Assembly: GCA_965208325.1 (NCBI GenBank)
Contig: OZ242326.1
Span: 1,184,001 to 1,248,000, forward strand
Source: Candidatus Poribacteria bacterium
GTDB taxonomy: Bacteria > Poribacteria > WGA-4E > PCPOR2b
Direction: 5' to 3'
Length of the DNA: 64,000 bases
This document shows positions 1 to 64,000 of this stretch, one piece after another; positions within the stretch are counted from its first letter, which is position 1, and each line of letters starts with the position of its first letter. Made by a program: the position numbers and the translations under genes. The notes under the pieces were generated by a model that was not told where the DNA came from, did not search any database, and saw nothing but the letters and a program-made list of their open reading frames with translations.

Positions 1-12
1 AAACGGATCGTG

Positions 13-711
13 ATGAATCGGAAGGTGAGCGTTCTTATTCCCGCAGCTGGCAGCGGAAGACGGATGGGACATCGTCTTATTAGAAAACCGTATTTGCAAC
101 TGCACGGCAAACCGATCCTCGCGCATACCATTAGCGTCTTCGATAAAAACCCTGTCGTAGATTCGATATTTGTCATCATCAATGCTTCGGATTTTGAGTT
201 GTGTGAATCTATTGCAATAGACCCATACGGTTTCCGAAAAGTGGGGAATCTGATTCCCGGCGGGGAAACTCGTCAAGATTCCGTTTTCAATGGCTTGCGG
301 TTACTTCCTAGCGATACGGATTTTGTCATTGTACACGATGGAGTCCGCCCTTTTGTCACCGACGATTTAATAAACTCTTGTCTCGAAGCGGTGGATGAAT
401 GGGGCGCGGCGGTTGCTGCTGTGCCTGTCCATGACACGATCAAGGTCGTTGATGCGGGCGGGTTCATTGTTGACACCCCAAATCGCAGCAAATTTTGGGC
501 GGTGCAGACCCCTCAGGGCTTCAGGCGAGAGGTGCTAATGGGAGCGCACCAACAGGCGCAGGAGAAAGGCTTGGTTGCAACTGATGACGCTGCGCTCGTT
601 GAACAACTCGGCTGCAGGGTCAAGTTGATAACGGGAAGTCATCGAAACCTAAAAATTACAACCGCGGAAGATCTTCTCATCGCCGAATCGTTTTGCGCCC
701 CTACAAATTGA
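13..711 (+). CDS. ispD: 2-C-methyl-D-erythritol 4-phosphate cytidylyltransferase
   Basis: IPAAGSGRRM, GGETRQDSV, VHDGVRPF, VQTPQGF, TDDA and NLKITT motifs; directly upstream of ispF. Confidence 0.95.
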   Translation: MNRKVSVLIPAAGSGRRMGHRLIRKPYLQLHGKPILAHTISVFDKNPVVDSIFVIINASDFELCESIAIDPYGFRKVGNLIPGGETRQDSVFNGLRLLPSDTDFVIVHDGVRPFVTDDLINSCLEAVDEWGAAVAAVPVHDTIKVVDAGGFIVDTPNRSKFWAVQTPQGFRREVLMGAHQQAQEKGLVATDDAALVEQLGCRVKLITGSHRNLKITTAEDLLIAESFCAPTN

Positions 712-741
712 AAGTTAGTTGACCATCTTCAACTCAAAAAT

Positions 742-1215
742 ATGCGTGTCGGAATTGGATACGATGTCCACCGGCTGGTGGAAAATCAAAAGCTGGTTTT
801 AGGTGGAGTTCAGATTCCCTATGCAAAAGGACTCTTGGGACACTCCGACGCTGATGTATTAACTCACGCCGTTTGCGACGCAATATTGGGAGCGGCAGGC
901 CTAGGTGATATTGGCGTTCACTTTCCCGATACGGACGAAGCATATGCGGATGTCAATAGCCTTAAATTGTTGAAACACGTCAAAACGCTCGTTGAACGGG
1001 ACTATTCATTTCTAAATGTGGACAGCACTATTATCGCGCAACGTCCAAAGCTTGCCGTTTACATACCAAAAATGCGTCAGCAACTCGCTAGTACATTGTC
1101 AGTCCCCGTAGATCGAATCAACGTAAAAGCCACTACATCGGAGGGGCTTGGATTCATTGGCAAGGAAAAAGCAATTGCCGCGCAAGCGATTGTTAGCTTA
1201 GACGCTAGGCATTAG
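742..1215 (+). CDS. ispF: 2-C-methyl-D-erythritol 2,4-cyclodiphosphate synthase
   Basis: [43 protein letters not shown]. Confidence 0.97.
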
Positions 1216-1284
1216 GTATGGGATATGTTATCGCATATTTCTAATGCGCGGCACGATAAAATACGACTCTAAATTGGAATAACA

Positions 1285-2745
1285 TTGGCATTAAGAATTT
1301 ATAACTCTCTCACGAGACGGCTGGAGGAATTTACCCCATTGCGGGCGGGAAAGGTACAAATGTATACCTGTGGTCCTACCGTCTACGATTACTTTCACAT
1401 CGGAAACGCTCGCACGTTCCTCGTTTCTGACGTTGTGCGGCGCTATCTCGAATTTCAGGGCTACCAAGTCAAACTAGTTCAGAACATCACCGACATTGAC
1501 GATAAAATTATCAATCGCGCAAACGAATCTGGTGTTGATGCTAAACAGCTTTCCCAGAAATATGCCGCAGCGTACTTTGAAGATTCGAGACATCTTGGAA
1601 TTCGTCCTGCTGATGTTCATCCCCGCGCAACCGAACATGTGCCTGAAATCATTGAATTGCTTCAGACGTTGATTGACAAAGGTGCGGCGTATGAACGCGG
1701 CGGAGACCTGTATTACCGCATAAACCGTTTCCCCAATTACGGCAAACTTTCAAACCGAGACGTTAAGGATGTGCGCGCCGGCGCCAGAGTCGCGGTGAAC
1801 GAACGAAAAGAAGATCCGCGCGATTTTGACCTCTGGAAAATGGCTAAACCCGGTGAACCGTCGTGGGAAAGCCCATGGGGGAGAGGACGGCCGGGCTGGC
1901 ACATCGAGTGCTCGGCAATGGCTATGAAGCATCTGGGTGAAACATTAGACATTCACGCCGGGGGGCAAGACCTCCAATTTCCCCATCACGAAAATGAGAT
2001 TGCCCAGAGCGAGTTGGCTACCGGAAAGCAATTTGCTCGTTACTGGTTGCACGTCGCATTCTTGAGAACTGGTGGAAAGAGAATGGGAAAATCTGAGCAA
2101 AATTTCATTCTGGTGCGCGACGCGCTTCGAGATTATGCTCCCGAAGCAATCCGCCATTTCCTAATTTCCGCTCAATACCGCCATCCACTTGATTTCAACG
2201 ACACCAGCTTAAAGGAATCGAGCAGCGCGATCCGGCGGTTGGAAAACTGTCTAATCGAGTTGAATCAATACCAAGAACACCACGCTAATACACCTGTTGC
2301 TGAGGCTGAACGCAGCGAAGATGAAATCGCTTTAATCGAATCTGTCGATGCTATGCGTCGTGAATTTAACACCGCAATGAATGACGATTTTAATACCGCC
2401 GGCGCCATAGGTGCGATTTTCAAATTCGTGGGTAATGTCAACTCCTTCCTCGCTGAAAACCACACCCACCCCTCACTTCTGGTGAAAACGGTGCTCGGCA
2501 ATGCATACCGTAAGCTCACTGAATTGTGCGGGGTGTTGGGAATTTACGCTCAGAAATCCGATGCCCGCAGTGACAACGCCCTGTTGATTGAACATTTAAT
2601 GCAGCTCATTTTGGAGGTACGTCAAGAGGCGAGAAATCGCAAAGATTGGGAAATTTCGGATAAAATTCGCGACGGCTTAAAGCAACTGAATATTGAGCTA
2701 AAGGACTCTCGATCGGGAACTACTTGGCAACAATACGACGCATGA
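1285..2745 (+). CDS. cysS: cysteine--tRNA ligase (TTG start)
   Basis: CGPTVYD, HIGN, GRPGWHIECSAM, FPHHENE, KMSKS variant RMGKS; follows ispDF. Confidence 0.97.
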   Translation: MALRIYNSLTRRLEEFTPLRAGKVQMYTCGPTVYDYFHIGNARTFLVSDVVRRYLEFQGYQVKLVQNITDIDDKIINRANESGVDAKQLSQKYAAAYFEDSRHLGIRPADVHPRATEHVPEIIELLQTLIDKGAAYERGGDLYYRINRFPNYGKLSNRDVKDVRAGARVAVNERKEDPRDFDLWKMAKPGEPSWESPWGRGRPGWHIECSAMAMKHLGETLDIHAGGQDLQFPHHENEIAQSELATGKQFARYWLHVAFLRTGGKRMGKSEQNFILVRDALRDYAPEAIRHFLISAQYRHPLDFNDTSLKESSSAIRRLENCLIELNQYQEHHANTPVAEAERSEDEIALIESVDAMRREFNTAMNDDFNTAGAIGAIFKFVGNVNSFLAENHTHPSLLVKTVLGNAYRKLTELCGVLGIYAQKSDARSDNALLIEHLMQLILEVRQEARNRKDWEISDKIRDGLKQLNIELKDSRSGTTWQQYDA

Positions 2746-2787
2746 ATTTCAAACTCACACTAAATTATACAAGGAGCGTGATAACAA

Positions 2788-3408
2788 ATGTACCGCTTTG
2801 TACCCTTATTGTTGGTTTGTCTAACTGGATGTAATATTGTTAGCAAGCTGGTGTCTAAGCAGGAGCTCAGCGAAAACTATGCTCTGATGGAAGGCGTAAA
2901 AGCAACAACCCCTGAAATGATTGATGGCAACTTGAGGACAGTCGGCGAAGCTTCATTGCCTGAAGGCGCCGAAGGAGCATTCGGAATGTCTCCTACAACC
3001 GAAGCCATTGTAACATTACCTGAAAAAAAGGTGATCAGCCGAATTGTAATCCATTCAAAAAACTTAAAAGAGTTTGACGTGTGGGCGGATAAAGGAAACA
3101 GCGATTGGGTGGTGTTAAAGGAAGTCAGGAGCGCCAAATCCAATCCCATCGTACTTTCCGGACTTCGGGCGCATTTCCCGACTGACAGAATCCGAATCCG
3201 TGTGTTAGGAACAACCGATGATGCCGAGTTGCGGCGGAGAGAACGAGCACGCGGCGGTTTTCAGGCCGTGGGTTTCGGATACAGCCGTGCACCGGGTAAG
3301 TTTTATGAGATTGAACTCTACGGTTACAGATCATCAGAGGATGCCGAAATAAAACAGGAAGTAGAAAAGCGGGAACAGGAATTGGATGACCTCTTAGAAT
3401 TAAAGTAA
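2788..3408 (+). CDS. lipoprotein with discoidin/F5-8 type C-like jelly-roll domain
   Basis: Lipobox LTGC; DGNxxT near the N-terminus, TDRIRIRV, and C-terminal EIELYG, typical of discoidin-like folds; SD AAGGAG. Confidence 0.6.
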   Translation: MYRFVPLLLVCLTGCNIVSKLVSKQELSENYALMEGVKATTPEMIDGNLRTVGEASLPEGAEGAFGMSPTTEAIVTLPEKKVISRIVIHSKNLKEFDVWADKGNSDWVVLKEVRSAKSNPIVLSGLRAHFPTDRIRIRVLGTTDDAELRRRERARGGFQAVGFGYSRAPGKFYEIELYGYRSSEDAEIKQEVEKREQELDDLLELK

Positions 3409-3519
3409 CTCGAAAATTCAACCTCAACTCCCTCTTTTTATATCGAATCAATACTTTTAAAATAGATGCTCTGCTTTTGCAGAAAGCAATCCGCAATAAA
3501 ACTAGAATAGGAGGAAAAC

Positions 3520-4110
3520 ATGCGATACGCCGCGTATACACTGATAATTCTGGCAATGGTTTCATGTCTCGGTTGTTTGACCTCGTCCACCTCATCAATC
3601 AGATGGAGTGAGAACATCGCTATGTCCGGAACAGCGGACGATCCGAGGCTAAACGACGGTAATCTCTATTCAGTTGGTGAAACTAGCCCAATAAGGGATG
3701 ATCCGAACAACCCGGACTCATACAAAGAAGCTGATGAATACAGCCAAGCTGTGATTCAATGGGGCAGACCGCAACAAGTCCAGCGGATTATTGTAATAGC
3801 CAAGGAAGGACAACTGGAGTTTTTCGAAATCCAGTACGAAGATGAGAACGGGAAATGGAAGACTGTCAGAAGTGTCAGGGATCATTTGAGACCGGAATAC
3901 AAATACACCGGTAAGGAACCAATGACGACTCGCAAAGTCCGCCTCAAAGTTCCCCGTAGATGGGATTCTCGCCGGGTGGGGGGTGAGAAACGAAGAACGG
4001 TAACGGATGGCGGCGCACCGGTTGTACGAAATCGAAAGATTCAAGAGATTGAAGTCTATTATGCGCTGCCGCCGGAAGAACCAGTTGTTCCCGAAACATC
4101 TGACCAGTGA
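3520..4110 (+). CDS. lipoprotein with discoidin-like domain, paralog of the upstream gene
   Basis: Lipobox CLGC; LNDGNLYSVGET, TRKVRLKV, IQEIEVY; SD AGGAGG. Confidence 0.6.
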   Translation: MRYAAYTLIILAMVSCLGCLTSSTSSIRWSENIAMSGTADDPRLNDGNLYSVGETSPIRDDPNNPDSYKEADEYSQAVIQWGRPQQVQRIIVIAKEGQLEFFEIQYEDENGKWKTVRSVRDHLRPEYKYTGKEPMTTRKVRLKVPRRWDSRRVGGEKRRTVTDGGAPVVRNRKIQEIEVYYALPPEEPVVPETSDQ

Positions 4111-4119
4111 GAACCGTAG

Positions 4120-5319
4120 ATGACGTTATCTGATGAAGTGAAGAACTTGATTCATCTCAGCATCATCCCCGGTGTTGGGAGTCAATCAATTCGATGTCTG
4201 ATGGCGGCGTTTGGATCCGCGGAGAGGGCTTTAACGGCAACATCGGAGGAATTGGTTCAGATTGAGGGGCTTACGCATAAGGCGCGCCAACGACTAGTCA
4301 ACGGCAGGTCGCACGTCTCTTTGAATCGGGAACTTGAACTTATTCAATCCCATCAGTGTCACATCGTTACATTCGAGGATGAAGCTTATCCACCCCTTCT
4401 CAAACAGATTAGCGACCCGCCGCTGGTACTATATGTCAAGCGGCGGTTGCCTCCGCAAGACGCATTGAGCATCGCAATTGTGGGGTCGCGGAGTCCAACA
4501 CATTATGGCAAAACCACCTGTCAGCAACTTAGCCAGCAGCTTGCAGCGCGGGGGGTCACCATTGTCAGCGGGTTTGCGCGAGGCATAGATACCGTTGCGC
4601 ACCGCGGCGCATTAGAAGCGGGCGGCCGTACAATTGCTGTCATGGGAAATGGGTTGAATCATGTATACCCGGAGGAAAATCGGAATCTCGCTGATGAAAT
4701 TCTTGAATCGGGCGGCGCACTAATCTCCGAATTCCCGATGACCGTGCCGCCAATGGGAACAAACTTCCCGCTTCGAAATCGCGTTATCAGCGGATTGACT
4801 TCGGGAACTCTCGTTGTCGAAGCCTCTGAACGCAGCGGTTCTCTGATTACTGCCCGGCTTGCCGCCGAACAAGGACGTGAAGTTTTTGCCGTGCCGGGCC
4901 AAATCTTCTCAAAACTCTCTCAGGGCACGCACAAACTTATCAATCAAGGAGCCACCCTCATCCACTCCGTTGACGACCTCTTTGATGAACTGCCTCAGGC
5001 CTTTACAGGATTGGCACCTCCATCATCTACGGTCTCTCAACCCCATGAGCAACATCCGCACCCCGATTCAACAATCAGCCATTCCCGCCAATTGACACTA
5101 GATGATATGCCGCAGGAGGAGGACAAGCCTGCGCCGTCTGTACAACTGACACCGGATGAAGGCGTAGTTCTCTCGGCGATAGATGCGCCCACCTCACACA
5201 TTGATCAGATTGTCCGAACAGCACAGCTCCCCATTAACCGAGTGTCCAGTGTTCTCCTCACCCTTGAACTGAAAGGTATTGTCGAACAGTTGCCGGGCAA
5301 ACATTTTGCGAAAAAATAA
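4120..5319 (+). CDS. dprA: DNA-processing protein DprA
   Basis: AIVGSR, VSGFARGID, FPLRNRVISGL, VVEASERSGSLITA; C-terminal winged helix LELKG. Confidence 0.95.
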   Translation: MTLSDEVKNLIHLSIIPGVGSQSIRCLMAAFGSAERALTATSEELVQIEGLTHKARQRLVNGRSHVSLNRELELIQSHQCHIVTFEDEAYPPLLKQISDPPLVLYVKRRLPPQDALSIAIVGSRSPTHYGKTTCQQLSQQLAARGVTIVSGFARGIDTVAHRGALEAGGRTIAVMGNGLNHVYPEENRNLADEILESGGALISEFPMTVPPMGTNFPLRNRVISGLTSGTLVVEASERSGSLITARLAAEQGREVFAVPGQIFSKLSQGTHKLINQGATLIHSVDDLFDELPQAFTGLAPPSSTVSQPHEQHPHPDSTISHSRQLTLDDMPQEEDKPAPSVQLTPDEGVVLSAIDAPTSHIDQIVRTAQLPINRVSSVLLTLELKGIVEQLPGKHFAKK

Positions 5320-5331
5320 GAGATTGACACT

Positions 5332-6303
5332 ATGCGTTCGAAAAATTTGGACTTTGAAAAACCGCTCATCGAGTTAGGCCAACACATAGAACAACTGAAA
5401 TCATTCGCCGAAGAAAATCCGGAATCGAGTATTGCTGAAAACATAAAAGCGCTCGAAGCCGATGCCGATCGATTTACCCGGCACACCTTTCAAAAGTTGA
5501 CCCGGTGGGATAAGGTTTGGCTGGCGCGGCACGAAGAACGCCCGCAAACGCCAATATACATCAATGCGCTCTTCGATGATCCCATTGAACTCCACGGAGA
5601 TAAGTTGTTTGACGACGATCAAGCGTTAAATGGCGGTCTGGCTTGGTTCGACGGGAATCCAATTGTCTACCTGGCGCATCAGAAGGGAAAAAATCTGAAA
5701 GAGCGGCAAGCTGTAAATTTTGGAATGCCGCACCCGGAGGGTTATCGGAAGGCGCGGCGGTTGATGAAATTTGCAGAAAAGTTTAACCGGCCTATTATCA
5801 GCTTTGTCGACACTCCCGCGGCGCATTTTGATAGAGGCTCGGAGGAGCGTGGACAAGCCATGGCAATCGCCGAAAATTTGGCAGAGATGGCGCGATTGCA
5901 GGTGCCAATGATAGTTATTCTGATTGGCGAAGGAGGCAGCGGCGGTGCGTTAGCCATCGCAATGGGAGATCGTGTGCTCATGATGGAATACGCCATTTAT
6001 TGCGTAGCCCCTCCGGAGGCGTGTAGCAGTATCGTGTGGAAGGACGACGGCACACATGCACCGCAAGCCGCTGAAGCGCTAAAACCCACCGCCGTGGATT
6101 TGCTCGAATTCGGCATCATTGATGGAATCATTCGTGAGCCGCTCGGTGGAGCGCATCGAGACTTTCCGATGGCTGCCAAGCGCGTCAAATCTGCAATTCG
6201 AAAACATCTGAAAGAATTGATGCAACTCGATCGAGATGTATTGCTTCAACAGCGAAGTGAACGTTACCGGAGAATAGGAATCTACGGTGAAGAAAATTTG
6301 TGA
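5332..6303 (+). CDS. accA: acetyl-CoA carboxylase carboxyltransferase subunit alpha
   Basis: LDFEKPL, FGMPHPEGYRKA, GEGGSGGALA. Confidence 0.95.
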   Translation: MRSKNLDFEKPLIELGQHIEQLKSFAEENPESSIAENIKALEADADRFTRHTFQKLTRWDKVWLARHEERPQTPIYINALFDDPIELHGDKLFDDDQALNGGLAWFDGNPIVYLAHQKGKNLKERQAVNFGMPHPEGYRKARRLMKFAEKFNRPIISFVDTPAAHFDRGSEERGQAMAIAENLAEMARLQVPMIVILIGEGGSGGALAIAMGDRVLMMEYAIYCVAPPEACSSIVWKDDGTHAPQAAEALKPTAVDLLEFGIIDGIIREPLGGAHRDFPMAAKRVKSAIRKHLKELMQLDRDVLLQQRSERYRRIGIYGEENL

Positions 6304-6326
6304 ATGGTGAATAAGGCGGGTGTCAA

Positions 6327-7796
6327 GTGTCGCGCTTAAGGACGGCCTCTCAATCGTTTATAGTCTCCCTTCTAATTCATGCGCTAATCGCCTTCGTCAT
6401 CGGGGTGTTCTTGATAACTCGGACGCGTGCGTTTCGTGATCTCATTGACGCCAGCATTCTACAACCCGCCGAACCTCCCAAGCCGATGATCCGCAAGCCG
6501 ATAGTTAAACCAGCGGCAAAGCCTATTGTTCCCGTTCAATCAATAATAGTTGTCGACCAAATTCAAACTACACCACGTGTCACAACATCGGTAAGGCATG
6601 AAAGCCCCCGCGTTACCGCTGAACAGAAGGTTGCATTTTCAAATCGCCGCTTAAAGCTCGATTTAACGCCAAATCCAGAAACACCAAGGGTTGTCAATCC
6701 CAATCAACCAACTGCCCACATAGTCACGCACGTGAATCTCCCAATCGCCGACTCGCAGGGTGCGCCGGCTTTTTCTGCATCTGTTTCGCCGGGTGGCGGC
6801 CGCGCAAACCGGTATAGCCAACGCGGGATTCACTCTGCACATCACGGCATTCCAATCGGGCAGAATTCTCGCCGCATGGCTTCCGGTATAAAATCCTTAG
6901 TCAATGCCACTGGCGCCGAACCGTCCGCACTAAATGCTTTAAACCGCGAGATTCATTTGGGAAATCAACTCATGGTGCCACTTAAGGCGAACGAATTAGG
7001 TGCTCGAATTTACACCGACCCCCACACTGGTATGCCCACCGGCTATTTCCATATCTGCTACGTCCGTTTTCGCCAACGTGGAATGAATGAATTTTTTGAA
7101 GTCGATCCGACCGCACTTTACTTTTTGGTGAAATGGATGACGCAAAGTACACACATCAAAGGTCGAATCGCCGGTCGTACGCTTTTTCTCGATGACCCGG
7201 GAATTCATGAATCGCCAATGCTCTATATGAACGGCACGCGCGCAGTTCGCCTGCGCCCCGCGGAAAAATGGAACCTCACACGTTATCTCGTTGAGAAAGG
7301 CGGCTTCATCTTTGTTGACGACGATATGGGGCAAGGCAGCGCATCAGTACGGGCATTTGCGCGTTCATTGCGCGCACAGTTTCGAGAGATTATCCTCGGC
7401 GCTGGTGGTAGAGAACTCATGAAAATTCCAAACGAACATCCAATCTGGAATGAACCGTTTAAACTCGGCGGGCAACCTGCCAGTCCCAATCCGTACAGCC
7501 GGCCCACCCTTCCGATGACCGCGTTTGAGTTGAATGGACGCCTCTCCGTAGTCGTCAGCTATGACGACTATAACAACGGATGGGAAGCTCCCGGCAGGGG
7601 TATGGGCGGGATTGATTTTGTGCCCTCAATCCTACGCATGGGTGCAAATTTTATGTTCTATGCTGGAACACACGGGAAGATAAGCGATTACAAGCACTAT
7701 GTTCCATCCGACAAGTGGAGAAATGACGATGCCCTGGAAAAAGTGCCGACGCGGGCACCTCAAGCCGCTTCCATTTCATCGTTAGGTCTTCAATAG
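6327..7796 (+). CDS. membrane-anchored DUF4159-like protein with Pro-rich linker
   Basis: N-terminal TM (SLLIHAL...), Pro/Lys-rich stalk, C-terminal domain with YLVEKGGFIFVDD, HPIW, GRLSVVVS and RMGANF. Confidence 0.65.
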   Translation: MSRLRTASQSFIVSLLIHALIAFVIGVFLITRTRAFRDLIDASILQPAEPPKPMIRKPIVKPAAKPIVPVQSIIVVDQIQTTPRVTTSVRHESPRVTAEQKVAFSNRRLKLDLTPNPETPRVVNPNQPTAHIVTHVNLPIADSQGAPAFSASVSPGGGRANRYSQRGIHSAHHGIPIGQNSRRMASGIKSLVNATGAEPSALNALNREIHLGNQLMVPLKANELGARIYTDPHTGMPTGYFHICYVRFRQRGMNEFFEVDPTALYFLVKWMTQSTHIKGRIAGRTLFLDDPGIHESPMLYMNGTRAVRLRPAEKWNLTRYLVEKGGFIFVDDDMGQGSASVRAFARSLRAQFREIILGAGGRELMKIPNEHPIWNEPFKLGGQPASPNPYSRPTLPMTAFELNGRLSVVVSYDDYNNGWEAPGRGMGGIDFVPSILRMGANFMFYAGTHGKISDYKHYVPSDKWRNDDALEKVPTRAPQAASISSLGLQ

Positions 7797-7909
7797 TAAA
7801 TCCCCGAGCATTGTGCCGTGAACGTAATCGTGCTCGACCGCCTTGCTCATGTAAACTTTCAACATCGTTTTCTAGATTGACTCTCTAGAACGCTAGAAGA
7901 CGGTTAAAG

Positions 7910-8283
7910 ATGCGCATTCGCACCCGACTAATCTGGAATTATATCGACATTGTGCTGGTGTTTTTGCCGGCAATCGAAACGAATCTGCCGCCTCAAAACT
8001 CCGGCTCAACGGACTAACAGTTGATTTGGAATAGCATCAAGCCTTCAGTCACGAAGCGTTAATTGATTTGACGACGACGGAAATTAAGATGCAGACGTTA
8101 TTCGCCGGTTCACCGGGGCGTGCATTTACTCGGAACATTTTGATGGACGTAGTTAAGGGACAGGAGTATTACGGCGCGAATCGCACAATAGACACGCACA
8201 TCAGCCGACTTAGACGCAAATTAGGTGGATTTGGCGATTTAATCTAAACCGTGCACGGCGTGGGATATCGGTTAAAAGCGTAG
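7910..8283 (+). pseudogene. phoB: decayed OmpR/PhoB-family response regulator (DNA-binding domain only), preceded by a probable sensor-kinase N-terminal stub
   Basis: Frame from 7981 reads ...LTVDLE*HQAF...LTTTEIK...PGRAFTRNILMDVVKG...NRTIDTHISRLRRKLG...LI*TVHGVGYRLKA*, with in-frame stops at 8032 and 8245. No receiver domain. Adjacent to phoU-pst. The phoB identity rests on that context. Confidence 0.8.
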
Positions 8284-8295
8284 CTTCCGCGAGAA

Positions 8296-8976
8296 CTATT
8301 CCGTTTTTTCCTTAAGTTTCGCGGCACGTTGATGACGAATCACATCGCCTTCAACCAAATAGTACACCTCTTCGCCAATATTCGCCGCCAAGTCTCCAAT
8401 CCGCTCCAAATGCCGGAAGAGCAGCAACGTGCTGATGCCAGGCCGGACGAGTTCAGGCCGCTCAATCATATACGTCAAAAGCTCACGCAAAGTTTGGTCG
8501 TATATGGCGTCAACCTGCTTATCTCGTTCCCGCACCTCCTGGGCTAAGATAGCGTCGCGGTTTACAAATGCGTCGAGTGTGTCTTTCACCATTTCCTGGA
8601 CGATTCCAGCAACGCGCGGCAAATCTATAAACGGCTTAACCGGCGCATGCTCCATTAATTCCAGGCATCGTTGAGCAATATCGACTGCCTTGTCTGCCAT
8701 CCGCTCAAGGTCACGGTTAATCTTCATCGCCATCGTGAGAAAACGGACATCTGACGCCGCTGGCTGGTGGAGGGCAATGAGTTGGATGCAGTATTCTTCA
8801 ATTTCATTCTCAAGTGCATCGGCTTGGTCATCACTGTCAATGACCGCCTGCGCAAGCTCTCCGTTGCGGTTGAGAACAGACTCGACCGCCCGGTGTAGCA
8901 TATCTTCCGCAAGGTCCCCGAGCACGAGCAGTTTCTGTTGAAGTTCACTTAATTCAAGTTCAAAACGCCGCTGCAT
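8296..8976 (-). CDS. phoU: phosphate signalling complex protein PhoU
   Basis: LHQPAASDVR, DLERMAD, HLERIGDLAANI; at the end of the pst operon. Confidence 0.96.
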   Translation of the reverse strand: MQRRFELELSELQQKLLVLGDLAEDMLHRAVESVLNRNGELAQAVIDSDDQADALENEIEEYCIQLIALHQPAASDVRFLTMAMKINRDLERMADKAVDIAQRCLELMEHAPVKPFIDLPRVAGIVQEMVKDTLDAFVNRDAILAQEVRERDKQVDAIYDQTLRELLTYMIERPELVRPGISTLLLFRHLERIGDLAANIGEEVYYLVEGDVIRHQRAAKLKEKTE

Positions 8977-9124
8977 CGTAATACCTCCTTTTGCCGGATG
9001 ATGTATATTTCATGCAATCCGTACATCAACCTAATTCAGGGCACATCATTTGGTTAAGAAATCTGTAATTCATGCATAATGGACAGTCATCCAGACTACT
9101 GTCTCGCCGAAAATTTAAGGCCAA

Positions 9125-9904
9125 TTAACCAAACTTGCCTGTGATGTAAGCCTCTGTCCTTGAGTCTCCCGGATTGGTAAATATCTTTTCTGTCGCATCA
9201 AATTCAATCAGCTCGCCGAGATAGAGAAAAGCCGTAAAATCCGAGACACGCGCCGCCTGTTGCATGTTGTGCGTAACGATTAGAACCGTATAGTTGGCTT
9301 TCAATTCCAGTATCAGTTCCTCAATTTTGCCCGTCGCTATTGGATCGAGCGCTGAACACGGTTCATCCAGCAACAATACCTCCGGTTCAATTGCTAACGT
9401 CCTCGCGATGCAAAGCCGCTGTTGTTGTCCGCCAGAAAGTGTGTACGCGTTGTCTTTCAACTTGTCCTTGACTTCATCCCATAGCGCAGCCTTTTTCAAA
9501 CTGTCTTCAACTATCATATCAAGCTTAAGACGATTGCGAATCCCCGAAATCCTAGGGCCGTAAGCCACATTTTCATAGATGGATTTTGGAAACGGGTTCT
9601 GCTTCTGAAAGACCATGCCGAGCCGCAAACGCACCTCTACCGGATCAATTGCGGGGGAGTATAAATCCTCGCCCTCCAAGAGGATTTGTCCCGCCAGCCT
9701 AAAAGTGGGAATGAAGTCGTTCATACGGTTGAAACACCGGATGAGCGTACTTTTGCCGCATCCGGACGGGCCAATCAACGCGGTCACTCTGAAACGTTCA
9801 ATATTAAACGATATATCTTTCAGCGCCAGTGCCGTGCCATACCAAGCGTTTAAACTTTGTACATTTAAGATGGTGTCTACTTTATTCAGTTGCTCGTGGT
9901 TCAT
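9125..9904 (-). CDS. pstB: phosphate ABC transporter ATPase
   Basis: [38 protein letters not shown]; start moved to ATG 9904 to avoid overlap with pstA. Confidence 0.96.
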
Positions 9905-9911
9905 CTTTGCC

Positions 9912-10790
9912 TCACGAATACTGTGTCTGATAACGGTTTCGTAAAAAGATAGCGAGGGCATTTAAGAGGAGTGTCACCGCCAACAGGACAACGATTCCTG
10001 CTGCTGCATTGGTGAGAAATTCTTTTTGCGGTCTGTCAACCCAATTGTAAATCTGAATAGGTAACACGGTAAATGGCTTGAGTAGCCCTTCGGGCGGATG
10101 TGTAACGAACATTAGCGCCCCTATCATAATCAACGGAGCAGTTTCTCCGACCGCACGCGAAATGGCAAGGATTACTCCGGTGAGAATCCCCGGGAACGCC
10201 ATTGGCAGGACATGGTGACTAATCGCCTGCCAGCGCGAGGCGCCGAGTGCATACGCCGCTTCACGGATACTGGGGGGTACAGACCGAATTGCCTCGCGAG
10301 CCGAAATAATAACAATTGGCAGCACGAGTAGCGCCAATGTCAATGCCCCCGCCAAAAGGCTCTTGTCTAGGCGCATTATCCTGACAAACAGCCCCAATCC
10401 TAAAATTCCGTAAATTATCGAAGGCACTCCTGCTAAATTGGCGACATTGATTTCGATGATGCGGCTAATGCGGCTTGACCGATTCGTATATTCTTCAAGA
10501 TAGATTGCCGCACCCACGCCCAATGGCACACTGATTAACGCGGTTAGCGCTATCACGTACATACTGCCAAGCAACGCCGCAAATATTCCGGCTTCTGCAG
10601 GGAACCGGGACAAGTAGCTAGTTAGAAACTTCCAACTGAGCCGCGGCACCCCATCAATGAGCGCATCTACAATCAGCGCTCCTAATGTGATTAGCGCTAT
10701 CAATACGCCAATTGCAGCAACAATCTGAAAAATTCGGTCATTCCGCCTTTGCCTAGCGAGAAGCCTTTGGAGTTGTGTCCTTGAGATCAT
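9912..10790 (-). CDS. pstA: phosphate ABC transporter permease PstA
   Basis: [29 protein letters not shown]. Confidence 0.95.
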
Positions 10791-11686
10791 TCGTACCTCT
10801 CCCTAAAGCGCCGGCGCAACCGGTCTCCGAGGATGTTGAGCATGAACGTTGATACAAACAGCACCATACCTACCGCAAAAATCGTCCTGTATACAAGCGT
10901 ACCGCTCGGTGTGTCGCCCAAACTGACCTGAACGATGTAAGCCGTCATCGTCTCTATAGCCACCAACGGGTTAAACGTGAATGTCGGTTTCTTGCCCGCG
11001 GCAATTGTAACCAACATCGTCTCGCCGATAGCACGGGAAACCGCGATAACAAAGGACGCTGTTATGCCGGAAAACGCCGCCGGTACGACAACCCGCCACG
11101 AAACCTGAAGCCGAGAAGAACCTAACGCATAGGCTGCATCCCGCAAACTGCGGGGCACTGCAAACATAGCATCCTCGCTGAGAGAGGAGACTAACGGGAG
11201 TATCATGATGCCCATTACGATGCCGGGTGAGAGTGCGTTAAACGCTTCAAGGGAAGGAATCAGTCGCTGCAAAAGCGGCGTGACAAACAGCAGCGCAAAG
11301 TAACCGTAGACAATCGTGGGTACACCGGCTAATATCTCCAAAATGGGTTTCAACAATCGACGCAGTCTGTCCGGGGCATATTCACTCAAAAAAATCGCCG
11401 TTAACAGCCCCAAGGGTACAGCCGTGAAAACGGCGATTAGTGATATTAACACTGTCCCTGACAGCAGGGAAAGCACACCGAATCGCTTGTTCGTGAATTG
11501 GGGAGTCCACTCCCTGTCGGTTAGGAATTCGAAGACCGAAACCTCTTTAAAAAAGGCAATCGTCTCAAACAACAGCACACAGATAATTCCAACGGTGGTT
11601 AAGATGGAGAGTAGACCACATGCCATAAGGCTCAATTCAATAATCCGCTCAATGATCCGAGACGTCTTTGTCTGCTTCGATCTCAT
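10787..11686 (-). CDS. pstC: phosphate ABC transporter permease PstC
   Basis: [28 protein letters not shown]; start uncertain (ATG 11686 chosen). Confidence 0.93.
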
Positions 11687-11770
11687 TGGATTCGGCCATC
11701 GAAACTGTTGTTTTTCATAAAAAACAAGATTATCCTCCGCCCCGTTAGAACACGGGATTCCCGGCACCGC

Positions 11771-12778
11771 TTAATTTATATCGCCGCGTAGAACATCATC
11801 TATCGAAACTCCCAATGTCGAACCCTTACCGCCAAACACTGAGCCGGTGACGCGATTTTGGAAACGCCGCAGGATGAGTTGGTATGTCTCTTCCGGAAGC
11901 GGAATGTATTCAGCTTCCTCGGTCAAAGTCTTCGCTTGCTGCAAATAAAATTCAACAAATTTTTCAACCTCCGGACGGTCAGCCGACTGCTTGCTGACGT
12001 ATATGAAGATTGGCCGCGATAGCGGCTGATACGTGGCATTTTTGACTGTCTCTAGCGAGGGAGCGATGGCACCGTCGCCGTTGTCCATTTTCCCATCGTC
12101 TATCGGTACGAGCTTCAGAATTTCCCGATTGGCTTCGTAATATGCAAGTCCAAAGACTCCTAGCGTGTAATCATCCCGGGCTACCGCCTGCACGAGTACG
12201 TTGTCATTCTCGCTAGCAATAAAATCCCCGCGGCTCGCCCCCTCTTCACCACAGACAGCCTTCGTAAAGTAATCATACGATCCAGAATCCGGGCCAGGGC
12301 CAGCAAGTGAAATCTTCTTACTCGGCCAATCCGGTCGAATTTGATTCCAGTATAATATCTTCCCTTGCGCCTCCGGCTCCCAAAGCTTCTTCAGTTCCGC
12401 AACCGTCATATAATCCACCCAGTCGTTTTCCGGATTGACTGTGATTGCCAAACCGTCGAATGCCACTGGCAGTTCAATATACTCAATGCCGTTCTTCTTA
12501 CACAATTCAACCTCCGAGGGTTTGATAGGGCGCGACGCATTAGTCACGTCGGTTTCACCGCGTCCGAATTGTTTAAATCCGCCGCCGGTGCCGGAGATAC
12601 CGACAGTTACTCTGAATGTAGGGTTTTCTTTCTGGAACTCTTCAGCCACTGCCTCGGTAATAGGATAAACCGTGCTTGAACCATCCACTTCAACTAGGAG
12701 GGAATCGTCGCCGCAGCCGCTGTAAAATACGCTCAACAGGAGCGCAAGTGTGCCGAACCATCTGAATTTCATAAACAT
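11771..12778 (-). CDS. pstS: phosphate ABC transporter substrate-binding lipoprotein
   Basis: Lipobox [39 protein letters not shown] upstream of ATG 12778. Confidence 0.95.
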
Positions 12779-12890
12779 AATGAACCACTCACCTCTCTTC
12801 CACCGGAAAATACCGCCGAATAAGTGTTTTATTCCAAGAATCCTTAGAACCGTTTGACAATTCATTTTATACAGCCCCAGAGAAGCGTCC

Positions 12891-12953
12891 GTAGGCGGGG
12901 CATCTTGCACCGCGTGAACCAACACGCCCTGTAGGCCGGGCATCTTGCCCCGC
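12891..12953 (+). repeat. tandem pair of GTAG-type REP-like palindromes (family A)
   Basis: GTAGGCGGGGCATCTTGCACCGC at 12891 and GTAGGCCGGGCATCTTGCCCCGC at 12931, 40-nt period. Confidence 0.7.
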
Positions 12954-13010
12954 CCAATGCTGGAGTAAGGTAATTATCGGAATCAAGCGGCCGATTAGCA
13001 TCAGCTGATA

Positions 13011-13044
13011 AGTCTAACACTCAGATGTTACAAAATTATGGCAT
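13011..13044 (-). promoter_or_regulatory. Pho-box-like promoter for the pst operon
   Basis: Minus strand ATGCCATAATTTTGTAAC (TGCCAT/TGTAAC half-sites 11 nt apart), then 10 nt, then TAGACT -10-like hexamer. Confidence 0.45.
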
Positions 13045-13162
13045 TTCTACTACTTTAACTACAAAATTCGCGCAGATTTATTGTAGACTTTCATAGTCTT
13101 TCCAACACCGCGCTACGCAAATATGAGCTTACCTACCTAAAAGTCCGCATGGGTTTCATAAA

Positions 13163-13963
13163 CTAACCCATACATATCCCGCCATCCACGTGGATACTCT
13201 GACCGGTGATATTCCGCGCCTCTTCCGATGCCAAAAACACCACCAAATTGCCGATGTCCTCGGGCGTCTGCTCGCGTTGTAGGGGCGTGTTATGCTTTAC
13301 CCACTCCTCAAATAGTTCACGCGGCGCAAGATTTGCGTACGTTGGATTGCTGCGAGTTATGAGCGGTGCCAGCTTTCGCCAGAAGGCGGTCCAAACTAAT
13401 CCCGGACAGACCGCATTGACATTGATGTTATACGCACCTAAATCTTTTGCGACTAGCCGCGTCAGGTTCAACAAGGCGTTCTTTGCAGCCGCATACGCCG
13501 GCGCAATCTGTGGATCCCGCTTCGCTGCGATGGAAGAGATGTTGATTATCTTCCCATACTTCCGATCCATCATATGCGACGCAACGGCTTTGCAGAGGAA
13601 AAACGGCCCCTTTACGTTCACCGCATAGTTATCGTCCCAGTCCCCTTCTGTCTGGTTCGTGAAAGGAAGCCCCAACTGCTCGCCAAAATGTCCGGCGTTA
13701 TTAACGAGAATGTCTACAACCCCGAACGCTTCTAACGCCGTATCTACCAGATTCTGGCAGTCTTCCTCGTTCGTCACATCAGTCCGAACTGCTAGTCCAT
13801 GCTGTCCCATCGCTTCTAAAGTCTCGACACATCCCTTCGCAGCATCTAAATTCATGTCAGACACTACCACATCTGCGCCTTCCCTCGCGAGGCATGCACA
13901 AATCCCGCGCCCCATTCCGCCGCCGGCACCGGTAACGATAGCAATTTTGCCCTTCAATCGCAT
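13163..13963 (-). CDS. SDR family NAD(P)-dependent oxidoreductase
   Basis: TGAGGGMG, NNAG, YAAAK, VNAVCPG, VDGG. Confidence 0.93.
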   Translation of the reverse strand: MRLKGKIAIVTGAGGGMGRGICACLAREGADVVVSDMNLDAAKGCVETLEAMGQHGLAVRTDVTNEEDCQNLVDTALEAFGVVDILVNNAGHFGEQLGLPFTNQTEGDWDDNYAVNVKGPFFLCKAVASHMMDRKYGKIINISSIAAKRDPQIAPAYAAAKNALLNLTRLVAKDLGAYNINVNAVCPGLVWTAFWRKLAPLITRSNPTYANLAPRELFEEWVKHNTPLQREQTPEDIGNLVVFLASEEARNITGQSIHVDGGICMG

Positions 13964-14554
13964 CTAAAACTCCTTTCCATGATAGGAGAAATACACGTTA
14001 TCCTCTAAAGACGCGCCTAGCCGCCGCATTTCTTCAATTTCGGACATATACCGAACGACTTCAAAGAATTGATTCATCCACAGCACGAACCATGCTGCTC
14101 TATTTGCCCTCTGTTTTGCCCACTTCTTTTCCCTTTGCCGCGTCAATCTGTCAGTTACTGCTGCGAAGTGAGAGTTAAATTGGTTGCTTGATATCCGCAG
14201 CTTGCGCCCACCCAAATGAGATGCACGCGAAATCCTAGGATTATCATGCAATCTATGATTATACATCATTTCAGCCCTAAGTGACAATTGGGATTTTCGG
14301 TATTTCGCAGTTTAATCACCAAAGTTCGGCTTCATTCTATAAACGCCATATACATCGAATTGTGACACTTGTGCTACGAAGTTGTATCACTCTTGCAACA
14401 GGTTGCCTTTATGCAGATTTCATCTACCCATCTCCCACTGAATCTTAGCGTTGGCATCTGAATTGCTAAATCTTTATTTTAACTTGGCATATGAGGGTTG
14501 CTATGATATACTCTCAAAAATCGTACACTAACTCTGGTGAAAGGAATGAGAGCC

Positions 14555-15121
14555 ATGAAAAACCTTGCTCTGACAGGCGCATTGCTATTGGCTGTGCTGA
14601 TAGCGGCAGGGTGTTACACCCAAGTCGGTTACTATGAATCCCGTTTCGAAAAACCATCAACGTACCACCGGCACAAAAAGGACTCGGCGGAGCAATCCAA
14701 ACACGATAAGCGGACACGCGCAGAATCGCAATCCGAAGAGGGAGTAGAACGAGAAGATACTGGCGCGGATCGTGTGGACGTAGAGGAAGATAAGGGATAT
14801 TACGGACGCCACAAACCCGCATATCGCAGATACCCGCGTTATCACAGACCCTACTATCGTTATCACACACCTTACTATTACGATTACTACCATCCACCAA
14901 CATATCGGTATTACCCGCATTACCCGTATTATTCTTATGGAGGCTATTACAGTTTTTATCCATATCGCCCCTATAGGTATAGCGGTTATCATCGGCATTA
15001 CGGTGGAAACTACGGTCGCCATCATCGTTATGGCGGGACCCGCTCAAGCCGCACCTACAAAAATCGTGACGCGCATCACGGAAAAAAACGTTCGCGGCAG
15101 TACCGCGGCAGATCGCATTGA
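14555..15121 (+). CDS. Tyr/Arg/His/Pro-rich low-complexity lipoprotein
   Basis: Signal peptide with lipobox AAGC; long YYxY/YPxY-rich tract; basic C-terminus; start uncertain (14537-14555). Confidence 0.7.
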   Translation: MKNLALTGALLLAVLIAAGCYTQVGYYESRFEKPSTYHRHKKDSAEQSKHDKRTRAESQSEEGVEREDTGADRVDVEEDKGYYGRHKPAYRRYPRYHRPYYRYHTPYYYDYYHPPTYRYYPHYPYYSYGGYYSFYPYRPYRYSGYHRHYGGNYGRHHRYGGTRSSRTYKNRDAHHGKKRSRQYRGRSH

Positions 15122-15218
15122 ATGCTGATTTCATGAGCCTTGCCAATATCATATGTGAAAAATCTACATCACAACACCTAACGATAGTTGCGACAATTTG
15201 ACAGGAGGCATGAATCCG

Positions 15219-16511
15219 ATGAGAATGACGATTAAACGCACCACCATTTTGAGTTTCACACTACTCGGTCTTACAATGTGGGGAATCGTACCAGTCGCAC
15301 AAACGGAAGAAATTGCCGTGGGTAACACATTCGGGCTTGGCGCAAGAGCAATGGGTATGGGCGGAGCGTTCGTAAGTACCGCCGATGATTTTACAACGCT
15401 GTACTGGAATCCCGCAGGCCTTGCCCAGATACGGAAATTCGAGCTATTTTCTAGTTTCTCGCACAATGAAATGGACACCGAAACTCAGTTTTCACAAGCG
15501 AGAGAAACAACAGATGCCGGTAGATCGAAAACTCGCCCAAATTCAATCGGCTTGGTCTATCCGTTATACACAACCCGTGGCGGCATGGCAATCGCAGTAG
15601 GATATAACCGCCCTCAAAACTTCGATTCGCGAATTGTGGTTAAAGGATTAGACCCCTCTGATGACCCTGTCTTCGGCGGCTTTGATGTCGATGAATCAAA
15701 CAGTTATAAAGGGGGAATCGGCATTTGGAGTTTAGGTACGGGCGTCTATGTGTCTGAGAATATCATACTTGGCGGTGCGTTGGACTACTGGTATGGCAAA
15801 AGCCTTAACGAACTAGACAGCAACGCCGCCGATGTCAACGGCATTGACATGGAAATTGCGGGCATGGAGTTTCACGACACGGTCGATCGGGAGTATGCTG
15901 GATTGGGTGCTAGGGTTGGCGCATTAGCCCATTTGAGCGAGCAAGTGACGCTCGGCTTGACAGCGGTCTTTCCCATGAACCTTGAAATTTACGAATTTTG
16001 GAGTCAAGGAACTATCGTATCGTTTGATGACGGTGAACGGGAAAGCGATTATACCGAGGGTGATATTGAATACAATATCGAACGCCCATTCGAGTTCACC
16101 ACCGGAATCGCCGTCAAACTTTTGGAAAAACGTTTAACTCTCTCCGCCGATGTCCAGTTTTCGGATTGGACACAAGCTGTTTACAATCCGCCTCCGGCGG
16201 AAGATATTTCCAGCGGCTATTTTGAGGAACTGTATGATAGCACATTCCAAGTTCGCGCAGGTGCAGAGTATCATTTATCGGAAATTGACACCCGGTTCCG
16301 CGCCGGTTTTGTCCATGATCCCATCCCTTATCGTGGAAAAGACATTGAAAGCAATCGAAATTTCCTGGCACTTGGAGTTGGAAAGATTTTTGACCAGACA
16401 GTCAAGATTGATGTTGCTTATATGCTCGGTTCATGGCAGCAATCGGATGGGGAATTGTCAGAAAAGCGAACCGACCATCGAATTTTCGTGTCCGCTGCAT
16501 ATCGGTACTGA
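15219..16511 (+). CDS. OmpP1/FadL/PorV-family outer-membrane beta-barrel
   Basis: GARAMGMGGAF...YWNPAGLA N-terminal signature; alternating beta-strands; terminal aromatic AYRY; SD AGGAGG. Confidence 0.85.
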   Translation: MRMTIKRTTILSFTLLGLTMWGIVPVAQTEEIAVGNTFGLGARAMGMGGAFVSTADDFTTLYWNPAGLAQIRKFELFSSFSHNEMDTETQFSQARETTDAGRSKTRPNSIGLVYPLYTTRGGMAIAVGYNRPQNFDSRIVVKGLDPSDDPVFGGFDVDESNSYKGGIGIWSLGTGVYVSENIILGGALDYWYGKSLNELDSNAADVNGIDMEIAGMEFHDTVDREYAGLGARVGALAHLSEQVTLGLTAVFPMNLEIYEFWSQGTIVSFDDGERESDYTEGDIEYNIERPFEFTTGIAVKLLEKRLTLSADVQFSDWTQAVYNPPPAEDISSGYFEELYDSTFQVRAGAEYHLSEIDTRFRAGFVHDPIPYRGKDIESNRNFLALGVGKIFDQTVKIDVAYMLGSWQQSDGELSEKRTDHRIFVSAAYRY

Positions 16512-16800
16512 ACCGTATCGTAACGTTCACCTTCCAGTTTAACCAAACTATGCGCGAAGAATTCCTCATTTCTTGGCGCATTGCACCATCGGTAGTTTTG
16601 CCTGCATGACAGCAATCCTAATCTCAGATTAGGTCGGGTTGGTTGCTAACCGCCGCTTAATTTTTCTGCCAAAATTCATCGCACTTGCCACTGAAGATTA
16701 AGTTGCAAACGCTGTAGTCACGCAAGGGTGGTGAACCTAAATCGATATTGATTATTTTCGCGTTTTCGTGCTAATAGGCACGAAAATTGGAGGCCAATTA

Positions 16801-17472
16801 ATGCGTACCAAATATTTCTCTTTCCATTTGCCCATGCTCATGTTCATGGCTTGGCTCTTGTCAGCGTGTGCGGCTAAAGTCATGGATAATTCTCAACTCC
16901 AGTACATCGCTCCCGAATTTACAGACAATTCCCTGCCTGAACATGGTCTGAGCCTACTTCCCATCGTCGCTGGCCATGGGCAAGAGGGGTTGCGTCGACC
17001 CCTAGGGGCAAAACTTGATTCCAATCTGACAAATCAGTTGCCTGAAGGAAAATTCATCGCGACAATTCCAACGCTTGACTTGATTAATGAAGCGAATCTG
17101 ACGGAAGCCTACGCGCAGATGATTGATGATTATGCCCGCGCTGCAATTCTCAACAAGAAAACACTTCGCCAGATTGGCGAGGCGACTGGAATCCGTTACC
17201 TCTTGCACGTGAAACTATTGGATCAATCCCATACGGAAACCGTCGGTCCCGCTCTCTTATCCGACGAAATTATCAACGTGCAAATTAGGAACGTCAGTAT
17301 ATTCGGACAAGTGTGGGACTGCGATTTAGGTGATATTGTGTGGGAGGGTACGGGAGAGGCTATGGTGCGAACTGAGGTGGAAGTTCAGTATCTAAAGCAT
17401 TCCATCGAGGACTTGGTCAACATAGCGGCGCGTTCATTTCTAAACAATTTGCCCGGAATCAAAATTTCATAA
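16801..17472 (+). CDS. hypothetical lipoprotein
   Basis: Lipobox LSAC; C-terminal VWDCDLGDIVWEG, resembling CsgG/LpoB-like folds. Confidence 0.6.
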   Translation: MRTKYFSFHLPMLMFMAWLLSACAAKVMDNSQLQYIAPEFTDNSLPEHGLSLLPIVAGHGQEGLRRPLGAKLDSNLTNQLPEGKFIATIPTLDLINEANLTEAYAQMIDDYARAAILNKKTLRQIGEATGIRYLLHVKLLDQSHTETVGPALLSDEIINVQIRNVSIFGQVWDCDLGDIVWEGTGEAMVRTEVEVQYLKHSIEDLVNIAARSFLNNLPGIKIS

Positions 17473-17551
17473 CCCAAAACAATGCGAGTTTGACTAGGCA
17501 GGGCACTATCGTAGGCTTCTGAATTTTCATTTCCTCCCCGTAAACAGACAT

Positions 17552-17581
17552 TTCGGGTTTGCCGTGTGTGGCCAACCCGAA
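17552..17581. terminator. stem-loop between convergent genes
   Basis: TTCGGGTT-TGCC...GGCC-AACCCGAA inverted repeat. Confidence 0.35.
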
Positions 17582-17809
17582 TTCACATCACACGATTTCG
17601 GTCCCATTCGCGCCCAGCTAGGCGGCTTTGTACGCCTTGTGTTGGTTACACTTGCTCACTCGCCTCCTTGACCTTCATCGCTGTTTCAAAAATTGGATTT
17701 TTGTCTGCTGGATATAGTTCGTCCAAATTCTTTATCTGTATCACTGAACTGGCCAATTAATATCTGTAGGAACACATCTTGCCAGCTATTGGCGGCTTTT
17801 TGGTTGGAC

Positions 17810-19573
17810 TTATTGAACGATGGGCAGCCAAGAACGGGACCAAGTGCCGTGGGCGCCAGCAGTAGCGTAGTCGGTCAGGTGAATCTCCGTCCCGTCCATA
17901 GCCATCGTCTTGAATAAGGTCAACGGTTGAAACCGGTCGTTGCATGCCGCAGGGCTTAACTCTAGTTTGCCAAAATCCAACGTCGGCATATCATCCGGTT
18001 CAATGGTGTTGTGCTTTTGGTCAAATGCCAATAATAGGGGACCTCTGTAAAGGGATGCGTTATGATTGACATATGCATCGCCCCGAAGCAGTCGCAGGTT
18101 AAAGTCTAACTCCACATCAATGCAATCCTTAGTTTTCCATATCCTGTCTAGTTTGAGGTAAACCCCCGGTCGGACATCGCCGACGGGGTTGCCGTTCAAA
18201 GATACTTTCGTTTTCATTGACCAAGCAGGTATTCGCAGGTAAATGGGAATCTCTAGCGGGCTGTCTGGTTCCACTTCTATGCGAACCGTCGGCTCAGCCG
18301 GATATCTCGTCTGTTGCCTAAATACCCATTTCGAAGTCGTGTTTAAATTCACCTCAATCGTGCCCGGGCCAAAATAGTTCACATATAAGCCCTGCTGGTC
18401 GTCTCCCAAAATCGCCCATTCGGAAAGCATACCTAAACTCCGGGGACCGTTTACTGCACAGCAATTTAACTCCGGTGAACCGCAGGCCGAATGGACATCT
18501 GCCAAATGATGGAATGCGGCGAGCCGCTTGCCATCCATCGGAGTGTCGTACGTCCACCATCGGCCGCTGGGATGCTGGGAGCCGAGCATAGCGTTCCATG
18601 TGGCGTTTTCGATGGCGTCGGCGATTTTGCAGTCCGGACTGAATCGCAGCGCGTCAATACTGTACGCAATCCAAGCAACTGTGCAACAAGTTTCAATCGC
18701 GCCCGGCATAAATGGATTGCCGGCCGCCTGCTCGCCCACAGAAAAACTGCCGGCGTTGTGAACATCAGTCTTGAGGATACTGTGCCAATAGTGTACTTGT
18801 GCCTGCTTGTAGGTCTCATCACCGGTAATCCGGTAGAGCTCGCTCAATCCCTGCAGCGCATGAAGAATTTCCCAGCGGTGGGAACCGGTTTGGTAAAAGT
18901 CTACACCCTCTATCGCCTGATGGTAGTATCCACGCCCGCCCAGCTTTTCCCAGAAAGTCTGAATATGTTGTATGCCTTGGAGGTAGAGATCGGTACCAGT
19001 TTCTTGGTAGAGAATCCCCAAGGCGTGAATAATCGACGTGTTAATTTCCGGTCCCGGCGTATCATGAAATCCCTTTTCCCCGGTTAGTAACCCATGGCAG
19101 ATTAAGTCCGCTGCGCGCAGGGCGCAATCCAATGCGGCTTGGTCGCCAGTTTCTCGGTGCCACATATAAAGACCCAATATGCAATGATAATGCGCCCAGA
19201 TATCCCAATGCGCAAAAAGCCGCTCATGTTTGTAGTAGACCCCCAAGTATCCGTCCTCGTCTTGCGTGGAGATAAAATCTTCGACGAGTTCGCCGATAAA
19301 GGGACGCAGCTTTGGATCGTCCGTCATGCGCATCGCCTGCACGGCGGAAATCAAATACTTCCCCCACAAAGACCCCGAGTCAATGGTGACTTTCGGTTTT
19401 GGCGCACGGTCCCGCATGCGAAACATCTCCAGAAGACCGGGGTTCACTTTCGGGCAGGGATACAGCCAATTGTCCAGATTGGCTTGAATTCGCTGCCCCA
19501 TTTCACCTTCCAAGCGCAAAAACAACTGCCGTTGATTCAATTCGGAAATTTGAGGGTTCTCGGTCATATTCAT
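17810..19573 (-). CDS. glycoside hydrolase family 127 (beta-L-arabinofuranosidase-like)
   Basis: QDEDGYLG, ETCCTVAW, NCCAVNGPR, LRIPAWS, RGPLLLA. Confidence 0.9.
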   Translation of the reverse strand: MNMTENPQISELNQRQLFLRLEGEMGQRIQANLDNWLYPCPKVNPGLLEMFRMRDRAPKPKVTIDSGSLWGKYLISAVQAMRMTDDPKLRPFIGELVEDFISTQDEDGYLGVYYKHERLFAHWDIWAHYHCILGLYMWHRETGDQAALDCALRAADLICHGLLTGEKGFHDTPGPEINTSIIHALGILYQETGTDLYLQGIQHIQTFWEKLGGRGYYHQAIEGVDFYQTGSHRWEILHALQGLSELYRITGDETYKQAQVHYWHSILKTDVHNAGSFSVGEQAAGNPFMPGAIETCCTVAWIAYSIDALRFSPDCKIADAIENATWNAMLGSQHPSGRWWTYDTPMDGKRLAAFHHLADVHSACGSPELNCCAVNGPRSLGMLSEWAILGDDQQGLYVNYFGPGTIEVNLNTTSKWVFRQQTRYPAEPTVRIEVEPDSPLEIPIYLRIPAWSMKTKVSLNGNPVGDVRPGVYLKLDRIWKTKDCIDVELDFNLRLLRGDAYVNHNASLYRGPLLLAFDQKHNTIEPDDMPTLDFGKLELSPAACNDRFQPLTLFKTMAMDGTEIHLTDYATAGAHGTWSRSWLPIVQ

Positions 19574-19619
19574 CGGGTTTCCTTTGAGTCGTCCTTATTC
19601 TTTTGATTTTGGTTCCTCA

Positions 19620-20080
19620 TTCGCAATTACCGGGTAACAGGTGACCCGCTCATCCTGATTTTCATAGTTAAGTTTAATCCAGAATACGGAGCCGCAAAGT
19701 TCACCGGTACATGGGCTTTCCCAGTCGATAAAATATGATTTCGGCGGATAATCCCTCTTGATGTTTTCACCCCAAGAGATGGCTATGCTGCCGCCGACGT
19801 GCTCCCATCTGTTGTGAATCAGATTCCAAGCATTGGACACATCCGTCAACTATTTTTCTATGCCAGTGGCTCTATTCACATCCAAATATGCTTCAATCGC
19901 CGTAACTTCATAGCAGTGCGCGTCGCGGCGCTTATAACTGCTCTATCGTCATTTACGATTATCTGATCCAACCACCAATCTTCTTAGTAATACTGTTGAA
20001 CCACCTCAAGATCGCGCTTGCGGCCAATCAATGTAAAATACATCCTCGTATTGGGTATCGTCCCTTGGTAACCGACAGAC
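19620..20080 (-). pseudogene. degraded internal fragment of a second GH127-like gene
   Basis: Pieced translation: GYQGTIPNTRMYFT...DLEVVQQYY*EDWWLDQ / frameshift / HCYEVTAIEAYLDVNRATGIEK*LTDVSNAWNLIHNRWEHVGGSIAI...TGELCGSVFWIKLN; stops at 19984-19986 and 19850-19852. Confidence 0.6.
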
Positions 20081-20691
20081 CTGGCGGCGCACACGCCGAC
20101 GTGAGACGCGCTTGGCCAAAACAACTAGCATGATTTCAGAATTCGTCATGTGGAAAGGGATTGATGCTTAAATTCTCTAGAGAGGCTAAAATTGCGGCTA
20201 GTGGATGGGGCGTGCCTGTCAGCGAGTAAATGAAATTCAGACAAAACTGTGGGGCATTTCGTGTCGGAGGATTTCCGGCTGCAATCGATAGTCCAAGGCC
20301 TTGATGAAAGCGTCGAGACCTTGGCACAATGAATGTTCAAATTAGCTGCCGCCCCACTTTCATATCCTGCTGTATAGTAATACCTGGATTAGGGCAAATC
20401 GGTTCGCGCCGCCCAACTATAAAAGCAGTTGCCCTACGTTACATGCTGAAAGGCATCTTTCCAAAATTTTTCCGCGGTCCGATGCCGCTTCGGTTTTGTC
20501 TGCGGCATCGACTTAATCGGAAGAGATGTCCAATCTGACTTACGCGGAAACCCGTGTTATTCTAGCAATACGCTAAATGCTTGTAGACTGCCGCGCGTGA
20601 CAATCAACAGTTCGACAAGAAACCAAAGTGAAGAGCGTCCGGTTCGTTGTCGATTTACCCCACTCCAATCGACAAAACTAACGTTTTTGGC

Positions 20692-21546
20692 TTAACGGGT
20701 CACTTTGAGCGCACCCCAAAATGTTGCAAGTTTACTTGTAGGTTCAACAACAGCAAGCATATCGCTAATCGGATGGTCCATTAACTCTTCGATTTCTGGT
20801 ACATCCAGCTCCTTGCTGAAGATAGCCATTTCGTCCATCGTGCCGTTGAAAAACTCAAACATCAACGGCTCGTTCCCACCGCAACACTCGTGTACATTCC
20901 CTAACGCCCCAAAGACGATGGGCCAGTCGATTCCGGAGATGTCCTTATCGCCGGAGATATCCCTTTCCCCATCCAATTTGGCGTCCACATAAATTTTGGC
21001 TTCAAGCGTATCCAAATTAAATACATGAACAACGTGATGCCATTTGTTGTCAGCTACGTTAGTCGCAGATTGAAGTGCCCAGCCGGGAGCAACATTGTCT
21101 ACAGCTTCAGAAAAAGGTCTTCCGCCAACAATCGCAGCATGCCACCCTTGTGTCCAACCGCTTGATCCCTTCTCAATCGTCCGGCCTTTCCCCGATCTCA
21201 TGGTCGTTTTAACCCAGTAAACAACGCTCAAAGCCGTGCCAGGCTTGCCGAGCGCGTCATGTTTGTCATTCGTGCCGACAAGCACAAACCATTTCTTGCC
21301 TGCATTGAATTCCAAGCCCATACCAAATTTGCCTTCCACCCAAGCGTCATCGTGAGGTTTCCCGTCCCATTCGGGCCCAACGCTTAGGGTACCGTGTAAA
21401 CGGCCCGCCAGATCCGCGACTCTACTCCCGCGCCCTTCATCAGCCGGCCAATATCCTACGACATCTCCGCTTTCAAACGCAAAGGCGGGGAATGCCAAGA
21501 AAAAAGCAGCCAATCCGAGCAGCCATAAATGTAGCTTGGTGTACAT
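20692..21546 (-). CDS. secreted LamG-like jelly-roll protein with conserved C-terminal WG tail
   Basis: Signal peptide; VGYW, WVEGKFG, WHHVVHVF, IYVD, FNGTMDEMAIF; tail VEPTSKLATFWGALK. Confidence 0.85.
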   Translation of the reverse strand: MYTKLHLWLLGLAAFFLAFPAFAFESGDVVGYWPADEGRGSRVADLAGRLHGTLSVGPEWDGKPHDDAWVEGKFGMGLEFNAGKKWFVLVGTNDKHDALGKPGTALSVVYWVKTTMRSGKGRTIEKGSSGWTQGWHAAIVGGRPFSEAVDNVAPGWALQSATNVADNKWHHVVHVFNLDTLEAKIYVDAKLDGERDISGDKDISGIDWPIVFGALGNVHECCGGNEPLMFEFFNGTMDEMAIFSKELDVPEIEELMDHPISDMLAVVEPTSKLATFWGALKVTR

Positions 21547-22016
21547 GTCATTTCCTCCCGAAATTGGGTTAGTCTTTCAGTTTTGCAATAGTAAAATCCT
21601 CGGCAGCCCGATACTATAATCTCAAGAATTCGGACGCTAATGTGTCGCGCGCCAAGGCGCCAAGACATTGTTGACTCCAAAAGGTACATATTACATGGGC
21701 ATTTCAAAGCCCAAGTTGGATAGTATCCACGCGTCATCGTATCACTAGTTGGGGTGCGGTGTCAAACCATTTCAATCCCTTCATTTCTCCTCATCAACAT
21801 TCCAGCATTTCAGAGGAGCGAGGATTTTGGTTTCTCGTACAAAACTTGGCTCCTGCGCCGAATATCGGAATTTAGGCGGACTTTGGAAAATCGCGGGGTT
21901 AAACGATTCCGATGGAACTGCACGTCGTTATTCAAACGCCGCCCGGTCAGTCCGGCAATTAAGGAATATAGTCAGATTGAAAGTTCAGTCAACACCATCA
22001 ATTTGATCCAAATTCT

Positions 22017-22760
22017 TCATGATGCTGTTTTAATCTCTCCCCATATCGTTGTAAGATTGCTACCAGGTTGGATCTGTAGTGCATCTTTCAAAAATAGTAT
22101 CTCGTCAGCAATCTGAAGGTCATCGAAGTACACATCTGCACCGGGGCTTTCCCATTTGCCAACCTGCCGAAAATAATGCCCTCCGCCCTCCATCTTGTCG
22201 CCTAATGCACCGCCGCGGTTCTTGATAAAGGACGTGTCCTCGAAAACGATTACCGGTTCTTCTCCTTCGGCTTCAACGTAACAGTCAAAAGTCTGGTTCT
22301 TCAAGTTAATCTCCGTTTTTAACCGGTACCATGTGCGGGGTTCCAAGTTTACGGGCTTCGCAGGCTGAGGAAATCCGTTAATCGCATAAACCATCAGATT
22401 GTCTGCGCGGATTCCGATATGCGGGCCGACCCATCCCCACACATCGTTTGTCCAAACATGAATGTGGTGTAGATGAGGATCACCACGCAGGGTGCCATCG
22501 ACGTAAAACCAGATAGCATCATCGATTCGGTCCTTTTTTGGCAGGTCCAGTGGCACCCGTGCACTAGGAACCCCAACGCCTTTCCCAGTGCTCAATATGC
22601 TGTGGTTTCCACTATGGGCTTTTTTATCGGAAATCGCCATACCCTGAAATGCCCAGTCGGCTGCGCCGTCTTCAAAACCCTGCTCATAAAATACCTCAAC
22701 GCCGCTAAGTGTCGCGGGAATTATCATTCCAAACGTCAACAACAGCACGATTCTCTTCAT
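22017..22760 (-). CDS. secreted lectin-like/jelly-roll protein with conserved C-terminal WG tail
   Basis: Signal peptide; FEDG, WYRLK, VYFDDLQI; tail IQPGSNLTTIWGEIK; SD AAGGAGG. Confidence 0.7.
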   Translation of the reverse strand: MKRIVLLLTFGMIIPATLSGVEVFYEQGFEDGAADWAFQGMAISDKKAHSGNHSILSTGKGVGVPSARVPLDLPKKDRIDDAIWFYVDGTLRGDPHLHHIHVWTNDVWGWVGPHIGIRADNLMVYAINGFPQPAKPVNLEPRTWYRLKTEINLKNQTFDCYVEAEGEEPVIVFEDTSFIKNRGGALGDKMEGGGHYFRQVGKWESPGADVYFDDLQIADEILFLKDALQIQPGSNLTTIWGEIKTAS

Positions 22761-22924
22761 CGAAGTTTCCTCCTTCATGGAATGTGCGGAAATTCTGAAA
22801 CTAGCAGTATTTTACCACAAACAAAACCTTGTTATTTGCAACATCATATATTCTCCCGTTTTCTACGGTTACCACGTACCGGTGCGCTCTTTATGCGATG
22901 TGTCTTGCAATCGTGTCTGCCGGC

Positions 22925-24088
22925 TTAATCGTCAATTGTCAGTGTTTCCATGTTTTCCAATGCCTGTTCTAAGAGAGCGTCAGTTTCTAGATTTAGCTCT
23001 GCTTCCCTCACCGACTCAATTGAAGCGTTGGTAGCGGGATGATCGGGGACGAATAGGGAGCAGCAATCGTCGTGCGGCAGCGTAGATATTTCAAACGTCT
23101 CGATCCGCTGAGCGAGTCGGATAATCTCCTCCTTGTCATCGCCGATGAGTGGACGTAGGATCGGTATCTCAACTGCATCTTCGATGGCTCTGAGATTCCC
23201 AAGTGTTTGGGAAGCGACTTGTCCAAGGCTCTCCCCCGTGACTAAGGCATCCGCTTTAACAACCTTTGCAATCTGCTGCGCAATTCGAGCCATGAAGCGC
23301 CGGTAAAGAATCACCCGAAACGGCGCTGGTGTTTTAGTCACAATTTCGCGCTGAATGTCCGCAAATGGCACCAGATAAACAAGTGTGCGATAGTTCCAAA
23401 TCGCCAAAAGCTGAGCCAGCGCTTTTACCTTTTCGAGTGAGGCTTTGTCCGTATACGGATAACTGTAAAAGTGAATGTGGCTGACTTTCGCGCCGCGTCT
23501 CATCATTCGCCATGCCGCAATAGGCGAATCAATTCCCCCCGAGAGCATCACAAGCACTTTTCCGCTAACGCCAACTGGCAGCCCGCCGATTCCCTGAATT
23601 TTCTCGGCACGGATATACGCGGCTTTTTCAACTACCTCAATTTGACACAATAATTCCGGATCGCGCATGTTCGCACGTGCGCCGGTATGTTCTATCAGGT
23701 AACCCCCCACCGCAGCACTAATTTCCGGTGAAGTCATCGGAAAATCCTTGTTCGCACGCTTGGTTTCAACCTTAAGCGTCTTAAACACCTTGTCCCGTAT
23801 CCACTCGAGCGCAGTAGTCTGGATTGCCTCAATGTTCTGTTCGGTGACACAAGCAAGCGCGTAATGGGCAATCCCCATTACTTTTCCCAACTTTTCCCGT
23901 ATCGCCGTAACGTCACATTCTGGTTGGATTGGGACCAGTATCCGCCCGTATATGCGTTTTACGTCTGCGCATCCCGAACCTTTTAGTGAACGCCTGATGT
24001 TTTGAACCAGCTTATTTTCAAAGAAAGACCTGTTCTTCCCCTTTAGTCCGACTTCTCCGTAGTGAACCAGAAACACCCTATCCATCAT
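22925..24088 (-). CDS. thiI: tRNA 4-thiouridine synthase ThiI (short form, no rhodanese domain)
   Basis: YGEVGLKGKNR, THUMP domain, LSGGIDSP, GESLGQVASQT, DCC. Confidence 0.95.
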   Translation of the reverse strand: MMDRVFLVHYGEVGLKGKNRSFFENKLVQNIRRSLKGSGCADVKRIYGRILVPIQPECDVTAIREKLGKVMGIAHYALACVTEQNIEAIQTTALEWIRDKVFKTLKVETKRANKDFPMTSPEISAAVGGYLIEHTGARANMRDPELLCQIEVVEKAAYIRAEKIQGIGGLPVGVSGKVLVMLSGGIDSPIAAWRMMRRGAKVSHIHFYSYPYTDKASLEKVKALAQLLAIWNYRTLVYLVPFADIQREIVTKTPAPFRVILYRRFMARIAQQIAKVVKADALVTGESLGQVASQTLGNLRAIEDAVEIPILRPLIGDDKEEIIRLAQRIETFEISTLPHDDCCSLFVPDHPATNASIESVREAELNLETDALLEQALENMETLTIDD

Positions 24089-24114
24089 GTATACCCTTCA
24101 TTTCCCGTCCCGCC

Positions 24115-24173
24115 GTAGGCAGGGCTCCTTACGCCACTACACACACCGTACGCGGGGCATCTCGCCGCGCTAC
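24115..24173 (+). repeat. degenerate tandem pair of family-A GTAG REP-like elements
   Basis: GTAGGCAGGGCTCCTTACGCCACTAC and GTACGCGGGGCATCTCGCCGCGCTAC; share the core GCGGGGCATCT with 12891. Confidence 0.55.
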
Positions 24174-24175
24174 TC

Positions 24176-25222
24176 TCAAAGTGGGCGCGTCATAACCGTC
24201 CCCCGCTCTCCCTCCGCACCCTCGACTTCAAATCGATCGGGCAAAAACTGCTGAACCAACCAAATATTCGTCGTGAGATGTCGCGATATTTGCGAAGTGG
24301 TAAAACAACTTTCCCCGTCGGAAAGCGCCATGGGTAAAATGAGTTGATCGGAAAGGTGCGGGTCAATCGCTGCCCCCGATTCCAAGAAATCAATCAGAGC
24401 TAGACAGGCCTCATCGGCAACCTGTTCGGCAGGTTTGCCGCGTTTCCCCAGTGCCGAAAATCCCGCTTGCGCACGCTCAAATTCCGCAATTAGTAAAACA
24501 AGCGTTCCCTTTCCAACAGATTTTGTCTCTACCATTTCGATAGAAATGCGCGGGGCGAATGGCGCTAAGCGCGCCATACACTGATCCTGCTGGCGGATCG
24601 CAACGTGCCTGGGCAAATTAGAAACGGCGGAAATGCCCCGAATCAATTTCAATGCGCCCCGCTCACTCAAGTTTACGCCGCACCAGTTGGAAACCGGTTG
24701 AATACTCGCAGTTGCTTCTCCACCCCCGTTTGGATACCAGCCCCACCGTTTCAACTTCAATGAGCCTTGAAATCCAAACCTCGCCAGCGTAGGGATGAAA
24801 ATCGTCTGAAGGTAATGCGTGTTTGGGCTGTAAGGTACATGCGTCCCACCCCGCAGCGTCACGGTTGACGGTGCATCAGCGTATGTAAGCGGGAGGGCAA
24901 TGGACTGAAAGACCAGCGATAGTGCCCCGGCGCTTGGACGGACATCAGCCACGTCAAAGCTGTAGTTACCGGCGCGAATCCGCTGCGGAACAAAGGTTAA
25001 TGTTTGCGAACCAAGCGTATCGCCAGCCACTTCCGCGTTTGTAATCGCCGTCACCGCATTAACCGTGGTGAGATGTTGTGCCGCCAGGCCCGGTTTTTTG
25101 CGTCTCGAACGGATTTTCGTCAAACGGATGGGCTGTCCGAGAATCGCCGACAAACTTAAGCTCGATCGCAAAATCTGTCCGCCACCCTCGCCGTAATCGC
25201 CATCAATTTCTAGAAATCTCAT
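24176..25222 (-). CDS. rtcA: RNA 3'-terminal phosphate cyclase
   Basis: GEGGGQILRSSL, PGLAAQH, GGTHV, GWYPNGGG, catalytic His in DPHLSDQL, HLTTN. Confidence 0.95.
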   Translation of the reverse strand: MRFLEIDGDYGEGGGQILRSSLSLSAILGQPIRLTKIRSRRKKPGLAAQHLTTVNAVTAITNAEVAGDTLGSQTLTFVPQRIRAGNYSFDVADVRPSAGALSLVFQSIALPLTYADAPSTVTLRGGTHVPYSPNTHYLQTIFIPTLARFGFQGSLKLKRWGWYPNGGGEATASIQPVSNWCGVNLSERGALKLIRGISAVSNLPRHVAIRQQDQCMARLAPFAPRISIEMVETKSVGKGTLVLLIAEFERAQAGFSALGKRGKPAEQVADEACLALIDFLESGAAIDPHLSDQLILPMALSDGESCFTTSQISRHLTTNIWLVQQFLPDRFEVEGAEGERGTVMTRPL

Positions 25223-27888
25223 GACGCACTGTCAATAATTTCCGCATGCCCCAGCGCTTCTGCCAGTGTATGCTTAATTGCTGCAATCCGATCAGGCGAT
25301 GTAGTTTTTGTCCCATCTTCCTCCGTAACGTAGAACGAATCAATTGCAGTAAATGCTCTCGTCGTAACCTTAGCCAAGCGAATCCCCAAATCCAGTTCAT
25401 AAAATACATTTGAAATCGTGTAAAGTAAGCCGACCCGATCCGGTACACGAATATCGACAATGATGGCATAATCCGAACTCGTACTGTCAATCCGAATTTC
25501 TGAAGGGCTGCTGCGGCGCTGCAGATGCGCCGGAAAACTGGAATCACCCCGCTCTTTAAGCAGTGCTTCTACTGCTTTCTCCCCTCTCCAAACGGCTCTT
25601 AGAGTTTCCGCAAATTGATTACACTGATTTAAAGAAATCCCTTGCAAAGAGATGTCTCTCATGGATTCATCAGAACGCCCAACCGCTACATTGAGCATAT
25701 CAATAACAATCCCATCCCTTCGCGTGTTGACGACAGCGCTCAAGATGTTAATATCCTCGGCAGCGAGAACGCCTGTAATTCCCCGAAATATGCCTCGCGC
25801 ATCACGTGTGCAAACTCCGATTTGCGTATAGGTCTCCATTTCTTCAAAACAGGAAACTGGAACCGGATCTGATTTCAATTGTTCAACTAACTGAATCTGT
25901 TTGCCTATTGAGTCCGGAGTCTGCGAAATTAACTCCTGCTCGGGCATCATCTTAAAGTGTTGCGTGATCTCGGCCTCACCGACGGTTCCCCCCATAAACC
26001 GCGTGACCTGTTCCTTCAAATCATCCAACTTCAATGAATCTTGTTTGCCCTCCAGATGTTTCAAAGTCCGCGTATACAGCTTTGACAGCAGCGTCGAATT
26101 CCATTCATTCCAGATTGACGGATTGACTGCTCGCATGTCCGCAAACGTCAGGAGGTAAAGCATCTTCAAATGCTGTTCATCACCCACTAACCCGGCAAAT
26201 CGTTCAATCTCTGCCGGATCGTCCACATCGCGCTGTTGCGCTGTGTAGCTCATTTCTCGATGCCGCAAAATCAGAAACAACACCATCTCTTGGTCAACAT
26301 CGTTCAGCCCCAACCGGTTCAGTGCACCCTTTGCCATCTCAACGCTTCGGACATCATGCCCTCCTATTGGCCCGTCAACGCCTTTTCCCACGTCATGTAA
26401 TAAGAGCGCCAACCGTAGCATTGCCGGCTTTTTCAACCCGTTCAATATTTCCAGAAATACGTTTCCATCTTTTAAATCCCTCAACACGCCTTCATCCAAA
26501 TTTTCAATGGCATACATTGTGTGTTCATCAACGGTATATTGATGATACCGATCAAATCGAATCAGCGATCGTACCTTTCCAAACTCAGGCAGGTAAGAAT
26601 CCAACACTTGCCAGCGGTGCATCCGGCGCAGCACCTCGGCAACGGCTGTCGGATAACTTAGGATTGAAAGGAAACATTTGGCGTTTTCCAATAGACGGCG
26701 AAACTCGTCATCAATGAGATTTAGGTTGGCTGCAATCTGTTGACGAATAATGGCGCTAATTCGCCGATTGAGTTGTTGACGATGTACAAACACCTTCATC
26801 ATTCGACTCGGGTCGTTCGTAAAATCCGATTGGCCCGGCTGGAAACTTATCTCATTGCGCACGACAGCAAATCCGTCAGGCAGCCGTTTGGTCAGCATTC
26901 GATTAATTAGCCGAAACAGCTTGGATTCGTTATGTTTCACCCGGTCTATTATCAGCTTTGCAAATTCAAAAAGGTGCTCAGCGTGAAGATAGTAATCGCG
27001 CATAAGATCTTCTTCAGCTAGGGTGTGATCCTTATCCCTGTAACCCAAATTTTTTGCCACGGTTTCTTGGACCTCAAACGTCAGTTGATCGTTCCTTCTC
27101 TGGTTGACGTAATGCAGCTCATTACGCAATCGCCAAAGAAAATCGAGCGCAGTTTCACACGCATCTGATTCCGTTTGGATAATCATACCCCGGTTGGCGA
27201 GACCCGGTAAATCTTTTACCCCATATCGAACTGCCGCAATCCAAATCGCTGTGTGAAAATCCCTAAGTCCTCCGACGCTTTCCTTAATGTTTGGTTCTTG
27301 TAGATAAATCGAGGCGCCGTAAGATTCATGGCGCTCGTTCCATTCCTGTATTTTCTGTGCGATAAATTTCCCAACCCGCCTTTTAAAAAAATGCTTTGAT
27401 GTGTGCACCTGAAATTTACGGTAAATCGCCCTTGACCCAACGATATAACGCGCATCCAGCATTGACGTCTTTGAAAAAATGTCCTCGTACGTTGCGCGGA
27501 TACACTCTTTAATCGATCGGCAGCTATGTCCAACCTCAAAGCCCGCATCCCATAGCACCGTTATCAACTGGGACGCAAACGGTTGTATTTCTTTAGCGTT
27601 CATCCGTGAGGCATCATATACCAACATTATGTCAATATCTGAATATGGATTCAATTCTTCTCGCCCATACCCTCCCAATGCAAGAATTGCAAGGTAAGGT
27701 TCTTGAGGTAAAATGTTATCTTGTATTGCCGCGTAATAAATCCGTTGGATAACGTTATCCGTGAGTCGCGTGTACTCCTCGACAATCTCTTTGCCGCCGA
27801 TGCCGAACTGGTGGCGTGAGTAGATTCGTTCGCGCTCTTTTGCGCAGAAATCCTTCAAATCTTCAACATGCGCACGATCCTGTTGCAT
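25219..27888 (-). CDS. glnD: [protein-PII] uridylyltransferase
   Basis: ALGGYGR, PYSDIDI, EPNIKESVGGLRD, YTVDEH, LLHDVGKG, two C-terminal ACT domains (DRVGLL). Confidence 0.96.
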   Translation of the reverse strand: MQQDRAHVEDLKDFCAKERERIYSRHQFGIGGKEIVEEYTRLTDNVIQRIYYAAIQDNILPQEPYLAILALGGYGREELNPYSDIDIMLVYDASRMNAKEIQPFASQLITVLWDAGFEVGHSCRSIKECIRATYEDIFSKTSMLDARYIVGSRAIYRKFQVHTSKHFFKRRVGKFIAQKIQEWNERHESYGASIYLQEPNIKESVGGLRDFHTAIWIAAVRYGVKDLPGLANRGMIIQTESDACETALDFLWRLRNELHYVNQRRNDQLTFEVQETVAKNLGYRDKDHTLAEEDLMRDYYLHAEHLFEFAKLIIDRVKHNESKLFRLINRMLTKRLPDGFAVVRNEISFQPGQSDFTNDPSRMMKVFVHRQQLNRRISAIIRQQIAANLNLIDDEFRRLLENAKCFLSILSYPTAVAEVLRRMHRWQVLDSYLPEFGKVRSLIRFDRYHQYTVDEHTMYAIENLDEGVLRDLKDGNVFLEILNGLKKPAMLRLALLLHDVGKGVDGPIGGHDVRSVEMAKGALNRLGLNDVDQEMVLFLILRHREMSYTAQQRDVDDPAEIERFAGLVGDEQHLKMLYLLTFADMRAVNPSIWNEWNSTLLSKLYTRTLKHLEGKQDSLKLDDLKEQVTRFMGGTVGEAEITQHFKMMPEQELISQTPDSIGKQIQLVEQLKSDPVPVSCFEEMETYTQIGVCTRDARGIFRGITGVLAAEDINILSAVVNTRRDGIVIDMLNVAVGRSDESMRDISLQGISLNQCNQFAETLRAVWRGEKAVEALLKERGDSSFPAHLQRRSSPSEIRIDSTSSDYAIIVDIRVPDRVGLLYTISNVFYELDLGIRLAKVTTRAFTAIDSFYVTEEDGTKTTSPDRIAAIKHTLAEALGHAEIIDSAS

Positions 27889-27974
27889 CTATTTTCTCCA
27901 ATTTGAAATAATCCAGTTATGTGGCAACAACGTCCGCGGGAGAGGCTCTCTAACCGCAATGCCCCACGTGTAAA

Positions 27975-29330
27975 CTACCAACCATACAATAATAGGATAA
28001 ACATGAGGACTGGCAATAAAACAAATAGAATCTTTACTTCCACCAAATATCCCTGATAGCGTAATGAACGTGAATCTTTTTCCTCATACCGGTCAATTAA
28101 CTCGATTCGCCGATGGATCGAAGGATGTGTGTGGAAAATTTCAAAAACTCGTTGAATCGAATACGGAATAAAATTCAACCGCGAAAGCCGGCAGAGCGCG
28201 GATTTGAATGCCTCTGGGTTGCCGGTAAGCTCCACTGCATAAAGGTCCGCTTGGTGTTCAAATCGTCTCGAAAGGTAACCAAATAAGAGGACAAAGTAAA
28301 GGAAAAGGAAGACTATTGCCTCAATTGATGTCAGGATGGCGGATTCAGGCAAGAGCGACAATATCGGTCCGCCAACGTAGATAGAAAAGATTGCATATCC
28401 GAGAAAATATGTCATCGAAAAGATGAAATAGGTTGGGATATGATTGTAACGCACATGCCCAAACTCATGCGCAACAATGGTTTCAATCTCGTCATCGGAA
28501 AAATGGGTCAACAACGCATCGGTCAAGAATATTTGGCGCGACCATCGGACGATTCCAGCGACTGCCGCATTCGCTATAGACAATGACCCTGTTTGCCAAA
28601 CAACTATCTTTTTGTACCTTATTTTACCTTGTACCGCGAGACGGCTAATCTTTTCTTTTAAGCTCATGTCAGCCAGCGGGAGCATTTTACCGATTCGGCT
28701 CACTAATAGCGGCGCGTAAATGTACATAAGCAGAACAAGAAGAGCCATAAGGGCTAAAAATAGATATGTATGTTCGACAAAGAATCGCTCCGTTTCCGGG
28801 AAGCCGTCGATCAAATCAAGCAGTATAAAATAGATCAATAAAGGCAGCAGCGGAAAAATCAAGAATTTAAAGTGGACGCTTAGAAACTCAAGCCTTTTTG
28901 CCGTACTGCGGCGCGCACTTCGGTCAATCTCATAAAGTGCTAGACGAATAAGCATCAACCCGGCGATAAGGGGAAGAATTGAAAAGGCATGGCGAATGCG
29001 GGGCAAATTGACGAAGTGTAAGGTTTGATGGACGAGAACCGGAAAATTCAAGATGTAAACATTACAGACAAAACCGGCGATGCCCAAAAGGTCGAATCCA
29101 ATCGCTGCCTGATTAATGCGAAAACGCCGGTGCAGAAAATCGGCTGAATTGCTAGCAAGGGTTTTAGTGGTAAACCTTCCAAGTAAATATAAAAGAACAG
29201 ATGGTGTAACGGTCGACGCTGCAGTAAACAGGAGAATAAGGCTGCGATAAATTTCTCTGTCATTTATTGTAGGTTCGAAGGAGAATAGAAAGATAAACCC
29301 AGCGATTAGTATAAGGCTAATCTGCCTCAC
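27975..29330 (-). CDS. M48 family membrane metallopeptidase
   Basis: HEFGH, RRFEHQAD, THPS...RI; multiple TM segments. Confidence 0.88.
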   Translation of the reverse strand: MRQISLILIAGFIFLFSFEPTINDREIYRSLILLFTAASTVTPSVLLYLLGRFTTKTLASNSADFLHRRFRINQAAIGFDLLGIAGFVCNVYILNFPVLVHQTLHFVNLPRIRHAFSILPLIAGLMLIRLALYEIDRSARRSTAKRLEFLSVHFKFLIFPLLPLLIYFILLDLIDGFPETERFFVEHTYLFLALMALLVLLMYIYAPLLVSRIGKMLPLADMSLKEKISRLAVQGKIRYKKIVVWQTGSLSIANAAVAGIVRWSRQIFLTDALLTHFSDDEIETIVAHEFGHVRYNHIPTYFIFSMTYFLGYAIFSIYVGGPILSLLPESAILTSIEAIVFLFLYFVLLFGYLSRRFEHQADLYAVELTGNPEAFKSALCRLSRLNFIPYSIQRVFEIFHTHPSIHRRIELIDRYEEKDSRSLRYQGYLVEVKILFVLLPVLMFILLLYGW

Positions 29331-29438
29331 TTTGTTTCCCTTCCAACTTGCACATTCTCTTCTTGTCAGTGTAAATGTATCTCGGCGCGACCGGCTAAAT
29401 TTTTGGGCGGGGAGATTTGAATTGCCGAACGGCTGGAA

Positions 29439-29750
29439 TTACATATTCATCTGAATCTCTTTGGATTTTGCCATCGCTTCCTCCGCTTCGGGAATCATGC
29501 CCTTGCGTTGATAACAGACGGATAAACTCGTGTAATTCAGCGGATCATTCGGGTTAACTTCGATCGATTTCTTAATCGCTTCAATCGCATCGTCGTACCT
29601 ACCCATTCTCTCATAAGTGTGTCCGAGTCCAACGTACCCGTCCGCATAATCCGGGTACTGATTGATGAGGTCATTGAATGCGTCAATAGCCGCGTCGAGT
29701 TCGTTATTTCCAAAATAGGATAGCGCTCGATCGTAAAGTTCCTCTTTCAA
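29439..29750 (-). CDS. small TPR protein (TTG start)
   Basis: Tandem TPR motifs (GLGHTYERMGRYDDAI; SLSVCYQRKG); SD GAGGAG. Confidence 0.85.
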   Translation of the reverse strand: MKEELYDRALSYFGNNELDAAIDAFNDLINQYPDYADGYVGLGHTYERMGRYDDAIEAIKKSIEVNPNDPLNYTSLSVCYQRKGMIPEAEEAMAKSKEIQMNM

Positions 29751-30029
29751 CAGAAATCTCCTCTCTTTTCCAATTTAAAATGGCCATCTAAGCAGAATGT
29801 GGATATTCGAAACGCTTTTCGCCTGCGCACTTGCCAAGCACGATGTTATCAGAGGCGCAAGATTTCCTACTTCAGCTTTATCGAAGCAGGACATCTTTCG
29901 GGGGAAATGTCCCGGTATCAATTAGTAAATAACGCAATTCTATCGTCAAATCGAGTGGTTTCTTGAAAACTCGGTTTCTTTAACGGTGCAGCATGGCAAA
30001 TCAATATTTGGGTTGATTTTATCACGGCT

Positions 30030-30059
30030 ATTCTAACAGAAGCCTAGCTGAAAAGTCAA
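30030..30059 (-). promoter_or_regulatory. sigma70-type promoter facing the TPR gene
   Basis: Minus strand TTGACT-N18-TAGAAT with extended -10 TG. Confidence 0.55.
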
Positions 30060-30081
30060 CGCCAAAACCTGCCGATTTCGT

Positions 30082-30110
30082 TTGACTGTCTACCGTGTGA
30101 TTGGTATAAT
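30082..30110 (+). promoter_or_regulatory. sigma70-type promoter for the cyclophilin gene
   Basis: TTGACT-N17-TATAAT. Confidence 0.7.
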
Positions 30111-30139
30111 TAAGTCGGTCCAAATAGGGCGAATTCGAT

Positions 30140-30679
30140 ATGATCTGGATAGTACGATATTCGATAACTTCCGGTGTTATCTTTCTAATTCTCATAACTT
30201 ACTGTGGTTGCGGAAAGTCAAATCCAGTCGCAATCATTGAGACCAACAAAGGGAAAATTGCAGTCGAACTTCTCAATGAAGCGGCACCACAAACGGTCGA
30301 GAACTTTATTAACCTCATTCAGCAGGGGTTCTATGATGGTCTCACATTTCATCGGTATGAACCCGGCTTTGTGATACAAGGTGGCGATCCGAAGGGTGAT
30401 GGGTCTGGCGGTCCGCCGTGGAAAATCCCCGGAGAGTTTCAAATCCCTGAACTTCGTGAGAAGATGCCCAGGCACGAAAAGGGTGTCGTTGCAATGGCGA
30501 GAACCGCCAATCCCGATTCCGCTGGAAGCCAGTTCTACATCTGCCTGAATCCAGATCCTAATCGCTATCGTCATCTTGAAGGCAAATACACAACTTTTGG
30601 ACGCGTAATTGAAGGTTCGGATGTGGTTGTTCTGCTGCGAAAGGGAGATAAGATGAATCGGGTAAAACTGAAGCGTTAG
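30140..30679 (+). CDS. cyclophilin-type peptidyl-prolyl cis-trans isomerase (probable lipoprotein)
   Basis: GFYDGLTFHR, FVIQGGDP, AMAR, SAGSQFYI, YTTFGRV. Confidence 0.93.
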   Translation: MIWIVRYSITSGVIFLILITYCGCGKSNPVAIIETNKGKIAVELLNEAAPQTVENFINLIQQGFYDGLTFHRYEPGFVIQGGDPKGDGSGGPPWKIPGEFQIPELREKMPRHEKGVVAMARTANPDSAGSQFYICLNPDPNRYRHLEGKYTTFGRVIEGSDVVVLLRKGDKMNRVKLKR

Positions 30680-30812
30680 CACGCCAATTCAACCCACGGC
30701 ATGAGATGTCGTTACAAATTAAATTGGGTGCGCCCAAATCGCGGGCCGCAAAAATTTAGGGTTAGCTATTCCTAACGCTCAACACCTGCTTTAGAAAGGA
30801 CTTTAATTTCGA

Positions 30813-31874
30813 ATGGAAGATTGGAAACAACTGGTGCGTAATTCCGTGAATACGCCTGAAAAACTTGCCTCTATCTTTGATGTTGACCTCGAAGAGATGC
30901 GGCGGGTTCACGAAGTATTTCCAATTCGCATCAATCCCTACTATCTGAGTCTGATTGAGAAACCCGGTGACCCAATCTGGAGGCAGGTTGTTCCCGATCC
31001 GAAGGAACTCGTCAGAACGGGCGTTGAAGAAGACGACCCGCTGCATGAAGAGGACGACAGTAAAGTCCCCAATGTTACACATCGTTATCCGGACCGCGCC
31101 CTGTTTTATGTCAACTACATGTGTCCAATCTATTGCCGGTTTTGTACACGGAAACGCAAGGTTGGCGACCCAGGATCCATCCCTGATGGAAGTATTGAGA
31201 TGGGCTTGCAGTATCTCCGTGAACATACCGAGGTGCGCGATGTGATAATATCCGGCGGCGATCCGCTCATGTTGACTGACCGCAAAATCGAATACGTCGT
31301 GGGTGGACTTCGAGCAATCGAACACATTGAGATAATTCGTATCGGTACCCGAGTGCCGGTGACATTACCGCAGCGCATCACGCCCGAACTATGCCAAATC
31401 CTCAAAAAACACCATCCCTTCTACATCAACACACACTTCAACCACCCTCGTGAAATTACGCCGGAAACCACGGAAGCGTGCGCAAGGTTAGCGGATGCTG
31501 GAATACCGCTCGGCAACCAGTGCGTGCTGCTGCGGGGCGTCAACGATGATTCTACAGTCATGGCTGAGCTGATGAAGAAACTCCTCAAAATCCGCGTGAA
31601 GCCTTACTATATCTATCAGGCGGATCTCGTGTATGGAACCGATCACTTCCGCACATCTGTAAAAAAAGGACTTGAAATTGTCGCCGCATTACGCGGTCAT
31701 ATCTCTGGGTTAGGCGTTCCGCATTATGTCATTGATGCTCCCGGCGGCGGCGGTAAAATTGCGCTAATTCCGAATTCAATTGTGTCGTTCGACGATGAAG
31801 AAATCAAGCTCAGGAATTACGAAGGCAACGTGTATGGTTATCCAAGTATGCCTTTCTACGACGAGGACTGGTAA
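30813..31874 (+). CDS. KamA-family radical SAM aminomutase (lysine 2,3-aminomutase-like)
   Basis: HRYPDR, CPIYCRFCTRKR, SGGDPL, HFNHP, PYYIYQAD, PLP-lysine in APGGGGKI. Confidence 0.92.
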   Translation: MEDWKQLVRNSVNTPEKLASIFDVDLEEMRRVHEVFPIRINPYYLSLIEKPGDPIWRQVVPDPKELVRTGVEEDDPLHEEDDSKVPNVTHRYPDRALFYVNYMCPIYCRFCTRKRKVGDPGSIPDGSIEMGLQYLREHTEVRDVIISGGDPLMLTDRKIEYVVGGLRAIEHIEIIRIGTRVPVTLPQRITPELCQILKKHHPFYINTHFNHPREITPETTEACARLADAGIPLGNQCVLLRGVNDDSTVMAELMKKLLKIRVKPYYIYQADLVYGTDHFRTSVKKGLEIVAALRGHISGLGVPHYVIDAPGGGGKIALIPNSIVSFDDEEIKLRNYEGNVYGYPSMPFYDEDW

Positions 31875-32035
31875 AATATTATCCACAACTAACGCACATA
31901 AGTAATGAAGGGCATGGGAGAGAATCACTACGAAAAGAAATCATACGGTTACTGTCCCAAACACCAGCGCGGCCGCAATGCTCGCACACATATCGGTTTT
32001 GTGCGGATACGTGATGACTTTAGGAGTAGACTGTC

Positions 32036-33655
32036 GTGACTAAACTGCACATTCGACCGATGGTCATCATTATTCGCGACGGCTGGGGATGCAATCCCTA
32101 TCCGGAATGGAACAAAGCCAACGCCGTTTATCTCGCCAAAACACCGGTCGAGAATCGGCTAATGAGTGAATATCCGAACACATTAATACACACGTCAGGC
32201 GAACATGTCGGTGTGCCGCCCGGGGTAATCGGAAATAGCGAGGTGGGTCACCTGAACATCTCCGCCGGGCGGGTTGTTAGTCAGGAAATTTTGCGAATCA
32301 GCGAGATGGTCCGTTCCGGCGAGTTTTCAAAAAACAAAACCTTAATCGCCTCAATGAACCGCGTCAAAAAACACGGCAGTTGTCTGCACCTCATAGGGCT
32401 GGCGAGCAACGCTAGTGTGCATAGCACAATCGAGCACCTCTTCGGTCTACTCGCGTTAGCAAAAGAAACGGGCATTTCTGCTGATCGCGTGCTTGTTCAC
32501 AACTTTGCCGATGGGCGAGATAGCCCCCCGACTAGCGGCATTGACTTTTGCAGACAGATTGAGGCAAAACTGAAGGAAATTGGCGTTGGACGCATTGCTT
32601 CGGTTGTCGGCAGATACTACGCCATGGACCGCGACGACCGCTGGGAACGTGTGGAACAAGCTTACCGCCTTCTAACTGAGAGCCGTGGGCGCCGAGTCAG
32701 TAGCGCGATCGAAGCCTATAAACACTACTACGCCCATCCAACTGAAACAAATCTAACTGGGGATGAATTCATTGAGCCGACAGTGGTTACAGACAGTCAC
32801 GGTCAGCCGCTGCCTAGTGTCTGTGATGGAGATGCGGTAATTTTTTACAACTTCCGCGGAGACAGGCCGCGTGAGATTTGTAAAGCGTTCTGCCTCTCAG
32901 AGTTCCCGTTTGAAGGTGTTGGAAAAGATGGCGTGGTGCGGACAATGGGTTTTGAACGTAAGAAGAAACCGGAAATCGAGTTCGTTACAATGACCCAATA
33001 TGAAGAAGGACTCCCGGTTTCGGTAGCGCTGCCAAAACCGCCCAAGATGAAAAACATTCTGGGTGCCTACACAAGTAAACTTGGATTGGCGCAGTTTCGC
33101 TGCGCCGAAACAGAGAAATTCCCTCACGTCACATTGATGTTTAACGACTACCGTGACGAGCCATTCGATCGGGAAGATCGGAAACTCATTCCATCGCCGC
33201 GGAATGTCTCCACCTACGATCAAAAACCCGAAATGTCCGCGCCTGAAGTTACTAAAGAGGTGCTTCGCCGCATTGCGTCGGATAAATACGACTTAATCAT
33301 CCTCAACTACGCAAACGGCGATATGGTCGGTCATACGGGATCGCTGCCTGCCGCAATAAAAGCGGTGGAAACAGTAGACGCATGCGTCGGCGAGGTGATT
33401 CGTGCGGTAATGGCCAAGGGTGGTGCATTAATCGTGACTGCCGATCACGGCAATTGCGAACAGATGGTCGATCCCGACACCGGCGCACCCCATACCGCAC
33501 ACACAATGTACGATGTCGCCCTCAGCGTTGTCGATAATCGCTTCAAGGGATGCCGCTTAAGGACTGGCGGCCGGCTTGCGGACATTGCGCCCACCGCTTT
33601 AAGATTGCTCGGTTTGGAGCAACCTGCCGAGATGACCGGGCAATCCCTAATCTAA
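32036..33655 (+). CDS. gpmI: 2,3-bisphosphoglycerate-independent phosphoglycerate mutase
   Basis: DGWG, GNSEVGH, GRYYAMDRD, AETEKFPHVT, DMVGHTG, TADHGN. Confidence 0.96.
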   Translation: MTKLHIRPMVIIIRDGWGCNPYPEWNKANAVYLAKTPVENRLMSEYPNTLIHTSGEHVGVPPGVIGNSEVGHLNISAGRVVSQEILRISEMVRSGEFSKNKTLIASMNRVKKHGSCLHLIGLASNASVHSTIEHLFGLLALAKETGISADRVLVHNFADGRDSPPTSGIDFCRQIEAKLKEIGVGRIASVVGRYYAMDRDDRWERVEQAYRLLTESRGRRVSSAIEAYKHYYAHPTETNLTGDEFIEPTVVTDSHGQPLPSVCDGDAVIFYNFRGDRPREICKAFCLSEFPFEGVGKDGVVRTMGFERKKKPEIEFVTMTQYEEGLPVSVALPKPPKMKNILGAYTSKLGLAQFRCAETEKFPHVTLMFNDYRDEPFDREDRKLIPSPRNVSTYDQKPEMSAPEVTKEVLRRIASDKYDLIILNYANGDMVGHTGSLPAAIKAVETVDACVGEVIRAVMAKGGALIVTADHGNCEQMVDPDTGAPHTAHTMYDVALSVVDNRFKGCRLRTGGRLADIAPTALRLLGLEQPAEMTGQSLI

Positions 33656-33725
33656 TGTTTCGCGCCGCCGAATATCGTCTACGATTAATCCACACGCCAT
33701 TCCGTTCGCAAAGTGTGCAAAAAAC

Positions 33726-34793
33726 ATGATGCACATCCCGCTTATTACAACGACCGGACGCACGCATTCAAACCCGGGAGACACCTTCATCGGCGTAGGG
33801 CTCCAATATCTCTTCGAAAGAGTACTGGGGCCCCAAGTTTGGGTGCTCATTGACCGTTTTAACCCAAACGGCTTCCGGAAACACGAAGAATTAGTCCGCA
33901 ATGCACCGTTTCTCGTCTATGGCGGGATGCCGCAATATAATAATTACGACGACTGGAAACACTGGTACGATGATGCCATGTGGCGCGATTTTATCGTTCG
34001 CTGGAGGCGGAAAATCTTTACTATGGCAGGCGGCGCCGGTTTTTCGCACCCAAACATAAACATCAACGAATATGTCGCACATTGTATTCGCAGCAAAAAA
34101 ACACAGCGAATCATTCGGCAGCGGGTCGGCCCAAGTCTCTGCTTCACCGTGCGAGATGCGTATGCCCACGCCTTGCTAAACGCCCTTAACATTCCAAATA
34201 CCTACCTGCCGTGCCCGTCGATTTGGGCAGCCAAGATGTGGCAGATTGAACCCATGAATGTCCGGCCGTATCTGCTGTTGGTACCGCCAGCGCTACGCCA
34301 CGCCGCAAAGCGGGCTGATGGAAAACGCGTACCTCGCCGTAGAAGGCGGGAACTGTTCGCGTCCCAGTGGCGCAGCTTTTATATAGCGCTCAAAGAGAAC
34401 GGTCACAACGTAAAGGCAAACTGTCACGGCTATAGCGAATATACCGCCCTCCGCGATGCCATTCCCCAAGAAGATCTCTGGTATCACGGTGATTCCTACA
34501 CGCTGTTGCGGCAATATTCCCTCGCGCATACCGTTGTCTCAGCTCGGCTTCACGGCAGTCTCCCCGCCTATGGACTTGTTGGAACACGGGTATTGAATTT
34601 ATCCGTTGATGTTCGTGGTACAGCTGTTGAGGTGCTTCCCAAAATTCAAAACCTCCAGGTTGGCAATGCCAACGCCGATGTCCTTCTAACCGAAATCGCC
34701 AAACTTGAACCCTCAGATCCGGCGGATCTCCACTCTTGGGAAAAGAAGTACCAGGATGTTATTCGTTCCGCACTTCCGAACACATTCGAGTAG
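33726..34793 (+). CDS. polysaccharide pyruvyl transferase family protein
   Basis: NPGD, YGG, TVRDAYA, SARLHG motifs. Confidence 0.75.
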   Translation: MMHIPLITTTGRTHSNPGDTFIGVGLQYLFERVLGPQVWVLIDRFNPNGFRKHEELVRNAPFLVYGGMPQYNNYDDWKHWYDDAMWRDFIVRWRRKIFTMAGGAGFSHPNININEYVAHCIRSKKTQRIIRQRVGPSLCFTVRDAYAHALLNALNIPNTYLPCPSIWAAKMWQIEPMNVRPYLLLVPPALRHAAKRADGKRVPRRRRRELFASQWRSFYIALKENGHNVKANCHGYSEYTALRDAIPQEDLWYHGDSYTLLRQYSLAHTVVSARLHGSLPAYGLVGTRVLNLSVDVRGTAVEVLPKIQNLQVGNANADVLLTEIAKLEPSDPADLHSWEKKYQDVIRSALPNTFE

Positions 34794-35021
34794 CTAACAT
34801 GTTCCACCCGCCTCCCATTTATCCACGTTCCCTTGTTTGCTCTTTTTTTTATTACTTGACCAAACACCGACTTGATAACATGTGTATACTTATGATATAA
34901 TTCCCAATTATACTGGTATTATGCGAAGACAAATAGGATTTTTCTAGAACACTTGCGCTAATTTGGTCAATTTCGAAAACTGATAACGACGGTAATACCC
35001 ACTCCGTAAAGGAAAGATTAT

Positions 35022-35759
35022 ATGCTAAAAGACGCCCAAGATGCCTATGGGCACCTGATTTTGGATTATTATAACGGTCAGGAAATTGTCGAAATTGTGG
35101 AGCGGGATGACGGCTTCATCGGTACAAGCCGGTTGGGCCCGTTGACCTACCTCGCTGAATTTGATGACTGGGCGGAACATGAACACGTCGCAATGGACCA
35201 TGTCACGGGACGCGTTTTGGATATCGGCTGCGGCGCGGGGCGGCACGCTATCTATCTTCAGGAGCGTGGGTTTGATGTATTAGGCGTTGACAATTCACCT
35301 TTAGCCATTCAAGTTTGCCGGCAACGCGGGCTAAAAAACGCTGTTGTGGCGCCAGTTACCCGACTAAATTCCAAAATCGGCACCTTCGACACGCTGCTCA
35401 TGATGGGACACAATTTCGGCTTGGTCGGAAGTATTACACGGGCAAGATGGTTGTTGAAAAGGTTTCATAAAATGACAAGTTCAGCAGCAAAGATTATTGC
35501 TGAGACACAGAATGCATATCAAACAACAGTACCTTGCCATTTAGCCTACCACCAATTCAACCGGGACAGGGGGCGGATGGGAGGTCAACTCAGAATACGC
35601 GTAAGATACAGGCAATACGCTACGCCGTGGTTCGATATCCTCTACGTTTCAAAACCAGAAATGGAACAAATCATTCACGGAACCGGATGGACGGTTGAAT
35701 GCTACATTGACGCAACGGACTCAACCCCAACCTACATCGCTATCTTGGTAAAGACCTAA
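35022..35759 (+). CDS. class I SAM-dependent methyltransferase
   Basis: VLDIGCGAGRH, GVDNS, FDTLL. Confidence 0.9.
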   Translation: MLKDAQDAYGHLILDYYNGQEIVEIVERDDGFIGTSRLGPLTYLAEFDDWAEHEHVAMDHVTGRVLDIGCGAGRHAIYLQERGFDVLGVDNSPLAIQVCRQRGLKNAVVAPVTRLNSKIGTFDTLLMMGHNFGLVGSITRARWLLKRFHKMTSSAAKIIAETQNAYQTTVPCHLAYHQFNRDRGRMGGQLRIRVRYRQYATPWFDILYVSKPEMEQIIHGTGWTVECYIDATDSTPTYIAILVKT

Positions 35760-35858
35760 ATGCGAGGACTGTCTAATCAACTACGAAATCCCAAAATCTA
35801 TAAACAACTTGTAGCAAAGATCTTAAATCATTTTCACATCTTATTTAAGGAGAAATAA

Positions 35859-36524
35859 ATGAAATGTCGTGTGGTTGTAGCCGTTGTATTTTTCTTGATT
35901 ATTTCCGATGCAAAAACTATTGAGCGAATACCTTTAAAACATGTTGATTCAGATGCTTTATTAGCCGATGCCAGTTTTGACCCGCTAGTAAATGTTGGCG
36001 ATAGTGGATTCGTTGAAATTGGATGGTTCCCGAAAGAATATTGGGCTACTATAGACATCCCCAATACTCCTAATGTGTCAATTATGGTTATTGTTCAAGC
36101 GGATATTACACTCTTTGGTTCATTTGAATTTTATTCGAGAGATGAAGTTTTACGTGGTATGACTGTTACTTATACCCGGGGCTCGGATCGTTTGATATTA
36201 AAACCATTACAAACGGCCAAGGGCACCCATTATGACATATTCCTGACGTTTATAGAAAATATGATGGCGCAAGCAATGGGTGAAGCGGGAAAACACATGT
36301 ATTTCTTTGTATTCAACAACCTCGAAAATGGTAAAAGGATACTCGATCCTTACGAAGAAGGCCGACTAAGAATCCAACTAACTGCACGAGATGGCACCAT
36401 AATGTACGGCGAGGTTGAAACTCCTTTAAATGCGCTCTTTGTCCCTCGCAAGTGCCCAAACGGGAAAGTGGCTCATGTATCGTGGAATTACTGTCCGTGG
36501 ACAGGTGTAAGACTGCCAGATTAG
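35859..36524 (+). CDS. hypothetical secreted protein with C-terminal Cys motif
   Basis: Signal-like N-terminus; SD AAGGAG; CPNGK...WNYCPWTG. Confidence 0.6.
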   Translation: MKCRVVVAVVFFLIISDAKTIERIPLKHVDSDALLADASFDPLVNVGDSGFVEIGWFPKEYWATIDIPNTPNVSIMVIVQADITLFGSFEFYSRDEVLRGMTVTYTRGSDRLILKPLQTAKGTHYDIFLTFIENMMAQAMGEAGKHMYFFVFNNLENGKRILDPYEEGRLRIQLTARDGTIMYGEVETPLNALFVPRKCPNGKVAHVSWNYCPWTGVRLPD

Positions 36525-36533
36525 GAGATTTAG

Positions 36534-37040
36534 ATGTTTGATACCATTTTTAACATTGCTTTTTATATTGCCCTAATCGCTCTTATTAGTTACGCGGCAA
36601 TGAAAAAGACTGTGTCTAAGCGATTTTATCTATCAACAATAGTAATCGTGCTTGGAGTTCTGATGTTTTTAACTGATTTGGTGAAACCAATTACGAATCC
36701 GGTGGCGTTTGAACCGAATCCCTTTTTGGGGATTCAGATTATTATGGGGACGTTAGTTTATCGCTCAATCAAGCGAAGCAAATTAGGGCGCAATGTTCGT
36801 ACGACACGGCGCATGGTTGCAGAATGTGTTTTCTTGGTACTTGCTACATTGCCAACAATTTGGACAACGTTTGTAGTGCATCCCTATCACCCATCGTGGA
36901 AATATATTGTAGCATATGAGCCTGCACGATTTACTATGCCGATTTGGTTTTATGTCGCTTATTTCATAATGTGGAGAAAGAAACCAATGTCAGACGAAAC
37001 CGAACACATCTTAAGCGAAAAAAAACTAGAGGAGATATGA
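36534..37040 (+). CDS. hypothetical membrane protein (about 5 TM)
   Basis: Hydrophobic segments; SD AGGAG; 9 nt after the previous gene. Confidence 0.6.
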   Translation: MFDTIFNIAFYIALIALISYAAMKKTVSKRFYLSTIVIVLGVLMFLTDLVKPITNPVAFEPNPFLGIQIIMGTLVYRSIKRSKLGRNVRTTRRMVAECVFLVLATLPTIWTTFVVHPYHPSWKYIVAYEPARFTMPIWFYVAYFIMWRKKPMSDETEHILSEKKLEEI

Positions 37041-37334
37041 TGATCATAAATTGGAGACGAAAATCGGTAAAACTAGCTGAACGTGGAACGCAGAACAGTG
37101 AAAAAGTGTGCCGAGGAAACACCATTTTCCATATTTGTATCGTATAAAGTAATTGGAATCCGGTAGTGACCCATTTCACAAATTTTCCCGACCAGAATAA
37201 AACCGACGACCTGGCACACTGCAAGTGTTTATGCCGTAATTAGGACGAATAGATAAACAACGCATGACACGGCTAAATGTACTGGCAAGACTTCTGCCTG
37301 ACATTTTCCTTTTGGGGTAACGCGACCCGAGGAA

Positions 37335-38576
37335 TCAAGCCCCGACCCATCGCTCCCGCAATACTGCAATACGTTGGAGCACCGGTGGGTGGCCGTAATT
37401 CAGGAACACAGTAAAGGCGTGGGGCGTGAGGTTTCCTAGGTTGGCGACCGATAAATGTTTAAGTGCTAAAATCAAGGGTTCAGCCGAACCGGTCGTCTCG
37501 GCTGCAAACGCATCGGCTTCATACTCGTGCTTGCGAGATATGGCGTTCATGACGATAGAAAGCACCAACTCAATCGGTGAATATAGGATAGAAAAAAACA
37601 CGAGTCCCGCATACACCGAAACCGATTCCATGCGAAACGCATCAAACAGCCCGCGGTTTTCTACAAACAGAGACAGAAGAAATAGCAAGATTCCCGTATG
37701 AATAATGGACAATATCATGCCCTTCAGGACATGCCTTCTCTTGTAATGGCCGACCTCATGGGCAATGATGGCGACCATCTCCTCAACAGAATGCTTGTCC
37801 ATCAGCGTGTCAAATAGTGCAATCCGCTTCTTGAGAAAGCCGCTAAAATAGGCGTTCGAGTGCGTTGAACGCTTGGACCCATCCATAACACAAATCTCTT
37901 TGAGTGTAAATCCCACCTTATCGGCGTAACGCTGAATACCGCTTTTCAAATCACCTTCATCCAAGGGAGTAAAATTGTTGAACAGCGGCGCAATGACTGC
38001 TGTGAACAGCGGTTGAGCGGCAATGATGAAAAACGATACAAATGCCCAGGCATACAGCCACGCATAAGCGCCCGCAATTTCAAAGAAGAACAAAATCCCT
38101 CCCAGTAAAATCGAACCCAAAATGATAACCAAACCGTAGCTCTTCACTTTATCCAGCACAAATGTCTTTGCGGTCATCTTATTGAACCCAAATCGCTCTT
38201 CTATGACAAAATTGTGATAGAGAACGAACGGAATTGAGATGATGTCTTGGGCAAAATACAGTAAACCAAAGAATGCAAGACCGGTGAAAATTGGGTTAAG
38301 TTCCAGTCCCCGCACAAATTGGTCCACCAGATTGAATCCACCCAGCACAATAAAGGCGGCAATCAACACCACATCGAAGCTGGAAGAAAAATACGCAAAT
38401 TTCGCCTTCGCCTTTGTGTACTCCTGCGACTGGCTGTATTTTTCCTCGTCATAAAATCCGCTAAATTCACTTGGCAACATCTTATCCAGCGAATTTAGGT
38501 TTAGGTAACGCGCTGCGCTGCGGAGCACAAATTCCCCAAATAGTGCGGTGAGAATAATTGCTAGGTATAGATTCAT
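37335..38576 (-). CDS. Ste24-like M48 metallopeptidase
   Basis: FGFNK, DGSKRSTHSNAYF, HEVGH, SRKHEYEAD, HPP. Confidence 0.92.
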   Translation of the reverse strand: MNLYLAIILTALFGEFVLRSAARYLNLNSLDKMLPSEFSGFYDEEKYSQSQEYTKAKAKFAYFSSSFDVVLIAAFIVLGGFNLVDQFVRGLELNPIFTGLAFFGLLYFAQDIISIPFVLYHNFVIEERFGFNKMTAKTFVLDKVKSYGLVIILGSILLGGILFFFEIAGAYAWLYAWAFVSFFIIAAQPLFTAVIAPLFNNFTPLDEGDLKSGIQRYADKVGFTLKEICVMDGSKRSTHSNAYFSGFLKKRIALFDTLMDKHSVEEMVAIIAHEVGHYKRRHVLKGMILSIIHTGILLFLLSLFVENRGLFDAFRMESVSVYAGLVFFSILYSPIELVLSIVMNAISRKHEYEADAFAAETTGSAEPLILALKHLSVANLGNLTPHAFTVFLNYGHPPVLQRIAVLRERWVGA

Positions 38577-38686
38577 AAAACCGGCCCGTTTCTACCCATT
38601 TCGTCCAATAAAGGTCGTCCATTTACCACAATTCAATGCCATCAGTTTAGCGGATTGGCAGCGCGGGAGTCAACATCCTTTTGCAA

Positions 38687-38715
38687 TTGTCTTTTAACGC
38701 TTGCCGTGATATACT
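38687..38715 (+). promoter_or_regulatory. sigma70-type promoter for fusA
   Basis: TTGTCT-N17-TATACT with extended -10 TG. Confidence 0.55.
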
Positions 38716-38770
38716 TCCTTTGAAAGTAGAACATTTGGACAATGCAAAACTAATCAAATGAGAACCTCAT

Positions 38771-40849
38771 ATGGCACGGGAATACGCGATCGAACGCGTG
38801 CGTAATATCGGTATCATGGCGCACATTGACGCCGGCAAAACCACCACCACAGAACGAATTTTATTCTACACGGGCAAGAAACACAAGATTGGCAAAGTAG
38901 ATGACGGCACGGCTGAGATGGATTGGATGGTGCAGGAACGCGAACACGGCATTACCATCACGGCCGCAGCCACAACCTGTTTGTGGCAAAATCACGCCAT
39001 TCATCTGATTGACACCCCAGGCCATGTTGATTTCACTGTCGAAGTCGAGCGCTCTCTCCGTGTGCTCGATGGCGCCATCGCACTTTTCTGTGCCGTTGGC
39101 GGTGTTGAACCTCAATCCGAAACTGTTTGGCATCAGGCAGATCGGTACCGCATTCCTCGCGTCGCATTTGTAAACAAGATGGATCGGGTCGGCGCAAATT
39201 TCCGCCGTGTCATAAAGATGATGGAAGAGGTGCTAAACGCTAACCCCTTGTTGATACAATTGCCAATCGGATCTGAAAGCCAGTTTTCCGGCGTTATCGA
39301 TCTAATCCACATGAAAGCTATGCACTGGAACGTTGACGATCAAGGGTGGACGTTCGATTCACAGGAGATTCCTTCGGAACTCCAATCAGAAGCGCGTGAG
39401 GCGCGTGAGGCCATGATTGAAATTATCGCCGGAGAGGATGATTTCCTGCTTGAGAAATACGTCGAAGGTGCTGAAATTACTGAAGCCGAGTTGCTAAACG
39501 GGATTCGCACCGGTACGCTAAAAAATGCATTCTGTCCTGTTTTATGCGGTACCGCCCTAAAAAACCAAGGCGTGCAACCCTTGCTTGATGCCGTCATCCA
39601 ATTTTTACCTTCGCCGCTTGATGTGCCTCCGATTGAGGGAACACACCCGAAAACAGAAAAATCGGATACCCGCGAAGCAAAAGATAACGCCCCGTTCTCG
39701 GCTTTGGCGTTCAAAATCGCCAGCGATCCGAATGTGGATAAGATCATTTACTGCCGTATCTACTCTGGCACGCTCAAGCGCGGTGATGTGCTCTACAACG
39801 TGGCAAAGAATTCAAGAGAGCGTGTGACCCGAATTTTGGAAATGCACGCCAACAAGCAATTGGTCTGCGATGAAATGCATGCAGGAGACATCGTCGCCCT
39901 TGTAGGCTTGAAAAAAACCACTACCGGTGACACGCTGACTCATGCTAGGCATCCGATTTTGTTGGAATCGATAAATTTCCCGGATCCCGTTATCTCCGTC
40001 GCAATCGAACCCACATCCCAAAGCGACAAGGACAAACTTGAAGAGACGCTTCAAGTCTTAATGGAAGAAGATCCGACGTTCTCGGTCGCGATCGACAAAG
40101 AAACAGGGCAGAGAGTAATCTCCGGCATGGGCGAACTTCATCTGGAAATCTTGGCAGATCGGATGATTCGAGAGTTTGGCGTAAACGCCCGCGTCAGTCA
40201 GTTACAGGTTGCCTATCGGGAGACCATCGGTGCGGTTGCTGAAGCACAGGGAAAGTTCATCCACAAAACGGAGGAGGAAGGCATTTACGGGGATGTTGCG
40301 CTGCGCGTAGAGCCGTTACCCAGAAAACAGGGATTTCAGTTCGTCAATGAAAGTAGCGACCTGCAAATCCCGAGGCAATTCATCACCGCGATTGAAGGCG
40401 CGCTCAAAGGCGCAATGAACAACGGCGTTTTAGCCGGCGTCCCAATGCAAGACATCAAAGTCGCGCTCACCGGCGGTTCATACCATGAAACCGATTCATC
40501 GGAAATCGGGTTTGAAGCCGCTGCTGTCGTCGCATTCGAGAATGCGCTCAAGAAAGCACAACCGCTTTTGCTAGAGCCCATCATGAGAATGCAAGTCATT
40601 GTGTCCAGTGAGTTCATCGGAAAAGTAATTGGCGATCTCAGCGCACGGCGCGCGCAAATAAACGAAACCGAGAGCCGCGGATTGTCAGAAGTTCTCAATG
40701 CGTACGTTCCACTAGCGGAGACATTCAAATATACAACCGATTTGCGTTCGATGACGCAAGGACGCGGAACGTTCACAATGGAGCTGGCACACTATGACGT
40801 TGTACCCGTCAATCTCCGCGACAAAATATTAAATCGAAACTGGTTTTGA
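38771..40849 (+). CDS. fusA: elongation factor G (stand-alone copy)
   Basis: [41 protein letters not shown]; no rpsL/rpsG/tuf neighbours. Confidence 0.93.
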
Positions 40850-40873
40850 GGCCGCAAATACGGTTGAATTCAC

Positions 40874-42010
40874 ATGTTCCAAAGGGCAATTGAATTCGCA
40901 ACGATTGTGAGTTCCTTTATTATTCAACATATTCTCTACCGAAATGTATTGCCTGCTGACTTCAAACCCCGCCGAATCCTTGTCGTAAAGTTAGATCACC
41001 TAGGCGATATGCTGCTCGCCACGCCTGTATTCTCAAACCTGCGCAGCGCCTATCCGCATGCGCAAATCCATGCGCTCGTCGGCAGACCAGGCGTTCTAGT
41101 CTTGCAAAACCATCCCGATGTGAACAAAACCATTCGGTACGATGCCCGATTTTTCTCTCGATCGAATCAACCGGTGCTAATGAGGTATGCATTTCAACTA
41201 TTCCGTAACCTCCGCCGCAAAAAATACGATTTGCTAATTGACCTGCGAGGCGACTGGCTGACAGTCCTTTTCGCACTGTTAAAAGGGACGTTTTATCGCC
41301 TCGATCTCGCATCGCTGCAAACTGAAAATAAACTCGGGATTTTTGCGTTCACCGGTTCGCACCAATTGGACCGTAACCTTGACATCCTTCGTACCGCGCG
41401 CATTCCAACGCCGCACAGGGCGCCGATATTTCGACTGTCGCTGGCTGATAGGCAGTGGACCGATGAGTTTCTTAACAGCGCGAATATCGTCAACGATCTC
41501 CCCTTGGTTGCCATCCATCCCGGTTCCCCAATCAAACTCAAGCGCTGGCGCCCTGAACGATATGCGGCGGTTGCAGATTGGCTTGTTGCGCGCAAGAACG
41601 CCCAAATACTTTTTGTCGGAGTGAAGTCTGAGGTTTCCGCAATTGCAGGTGTTCAAAAACACATGGATGGGGAATCTACCAGCGTCGCCGGATCAACAAA
41701 CCTATCTCAACTCGCAGGCATTCTGGAGCGATGCAATCTGTTTATTGGGAACGACAGCGGTCCCATGCACCTCGCCGCCGCAGTAGGAACTCAGACGATT
41801 GGCTTATACGGACCCGGCAATCCAGAGCGTTTCGGGCCGGTGGGTTCCCACTGCTGCACAATTCGGCGGATGCCAGATTGTCCGCCGTGTATGGGAACCT
41901 CCTGTAAATTTGGCGGGGACGGGTGTATGAAGGAGATTGAGGTAGGAGAGGTAATTCGCATGGCCGAACAACGCTTGATACCGCACACAGACTGCAACGA
42001 TAGAACATAG
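40874..42010 (+). CDS. glycosyltransferase family 9 (heptosyltransferase-like)
   Basis: LGDMLL, HPG...KRW, GNDSGPMHLAAA. Confidence 0.92.
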   Translation: MFQRAIEFATIVSSFIIQHILYRNVLPADFKPRRILVVKLDHLGDMLLATPVFSNLRSAYPHAQIHALVGRPGVLVLQNHPDVNKTIRYDARFFSRSNQPVLMRYAFQLFRNLRRKKYDLLIDLRGDWLTVLFALLKGTFYRLDLASLQTENKLGIFAFTGSHQLDRNLDILRTARIPTPHRAPIFRLSLADRQWTDEFLNSANIVNDLPLVAIHPGSPIKLKRWRPERYAAVADWLVARKNAQILFVGVKSEVSAIAGVQKHMDGESTSVAGSTNLSQLAGILERCNLFIGNDSGPMHLAAAVGTQTIGLYGPGNPERFGPVGSHCCTIRRMPDCPPCMGTSCKFGGDGCMKEIEVGEVIRMAEQRLIPHTDCNDRT

Positions 42011-42025
42011 CCGCAAAGTAGTCAT

Positions 42026-42757
42026 TTACCCAGAAGCGGCGAGGAATTTTTCAATCTCAGTCTTAAGGTCTTGGTTCACCGCTTCAATGCTGCGAGACGC
42101 GTCAACCACTGTAAAACCAAATTCGTCGGTCATTCTGTCAAATTCTTGAATGATTCGAGTTTGATACCGCACAAAGCTCTCATACACATCCCCTGAGAGT
42201 CCAATATCCATGCCCGATTCCCAGTAGCTCATGCTGCGCCCGGATTCAAAAGTACGCCGAATCAAATCCTCGACGCCAATCCTCAAGTAGATTACCAGAT
42301 CCGGTATTAGCGCAAAGCCATAAACTTCGCGAAGCCAGTTTGGATTGATGCCGCGTACGATATGCCGTGCAAAGGCAGTGTACATATAACGGTCCGCAAG
42401 AACGATAAATCCGCCTTTGAGCGCCGGAATTATCACATTTTCCAGTCGATCGGCAAAATCAGCGGCATACAAGACACTGAAAGTAATCTGGTTTAAGGTA
42501 TTGCCTTTCTTCACTGAGTCAATTGCTGGGCCCAATAACGGCGAGCGCGTCCATCCGGTATTCACCACGCCATAACCTTTCACCTCAAGCCATTTCGTCA
42601 AATTGTCGCTCAACGTCGGCTTGCCTAGGCTATCGACGCCCTCAATATGTGTCGATCTGCCAACCGCGTCAGTACCTTCAATTACAATTAATCTGCCGGA
42701 CAAATCGCTCACATCAAGGTACGGCATACCATTACCGTAGAACATCCGATCTTTCAT
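42026..42757 (-). CDS. thymidylate-kinase-like protein with degenerate P-loop (candidate PPK3 regulatory subunit)
   Basis: EGTDAVGRST (Lys to Arg), DFADRLENVIIPAL, ADRY, YWESGMD; lacks the TREPG motif of Tmk. Confidence 0.75.
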   Translation of the reverse strand: MKDRMFYGNGMPYLDVSDLSGRLIVIEGTDAVGRSTHIEGVDSLGKPTLSDNLTKWLEVKGYGVVNTGWTRSPLLGPAIDSVKKGNTLNQITFSVLYAADFADRLENVIIPALKGGFIVLADRYMYTAFARHIVRGINPNWLREVYGFALIPDLVIYLRIGVEDLIRRTFESGRSMSYWESGMDIGLSGDVYESFVRYQTRIIQEFDRMTDEFGFTVVDASRSIEAVNQDLKTEIEKFLAASG

Positions 42758-42905
42758 CTGTTTTTCCTTGCGAAGTTGGGTCCAAGTCGATAGCGCCATC
42801 TACAGCCAAAAAACTTTTTCAACGCCTCTTGGGCGATGGTCTAAACGTACAATTCTCATTAACTTCCCAAACCGATGAGTTCATGAAGAACGGGAGAACC
42901 AGAGG

Positions 42906-43619
42906 TTACGTTTCCTTCTGAAATCGCTCAAGCCCCATGGGTTGATGATGCTTATCATAGTCAATCAATGCCTTCCGTACAACTTCACGTACAAGTTCCT
43001 GCTGTTTGTCAATTGGTCCGCTGCCGTCAACCACTGTCAATCCATATTCAGTCGCCAATCGATCGTATTCTTTGAGAACGCGGCCCTGGAAGATTTTGAA
43101 ACTGGTCGTCGAATCTTCACTTAAACCGAGATCCATTCCCGCCTCGTAAAATTTGAGCTTTCCGCGCCCTATCCTAATTCGCTTAATGGACACATCAATC
43201 GAAACTTTGAAATAAAACGCTATGTCTGGTTTCACAGCGAAGGAATACAGATTTCTTACCCAGTCCGGATGGACTCCACGGGAAACATCTCGCGCAAATG
43301 CCGTAAAAGCATAACGGTCAGACATCACAATCATCCCTGCTTCTAGTGGCGGAATAATCATATTTGCCAACCGATCAGCGAAGTCAGTCGCGTGCATAAT
43401 GCTGAATGTCGTCGGGGTTAGCAAATTCCTCTTTTTTCCTTTCCGGGTAGTCTGCTTCACGAGGGGAGAGGAATTCCATTCCGTGTAAAACACACTATAG
43501 CCTTCAGACACTAACCACTTTCGCAAAAGGTCTAATTGTGTGCTCTTTCCTGAACCGTCAATTCCCTCAACCACAAAGAGCCTTCCGGGATACGGATGAG
43601 GTTGTTTTAACATGTTCAT
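42906..43619 (-). CDS. thymidylate-kinase-like protein with intact P-loop (candidate PPK3 catalytic subunit)
   Basis: EGIDGSGKST, TEWNSS, DFADRL, SDRY, FYEAGMD. Confidence 0.8.
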   Translation of the reverse strand: MNMLKQPHPYPGRLFVVEGIDGSGKSTQLDLLRKWLVSEGYSVFYTEWNSSPLVKQTTRKGKKRNLLTPTTFSIMHATDFADRLANMIIPPLEAGMIVMSDRYAFTAFARDVSRGVHPDWVRNLYSFAVKPDIAFYFKVSIDVSIKRIRIGRGKLKFYEAGMDLGLSEDSTTSFKIFQGRVLKEYDRLATEYGLTVVDGSGPIDKQQELVREVVRKALIDYDKHHQPMGLERFQKET

Positions 43620-43824
43620 CTTTTCCTCCTACTCTCAATTCTGCCTGATACTGGTACTACCCAAATTGCATTGAACCATCGACCTCCTATTACCGCACTC
43701 ACGAAAATTTTAATTGCTTTTCAACGAGCAAAACGGCATCAGTTTCGCTCCTGTGTCAATGCGCATCCGACATTGGCCAAATTGATTCGTTACGCTAGCC
43801 TGCTTAGAGAAGTACAAGATAGGT

Positions 43825-44343
43825 TCAGTTATGTAGGGTGTGGTCGCTAATGTGAGTTATGAGTAGCTCATTGTTCTTCCGCATCTCATCTCGGATTTCT
43901 CTCATGTCTCCACGGATGTCTTCTCGGATTTCTTTCATTTCTTCGCGGGATTCTTCTCGGATTTCTTTCAAATCCTCACGCGTTTCTTTTATTTCCTCGC
44001 GCATTACTTTCATTTCTTCTCGAAAAACGCTAAATTGAGTTGCCATATCACTACGCAAATCCTCTATCCGACTGCCGAGCGAGTCACCGAGATCCGATGT
44101 GTGCTTGTTGCTATCGTCTATCCGTTTGCCGAGTGAGTCACCGACATCCTCAACCCGTTTGCCAAGTGAGTTGCCGAGATCATCTATCCGCTTGCCGAGT
44201 GAGTTGCCGAGATCGTCTATCCGCTTGCCGCAATCATCAACCCGCTTTCCCAACGCGTTTGTGATGTAATAACCGATAGTACCAATTCCACCGATGTAAG
44301 CAATAACAAGTACGGCTAATTGCAAGGTGACATTCCAGTCCAT
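43825..44343 (-). CDS. membrane-anchored heptad/hendecad coiled-coil protein, copy C
   Basis: N-terminal TM; DLG[DN]SLGKRID 11-mers; EIREESREEMK-type 11-mers; conserved C-terminus ITHISDHTLHN. Confidence 0.85.
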   Translation of the reverse strand: MDWNVTLQLAVLVIAYIGGIGTIGYYITNALGKRVDDCGKRIDDLGNSLGKRIDDLGNSLGKRVEDVGDSLGKRIDDSNKHTSDLGDSLGSRIEDLRSDMATQFSVFREEMKVMREEIKETREDLKEIREESREEMKEIREDIRGDMREIRDEMRKNNELLITHISDHTLHN

Positions 44344-44423
44344 TTCGATTTCCCCTGCTTGGTGCGCGATAATATTCTATCCCGCACAAAATTCTGTCCT
44401 TTTAAGAGAAGGATGTGCACGGA

Positions 44424-44942
44424 TTAGTTATGTAGCGTATGGTCGCTTATGTGAGTTATGAGCAGCTCATTATTCTTCCGCATCTCATCTCGGATTTCTC
44501 TCATGTCGCCACGGATTTCTTCTCGGATTTCTTTCATTTCCTCTCGCATTAATTTCATTTCTTCTCGAAAAGCGCTAAGTTGAGATGCCATATCACTACG
44601 CAAATCGTCTATCCGACTGCCGAGCGAGTCACCGAGATCTGATGTGTGCTTGTTGCTATCGTCTATCCGTTTGCCGAGTGAGTCACCGACATCCTCAATC
44701 CGTTTGCCGAGTGAGTCACCGACATCCTTAATCCGTTTGCCGAGTGAGTCACCGAGATCCGTAGTGTACCTGCTGCTATCGTCTATCCGATTGCCAAGTG
44801 AGACGCTGACATCCTCTATTCGCTTGCCGCTATCATCAACCCGCTTTCCCAGCGCGTTGGTGATGTAATAGCCGATAGTACCAATTCCACCTATATAAGC
44901 AATTAACAATACGGCTAATTGCAAGGTGACATTCCAGTCCAT
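44424..44942 (-). CDS. membrane-anchored coiled-coil protein, copy B
   Basis: Near-identical to its neighbours with a different module count. Confidence 0.85.
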   Translation of the reverse strand: MDWNVTLQLAVLLIAYIGGIGTIGYYITNALGKRVDDSGKRIEDVSVSLGNRIDDSSRYTTDLGDSLGKRIKDVGDSLGKRIEDVGDSLGKRIDDSNKHTSDLGDSLGSRIDDLRSDMASQLSAFREEMKLMREEMKEIREEIRGDMREIRDEMRKNNELLITHISDHTLHN

Positions 44943-45022
44943 TTAGATTCCCCCTGCTTGGTGTGCGATAATATACTATCCCGCACAAAATTCCGTGCTT
45001 TTAAGCGAAGGATGTGCACGGC

Positions 45023-45628
45023 TTAGTTATGTAGCGTATGGTCGCTTATGTGAGTTATGAGTAGCTCATTATTCTTCCGCATCTCATCTCGGATTTCTCT
45101 CATGTCTCCACGGATGTCTTCTCGGATTTCTTTCATTTCTTCGCGGGATTCTTCTCGGATTTCTTTCAAATCCTCGCGGGATTCTTCTCGGATTTCTTTC
45201 AAATCCTCACGCGTTTCTTTTATTTCCTCTCGCATTAATTTCATTTCTTCTCGAAAAGCGCTAAGTTGAGATGCCATATCACTACGCAAATCGTCTATCC
45301 GACTGCCGAGCGAGTCACCGAGATCCGATGTGTGCTTGTTGCTATCGTCTATCCGTTTGCCGAGTGAGTCACCGACATCCTCAATCTGTTTGCCGAGTGA
45401 GTCACCGACATCCTTAATCCGTTTGCCAAGTGAGTCACCGAGATCCGTTGTGTACCTGCTGCTATCGTCTATCCGATTGCCAAGTGAGACGCTGACATCC
45501 TCTATTCGTTTGCCGCAATCATCAACCCGCTTTCCCAGCGCATTGGTGATGTAATAGCCGATAGTACCAATTCCACCTATATAAGCAATTAACAATACGG
45601 CTAATTGCAAGGTGACATTCCAGTCCAT
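45023..45628 (-). CDS. membrane-anchored coiled-coil protein, copy A
   Basis: Longest copy (201 aa); first transcribed. Confidence 0.85.
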   Translation of the reverse strand: MDWNVTLQLAVLLIAYIGGIGTIGYYITNALGKRVDDCGKRIEDVSVSLGNRIDDSSRYTTDLGDSLGKRIKDVGDSLGKQIEDVGDSLGKRIDDSNKHTSDLGDSLGSRIDDLRSDMASQLSAFREEMKLMREEIKETREDLKEIREESREDLKEIREESREEMKEIREDIRGDMREIRDEMRKNNELLITHISDHTLHN

Positions 45629-45693
45629 TTTGATACTTCCTTTTTGGTGCGCGACAAAACACCATTCTGCATATCATATTGACTTACGGGAAT

Positions 45694-45722
45694 AATGTAC
45701 CACATTCCAGATGGTATTGCAA
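45694..45722 (-). promoter_or_regulatory. sigma70-type promoter in front of the coiled-coil array
   Basis: Minus strand TTGCAA-N17-TACATT with extended -10 TG. Confidence 0.5.
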
Positions 45723-45755
45723 TTGCCATCAATCGGCAAATCATATAGCCTCAGC

Positions 45756-46793
45756 CTAAACGTCACGCTGCGGCGGCGTTATGTCTTCTCCTAACATCTG
45801 GCGCGCCAAAACTGCGCCGCCGATGACGCCCGCGTTGTCGCCGAGTTCAGCGCCTACGATTTGGACACCGTCCATCGTACTCGGCAATACGTGTTTCGCC
45901 GTCGTGCTGCGGATGCCATCCAGAAAACCGTCTCCCATCGCTTCGATAAGTCCTCCCCCCAGCACAATCATCTCGGGGTTTAAGAAATTTATGATTGAAG
46001 CAACCCCGATACCCAGATAATTCTGAGCTCGGCGCATCACTTTCGCCGTCAACTTGTCACCGCGGCGTACTGCTTTTGCTAAGGTACTGCTGCGAATCAA
46101 ACCTAAATTTCCGCCGTTCAACTTTAGCAAAATGCTCCTCTTCCCATTTTTGAGTATCGCTTTTCGTAGCTGCCGCGTAATGGCTGTACGGCTCGCAACA
46201 GCTTCCAAACACCCTAGGTTTCCGCAACCGCAGCGCGGACCGTCTGATTTGACGATAATGTGACCCACTTCACCGGCTGTATCACTTGCGCCACGGAACA
46301 GCTTGCCATCTAAAATTATCCCGCCGCCGATTCCGGTACCAACGAAAATCCCAACGAGGGATTTGACCCCAAGCCCAACCCCGGAAGCCGACTCCCCTAA
46401 TGTACATAGATTGACATCGTTTTCGACGAATGTCGGAATACCCATACTTGCTTCAAGTTTTGCCTTGAGAGGTACATTCGACCAGCCGAGGTTCGGGGCA
46501 AAGATAACAACACCTGTATCCGGATCTAGCGGTCCCGGTGCGCCAATCCCTATTGCCTGAATCTGAGGGGATTCCATCCCCGTTCGATCAATCGCATTTC
46601 GGATACACTGAGCAATCCGATCTATCACTTCATGCGGACCCTTATCTGCCTTCGTAGCGGTTTTCGATTGAGATATTATTCTTCCCGCCGCATTCACGAC
46701 CGACGCCAAAATCTTTGTGCCGCCCATATCTACACCGACGACATATTCATTGGAAGAGAGCATTTCCGGGAATCGTGCTCGTGTATTATTCAT
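45756..46793 (-). CDS. ROK family sugar kinase (glucokinase-like)
   Basis: GVDMGGTK, ENDVN, GTGIGGG, GEVGH, CGCGNLGCLE; no N-terminal HTH. Confidence 0.92.
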   Translation of the reverse strand: MNNTRARFPEMLSSNEYVVGVDMGGTKILASVVNAAGRIISQSKTATKADKGPHEVIDRIAQCIRNAIDRTGMESPQIQAIGIGAPGPLDPDTGVVIFAPNLGWSNVPLKAKLEASMGIPTFVENDVNLCTLGESASGVGLGVKSLVGIFVGTGIGGGIILDGKLFRGASDTAGEVGHIIVKSDGPRCGCGNLGCLEAVASRTAITRQLRKAILKNGKRSILLKLNGGNLGLIRSSTLAKAVRRGDKLTAKVMRRAQNYLGIGVASIINFLNPEMIVLGGGLIEAMGDGFLDGIRSTTAKHVLPSTMDGVQIVGAELGDNAGVIGGAVLARQMLGEDITPPQRDV

Positions 46794-46849
46794 TTCGCTC
46801 CGCTCCTATTGCCAACGGTCAACAGCCGGTTTCCAACTCAATAGAGATA

Positions 46850-47069
46850 GGCATGCGCTATGATGAAGATAAGTACGTATTATATCGATTAAGGTCAAGA
46901 CGAATAACCCTGTCGCAAAAGCACTGCCAATCCGTATCCGCTTCAAAAGCATCTGAATGACTGCTCCAATGGTGGCGGCGAGAATCATATTGACGCAGAT
47001 TGACAAAGCGGCGGCAACGCGAAACCATTCCGCTTCCACGCGCCATTGAAGCGCCGTTAATGATATCAA
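46850..47069 (-). pseudogene. mgtE: remnant of the C-terminal TM region of Mg2+ transporter MgtE
   Basis: NMILAATIGAVIQMLLKRIRIGSAFATGLFVLTLIDII matches a degenerate MgtE 'G..IP.LLKR..IDPA.ATGPF.TT..D' motif; the rest of the gene is absent. Confidence 0.6.
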
Positions 47070-47090
47070 TTTAATGAACGTATTTACCTA

Positions 47091-48173
47091 TTATTCAAAT
47101 TTCTTAGCACGCTGTCGCAAGAAGTGATCGACCAGTACTAGCGAAACCATTGCCTCCACTATCGACACGGCACGAGGCAGCACACACGGATCATGCCGCC
47201 CGCGTGCGGACAAAACAACCGGGTTGCCATGGATGTCCACCGTTTCCTGTTCCTTGCGGATTGTCGCCGTCGGTTTAAAAGCCACCTGCAGACGGATATT
47301 CTCGCCATTTGAAATGCCACCTTGCGTGCCGCCAGAATTGTTCGTCCGCGTGCGGATACGCCCTTTATCAGTGTAAAATAAATCGTTATGCTGCGCTCCG
47401 GTCATTGTCACGCCTTCAAAACCCGACCCGATTTGGAAACCCATTGTTGCCGGCAGGGACATCATCGCCTTGCCCAAATCTGCCTTGAGTTTGTCAAACA
47501 CCGGCTCTCCCAGTCCAATCGGGACGTTCCGCGACACCGACTCAATAATCCCCCCGAGCGAATCGCCGTCTCGCCGCGCTTCATCAATGCGTCGCTCCAT
47601 CTGCTCACTAGCCTCGTAGTCTGGACATCTAACAATGCTGGATTCAATCGCATCAAGGGTCACCTTATCCGAATCGACATCGGCGGCGATTGTTTGAATC
47701 TGTTTTACGTACGCGAGAATTTCCGTGCCGCACTGCTCACGCAATATCTGTTTTGCAATTGCGCCCGCCGCGACTCGTCCAATCGTTTCGCGTGCGCTCG
47801 CCCGGCCGCCTCCCTGCCAGTTGTGGATGCCGTACTTCTGACGATAGGCGAAGTCCGCATGTGACGGTCGATAAATGTCCTTGAGGTGCTTGTAGGCTGA
47901 AGGCTTCGCATCCTTGTTCCATACCAGCATTGAGATTGGAGTCCCAAGCGTCTGGCCCTCAAATACGCCTGATAAAATCTGCACCGCATCCGATTCTTGT
48001 CGTGGAGTTGTAAGATAGCTCTGTCCCGGACGGCGTCGATTGAGTTCCGCCTGAATGGCAGTAGCGTCGATTTTCAGTTGCGGCGGGCATCCATCAACCA
48101 CAACGCCAATGGCATCGCCGTGTGATTCGCCCCACGTCGTGATACGAAAAAGATGACCGAAGGTATTTCCCAC
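47091..48173 (-). CDS. aroC: chorismate synthase (GTG start)
   Basis: GESHG, RPSHAD, RASARET, GGISNG, RHDPCV. Confidence 0.97.
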
Positions 48174-48405
48174 CGTGATACCTCCAATCTAACTGATTGA
48201 GTTCCGCATTGATTGATTCCCTAATTCCTGCTTGACATAACTTGGAAGATAATTTACTCTATTCACGAAATTTGACTTGCAATACATTGGGAAATATAGC
48301 ACATCATCGCCTGAATATCAACCGAAAACCTTTATTGCACCTTGAATCGGCCGGCAAACGCAGACATACCCAAGACCTTGCGGCGGAGTATTCGGGGAGA
48401 CAGCA

Positions 48406-49104
48406 TTGATAAGAAAAATTTTCAAAAGGATGCGACTGAGTTGGGTCCTAATCTTTATTCTCGTCGGCGTGCTCTGGAATACACCAGTCGTATATCCGCT
48501 AAAAATTCTTGTGGTCTTTTTGCACGAACTCAGTCATGGCATTGCAGCGTTAGCAACGGGCGGGCGCATTGAAGAAATCGTCGTCGTGCCCCGAGAAGCC
48601 GGGCATACCCTCACGATAGGCGGCTCGCGATTCTGGACGCTTTCAGCCGGTTATCTCGGAAGTCTCGTTTGGGGCGGATTAATTCTGGTAATTGCTGCAC
48701 GTACACACCTTGACAAGCTGCTCAGCGTAGCAATCGGTTCTGGTATGATTCTCGTTTCGATCGTCTACGGAGGAAACTGGTTCATCCGTCTATTCGGAAT
48801 TGCGTTCGGTGGCGGGCTTATTCTCGTCGGCGGCTTACTCTCGGAGTCCATCAACGACTGGGTGCTTCGGGTCATCGGTTTCACCAGTTGTCTCTATGCA
48901 ATCCTAGACATCAAGAGTGACGTTTTGGATCGCAGCGGAGCGCGCTCAGATGCACGCATGCTCCATGAAGAACTCACCCCTATGATTCCAACCGTGGCAT
49001 GGGGAATACTCTGGATTATCATTGCTATCATTGGCACCATCTTTTTCCTGTACGTGTCAGGCGGAAATCAGGCGAGTCCAAAAGACGATGAAATCAACGG
49101 TTGA
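48406..49104 (+). CDS. M50B-like membrane metallopeptidase
   Basis: HELSH, AGYLG, SDARML; TM segments; upstream TTGACA-N17-TACTCT at 48232-48260. Confidence 0.85.
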   Translation: MIRKIFKRMRLSWVLIFILVGVLWNTPVVYPLKILVVFLHELSHGIAALATGGRIEEIVVVPREAGHTLTIGGSRFWTLSAGYLGSLVWGGLILVIAARTHLDKLLSVAIGSGMILVSIVYGGNWFIRLFGIAFGGGLILVGGLLSESINDWVLRVIGFTSCLYAILDIKSDVLDRSGARSDARMLHEELTPMIPTVAWGILWIIIAIIGTIFFLYVSGGNQASPKDDEING

Positions 49105-49290
49105 GAGCGGGTGCATCAGCGTTGCGCGCGTATAGCGAAGAACTGCAAGCTGGATGAGTCAGCAGGCATGAACCACAACGAACAACGTGAAAATGAGGTA
49201 GGGTTTGCGTGTTAAACAGCTTTTGAACGTCGCAGGCTGGTCTAGCATTGGTGAGAATATTCCGATTTCTCATCGTGTTGCTTTGGATTA

Positions 49291-50139
49291 CTATCTATCA
49301 GCGTTCTGATACTCCGGTGTTTGCCTGAGCCACGGTTGAAATAATTTACGCTGGTCTTCATCGTAGCGCGCCCACGTCGTCGGTTGGATATACTGCAGTT
49401 CGTCCCAAGTAGCAATGTTCTGTGACATCATCCAACCCGGACCGTAGCCCACGTGTAAAGTCTTACGGGGTTCGCCCGACCGGTTAGTAAATCCGCCGTG
49501 CCGCAAGTTTTCGGTAAACACTATGGCGTCGCCCGAGTTCACTTCCAGTCCAATCATGCCGGGATCGTCGTCTACATGGCATTGATAAGGCACTGCAAAC
49601 CCCGACTTATGAGAGCCGGCCTCGACACAAAAGGCGCCGTCCATGTTGCTAACATCGTGCGTGAAATAGATAAAACGCACCATCATGCAATCAATCCCCT
49701 TTGCATTCACCGAGTATCGGTATTTGTAACTTCGGCAATATCCGCCGCCATGGGTACTGCTGCAATTGCCGGGATATCGTATGCGTAACTCGGAGTTGTT
49801 GATGCCGATTTCTTCCTGCACAAGGCTGAAAATATAGGAATTGGTTTTGGGATGGTTAACGAGGAAATCGAACGCCAAATCGAAATTGAAAAAATCTTCA
49901 ATTATGAATGTCTGACCGTACTCGTGGCCGCCCGTGACGTGGTACCCGCGCTCTGCGTTGAAATGATACTCGCTGCCAAAATTCCCGCTTTTGCGCGGCG
50001 CTAATTGGTAATGCGCCATAGCATGCTGTTCCAATGTATCAATTGCCAGTCGTAATCGGCCGACCTCTTCATCAGTCAGAAAATTTCGCAGTACCAGAAA
50101 GCCCTGCCGGTCAAATTCGTACTGTTCAATCTCCGTCAT
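49291..50139 (-). CDS. PhyH-family Fe(II)/2OG enzyme (HxG variant)
   Basis: YEFDRQGFLVL, GAFCVEAGSHK, GDAIVFTENLRHGG; first metal motif THGG; SD AGGA before ATG 50139. Confidence 0.85.
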   Translation of the reverse strand: MTEIEQYEFDRQGFLVLRNFLTDEEVGRLRLAIDTLEQHAMAHYQLAPRKSGNFGSEYHFNAERGYHVTGGHEYGQTFIIEDFFNFDLAFDFLVNHPKTNSYIFSLVQEEIGINNSELRIRYPGNCSSTHGGGYCRSYKYRYSVNAKGIDCMMVRFIYFTHDVSNMDGAFCVEAGSHKSGFAVPYQCHVDDDPGMIGLEVNSGDAIVFTENLRHGGFTNRSGEPRKTLHVGYGPGWMMSQNIATWDELQYIQPTTWARYDEDQRKLFQPWLRQTPEYQNADR

Positions 50140-50231
50140 TTTTTTCCTACTCCTATGCTTATTCATTGTGCCTAGCAACATTGTTGAGGTAACCTGCATG
50201 CTGTCTTGTTCTTAAACATTATACCACAGAC

Positions 50232-50260
50232 TTGACATCGCCCCCAAATGAAGTTATTCT
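50232..50260 (+). promoter_or_regulatory. sigma70-type promoter for the ABC exporter gene
   Basis: TTGACA-N17-TATTCT. Confidence 0.55.
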
Positions 50261-50416
50261 TTTAGCGCGTGGTTATAGTCGTGTCAGTATGTCCAAGATT
50301 CTTCCACATTCGACATTCTCATCACGCACCCATCATGAACGCCAAAACCTCCGCTGAAAAGCTGATGTTAGTAGGCACACGTTGAACTGAATCAAACCAA
50401 AACTGGAGCGGCTCCG

Positions 50417-52159
50417 ATTCGTAGTTTACTTCGCCTAAATAAATACGTCGTCCACTACCGGCTTCAAATCATCTTCAGCTTCATGCTAGTTCTAGTAACG
50501 AACGGGCTTCTACTGGTAAGCCCTAAAATCCTGGAGTTGGTCTTCGATGACTTTGAGAAATCCATTACGCCGCGCAAGGTTTTTCTCTATGCTCTCCTCA
50601 TTTTCACAGTCGCCCTTGGCGGCGGTGCAATCCTCTTCGCACAGCGCCGTATCATAAACGGAGTCGCTAGGCGAATCGAATACCACCTGCGAAACGATTT
50701 CTTCACCCACCTACAGAAACTGTCGGCGGCTTACTACAATCGTGTCGATACCGGCGATTTGATGGCGAGAGCCACAAGCGATATTAATGCAGTCCGCATG
50801 GTGCTCAGCAATGCAATCATGTTCACGGCGGATGGAATCGTCTTTTTTGCCATGGCGTTCGTCATAATGCTAAGAATTGATGCGACCTTGACTCTGCTTG
50901 CGGTGCTCCCATACCCAATTCTCGCACTCCTGATACGAGAACTAGGAAAGCGTATCTACAGAAGTTACGAACGGATTCAGGAGTCGTTTTCAACGATGAA
51001 TACCAAATTGCAAGAAAATCTGTCCGGCGTGCGCGTTGTCAAAGCATACACCCTTGAAAAGAGCGAAATCGACAAGTTCCGCGATCTCAACCGGACATTT
51101 GTCGATCGCAACCGCGCGCAAATTCGTCTCTTCTCTGTGTTCTTTCCACTGTTCCGGTGTCTGCCGGGAATTGGTCATGTCGCTCTCCTCTATTTGGGCG
51201 GAATCCGCGTCATTGAAGGACAGATTACATTCGGAGAATTTGTGGCGCTCCTTGCATACTTAATACTTCTGGTCCGTCCGATGATTCGACTCGGCTTCGT
51301 TGTTAACGCTTTTGAACGGGGCGCAGCTTCGATGGAAAGAATAAGTAAAATTCTTGATGAACAACCAGAAATATACGATGGCGTGAACGCTAGGCACGGA
51401 ATAGAGGCGATTCAGGGCGGCATTGAATTTAGAAACCTCAGTTTTTCATATCCTGACGGCACGCCGGTCCTTAAAAACATTAATCTGAAAGTCGATCGGG
51501 GACAGACGGTCGCCATTGTAGGTCCCACGGGTTGCGGCAAAACAACCCTTGTCAACCTAATCCCCCGCCTCTACGAAGCCGACCGGGGGACAATTTTCAT
51601 TGATGGCGTGGACGTACAGGACATTCCCCTGCATGTGCTCCGGTCAAATATCGGTGTCGTTGAACAGGAACCGTTCCTATTTTCTGGTACGCTGCGAAAT
51701 AACATCGCTTACGGTGCGGAAAATGCCGGCGGCGCCGAGGTTAATGGCGTCGTGCGTATTGCCGATTTACAGGAACAAATGGAAGAGTTTCCCGATGGGT
51801 TAGACACTTACTTGGGTGAGCGGGGAATCACTATTTCTGGAGGGCAGAGACAACGGACTGCGCTCGCACGAGCCATTGCAATCCATCCGAAAATCCTCAT
51901 CTTGGACAGCGCCTTTGCCAATGTAGACACGCACACGGAAGACACCATCCTCAATCGCTTAAAGGAGGTCATGGAGAATCGTACCACCATTGTCATTTCT
52001 CACCGTATATCCACCGTCAAGTCAGCCGACCTCATCATCGTAATGAAGAATGGCGAAATCGTGGAACGCGGTACCCACGACACACTACTCAAACGCAACG
52101 GTATCTACACGGGAATCTACGATAAACAACTGCTTCAAGAAGAGCTAGACTCCCTTTAA
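50417..52159 (+). CDS. ABC exporter half-transporter (TMD plus NBD, degenerate Walker B)
   Basis: GDLMARATSD, GPTGCGKT, ISGGQRQR, LILDS, SHR; open frame extends 22 codons upstream of ATG 50483 to ATT 50417. Confidence 0.9.
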   Translation: MRSLLRLNKYVVHYRLQIIFSFMLVLVTNGLLLVSPKILELVFDDFEKSITPRKVFLYALLIFTVALGGGAILFAQRRIINGVARRIEYHLRNDFFTHLQKLSAAYYNRVDTGDLMARATSDINAVRMVLSNAIMFTADGIVFFAMAFVIMLRIDATLTLLAVLPYPILALLIRELGKRIYRSYERIQESFSTMNTKLQENLSGVRVVKAYTLEKSEIDKFRDLNRTFVDRNRAQIRLFSVFFPLFRCLPGIGHVALLYLGGIRVIEGQITFGEFVALLAYLILLVRPMIRLGFVVNAFERGAASMERISKILDEQPEIYDGVNARHGIEAIQGGIEFRNLSFSYPDGTPVLKNINLKVDRGQTVAIVGPTGCGKTTLVNLIPRLYEADRGTIFIDGVDVQDIPLHVLRSNIGVVEQEPFLFSGTLRNNIAYGAENAGGAEVNGVVRIADLQEQMEEFPDGLDTYLGERGITISGGQRQRTALARAIAIHPKILILDSAFANVDTHTEDTILNRLKEVMENRTTIVISHRISTVKSADLIIVMKNGEIVERGTHDTLLKRNGIYTGIYDKQLLQEELDSL

Positions 52160-52205
52160 TCCGAAGTGCTTATCCTTAAAGAGTAGGTGTTTGTTTTTGA
52201 GGGCT

Positions 52206-52243
52206 CGGTAGGAGCGATCTCCGAATCGCGACACACACTCCCT
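52206..52243 (+). repeat. GTAG-type REP-like element (family B)
   Basis: CGGTAGGAGCGATCTCCGAATCGCGACACACACTCCCT; 37/38 identical to 63348-63385. Confidence 0.8.
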
Positions 52244-52501
52244 CAATCACGGTTCTTGTAGGTAGGGTAGAGCGGGTATTACCAAAATCGTCCCGATAGT
52301 GTTAACCGTCCGGAACACTAAACATTGCACTTTGTCCATTACATGTAGCGAAACCCAACGATCAACTGAGCGAATAGCGAAGGCGATAGTCTTCAGCGTT
52401 GAAACCTCTCGACAATCAAATGGTTACCTGCTCCCCTAATCACACCCCATCATTTAATCACACGAATCACAGTTCAACCAGTCTCCATTACCACAATCTC
52501 A

Positions 52502-53410
52502 TCAATCGGTATACTCATATCCCCACGTTTGCGTCCAATTGGGAAGGTACCCTTCGGTTTCCTCAAACCCGTAGGACCTCGCAATTTGGCGAGAATGCAC
52601 GTGCGGCCACGCTTGACCGCCGATTAATCGAAATTCGTCTCCCTTGCCGGATAGCCAATAGAACATATGCGCAATGTATCTGGATAACTGATGCCCTCCG
52701 TAATAAGCCGTCTGAAAGTCGAAGTCGGGCTCGATGATCCAATCCCGCTTCGGCGGCACGGTTCGCCAGTAATTATATTTTAGCATGTGGCGGACGCCCT
52801 CTATTGTGGATTCTCCTTTGCGGTGCAAAATACTTTGATGATGAACAATCAGAGATCCCGCCGGGGCAGCGGTCGCAATTCCTTTGTCCCCTGCATGCCA
52901 CGGCTGAGGACGCAGATGCGACTCCGGCACAATCCCGGTAGGTCCTAATTCCACTGGGGTATCCTGTGGGTAGTAGAACACTTCGACAAAGTTAACCTCG
53001 GGCCCAAATATGCAGTCGTGGTCTTGATGCCAATTCTGAGGCGGCCCCGGACACTGAGCGCGGTGATGGCTAACTAGTATTGGCAAGCCGATTTGCCGCC
53101 CTAGCAGCGACCGCAACACACCCGTCAATTGCGGATTGAGCAACGCATGTTCAATAAACCAATCCTCAAGCAGAAGCGTGCTATTCGTGGCGTTGCGAAT
53201 TCGCTCCAAATCTTCAGTTGTCATCCCTTCAGGAATATAACTCGGATTAGCCGGTAGCCTACCTTCCAAATATTCAATTGCCCGCAGATTGATTTCATCG
53301 GGCACCACACCCTCCAAAATCACATACCCACTGCGGCAAAATTCAAGCACCTGTGAATCTGTTAGCGTCGGTTCACAGTCAAACGTCCTATTCTCTTTAT
53401 CGTATTTCAT
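52502..53410 (-). CDS. PhyH-family dioxygenase
   Basis: GYVILEGVV, WHQD, GPTGIVPESH, ILHR. Confidence 0.88.
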   Translation of the reverse strand: MKYDKENRTFDCEPTLTDSQVLEFCRSGYVILEGVVPDEINLRAIEYLEGRLPANPSYIPEGMTTEDLERIRNATNSTLLLEDWFIEHALLNPQLTGVLRSLLGRQIGLPILVSHHRAQCPGPPQNWHQDHDCIFGPEVNFVEVFYYPQDTPVELGPTGIVPESHLRPQPWHAGDKGIATAAPAGSLIVHHQSILHRKGESTIEGVRHMLKYNYWRTVPPKRDWIIEPDFDFQTAYYGGHQLSRYIAHMFYWLSGKGDEFRLIGGQAWPHVHSRQIARSYGFEETEGYLPNWTQTWGYEYTD

Positions 53411-53539
53411 TGTAGTTCCCCTCCATCGTTGAAAAGCATTTGGGATGATGTACTGCCGTTAAGGATGAGGTCTTGTATCAAATTTAGGTCCCATAGAACA
53501 CTGCCGCGCAACAATACAAAGAATTACAATAGCCGGTTC

Positions 53540-55153
53540 TCATAAGCTAAATTCACGCAAATAACGCAACTGTAATTCCAACTCATTGCTCCGTTTGCGC
53601 ACACCGTTCTGATGCGCTTTATTTCGCGTAATCACATGTTGATAAGTAAGATTCAGTTGCCACGATCGGAGCGGTTCATAAACAAGCCGAAATCCCGCAC
53701 CGTCTCGCCGCTCAACCACACCGGACGGATACGGAATCGATTCAGAATCTTCATTACGAAAGCGGTCTTGAACATCTGCCTCGCCTTGACGCTCGAATTC
53801 GTAGAAGACGGCGAAAAACGTATCGGCGTCAATTAGGTATTCGCCCCCCAGATAGAAGGTATCCGCATCGGTGCCGATACGATGGCCGATAAATGATCCG
53901 AAATGCGTGAATTGGTTCTCTTGCACGAGGTGCGTATACGCCCAACGATTCACGCGGGCGTACTCGCTACGAACGCTCAGTTTTTTTGATGCGAGCAGAC
54001 CGTTGCATTCCGCTCCCGCCAGCCACGCAACTGCGTTTGGATCGTTGGTATCCGCGTACTGAAAATCATCAATCAACCACTCACCGTACAATCGCGCACC
54101 ATCAATGGGGCGAATCGCTCCTTCGAACAGGAACATCACATTATCGTCAGTATCGGCGTTGTATTGGCTCGCATAATACGGCAGAATCGGATTCAGGTAT
54201 TGCCATTCAACATCTCTTGCATTGCCGCCGTACAGAATCAACTCGGAAATACCGACTTCGATTCGGTCGTTCACCTGCCAATCCAGACGGTGCCCTGCAA
54301 GATACCGATTTGCGAGGTACCGCCGCGTAGGGCCGTCCTGATCATGCCACATCTGATCCAACTGCGCCGTGAACGCCGTGCCTTTCACCCGCCCAAACCG
54401 TCCCGTTAACAGGATGAGGTCAAACGGCGGTGAGTTGTCAGAAATTCCAACCGCGCCCCGATTTCCCGTACCCCAAAAGATTTGGTCGCGGCCAATTAAG
54501 ACATCAATTTTAGAGACAGGGAATCGTAAGTAAACTCGTTTGAAATCCGCAGAGTAACCGCTGTGCCACGACTTTAAGCGTCTGGAAGCGGATCTTGATT
54601 CAATGGGATATTTTTCCGTAAACTTCCCAGCCTCGAATTCTTGATACAGTGTAATCCGCCTGCTTACGTGATAATGGAACGCCCCTTCGACCGCAGGCGA
54701 AATCTGTGAATCCGTTCTCGGTGTGCGCATCTGTGCCGCCCCGCGCATACGCAATCCATGTCCGGTTTTCGGTGCGGATAGGATGGCCAGTTCCCGCTCA
54801 AACTCAAGCTTTAACTTATCAAGCAAATGAACGTGGATTTGCGACGGGTCCACTCGCCCTTCAGCAATTCGCTCGTCCGCACGTGCAATCGCTTCCGCAA
54901 CCTCCCAACGTGTCCGGGGTCGCGTGTGCCGATGAAAACCGCCGGTTACGCCATCAGTTTCCAATTTCTCTAGAGCAGAATCGACCCAACCGTCAAAATG
55001 GAGCGGGGTGTTTGGAATGGCGTAAGTAGATTTTGCTGCAAAGAAGGCGATGCCGCCAACACAGATCAGAACGCTTAAGATCGATAGCGATTCCGCGCCG
55101 AAAAACCGTTTTTGGGGTGAGGAGCGTGGGAGTGAAGATCCAAGCCGTTTCAT
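53540..55153 (-). CDS. capsule assembly Wzi-family outer-membrane protein
   Basis: GRDQIFWG, SDNSPPFD, GHRL, YLNP, YGEWLIDD; beta-barrel C-terminus; start uncertain. Confidence 0.75.
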   Translation of the reverse strand: MKRLGSSLPRSSPQKRFFGAESLSILSVLICVGGIAFFAAKSTYAIPNTPLHFDGWVDSALEKLETDGVTGGFHRHTRPRTRWEVAEAIARADERIAEGRVDPSQIHVHLLDKLKLEFERELAILSAPKTGHGLRMRGAAQMRTPRTDSQISPAVEGAFHYHVSRRITLYQEFEAGKFTEKYPIESRSASRRLKSWHSGYSADFKRVYLRFPVSKIDVLIGRDQIFWGTGNRGAVGISDNSPPFDLILLTGRFGRVKGTAFTAQLDQMWHDQDGPTRRYLANRYLAGHRLDWQVNDRIEVGISELILYGGNARDVEWQYLNPILPYYASQYNADTDDNVMFLFEGAIRPIDGARLYGEWLIDDFQYADTNDPNAVAWLAGAECNGLLASKKLSVRSEYARVNRWAYTHLVQENQFTHFGSFIGHRIGTDADTFYLGGEYLIDADTFFAVFYEFERQGEADVQDRFRNEDSESIPYPSGVVERRDGAGFRLVYEPLRSWQLNLTYQHVITRNKAHQNGVRKRSNELELQLRYLREFSL

Positions 55154-55258
55154 CGCATATCAGCTTAATCGAATTTCGGACAAAAGTCAAACACGATTAC
55201 CACCCGGTTTCTGCCGCTCAAGCCTACCCGCCACGTCTCGCACCTTGCGCACCCAACT

Positions 55259-57640
55259 TTAGTCGCCTCCCGAAAGTTTCGGCTTATTCAGGCTGATTGT
55301 CGTGTATCGGTCCTCCCCCTCTACTATCTGGATAAACTGATTCGACGCGACATTGTGAAATGTCTGCGTGTTGCCGGTAGTTGGCCAAAATATCTCTAAG
55401 TGCTCAATGTTCGATGCACTCCCTAACCCGATGGCTTGCCGTAACGGGTTCGCACCAAAAGTGCCGCCGCTGTTAACGTGCTTGTAGATGGATCGGCCAT
55501 CCCCGTTTTCGACGACTTTTGCACAGATGCGCACGCCGATTGCCGATCGGTTCGATCGAACGCCTATGAGTTTTATCGTAATCCAATGATTATCGAAACC
55601 CGGATTTTCATACAACACGTTATTGTATGCGTCGCCCGGCAGTGCACCGCCCATCTGCTCAAATACATCCTGATCGCCGTCGTTGTCAAGATCAGCGAAG
55701 ACCGCCCCGTGCCCTTTCTGCACGTGGCTGAACCCGCCGGCAACACTCACATCTACGAACCGTTTCCCGCCCTGATTCCGGCACATCACGTTCGGCATGA
55801 TATTCTCATAGTCCGGGTATCCGGTGCCAAGATAAAAATCGAGGAAGCCGTCGTTGTCCAAATCGCCGAAGTTAGACCCCATCGGCGCTGTGGGGCGAAT
55901 CAAGTTATATTGCCGTGCGACTTCATCAAATCCCCCGGTACTGTTCCCGCGGTAAAGACACGCAAATTCTGTTTCCACCGGAATATCCAGCCAACTCGCC
56001 GCAAGGTGTTCGATGTTGGCGGAATATGCCGACACATACAAATCAAGTCGCCCGTCATTGTCAAAGTCCCAAAACCAAGCAGGAAAACTGACCTCGGGCA
56101 GGTCAACATTCAGTTTTCGCGCGACATTCGTAAATGTGCCGTCCCTATTGTTGTGATATAGTCGATTCCCGCCTTTATAATTGGATATGTACAAATCTAG
56201 CCAACCATCGCCATCGTAGTCGCCCCAGATTGCCGATTTCGAGAACCGATAATTCCGTACGCCCGCCTTAGCAGCCAGATCGGTGAATGTCCCGTCGCCG
56301 TTGTTGCGAAACAGTTGGCACGGCGCACGCAGCGCTTTGGAAGATTCGTTGCCAATGTACAAATCGAGATAACCGTCATTGTCGTAATCGCCCCAAGACG
56401 CTGTACCGCTGGGATAATACGCCGCACCCAGACCCGATTCGAAAGTGACATCCGTGAATGTGCCCTCCCCATTGTTGCGTAATAAGGAGTTCGGGTGTTG
56501 TCCTTCGTTCTCAATCCATGCGCCGCGTAGAACGAGGATATCAGTATCCCCATCGTTGTCATAGTCCGCTTGAACCATGTTCAACCCGCCGTATAGTCCT
56601 ATCAGCCCGGCTTCCATCGTCCGTTCCGTGAACGTCCCGTCCTGGTTGTTTCTGAAAAAACGAAGCTGACCGTCGGTATCCCACGTCGATGTCACAATAT
56701 CAAGGTAGTCATCATTGTCAAAATCGTCGATAACCGCACCGCCTGACAAATCAAACGTATCCAGCCCCAGTCTCGGCGCAACATTCGCAAAGCGCGGAAA
56801 TTCTTCCTCCGACTCAAAGGCTATTGGCGGAATAAGATAAGACTCGGGCACCCGATCGGGATAGCCCCCGATTGTCATATACGCAATGTTTATCAACCAT
56901 TGGGCGCCCAGATGAAGTGACGCCCGTTGCGGTGTTCGTTGGAGCACCTCCCCGAAAAATGCAATCGCTTTTAGGGAAGATTCTTGCTGCGTATGAATTC
57001 CGCCGCCTCGTAGTGGTAAAATACAGCTCTCCGGTCTGTTGCGTAGGCAGCAATTCTCTGTTTCGCCGCGCCGCATGTAAGCCACGCCAAGACGATAGTG
57101 AGTATGATTCAACACCTCCACCGGAACCGCATCCTGTTGTGTCCGCGTGAGGTGAAGTGCGCGCTCAAGATATTCAATTCCTTCTAGTTCATGCCCCAAG
57201 TGGAGTAATTCGTGTCCCAATTGCATATAAGCCATCCATTTCGTCCGATCGGATGTTCCTGCTGGAAACTCGGCAATCTGCTTACGTAGCGTGCGTGCTT
57301 TTGCATCTCCCAAGAAGGAGTTTTCGTCCGGCGTTTCATCCGCTATCTGCTGCAGCAATTTCAGCATCCGTTTGTGCCCCGGCGGTGCAGTAGGGGAAGA
57401 CTTCTCCGCAGGCATTGATACCGCCGCTGTCGTAGCCGCCGATGCTGAACCTTTTTCGCCAGAGGAATTTTCACCTGCGGCAGGCGAACTTCCCATGCCA
57501 ACACCCGCCGTCCAGAGGACTATAAAAACTCCAAAAACCACTCTACAGGAAACGAATGCCGTTTGCCGCAATCCATCAGATGTATTCAACTCACCGCTAT
57601 GTGGAGATGGTTCAGTTTTGGGGAACTTTAATTTCGCCAT
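55259..57640 (-). CDS. CRTAC1-like protein: TPR, FG-GAP repeats and ASPIC/UnbV domain
   Basis: About 7 DxDNDGxxD repeats with LxRNNGDGTFTD; C-terminal GxxSNRSAIG...GLG...IFWP. Confidence 0.9.
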   Translation of the reverse strand: MAKLKFPKTEPSPHSGELNTSDGLRQTAFVSCRVVFGVFIVLWTAGVGMGSSPAAGENSSGEKGSASAATTAAVSMPAEKSSPTAPPGHKRMLKLLQQIADETPDENSFLGDAKARTLRKQIAEFPAGTSDRTKWMAYMQLGHELLHLGHELEGIEYLERALHLTRTQQDAVPVEVLNHTHYRLGVAYMRRGETENCCLRNRPESCILPLRGGGIHTQQESSLKAIAFFGEVLQRTPQRASLHLGAQWLINIAYMTIGGYPDRVPESYLIPPIAFESEEEFPRFANVAPRLGLDTFDLSGGAVIDDFDNDDYLDIVTSTWDTDGQLRFFRNNQDGTFTERTMEAGLIGLYGGLNMVQADYDNDGDTDILVLRGAWIENEGQHPNSLLRNNGEGTFTDVTFESGLGAAYYPSGTASWGDYDNDGYLDLYIGNESSKALRAPCQLFRNNGDGTFTDLAAKAGVRNYRFSKSAIWGDYDGDGWLDLYISNYKGGNRLYHNNRDGTFTNVARKLNVDLPEVSFPAWFWDFDNDGRLDLYVSAYSANIEHLAASWLDIPVETEFACLYRGNSTGGFDEVARQYNLIRPTAPMGSNFGDLDNDGFLDFYLGTGYPDYENIMPNVMCRNQGGKRFVDVSVAGGFSHVQKGHGAVFADLDNDGDQDVFEQMGGALPGDAYNNVLYENPGFDNHWITIKLIGVRSNRSAIGVRICAKVVENGDGRSIYKHVNSGGTFGANPLRQAIGLGSASNIEHLEIFWPTTGNTQTFHNVASNQFIQIVEGEDRYTTISLNKPKLSGGD

Positions 57641-58139
57641 AATTTTCTTTCAGTGCGGGCATCTTGAGTCTTCGTTTGAGATGATATTATATGCGGAAAG
57701 GCTATTATTTTCAATATAATTAAATTCTGGGATTCATAAATCCGCTGCGATCTCGACAATTCGCCGCCCAACTGACGACAGCTTCGGCCGAATCACGATA
57801 GCCAAGGACGCATTAACAACCACGCGATTGGCGTAACGCCTTGCCGATGCGCGTTTTTATGTTTTTTTGCATTGTTACCCGCTATATAGGTATAATAGTA
57901 TTTTGAACTTGGCGCGAGTCAATCGAAAATGACGCATGAGCCGGCAAGCAGGCGATATGCGCCAGCATGCATAGCATACCCGCCGCAAGCTAGGCTAACT
58001 TCAAGAAACGAATCTCAGCATCACGTGAAACTCCTTAGGATGGCTAAAGGAGTGAAAACGAGAGGGGGAGAAAACGAGAAGGCGAGTACAAGCAATTCCC
58101 CGTCTTCCCGTCTTCTCCATCATAATGGGGGTAGAGCAA

Positions 58140-58898
58140 ATGTCTACGACTACCGACCTTAACGCCGCGATTGATCACCTAACCGTCTACGGCTACTGTA
58201 TATTGGAAAACCGCATTCCCGAGGACATGGCGCTGAGCATGGCTGAGCGATTCCTCGAATTGCACGCAGACCCGCAGTGGAATTCTTTCAAGATTGGTGA
58301 CGAATACTATCAGACACTGTTTGGGATGCTGAACCTTGACGACCGTGTATGGAACTGTTCCGGCCATCCCGACGTGGTCGCAATCGCAGAGCATTTTCTG
58401 GGGCCAAACTGTCGAATCCCCGATGCGTGTTCCAAGCCAACTTGGCCCGGTGCGCCGCACGGACCGTTGCACGTTGATTCCGCCAGCACTTTCGCTAGGG
58501 TGCCGAGTGTGCCGTGGATGATTAACGGTATGTGGATGTTGACGGAGTTCACCGAAGAAAACGGTGCAACTGGCGTCGTGCCGCTGAGCCACCGCACGCG
58601 CTTGCACGGTCCGCCGCCGGAAATTACGCCCGACAGTCCGCTAATTAAGCCTATCACCGGACGTCCCGGTACCGTGATGTTGTGGCATGCCGGACTATTC
58701 CACATGTCGCGCGCCAACACCACATCCGACGAAATTCGGGTCGGGCTGAATTCAGGTTACTGCCCACGCTGGTTCAACAATTGGGCTGAAGGATGCCATC
58801 AGCCGGTTTGGCCCGAAACATACGAGCGAATGCCGCCCGAAATGAGGCGTCTGTGTCCAGGCCGTCTCGGACGAAACCGCGCAGAGCTTTACGAATAA
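58140..58898 (+). CDS. PhyH-family dioxygenase
   Basis: GYCILE, LHVD, FTEENGATGVVPLSH, LFH...N. Confidence 0.9.
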   Translation: MSTTTDLNAAIDHLTVYGYCILENRIPEDMALSMAERFLELHADPQWNSFKIGDEYYQTLFGMLNLDDRVWNCSGHPDVVAIAEHFLGPNCRIPDACSKPTWPGAPHGPLHVDSASTFARVPSVPWMINGMWMLTEFTEENGATGVVPLSHRTRLHGPPPEITPDSPLIKPITGRPGTVMLWHAGLFHMSRANTTSDEIRVGLNSGYCPRWFNNWAEGCHQPVWPETYERMPPEMRRLCPGRLGRNRAELYE

Positions 58899-58912
58899 CA
58901 ACCCATGCACCC

Positions 58913-58935
58913 GTAGGAGCGATTTCCAAATCGCG
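58913..58935 (+). repeat. GTAG-type REP-like element (family B variant)
   Basis: GTAGGAGCGATTTCCAAATCGCG, 14 nt after a stop codon. Confidence 0.65.
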
Positions 58936-59026
58936 GCTTCGCCAACCTACATTATCCCGGTTGAATTCTGGGATAATTCCGCAACGAAGCGCCTAATATT
59001 TACGAGTTGAATTAAGGAGCGCCTTA

Positions 59027-61579
59027 ATGCCAAAACACATGTACAATCCCGCCGCCATTGAACCGAAATGGCAGAGCATTTGGGAGAAACGTGAGACCTT
59101 TCGCATACCCAACGACCCCGAGGCATGGAAAGGAAAACCAAAATTTTACATACTAGGCATGTTCCCGTACGTTTCAGGCTCCGGCTTGCATGTCGGCCAT
59201 CCCAAGGGGTATCTTGCGACTGACGTCATCGCCAACATGCGGCGAATGCAGGGCTACAATGTCCTCCACCCGATGGGTTGGGACGCCTTTGGGCTCCCGG
59301 CGGAACGCGCCGCTGAACGCGGGAACGTACACCCCGCGGCAATCACCGAAAAAATGGTGGACATGTTCCGCAGGCAAATCAAGCGGCTCGGATTCTCATA
59401 TGACTGGAGTCGGGAAATTAACACCTCCGCCCCTGAATATTACAGATGGACGCAGTGGATTTTCCTCAAACTCTACGAGAAAGGCCTCGCATACCTTGAA
59501 GATGTACCCGTTAATTGGTGTCCTGCGCTCGGCACAGTCCTCGCCAACGAAGAGGTAAAAGACGGGAAATACATCGAAACCGGCGACCCCATTGAAAGGC
59601 GTCACATGCGCCAATGGATGCTGAAAATTACAGCCTATGCCGAGCGGTTACTCGAAGACCTGAATCAACTGGATTGGCCCGAAAGTCTCAAAGAGATGCA
59701 ACGGAATTGGATCGGAAAATCGGAGGGCGCAGATATACAATTCTCCATAAAGGACACCCATCTCACTTTTACGGTGTTCACAACCCGGCCGGACACACTC
59801 TTCGGTGCCACATACTGTGTCTTTGCTCCCGAACACCCGATCGTTTCACAGATTGTGTCCGATGACCGAAAGGACGCGGTCAAGGCGTACATCGCAGAAA
59901 CCAAGAACAAATCCGACCTTCAGCGAACCGATCTCGCGACAGAAAAGACAGGGGTTTTCACGGGCGCCTACGCAATCAATCCCTCCAACAATGCCGCAAT
60001 TCCAATTTGGATCGCCGACTATGTGCTGATTTCCTACGGCACTGGCGCCATCATGGCTGTGCCGGGGCACGATGAACGCGATCACGAATTTGCTGCCGCG
60101 TTTAACATCCCCATCGTCGAAGTCATCAGTGGCGGCGAGAACCCGATTAAGGTTGTACCATTCACCGACGACGGTATCTGTGTGAACAGCGGTTTCCTCA
60201 ACGGCTTGGGTGGCGCGGACGCAAAAGAAAAGATGATTGAATGGCTTGAACAGCAAAACAAAGGCAAGCGGCAGGTGCAGTATCGCTTGCGCGACTGGCT
60301 ATTTTCCCGCCAGCGTTACTGGGGGGAGCCATTCCCAATTGCGCATCTCGAAGACGGAACCATTGCTACCATTCCTGAAGGCGGGCTTCCCGTGGAACTT
60401 CCATCAATTGATGAATACCGGCCCACGCCCGATGGTAAACCTCCCCTTGCCCGTGCGGAGGATGACTGGCTTACGGTGTCCCTCCCTGACGGGCGTGTTG
60501 GAATGCGAGAAACCAATACTATGCCGCAATGGGCAGGTTCCTGTTGGTACTATTTGCGGTATATCGATACGCAGAACCGTGACGCGCCGTGGTCTGCCGA
60601 AGCGGAACAGTACTGGCTGCCGGTTGACCTATACATCGGCGGCGCCGAGCACGCTGTATTGCATCTTCTCTACGCACGGTTCTGGCACAAAGTGTTGTTC
60701 GACTGCGGACTTGTGTCCACGAACGAACCGTTTCAAAACCTCTTCAATCAGGGGACAATTCTTGCTGAATCCTATCAGGACGATAACGGAAAATACTACT
60801 ATCCTCACGACGTCGAGAAAAAGGGCGAAAAATGGTTCGTTAAGGCATCTGATAGACCTGTCAATACTCAGCTTGAGAAGATGAGCAAGTCCAAATTCAA
60901 CGTCGTGAACCCAGACGATGTCATTGACCAATACGGTGCGGATGCGGTGCGGCTCTACGAACTTTTCATCGGTCCTTTGAGCGTCAGTACGCCGTGGCAG
61001 ACCGCCGGCGTAGAAGGCGTGTACCGCTTCCTCAACCGCGTCTGGAGGCTGGTCATTGACCAACACACGGGGGAATTGAGTAAGAAATTAACGGACGCTC
61101 CCGGCGACAGCGATGAAACATTGTGGAAAGCATTGCACCAGACCATCAAAGTCGTAACGGAGGACACAGAATCCATAGACAAGTTAAACACGGCCATTAG
61201 CCAGATGATGGTGTTTGTCAACACCGCGACGCAATCCCGTACGTTGCCCAAAGAGTCGATAAGCACCTTTCTCCGGTTGCTTTTCCCGTACGCGCCGCAC
61301 ATCGCCGAAGAACTGTGGGAACGTCTAGGCAACACCGATCTGGTCGCGAAGGCGTCATGGCCAAAATATGTTCCAAAAGCGCTCATCCGGGAACAGGTAA
61401 CAATCGTCGTCCAAGTCAACGGAAAACTGCGCAGCCGAATTCAACTGCCCATGGACTCGGGCCGCGAAGAAGCTGAAACTGCCGCGCTTGCGGACGAACG
61501 CATCCAAACCCATGTTGCCGGGAAAACCATACGCAAAGTGATTGTCGTACCGAACCGGCTGATTAACATCGTCGTGTAA
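59027..61579 (+). CDS. leuS: leucine--tRNA ligase
   Basis: [47 protein letters not shown]. Confidence 0.97.
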
Positions 61580-61659
61580 CCCGCGCGGATTTCACAACGA
61601 ATATCATAATTCGCAAGGGTTCATCATTCGTCATAAAACCGAGGAGGAAATCGAAAGTA

Positions 61660-63330
61660 ATGTCTGAAACCCAAAATGAAGGCGTACTTATCACTCCCAT
61701 CGGCGGTCTGGGAGAGTTCGGCTTGAACATGATGACCTATGAGTACGCCGACGACCTCATCATCATTGACGCTGGCATAATGTTTCCCGAGGCAGACACT
61801 CCGGGCGTAGATTTGGTTGTACCCGATATAACATATCTAATCGAGAATCGGCGCAAAATCCGCGGAATCGTGGTCACACACGCGCACGAAGATCATACCG
61901 GTGCACTCGCGTTTCTGCTGCGCCAAATAAACATCCCGGTCTACGGCACCGAACTCACGCTAGCGCTCGCGCAGCGTAGATTGCAGGAGTACGACGTCTT
62001 AAAGAATGCCCAACTCAGCGTCATCAATCCGGATCACCCTTTGAAACTTGGATGCTTCACGCTTGAATTCATCCATGTGGCGCATAGTATTCCCGGCACA
62101 GTATCAGTCGCCCTTCATTCCCCGGTCGGTACAATCGTACATACCGCCGACTTTAAGTTTGACCTCACTCCCGTCGACAATCGCCGCACCGAAATACACA
62201 AACTTGCTATCCTTGGAGAAAAAGGTGTGCTGTTGCTGGTTTCGGATAGCACCAATGCTGACCGCCCCGGTTTCACGCCCTCTGAGCGCGCCATTTACTC
62301 AGACATGGACGCAATTTTTCAGAGCGTTGACCGCCGCCTCTTCCTATCAACCTTTTCATCTAGCTTACACCGCATCCAGCAATTCATCGATCTCGCCGTA
62401 CTTCATCGCCGCCTCATAGCCGTCACCGGACGTTCCATGGTAAACAACATTCGAATCGCTTCAGAGTTAGGTTACTTAACCGTGCCCCCAGACCTCCTCA
62501 TCGATCCTCGAGAGGTGAAGCAGTTTCGGCCCCACGAGGTCGTGGTCTTGAGCACTGGCAGCCAAGGCGAACCGCGTTCCGCTATGGCGTTGATGGCGAT
62601 GAACAATCACGCATTTCTGAATATTGAACCCCAGGACACAGTGGTACTATCCGCCCGTATCATCCCGGGCAATGAGCGGTCGGTCGGGCACATGATAAAT
62701 CACCTACTTCGGCGAGGCGCACGCGTCCACCACGAGAAAAACGCCGATGTCCATGTGTCCGGACACGGCGCACGGGAAGATCTCAAGTTGATGATTAACC
62801 TCGTGCGCCCCAAATATTTTGTGCCGATGCACGGTGAATACAGCCATCTTGTTCATCATGCCGAAATCGCTGAGGAGATTGGAATTCCCTACGAAAATAT
62901 CACAGTGGCTGAAAACGGCGATCAGCTACTCCTAAACCCCGACTTCTGCGGCATCCAAGCGCGCGTTCAATCGGGACGCGTTTTCGTTGATGGCAAGCTG
63001 GAAATGGGAGTTGAGGACATGGTGTTGCATGATCGGCAGGCGCTCTCGCAGGACGGCATGGTCATCCCGATTGTTGTGCTCGATCGCAACACCGGCAAAA
63101 TCGCCGCGGGCCCCGACATGGTTTCGCGCGGCTTTGTTTACATGGACGATTCAAAACCGCTCATAGACGAAGCCAAAGAAATCGTCATCAATTCCATAGA
63201 CGCACTTAGCGAAGAGGTCAAAAGTGAAACGGAGACCGTGCAAGAGGAAATCCGTATAGTCCTCCGCCGTTTCTTCTCAAAACGCACAAAACGCCGCCCC
63301 ATGGTGCTCCCCGTTGTCATGCGCGTCTAA
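61660..63330 (+). CDS. rnj: ribonuclease J
   Basis: GGLGEFG, THAHEDH, HSIP, DSTN, TGSQGE, HVSGH, PMHGE. Confidence 0.96.
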   Translation: MSETQNEGVLITPIGGLGEFGLNMMTYEYADDLIIIDAGIMFPEADTPGVDLVVPDITYLIENRRKIRGIVVTHAHEDHTGALAFLLRQINIPVYGTELTLALAQRRLQEYDVLKNAQLSVINPDHPLKLGCFTLEFIHVAHSIPGTVSVALHSPVGTIVHTADFKFDLTPVDNRRTEIHKLAILGEKGVLLLVSDSTNADRPGFTPSERAIYSDMDAIFQSVDRRLFLSTFSSSLHRIQQFIDLAVLHRRLIAVTGRSMVNNIRIASELGYLTVPPDLLIDPREVKQFRPHEVVVLSTGSQGEPRSAMALMAMNNHAFLNIEPQDTVVLSARIIPGNERSVGHMINHLLRRGARVHHEKNADVHVSGHGAREDLKLMINLVRPKYFVPMHGEYSHLVHHAEIAEEIGIPYENITVAENGDQLLLNPDFCGIQARVQSGRVFVDGKLEMGVEDMVLHDRQALSQDGMVIPIVVLDRNTGKIAAGPDMVSRGFVYMDDSKPLIDEAKEIVINSIDALSEEVKSETETVQEEIRIVLRRFFSKRTKRRPMVLPVVMRV

Positions 63331-63347
63331 TCGTAAGCGCTCAATCC

Positions 63348-63385
63348 CGGTAGGAGCGATCTCCGAATCGCGACACATACTCCCT
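63348..63385 (+). repeat. GTAG-type REP-like element (family B)
   Basis: Near-identical to 52206-52243; 17 nt after the rnj stop. Confidence 0.8.
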
Positions 63386-63444
63386 TTATCGCAGCCAATC
63401 ATTCAATCTCAAAAATCACAGTTCAGATAATTAAGGGATACCCA

Positions 63445-64000
63445 ATGAAAGCGCTGACTAGCACAATCTGCTTTATCGCGGCAATCACCGCCCACGCGTC
63501 TAACGATTTGGTGGTCGGCGTCTGGCTTTTCAACGAGGGCAAAGGTTGGTACACCTACAACGAAGCGGGCATGCGTTCATCAGTTTTAGGAGATCGGTCA
63601 TGGGCAGACGGCAGGTTTGGGAAATGCTTGGATTTTAGCACAAACCAGCTGTCAAGGATCAGGGATTTGCCTCATCAAATGCCAACAGAGGAAATAACGG
63701 TTACGGCCTGGACAAAGATTATTGACTTTCGTAACGCACGACTATTCGACTCCACGCCAGACTTCGACAATCCAAATTGGACTATCGGCGTGTTATTGCC
63801 TTGGGACGACAGTGTACGGTGGCGGTTCGGATCGCCATTCGTTGAATTGGCTGCCGAATTGGATAGTCAGGTCAAAGATGTCTGGCGGCACTGGGCGTTT
63901 TGCATAGCAGGCGCGGCAATCTAATGTCAATCTATCTTGATGGCGAATTGTTTGCATCGTTGAATAAATCGACAACATACGTCCCGCCTGAAGATACCCC
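63445..64000 (+). pseudogene. secreted LamG-like protein, frameshifted near 63900, running off the window
   Basis: LVVGVWLFNEGKG, WADGRFG, WRHWAF; the LamG pattern continues in another frame as LHSRRGNLMSIYLDGE. Confidence 0.7.

Follow-up and report, generated by a model that had tools for sequence, protein, structure and literature searches.

The window, i.e., the whole 64-kb stretch of DNA that was analysed, carries two genes between positions 42026 and 43619, designated here c and r, and their open reading frames (ORFs) on the minus strand fill this span exactly. The c gene (42906 to 43619) encodes 237 amino acids and the co-oriented r gene (42026 to 42799) encodes 257; r lies downstream of c on the same strand after a gap of 106 nt. 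Both proteins matched the Pfam family PF02223 (E = 1e-22 for c and 1.2e-19 for r), and no other PF02223 protein was found in the 64-kb window. The two proteins were 42% identical over 219 columns (E = 6e-63), a paralogy that, judged from this alignment, is far beyond chance. An earlier note on this DNA had described two adjacent, co-oriented paralogs sharing DFADRL, IIP.L, DRY, and Y/W-E-x-GMD, and every one of these motifs was found: DFADRL at residues 79-84 of c and 114-119 of r, IIPPL in c and IIPAL in r, and the others as given below. The features of c and of the spacer were as follows.

42906 to 43619, minus strand: c gene, predicted to encode the catalytic subunit of a family-3 polyphosphate kinase (cPPK3-like), from the ORF, the PF02223 match, the match to STK_15430, and its placement among the c proteins in the tree.
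43625 to 43630, minus strand: ribosome-binding site AGGAGG, 5 nt before the start codon of c, as read from the sequence.
43539 to 43565, minus strand: intact Walker A motif (P-loop) GIDGSGKST of c, residues 19-27, with GSGKS at residues 22-26.
43467 to 43484, minus strand: TEWNSS of c, residues 46-51, where canonical thymidylate kinase (Tmk) has TREPGG.
43428 to 43445, minus strand: basic patch RKGKKR of c, residues 59-64, candidate part of a polyphosphate (polyP)-binding cleft.
43311 to 43319, minus strand: DRY (DRX motif) of c, residues 101-103; D101 and R102 were invariant in 32/32 c-type proteins.
43131 to 43181, minus strand: lid of c (R147, R152, and K156) and, behind it, YEAGMD (residues 158-163); residues 147-163 in all.
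42800 to 42905, minus strand: spacer between c and r, 106 nt, or 148 nt with the r start at 42757.

A promoter and terminator scan found neither element in the spacer or in the region upstream of c, and because the spacer has no terminator-like site, co-transcription of c and r is likely. Measured from the c stop codon to the first aligned r residue, the spacing in 76 related loci had a median of -2 nt.

Among 32 aligned c-type proteins, G19, D21, G22, G24, and K25 of the P-loop, W48, S50, and S51 of TEWNSS, and R147, R152, E159, G161, and D163 in and behind the lid were invariant. The basic residues K25, K62, R83, R102, R110, R114, R147, and R152 were likewise conserved in 32/32 sequences, and K63 and K156 in at least 90%. 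The lid region begins a segment of about 12 residues, where the four canonical Tmks inspected have a gap. The Walker-A lysine, the DRX arginine, and the lid are all intact in c; counting the conserved basic patch and the arginines and lysine of the lid, c has the complete catalytic set of a P-loop kinase. The r family has Ala, Gly, or His at this patch, and K62, K63, R114, R147, R152, and K156, all conserved in c, are mostly lost in r. These residues may correspond to those of the polyP cleft in the published account of PPK3 (PMC12995831), and by analogy with that description the RKGKKR patch is a candidate part of such a cleft.

PPK3 was published in JBC in 2026 (PMC12995831), following a preprint in 2024. 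In that paper, Saci_2019 (cPPK3) and Saci_2020 (rPPK3) of S. acidocaldarius, formerly regarded as dTMP kinases, constitute a heteromeric PPK3: Saci_2019 makes polyP and ATP and no dTDP, and Saci_2020, described as inactive alone, binds and activates it in an alpha2beta2 complex, raising its activity about 10-fold (PMC12995831). This agrees with the earlier note, which had cited from Sulfolobus a PPK3 of two Tmk-like subunits, one catalytic and one regulatory. The best solved relative of both c and r was STK_15430 (2plr/5h70), with E-values of 1.8e-55 (191 bits) and 7.8e-40, respectively; the next-best were canonical Tmks at about 1e-12. STK_15430 is called a cPPK3 homolog in PMC12995831. An earlier structural study regarded it as an unusual dTMP kinase; per the 2024 preprint, only ADP formation was followed there.

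The sources of c and r relatives label them 'dTMP kinase' or 'thymidylate kinase', as the earlier note had expected of automatic annotation. Were these names correct, one or both genes would encode dTMP kinases for dTTP synthesis, and the second copy would be redundant or decaying. The shared PF02223 match and the deposition of STK_15430 (once also reported) as a dTMP kinase would fit, and both proteins nearly reach the cut-off of TIGR00041, the NCBIfam equivalog for dTMP kinase; however, both fall just under that cut-off of 83.25 bits (81.8 for c, 80.1 for r). TREPGG, present in the four inspected of the five canonical Tmks used, is replaced by TEWNSS in c and TGWTRS in r, which bears out the observation in the earlier note that both lack TREPG. 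The FxxxR segment of canonical Tmk is likewise replaced by HATDF or YAADF, with c H76 and F80 in the columns of E. coli F74 and R78. We take the TREPGG and FxxxR residues, including F74 and R78, to be the dTMP-binding residues of Tmk; in the alignment, these are not conserved in c. Furthermore, a tree of 83 rows, comprising 78 PPK3-like proteins and five canonical Tmks (E. coli, Geoalkalibacter, Listeria, Methylibium, and Pontibacillus), separated the PPK3-like rows from the Tmks with an SH-aLRT support of 100. In the published text, dTDP was made by Saci_0893 and not by Saci_2019 or Saci_2020 (PMC12995831). The idea of a decaying copy is also opposed by the r family itself, in which 32 columns showed no variation among 35 sequences drawn from many phyla; on this evidence r is not decaying. 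In addition, a role in dTTP synthesis leaves unexplained why many related loci lie near ppx, CHAD, or SixA-like genes, as described below. Taken together, these results make a dTMP kinase very improbable for either gene.

Regarding the other known families, neither c nor r gave a Pfam match to PPK2 (PF03976) at E ≤ 0.1. Within the tree, the r proteins with the Walker-A Lys-to-Arg change formed a clade (support 95) and the c proteins grouped together (support 93); window c and window r had identical sister loci, L001 and L005. This quick tree hinted (support 86) at a separate origin of this r clade, after its split from the Sulfolobaceae-type c. This origin was unsupported: with all c-type rows constrained to one clade, including the Sulfolobaceae-type representative P0326 (295 bits to STK_15430 and 44% identical to window c), the topology was not rejected (p-AU 0.627), and the tree with the c-type rows held together was better than the quick tree by 10 log-likelihood units. 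Two other proteins, P0275 and P0333, were considered as Sulfolobales sequences and ruled out; they scored 204 and 149 bits to 2plr, and the named relative of P0333 comes from Margulisiibacteriota.

The r gene differs from c in several features, listed below.

42026 to 42799, minus strand: r gene, predicted to encode a non-catalytic, regulatory PPK3 subunit (rPPK3-like) and placed among the r proteins in the tree (support 95); the longest ORF has 257 amino acids, and the likely start at 42757 gives 243.
42719 to 42742, minus strand: N-terminal arm FYGNGMPY of r at residues 20-27, a motif that c lacks and whose family consensus is FYGxGLPY.
42650 to 42676, minus strand: variant P-loop GTDAVGRST of r, residues 42-50, with the Walker-A Lys changed to Arg; AVGRS is residues 45-49.
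42611 to 42646, minus strand: 12-residue insert IEGVDSLGKPTL of r, residues 52-63, an old tandem duplicate of the preceding P-loop segment.
42542 to 42559, minus strand: TGWTRS of r, residues 81-86; G82, W83, R85, and S86 were conserved in at least 90% of r sequences.
42386 to 42394, minus strand: DRY of r, residues 136-138, kept; D136, R137, and Y138 were invariant in 35/35 r sequences.
42206 to 42223, minus strand: WESGMD of r, residues 193-198; the preceding lid lacks equivalents of c R152 and K156.

Met15 of r is an ATG at 42757 with AAGGA about 10 nt upstream, and P0123, a relative 98% identical to r, starts at the same position; because of these two observations, Met15 is more likely the true start than the first codon of the longest ORF. 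The predicted-structure model of r had a pLDDT of 85.9, and its best fold match was st1543 of S. tokodaii (TM 0.91). The N-terminal arm had no secondary structure in the model (pLDDT 55-82), and its FYGxGLPY consensus was well retained; across 111 r relatives, the frequencies were F 95%, Y 90%, G 94%, G 99%, P 99%, and Y 98%. In the same 111 relatives, the Walker-A column was Arg and the V46 column Val without exception, and R48 was invariant in 35/35 r sequences. From this conservation, AVGRS is the local form of a family-conserved GVGRS and not the result of random decay. The earlier note had reported GSGKS in one protein and AVGRS in the other, as found here for c and r.

The 12-residue insert IEGVDSLGKPTL directly follows its parent unit IEGTDAVGRSTH (residues 40-51, positions 42647-42682). 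The two units agree at 6 of their 12 residues and 18 of their 36 bases; the insert is an old, degenerate tandem copy of the P-loop segment, which the earlier note had not pointed out. It occurred in P0123-P0126 and P0128, the five nearest relatives inspected, and in 0/77 r proteins from related loci; by this distribution the duplication is specific to the lineage.

Alignment of r with c placed a gap or Gly at c R152 and Asp or Ser at c K156. Equivalents of c K63/K64, R152, and K156 are missing from r, and 65% of the 111 r relatives have Met where c has R114; the link of these positions to the cleft residues described in PMC12995831 is presumptive. The r proteins do retain counterparts of c R83, R110, and R147. 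The same combination of a retained DRY and a Walker-A Lys-to-Arg change occurs in the r genes of three Nitrososphaerota loci (L071, L072, and L076). In rPPK3 (Saci_2020 and STK_15420), replacement of the catalytic DRX arginine is given as the reason for inactivity (PMC12995831). The description of one subunit as 'degenerate' in the earlier note therefore stands for the Walker-A lysine and does not extend to a degeneration of the rPPK3 kind, since window r keeps the DRX arginine.

In sum, r is a paralog with the fold of c that has lost the Walker-A lysine, the basic patch, and two lid residues and gained a conserved N-terminal arm. It is most likely non-catalytic, and would bind and activate c as Saci_2020 does for Saci_2019. 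Because r keeps the very arginine whose loss explains the inactivity of rPPK3 in PMC12995831, its own inactivity is not established, and r may still bind nucleotide. A bacterial-type r that binds ATP or ADP could work within a PPK3 as an allosteric sensor of energy charge, or even carry a second activity such as polyP-dependent phosphorylation of AMP, by analogy with two-domain PPK2. The conservation of the variant P-loop GVGRST in 111/111 relatives suggests selection for a ligand-binding site; the invariance of R48, D136, R137, and Y138 and the retained equivalents of c R83, R110, and R147 point the same way, but the basic patch and the lid residues conserved in c are missing from r. Against a second activity, a Walker-A Lys-to-Arg change usually abolishes phosphoryl transfer. 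As published, archaeal PPK3 is under strong control by the ATP/ADP ratio, which favors a nucleotide-binding r, whereas Saci_2020 gave only trace ADP formation (PMC12995831). On balance, we regard such an r, as sensor or second enzyme, as unlikely.

The gene context of the pair was surveyed in 80 related loci over a range of 7 kb. In 76 of them c was directly followed by r, in three r lay 2.6-2.7 kb upstream, and in one the contig ended after c; since 76 loci have r adjacent and three have it at a distance, both genes are present in 79 of 79 assessable loci. Natural c-r fusion proteins were also found (P0132, P0138, P0142, and P0241); together with the strict co-occurrence of the two genes, they lend indirect support to a c-r complex. 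The predicted structure of P0142 had a pLDDT of 88.1 and a pTM of 0.54, with both domains folded but no defined arrangement between them; its alignment was poor for the r half, as MAFFT put free r on the c half. Four further candidates (P0024, P0135, P0145, and P0260) were left uncounted owing to frameshift-like low-complexity stretches.

Genes of polyP metabolism were frequent neighbors within 7 kb: PPX in 41 of the 80 loci (33 of them within 300 nt), CHAD in 24, and SixA-like in 16, and at least one of the three in 52. Phosphate genes occurred as well (PstB 9, PstC/A 8, PhoU 7, PhoB-like 7, PhoR-like 6, and PstS 5). Because 10 of 42 full-length loci had neither polyP nor Pho genes in this 7-kb range, the linkage to ppx, SixA, and CHAD is typical but not universal. 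No Sulfolobales locus was among the 80. The window itself contained no ppx, CHAD, or SixA gene in its 64 kb; its only phosphate genes are pstSCAB-phoU, about 30 kb from the pair. The neighbors of the pair are a GT9 heptosyltransferase gene, a ROK glucokinase-like gene, and genes for three coiled-coil membrane proteins. The ROK gene (45756-46793) was rejected as a polyphosphate glucokinase (39.9 bits, cut-off 250); against ROK glucokinase it scored 249 bits, with a cut-off of 260.

The setting of the window, like that of the 10 unlinked loci, could be taken to mean that in lineages detached from ppx and CHAD the pair is a P-loop kinase for some anionic acceptor other than polyP, and the sugar-related and membrane-protein neighbors would agree with this. 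Yet window c is 69% identical to the c protein of L001, a locus that has PPX, SixA-like, and PhoR/PhoB-like genes; linked and unlinked loci are intermixed in the tree; and c has every catalytic and basic residue that the family conserves. A change of acceptor thus seems the least probable explanation of all.

We conclude that c and r probably represent the two subunits of a bacterial PPK3. A literature search found no assay of any bacterial PPK3, so the function is assigned here from homology and gene context; the pairing of c with r and the ppx/CHAD/SixA linkage in relatives support a polyP role. The bacterial PPK3-type identity advanced in the earlier note gains support from these two points together with the STK_15430 match and the tree. 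By homology, c would move phosphate between polyP and ADP/ATP; for the archaeal enzyme, the preferred direction is from polyP and ADP to ATP (PMC12995831). Beyond this assignment, we tentatively suggest, as a possibility that we hold to be less probable than its opposite, that the bacterial/Nitrososphaerota-type r (GVGRST, DRY, and the FYGxGLPY arm) is a nucleotide-binding allosteric sensor of the ATP/ADP ratio in PPK3 and differs in this from the Sulfolobus subunit, which is described as an inert scaffold. As part of this suggestion, such an r could have reached the state of a pseudo-kinase partner by a route other than the DRX loss reported for Sulfolobus.

The novelty that the earlier note supposed is reduced, since the published text already contains a mainly bacterial PPK3 clade in which all predicted operons encode c and r (PMC12995831). 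The present result most likely amounts to the correct recognition of an enzyme family that is already known yet still carries the wrong name; it is a re-annotation and not a discovery. The family was found in at least 562 species-level genomes from more than 10 phyla, including Acidobacteriota, Nitrospirota, Chloroflexota, Planctomycetota, Bacteroidota, and Armatimonadota, and in at least 8000 protein clusters (8000 of 8000 scored). The abstract of PMC12995831 places PPK3 'in a few bacteria', and these counts suggest that bacterial PPK3 is far commoner. Because public annotation says 'dTMP kinase', inventories of polyP metabolism drawn from genomes miss PPK3, for example those concerned with phosphorus removal, soil P cycling, and energy-stress physiology. 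Since its r lost a different catalytic residue than the characterized archaeal r, the bacterial pair would also be a useful second model for the helper subunit. If r were indeed an allosteric sensor, PPK3 would, given these genome counts, be an important polyP-ATP buffer that has been overlooked in uncultured bacteria of soil and sediment, and no archaeal curiosity.

Among the closest known systems is the S. acidocaldarius enzyme (SaPPK3). It and the window pair both consist of two adjacent paralogs of the dTMP kinase fold, one with and one without the full catalytic set; they are assigned to one clade, apart from canonical Tmk, and relatives lie in operons with ppx, CHAD, and SixA. Unlike Saci_2020 as described in PMC12995831, window r keeps the DRX arginine, has the Walker-A Lys-to-Arg change, and carries the FYGxGLPY arm and the 12-residue P-loop duplication; the window pair is also not beside ppx, CHAD, or SixA, and it comes from a bacterium, probably a mesophile. 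The closest solved structure to both proteins in sequence, and to r also in fold, is STK_15430 (st1543) of Sulfurisphaera tokodaii (PDB 2plr, 4nzy, 4rzx, and 5h70); it shares TEWNSS, DFxDR, DRY, and the extra post-lid segment (QEAGADIF, vs. YEAGMDLG in window c); it differs in being an archaeal c-type subunit solved without an r partner and deposited as a 'probable thymidylate kinase'. Canonical Tmk (TIGR00041; E. coli b1098) has the fold, the Pfam family, the P-loop, DRX, and the lid in common with the pair, but keeps TREPGG, lacks the post-lid segment of about 12 residues (four inspected), and forms a separate clade. The 'PPK3' of Ruegeria (Silicibacter) pomeroyi is alike in name only, being a PPK2-family protein; the name 'PPK3' is used in older papers. 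Finally, two-domain class II PPK2 (P. aeruginosa PA3455), to which PPK3 is compared in PMC12995831, is likewise a P-loop kinase in which polyP phosphorylates nucleotides and an inactive module accompanies an active homologous one; it belongs to a different family, and its modules are fused, whereas c and r are separate genes apart from the rare c-r fusions.

Exactly two open reading frames (ORFs) were found within 42026-43619, both on the minus strand:

42906..43619, minus strand: ORF of 237 aa, gene for the predicted catalytic subunit (cPPK3-like; c), upstream of r
42026..42799, minus strand: longest ORF, 257 aa, gene for the predicted regulatory subunit (rPPK3-like; r), downstream of c

An earlier note had described adjacent, co-oriented paralogs here, which was borne out by the common strand and by 42% identity across 219 columns (E 6e-63); both proteins matched the Pfam family Thymidylate_kin (PF02223). 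The motifs quoted in that note were read at their places in the translated ORFs, namely DFADRL, IIPxL, and DRY in c and r alike, YEAGMD in c versus WESGMD in r, GSGKS in c versus AVGRS in r, and TEWNSS (c) and TGWTRS (r), which replace the TREPGG segment of canonical thymidylate (dTMP) kinases (Tmks). AGGAGG lies 5 nt ahead of the c ATG. For r, Met15 (42757) is a more likely start than that of the longest ORF, because AAGGA is located upstream and a 98%-identical relative begins at this residue. The two genes are likely to be co-transcribed, since neither a terminator-like nor a promoter-like site was found in the 106-nt spacer between them.

The closest solved protein by sequence was, for c and r alike, Sulfurisphaera tokodaii st1543 (STK_15430; PDB 2plr, 4nzy, 4rzx, and 5h70), with E values of 1.8e-55 (c) and 7.8e-40 (r) against about 1e-12 for the best canonical thymidylate kinases; the available text of PMC12995831 names STK_15430 as a homolog of the catalytic subunit of family-3 polyphosphate kinase (PPK3). 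The structure model of r (pLDDT 85.9, pTM 0.84) had the same protein as its top fold match (TM 0.91), followed by S. aureus and human Tmks at about 0.82-0.86. The NCBI dTMP-kinase equivalog cut-off of 83.25 bits was narrowly missed by c (81.8) and r (80.1). When both were aligned with five annotated Tmks, the FxxxR segment of the Tmks was HATDF or YAADF in c and r, and about 12 additional residues past the lid were absent from the four Tmks printed. In canonical Tmks the TREPGG and FxxxR segments include residues that contact dTMP.

A phylogeny against Tmk, proposed in the earlier note, was calculated as a quick IQ-TREE run (LG+C20) on 83 rows: c and r of the window, c and r of 26 related loci picked for taxonomic spread out of 80 (54 omitted; one c row removed owing to a stop in a merged hit), 25 cluster representatives, and the five Tmks as the outgroup. 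The 78 PPK3-like rows were split from the Tmks with an SH-aLRT of 100. The c rows grouped together at a support of 93 and the r rows with a Walker A Lys-to-Arg change formed a clade at 95. The sisters of the window's c and r came from the same two loci (L001 and L005), as expected of a co-inherited pair. P0326, a c representative of the Sulfolobaceae type that scores 295 bits to STK_15430, fell outside the c and r group with weak support (86). Because a tree forcing all c-type rows together was 10 log-likelihood units better and was not rejected (p-AU 0.627), we drew no conclusion on separate origins of the helper subunit. STK_15430 as the best solved relative and the clade apart from Tmks support the reading of the genes as a probable bacterial PPK3-type pair.

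The PPK3-like family is large. At least 8000 relatives of c (E <= 1e-10 among 8000 scored candidates; best, 93% identical) and at least 7585 of r (same threshold, 8000 scored) were found, and 50%-identity cluster representatives numbered 8875 at E <= 1e-3 and 345 at E <= 1e-30. Among the matches listed, many of the named c relatives at 67-70% identity were from Kapabacteria, Acidobacteriota, and Bacteroidota, and all named ones were labeled dTMP kinase, the automatic annotation that had been anticipated. Nine multidomain proteins of 770-2575 aa (P0294, P0309, P0311, P0328, P0336, P0340, P0345, P0363, and P0373) carried a c-like domain in mid-protein, 40-50% identical to c, with EGLDGSGKST and often ADRW for ADRY. 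When one genome per species was scanned, at least 562 of 600 matched stretches were confirmed, and the best 80 were used as the related loci. These represented Bacteroidota, Planctomycetota, Acidobacteriota, Chloroflexota, Nitrospirota, Armatimonadota, Thermodesulfobacteriota, Hydrogenedentota, Eisenbacteria, and Binatota, together with four archaeal loci (three Nitrososphaerota and one Methanoliparum). The nearest, from a Bacteroidota MAG, was only 69% identical, indicating that the scanned collection does not include the lineage of the window itself.

The pairing of c with r was strict: both were present in 79/79 assessable loci among these best 80. In 76 loci r was the next gene after c and had the same orientation. 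Three Planctomycetota loci (L020, L042, and L052) had the reverse order, a co-oriented r being placed 2.6-2.7 kb upstream of c and a Ppx/GppA-family ORF in the interval; in the remaining locus the contig stopped 33 nt past c. Between the c stop codon and the first r residue in the alignment the median distance was -2 nt, with no in-frame fusion in the 76. Clean c-r fusions occurred in the protein database (P0132, P0138, P0142, and P0241); other fused-looking proteins were not counted owing to frameshift-like stretches inside. For gene context, all ORFs encoding 90 aa or more that lay no further than 7 kb from the pair were clustered, with Pfam names given to the recurrent clusters; many loci were short.

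Neighbors of the pair in the best 80 of at least 562 confirmed stretches
Ppx/GppA: 41/80 loci, 33 within 300 nt
CHAD: 24/80
SixA-like histidine phosphatase: 16/80
PstB: 9/80
PstC/A: 8/80
PhoU: 7/80
PhoB-like regulator: 7/80
PhoR-like kinase: 6/80
PstS: 5/80

In the relatives the pair is linked to polyphosphate (polyP) genes, with PPX, CHAD, or SixA-like genes within 7 kb in 52 of the 80 loci. For the 42 full 20-kb loci, this core was found in 30, any listed polyP/Pho gene in 32, and none in 10. The window's pair had no gene of that list nearby and groups with the 10 unlinked loci; its neighbors are a convergent GT9 heptosyltransferase gene, three tandem coiled-coil membrane-protein genes, and a ROK glucokinase-like gene. 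The sole phosphate genes in the 64-kb window, about 30 kb from the pair, and other genes observed were as follows:

8296-12943, minus strand: PstS, PstC, PstA, PstB, and PhoU (pstSCAB-phoU), a complete high-affinity phosphate uptake cluster
43825-45628, minus strand: three tandem paralogs (172, 172, and 201 aa) directly upstream of c
49291-50199 (minus), 52502-53410 (minus), and 58125-58898 (plus): three PhyH-family dioxygenase genes within 10 kb, adjoining an ABC exporter, a Wzi-like protein, and an FG-GAP/ASPIC protein
38771-40849, plus strand: full-length EF-G (TIGR00484, 952 bits), alone beside a heptosyltransferase gene with no str operon context, which may be a second EF-G copy

The tandem paralogs have near-identical hydrophobic N-termini (MDWNVTLQLAVL...) and C-termini, between which 11-residue repeats of the GDSLGKRI[ED]D and EEMKEIRE types (33-nt tandem repeats) vary in number; Pfam gave only sub-threshold Apolipoprotein-like hits and NCBIfam no match.

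Among the matches listed, 117 c and 111 r relatives of 200-300 aa were compared (4 and 8 dropped for length), and the families differed at fixed positions. The catalytic residue set is present in c, and r has lost part of it: Walker A is GIDGSGKST in the c family versus GTDGVGRST in the r family (Arg in 111/111), the basic run of c (K62 invariant, K63 at least 90%) is A, G, or H in r, and of the lid residues of c, R152 aligns with G or a gap in r and K156 with D or S. The r family alone carries FYGxGLPY at the N-terminus (90-99% per position), a motif that is unstructured in the r model. DRY is kept in r (D136, R137, and Y138 invariant, 35/35), as are the equivalents of c R83, R110, and R147. 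Loss of the DRX arginine, the defining feature of the published rPPK3, was found neither in the window's r nor in Nitrososphaerota r genes. GSGK was kept and DRX lost in P0264 (ADGY), P0387 (VDQY), and P0333 and P0323 (NKY), the named relative of P0333 being from Margulisiibacteriota; such members, which may be alternative helper subunits, together with the Lys-to-Arg change in r, suggest that helper subunits of this family were disabled by more than one route. P0349, P0385, P0362, and P0368 were of the same type, and variants in the whole set included CERY and AEQY. Residues 52-63 (IEGVDSLGKPTL) of the window's r duplicate residues 40-51 (IEGTDAVGRSTH), with 6/12 residues and 18/36 bases identical. 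This 12-residue insert, which breaks the helix after the P-loop in the r model, is a peculiarity of the lineage: it was shared by P0123-P0126 and P0128, the five nearest relatives inspected, and occurred in 0/77 r proteins from the related loci.

According to the available text of PMC12995831 (JBC 2026), Saci_2019 (cPPK3) and Saci_2020 (rPPK3) of Sulfolobus, which carry dTMP kinase annotations, assemble into a heteromeric polyphosphate kinase (SaPPK3) that acts reversibly, with a preference for polyP + ADP -> ATP, and neither makes dTDP. The 2024 preprint of that paper states that an earlier study calling STK_15430 an unusual dTMP kinase tracked ADP formation only. By homology with SaPPK3, c would move phosphate between polyP and ADP/ATP, and r would bind and activate c, probably in an α2β2 assembly. 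More speculatively, r may still bind nucleotide and thereby confer energy-charge sensitivity, in view of the strong constraint on DRY and on the variant P-loop.

This source and our literature search indicate that the background given in the earlier note, two Tmk-like PPK3 subunits in Sulfolobus, one catalytic and one regulatory, was correct and that bacterial PPK3 pairs are already in print as an idea; PPK3-positive entries in Data S1 of PMC12995831 include Phycisphaerae bacterium RAS2. The search on PPK3, cPPK3, and rPPK3 returned no report of an assayed bacterial member. The window's pair adds a member to a family whose description, bacterial branch included, is already published. The available text attributes the inactivity of Saci_2020 and STK_15420 (S. 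tokodaii rPPK3) to a replaced DRX arginine, whereas this arginine is retained in the window's r. Relative to that text, the present comparison adds how widespread the bacterial branch is, the P-loop duplication of the window's lineage, and a bacterial helper with a Walker A Lys-to-Arg change instead of DRX loss.
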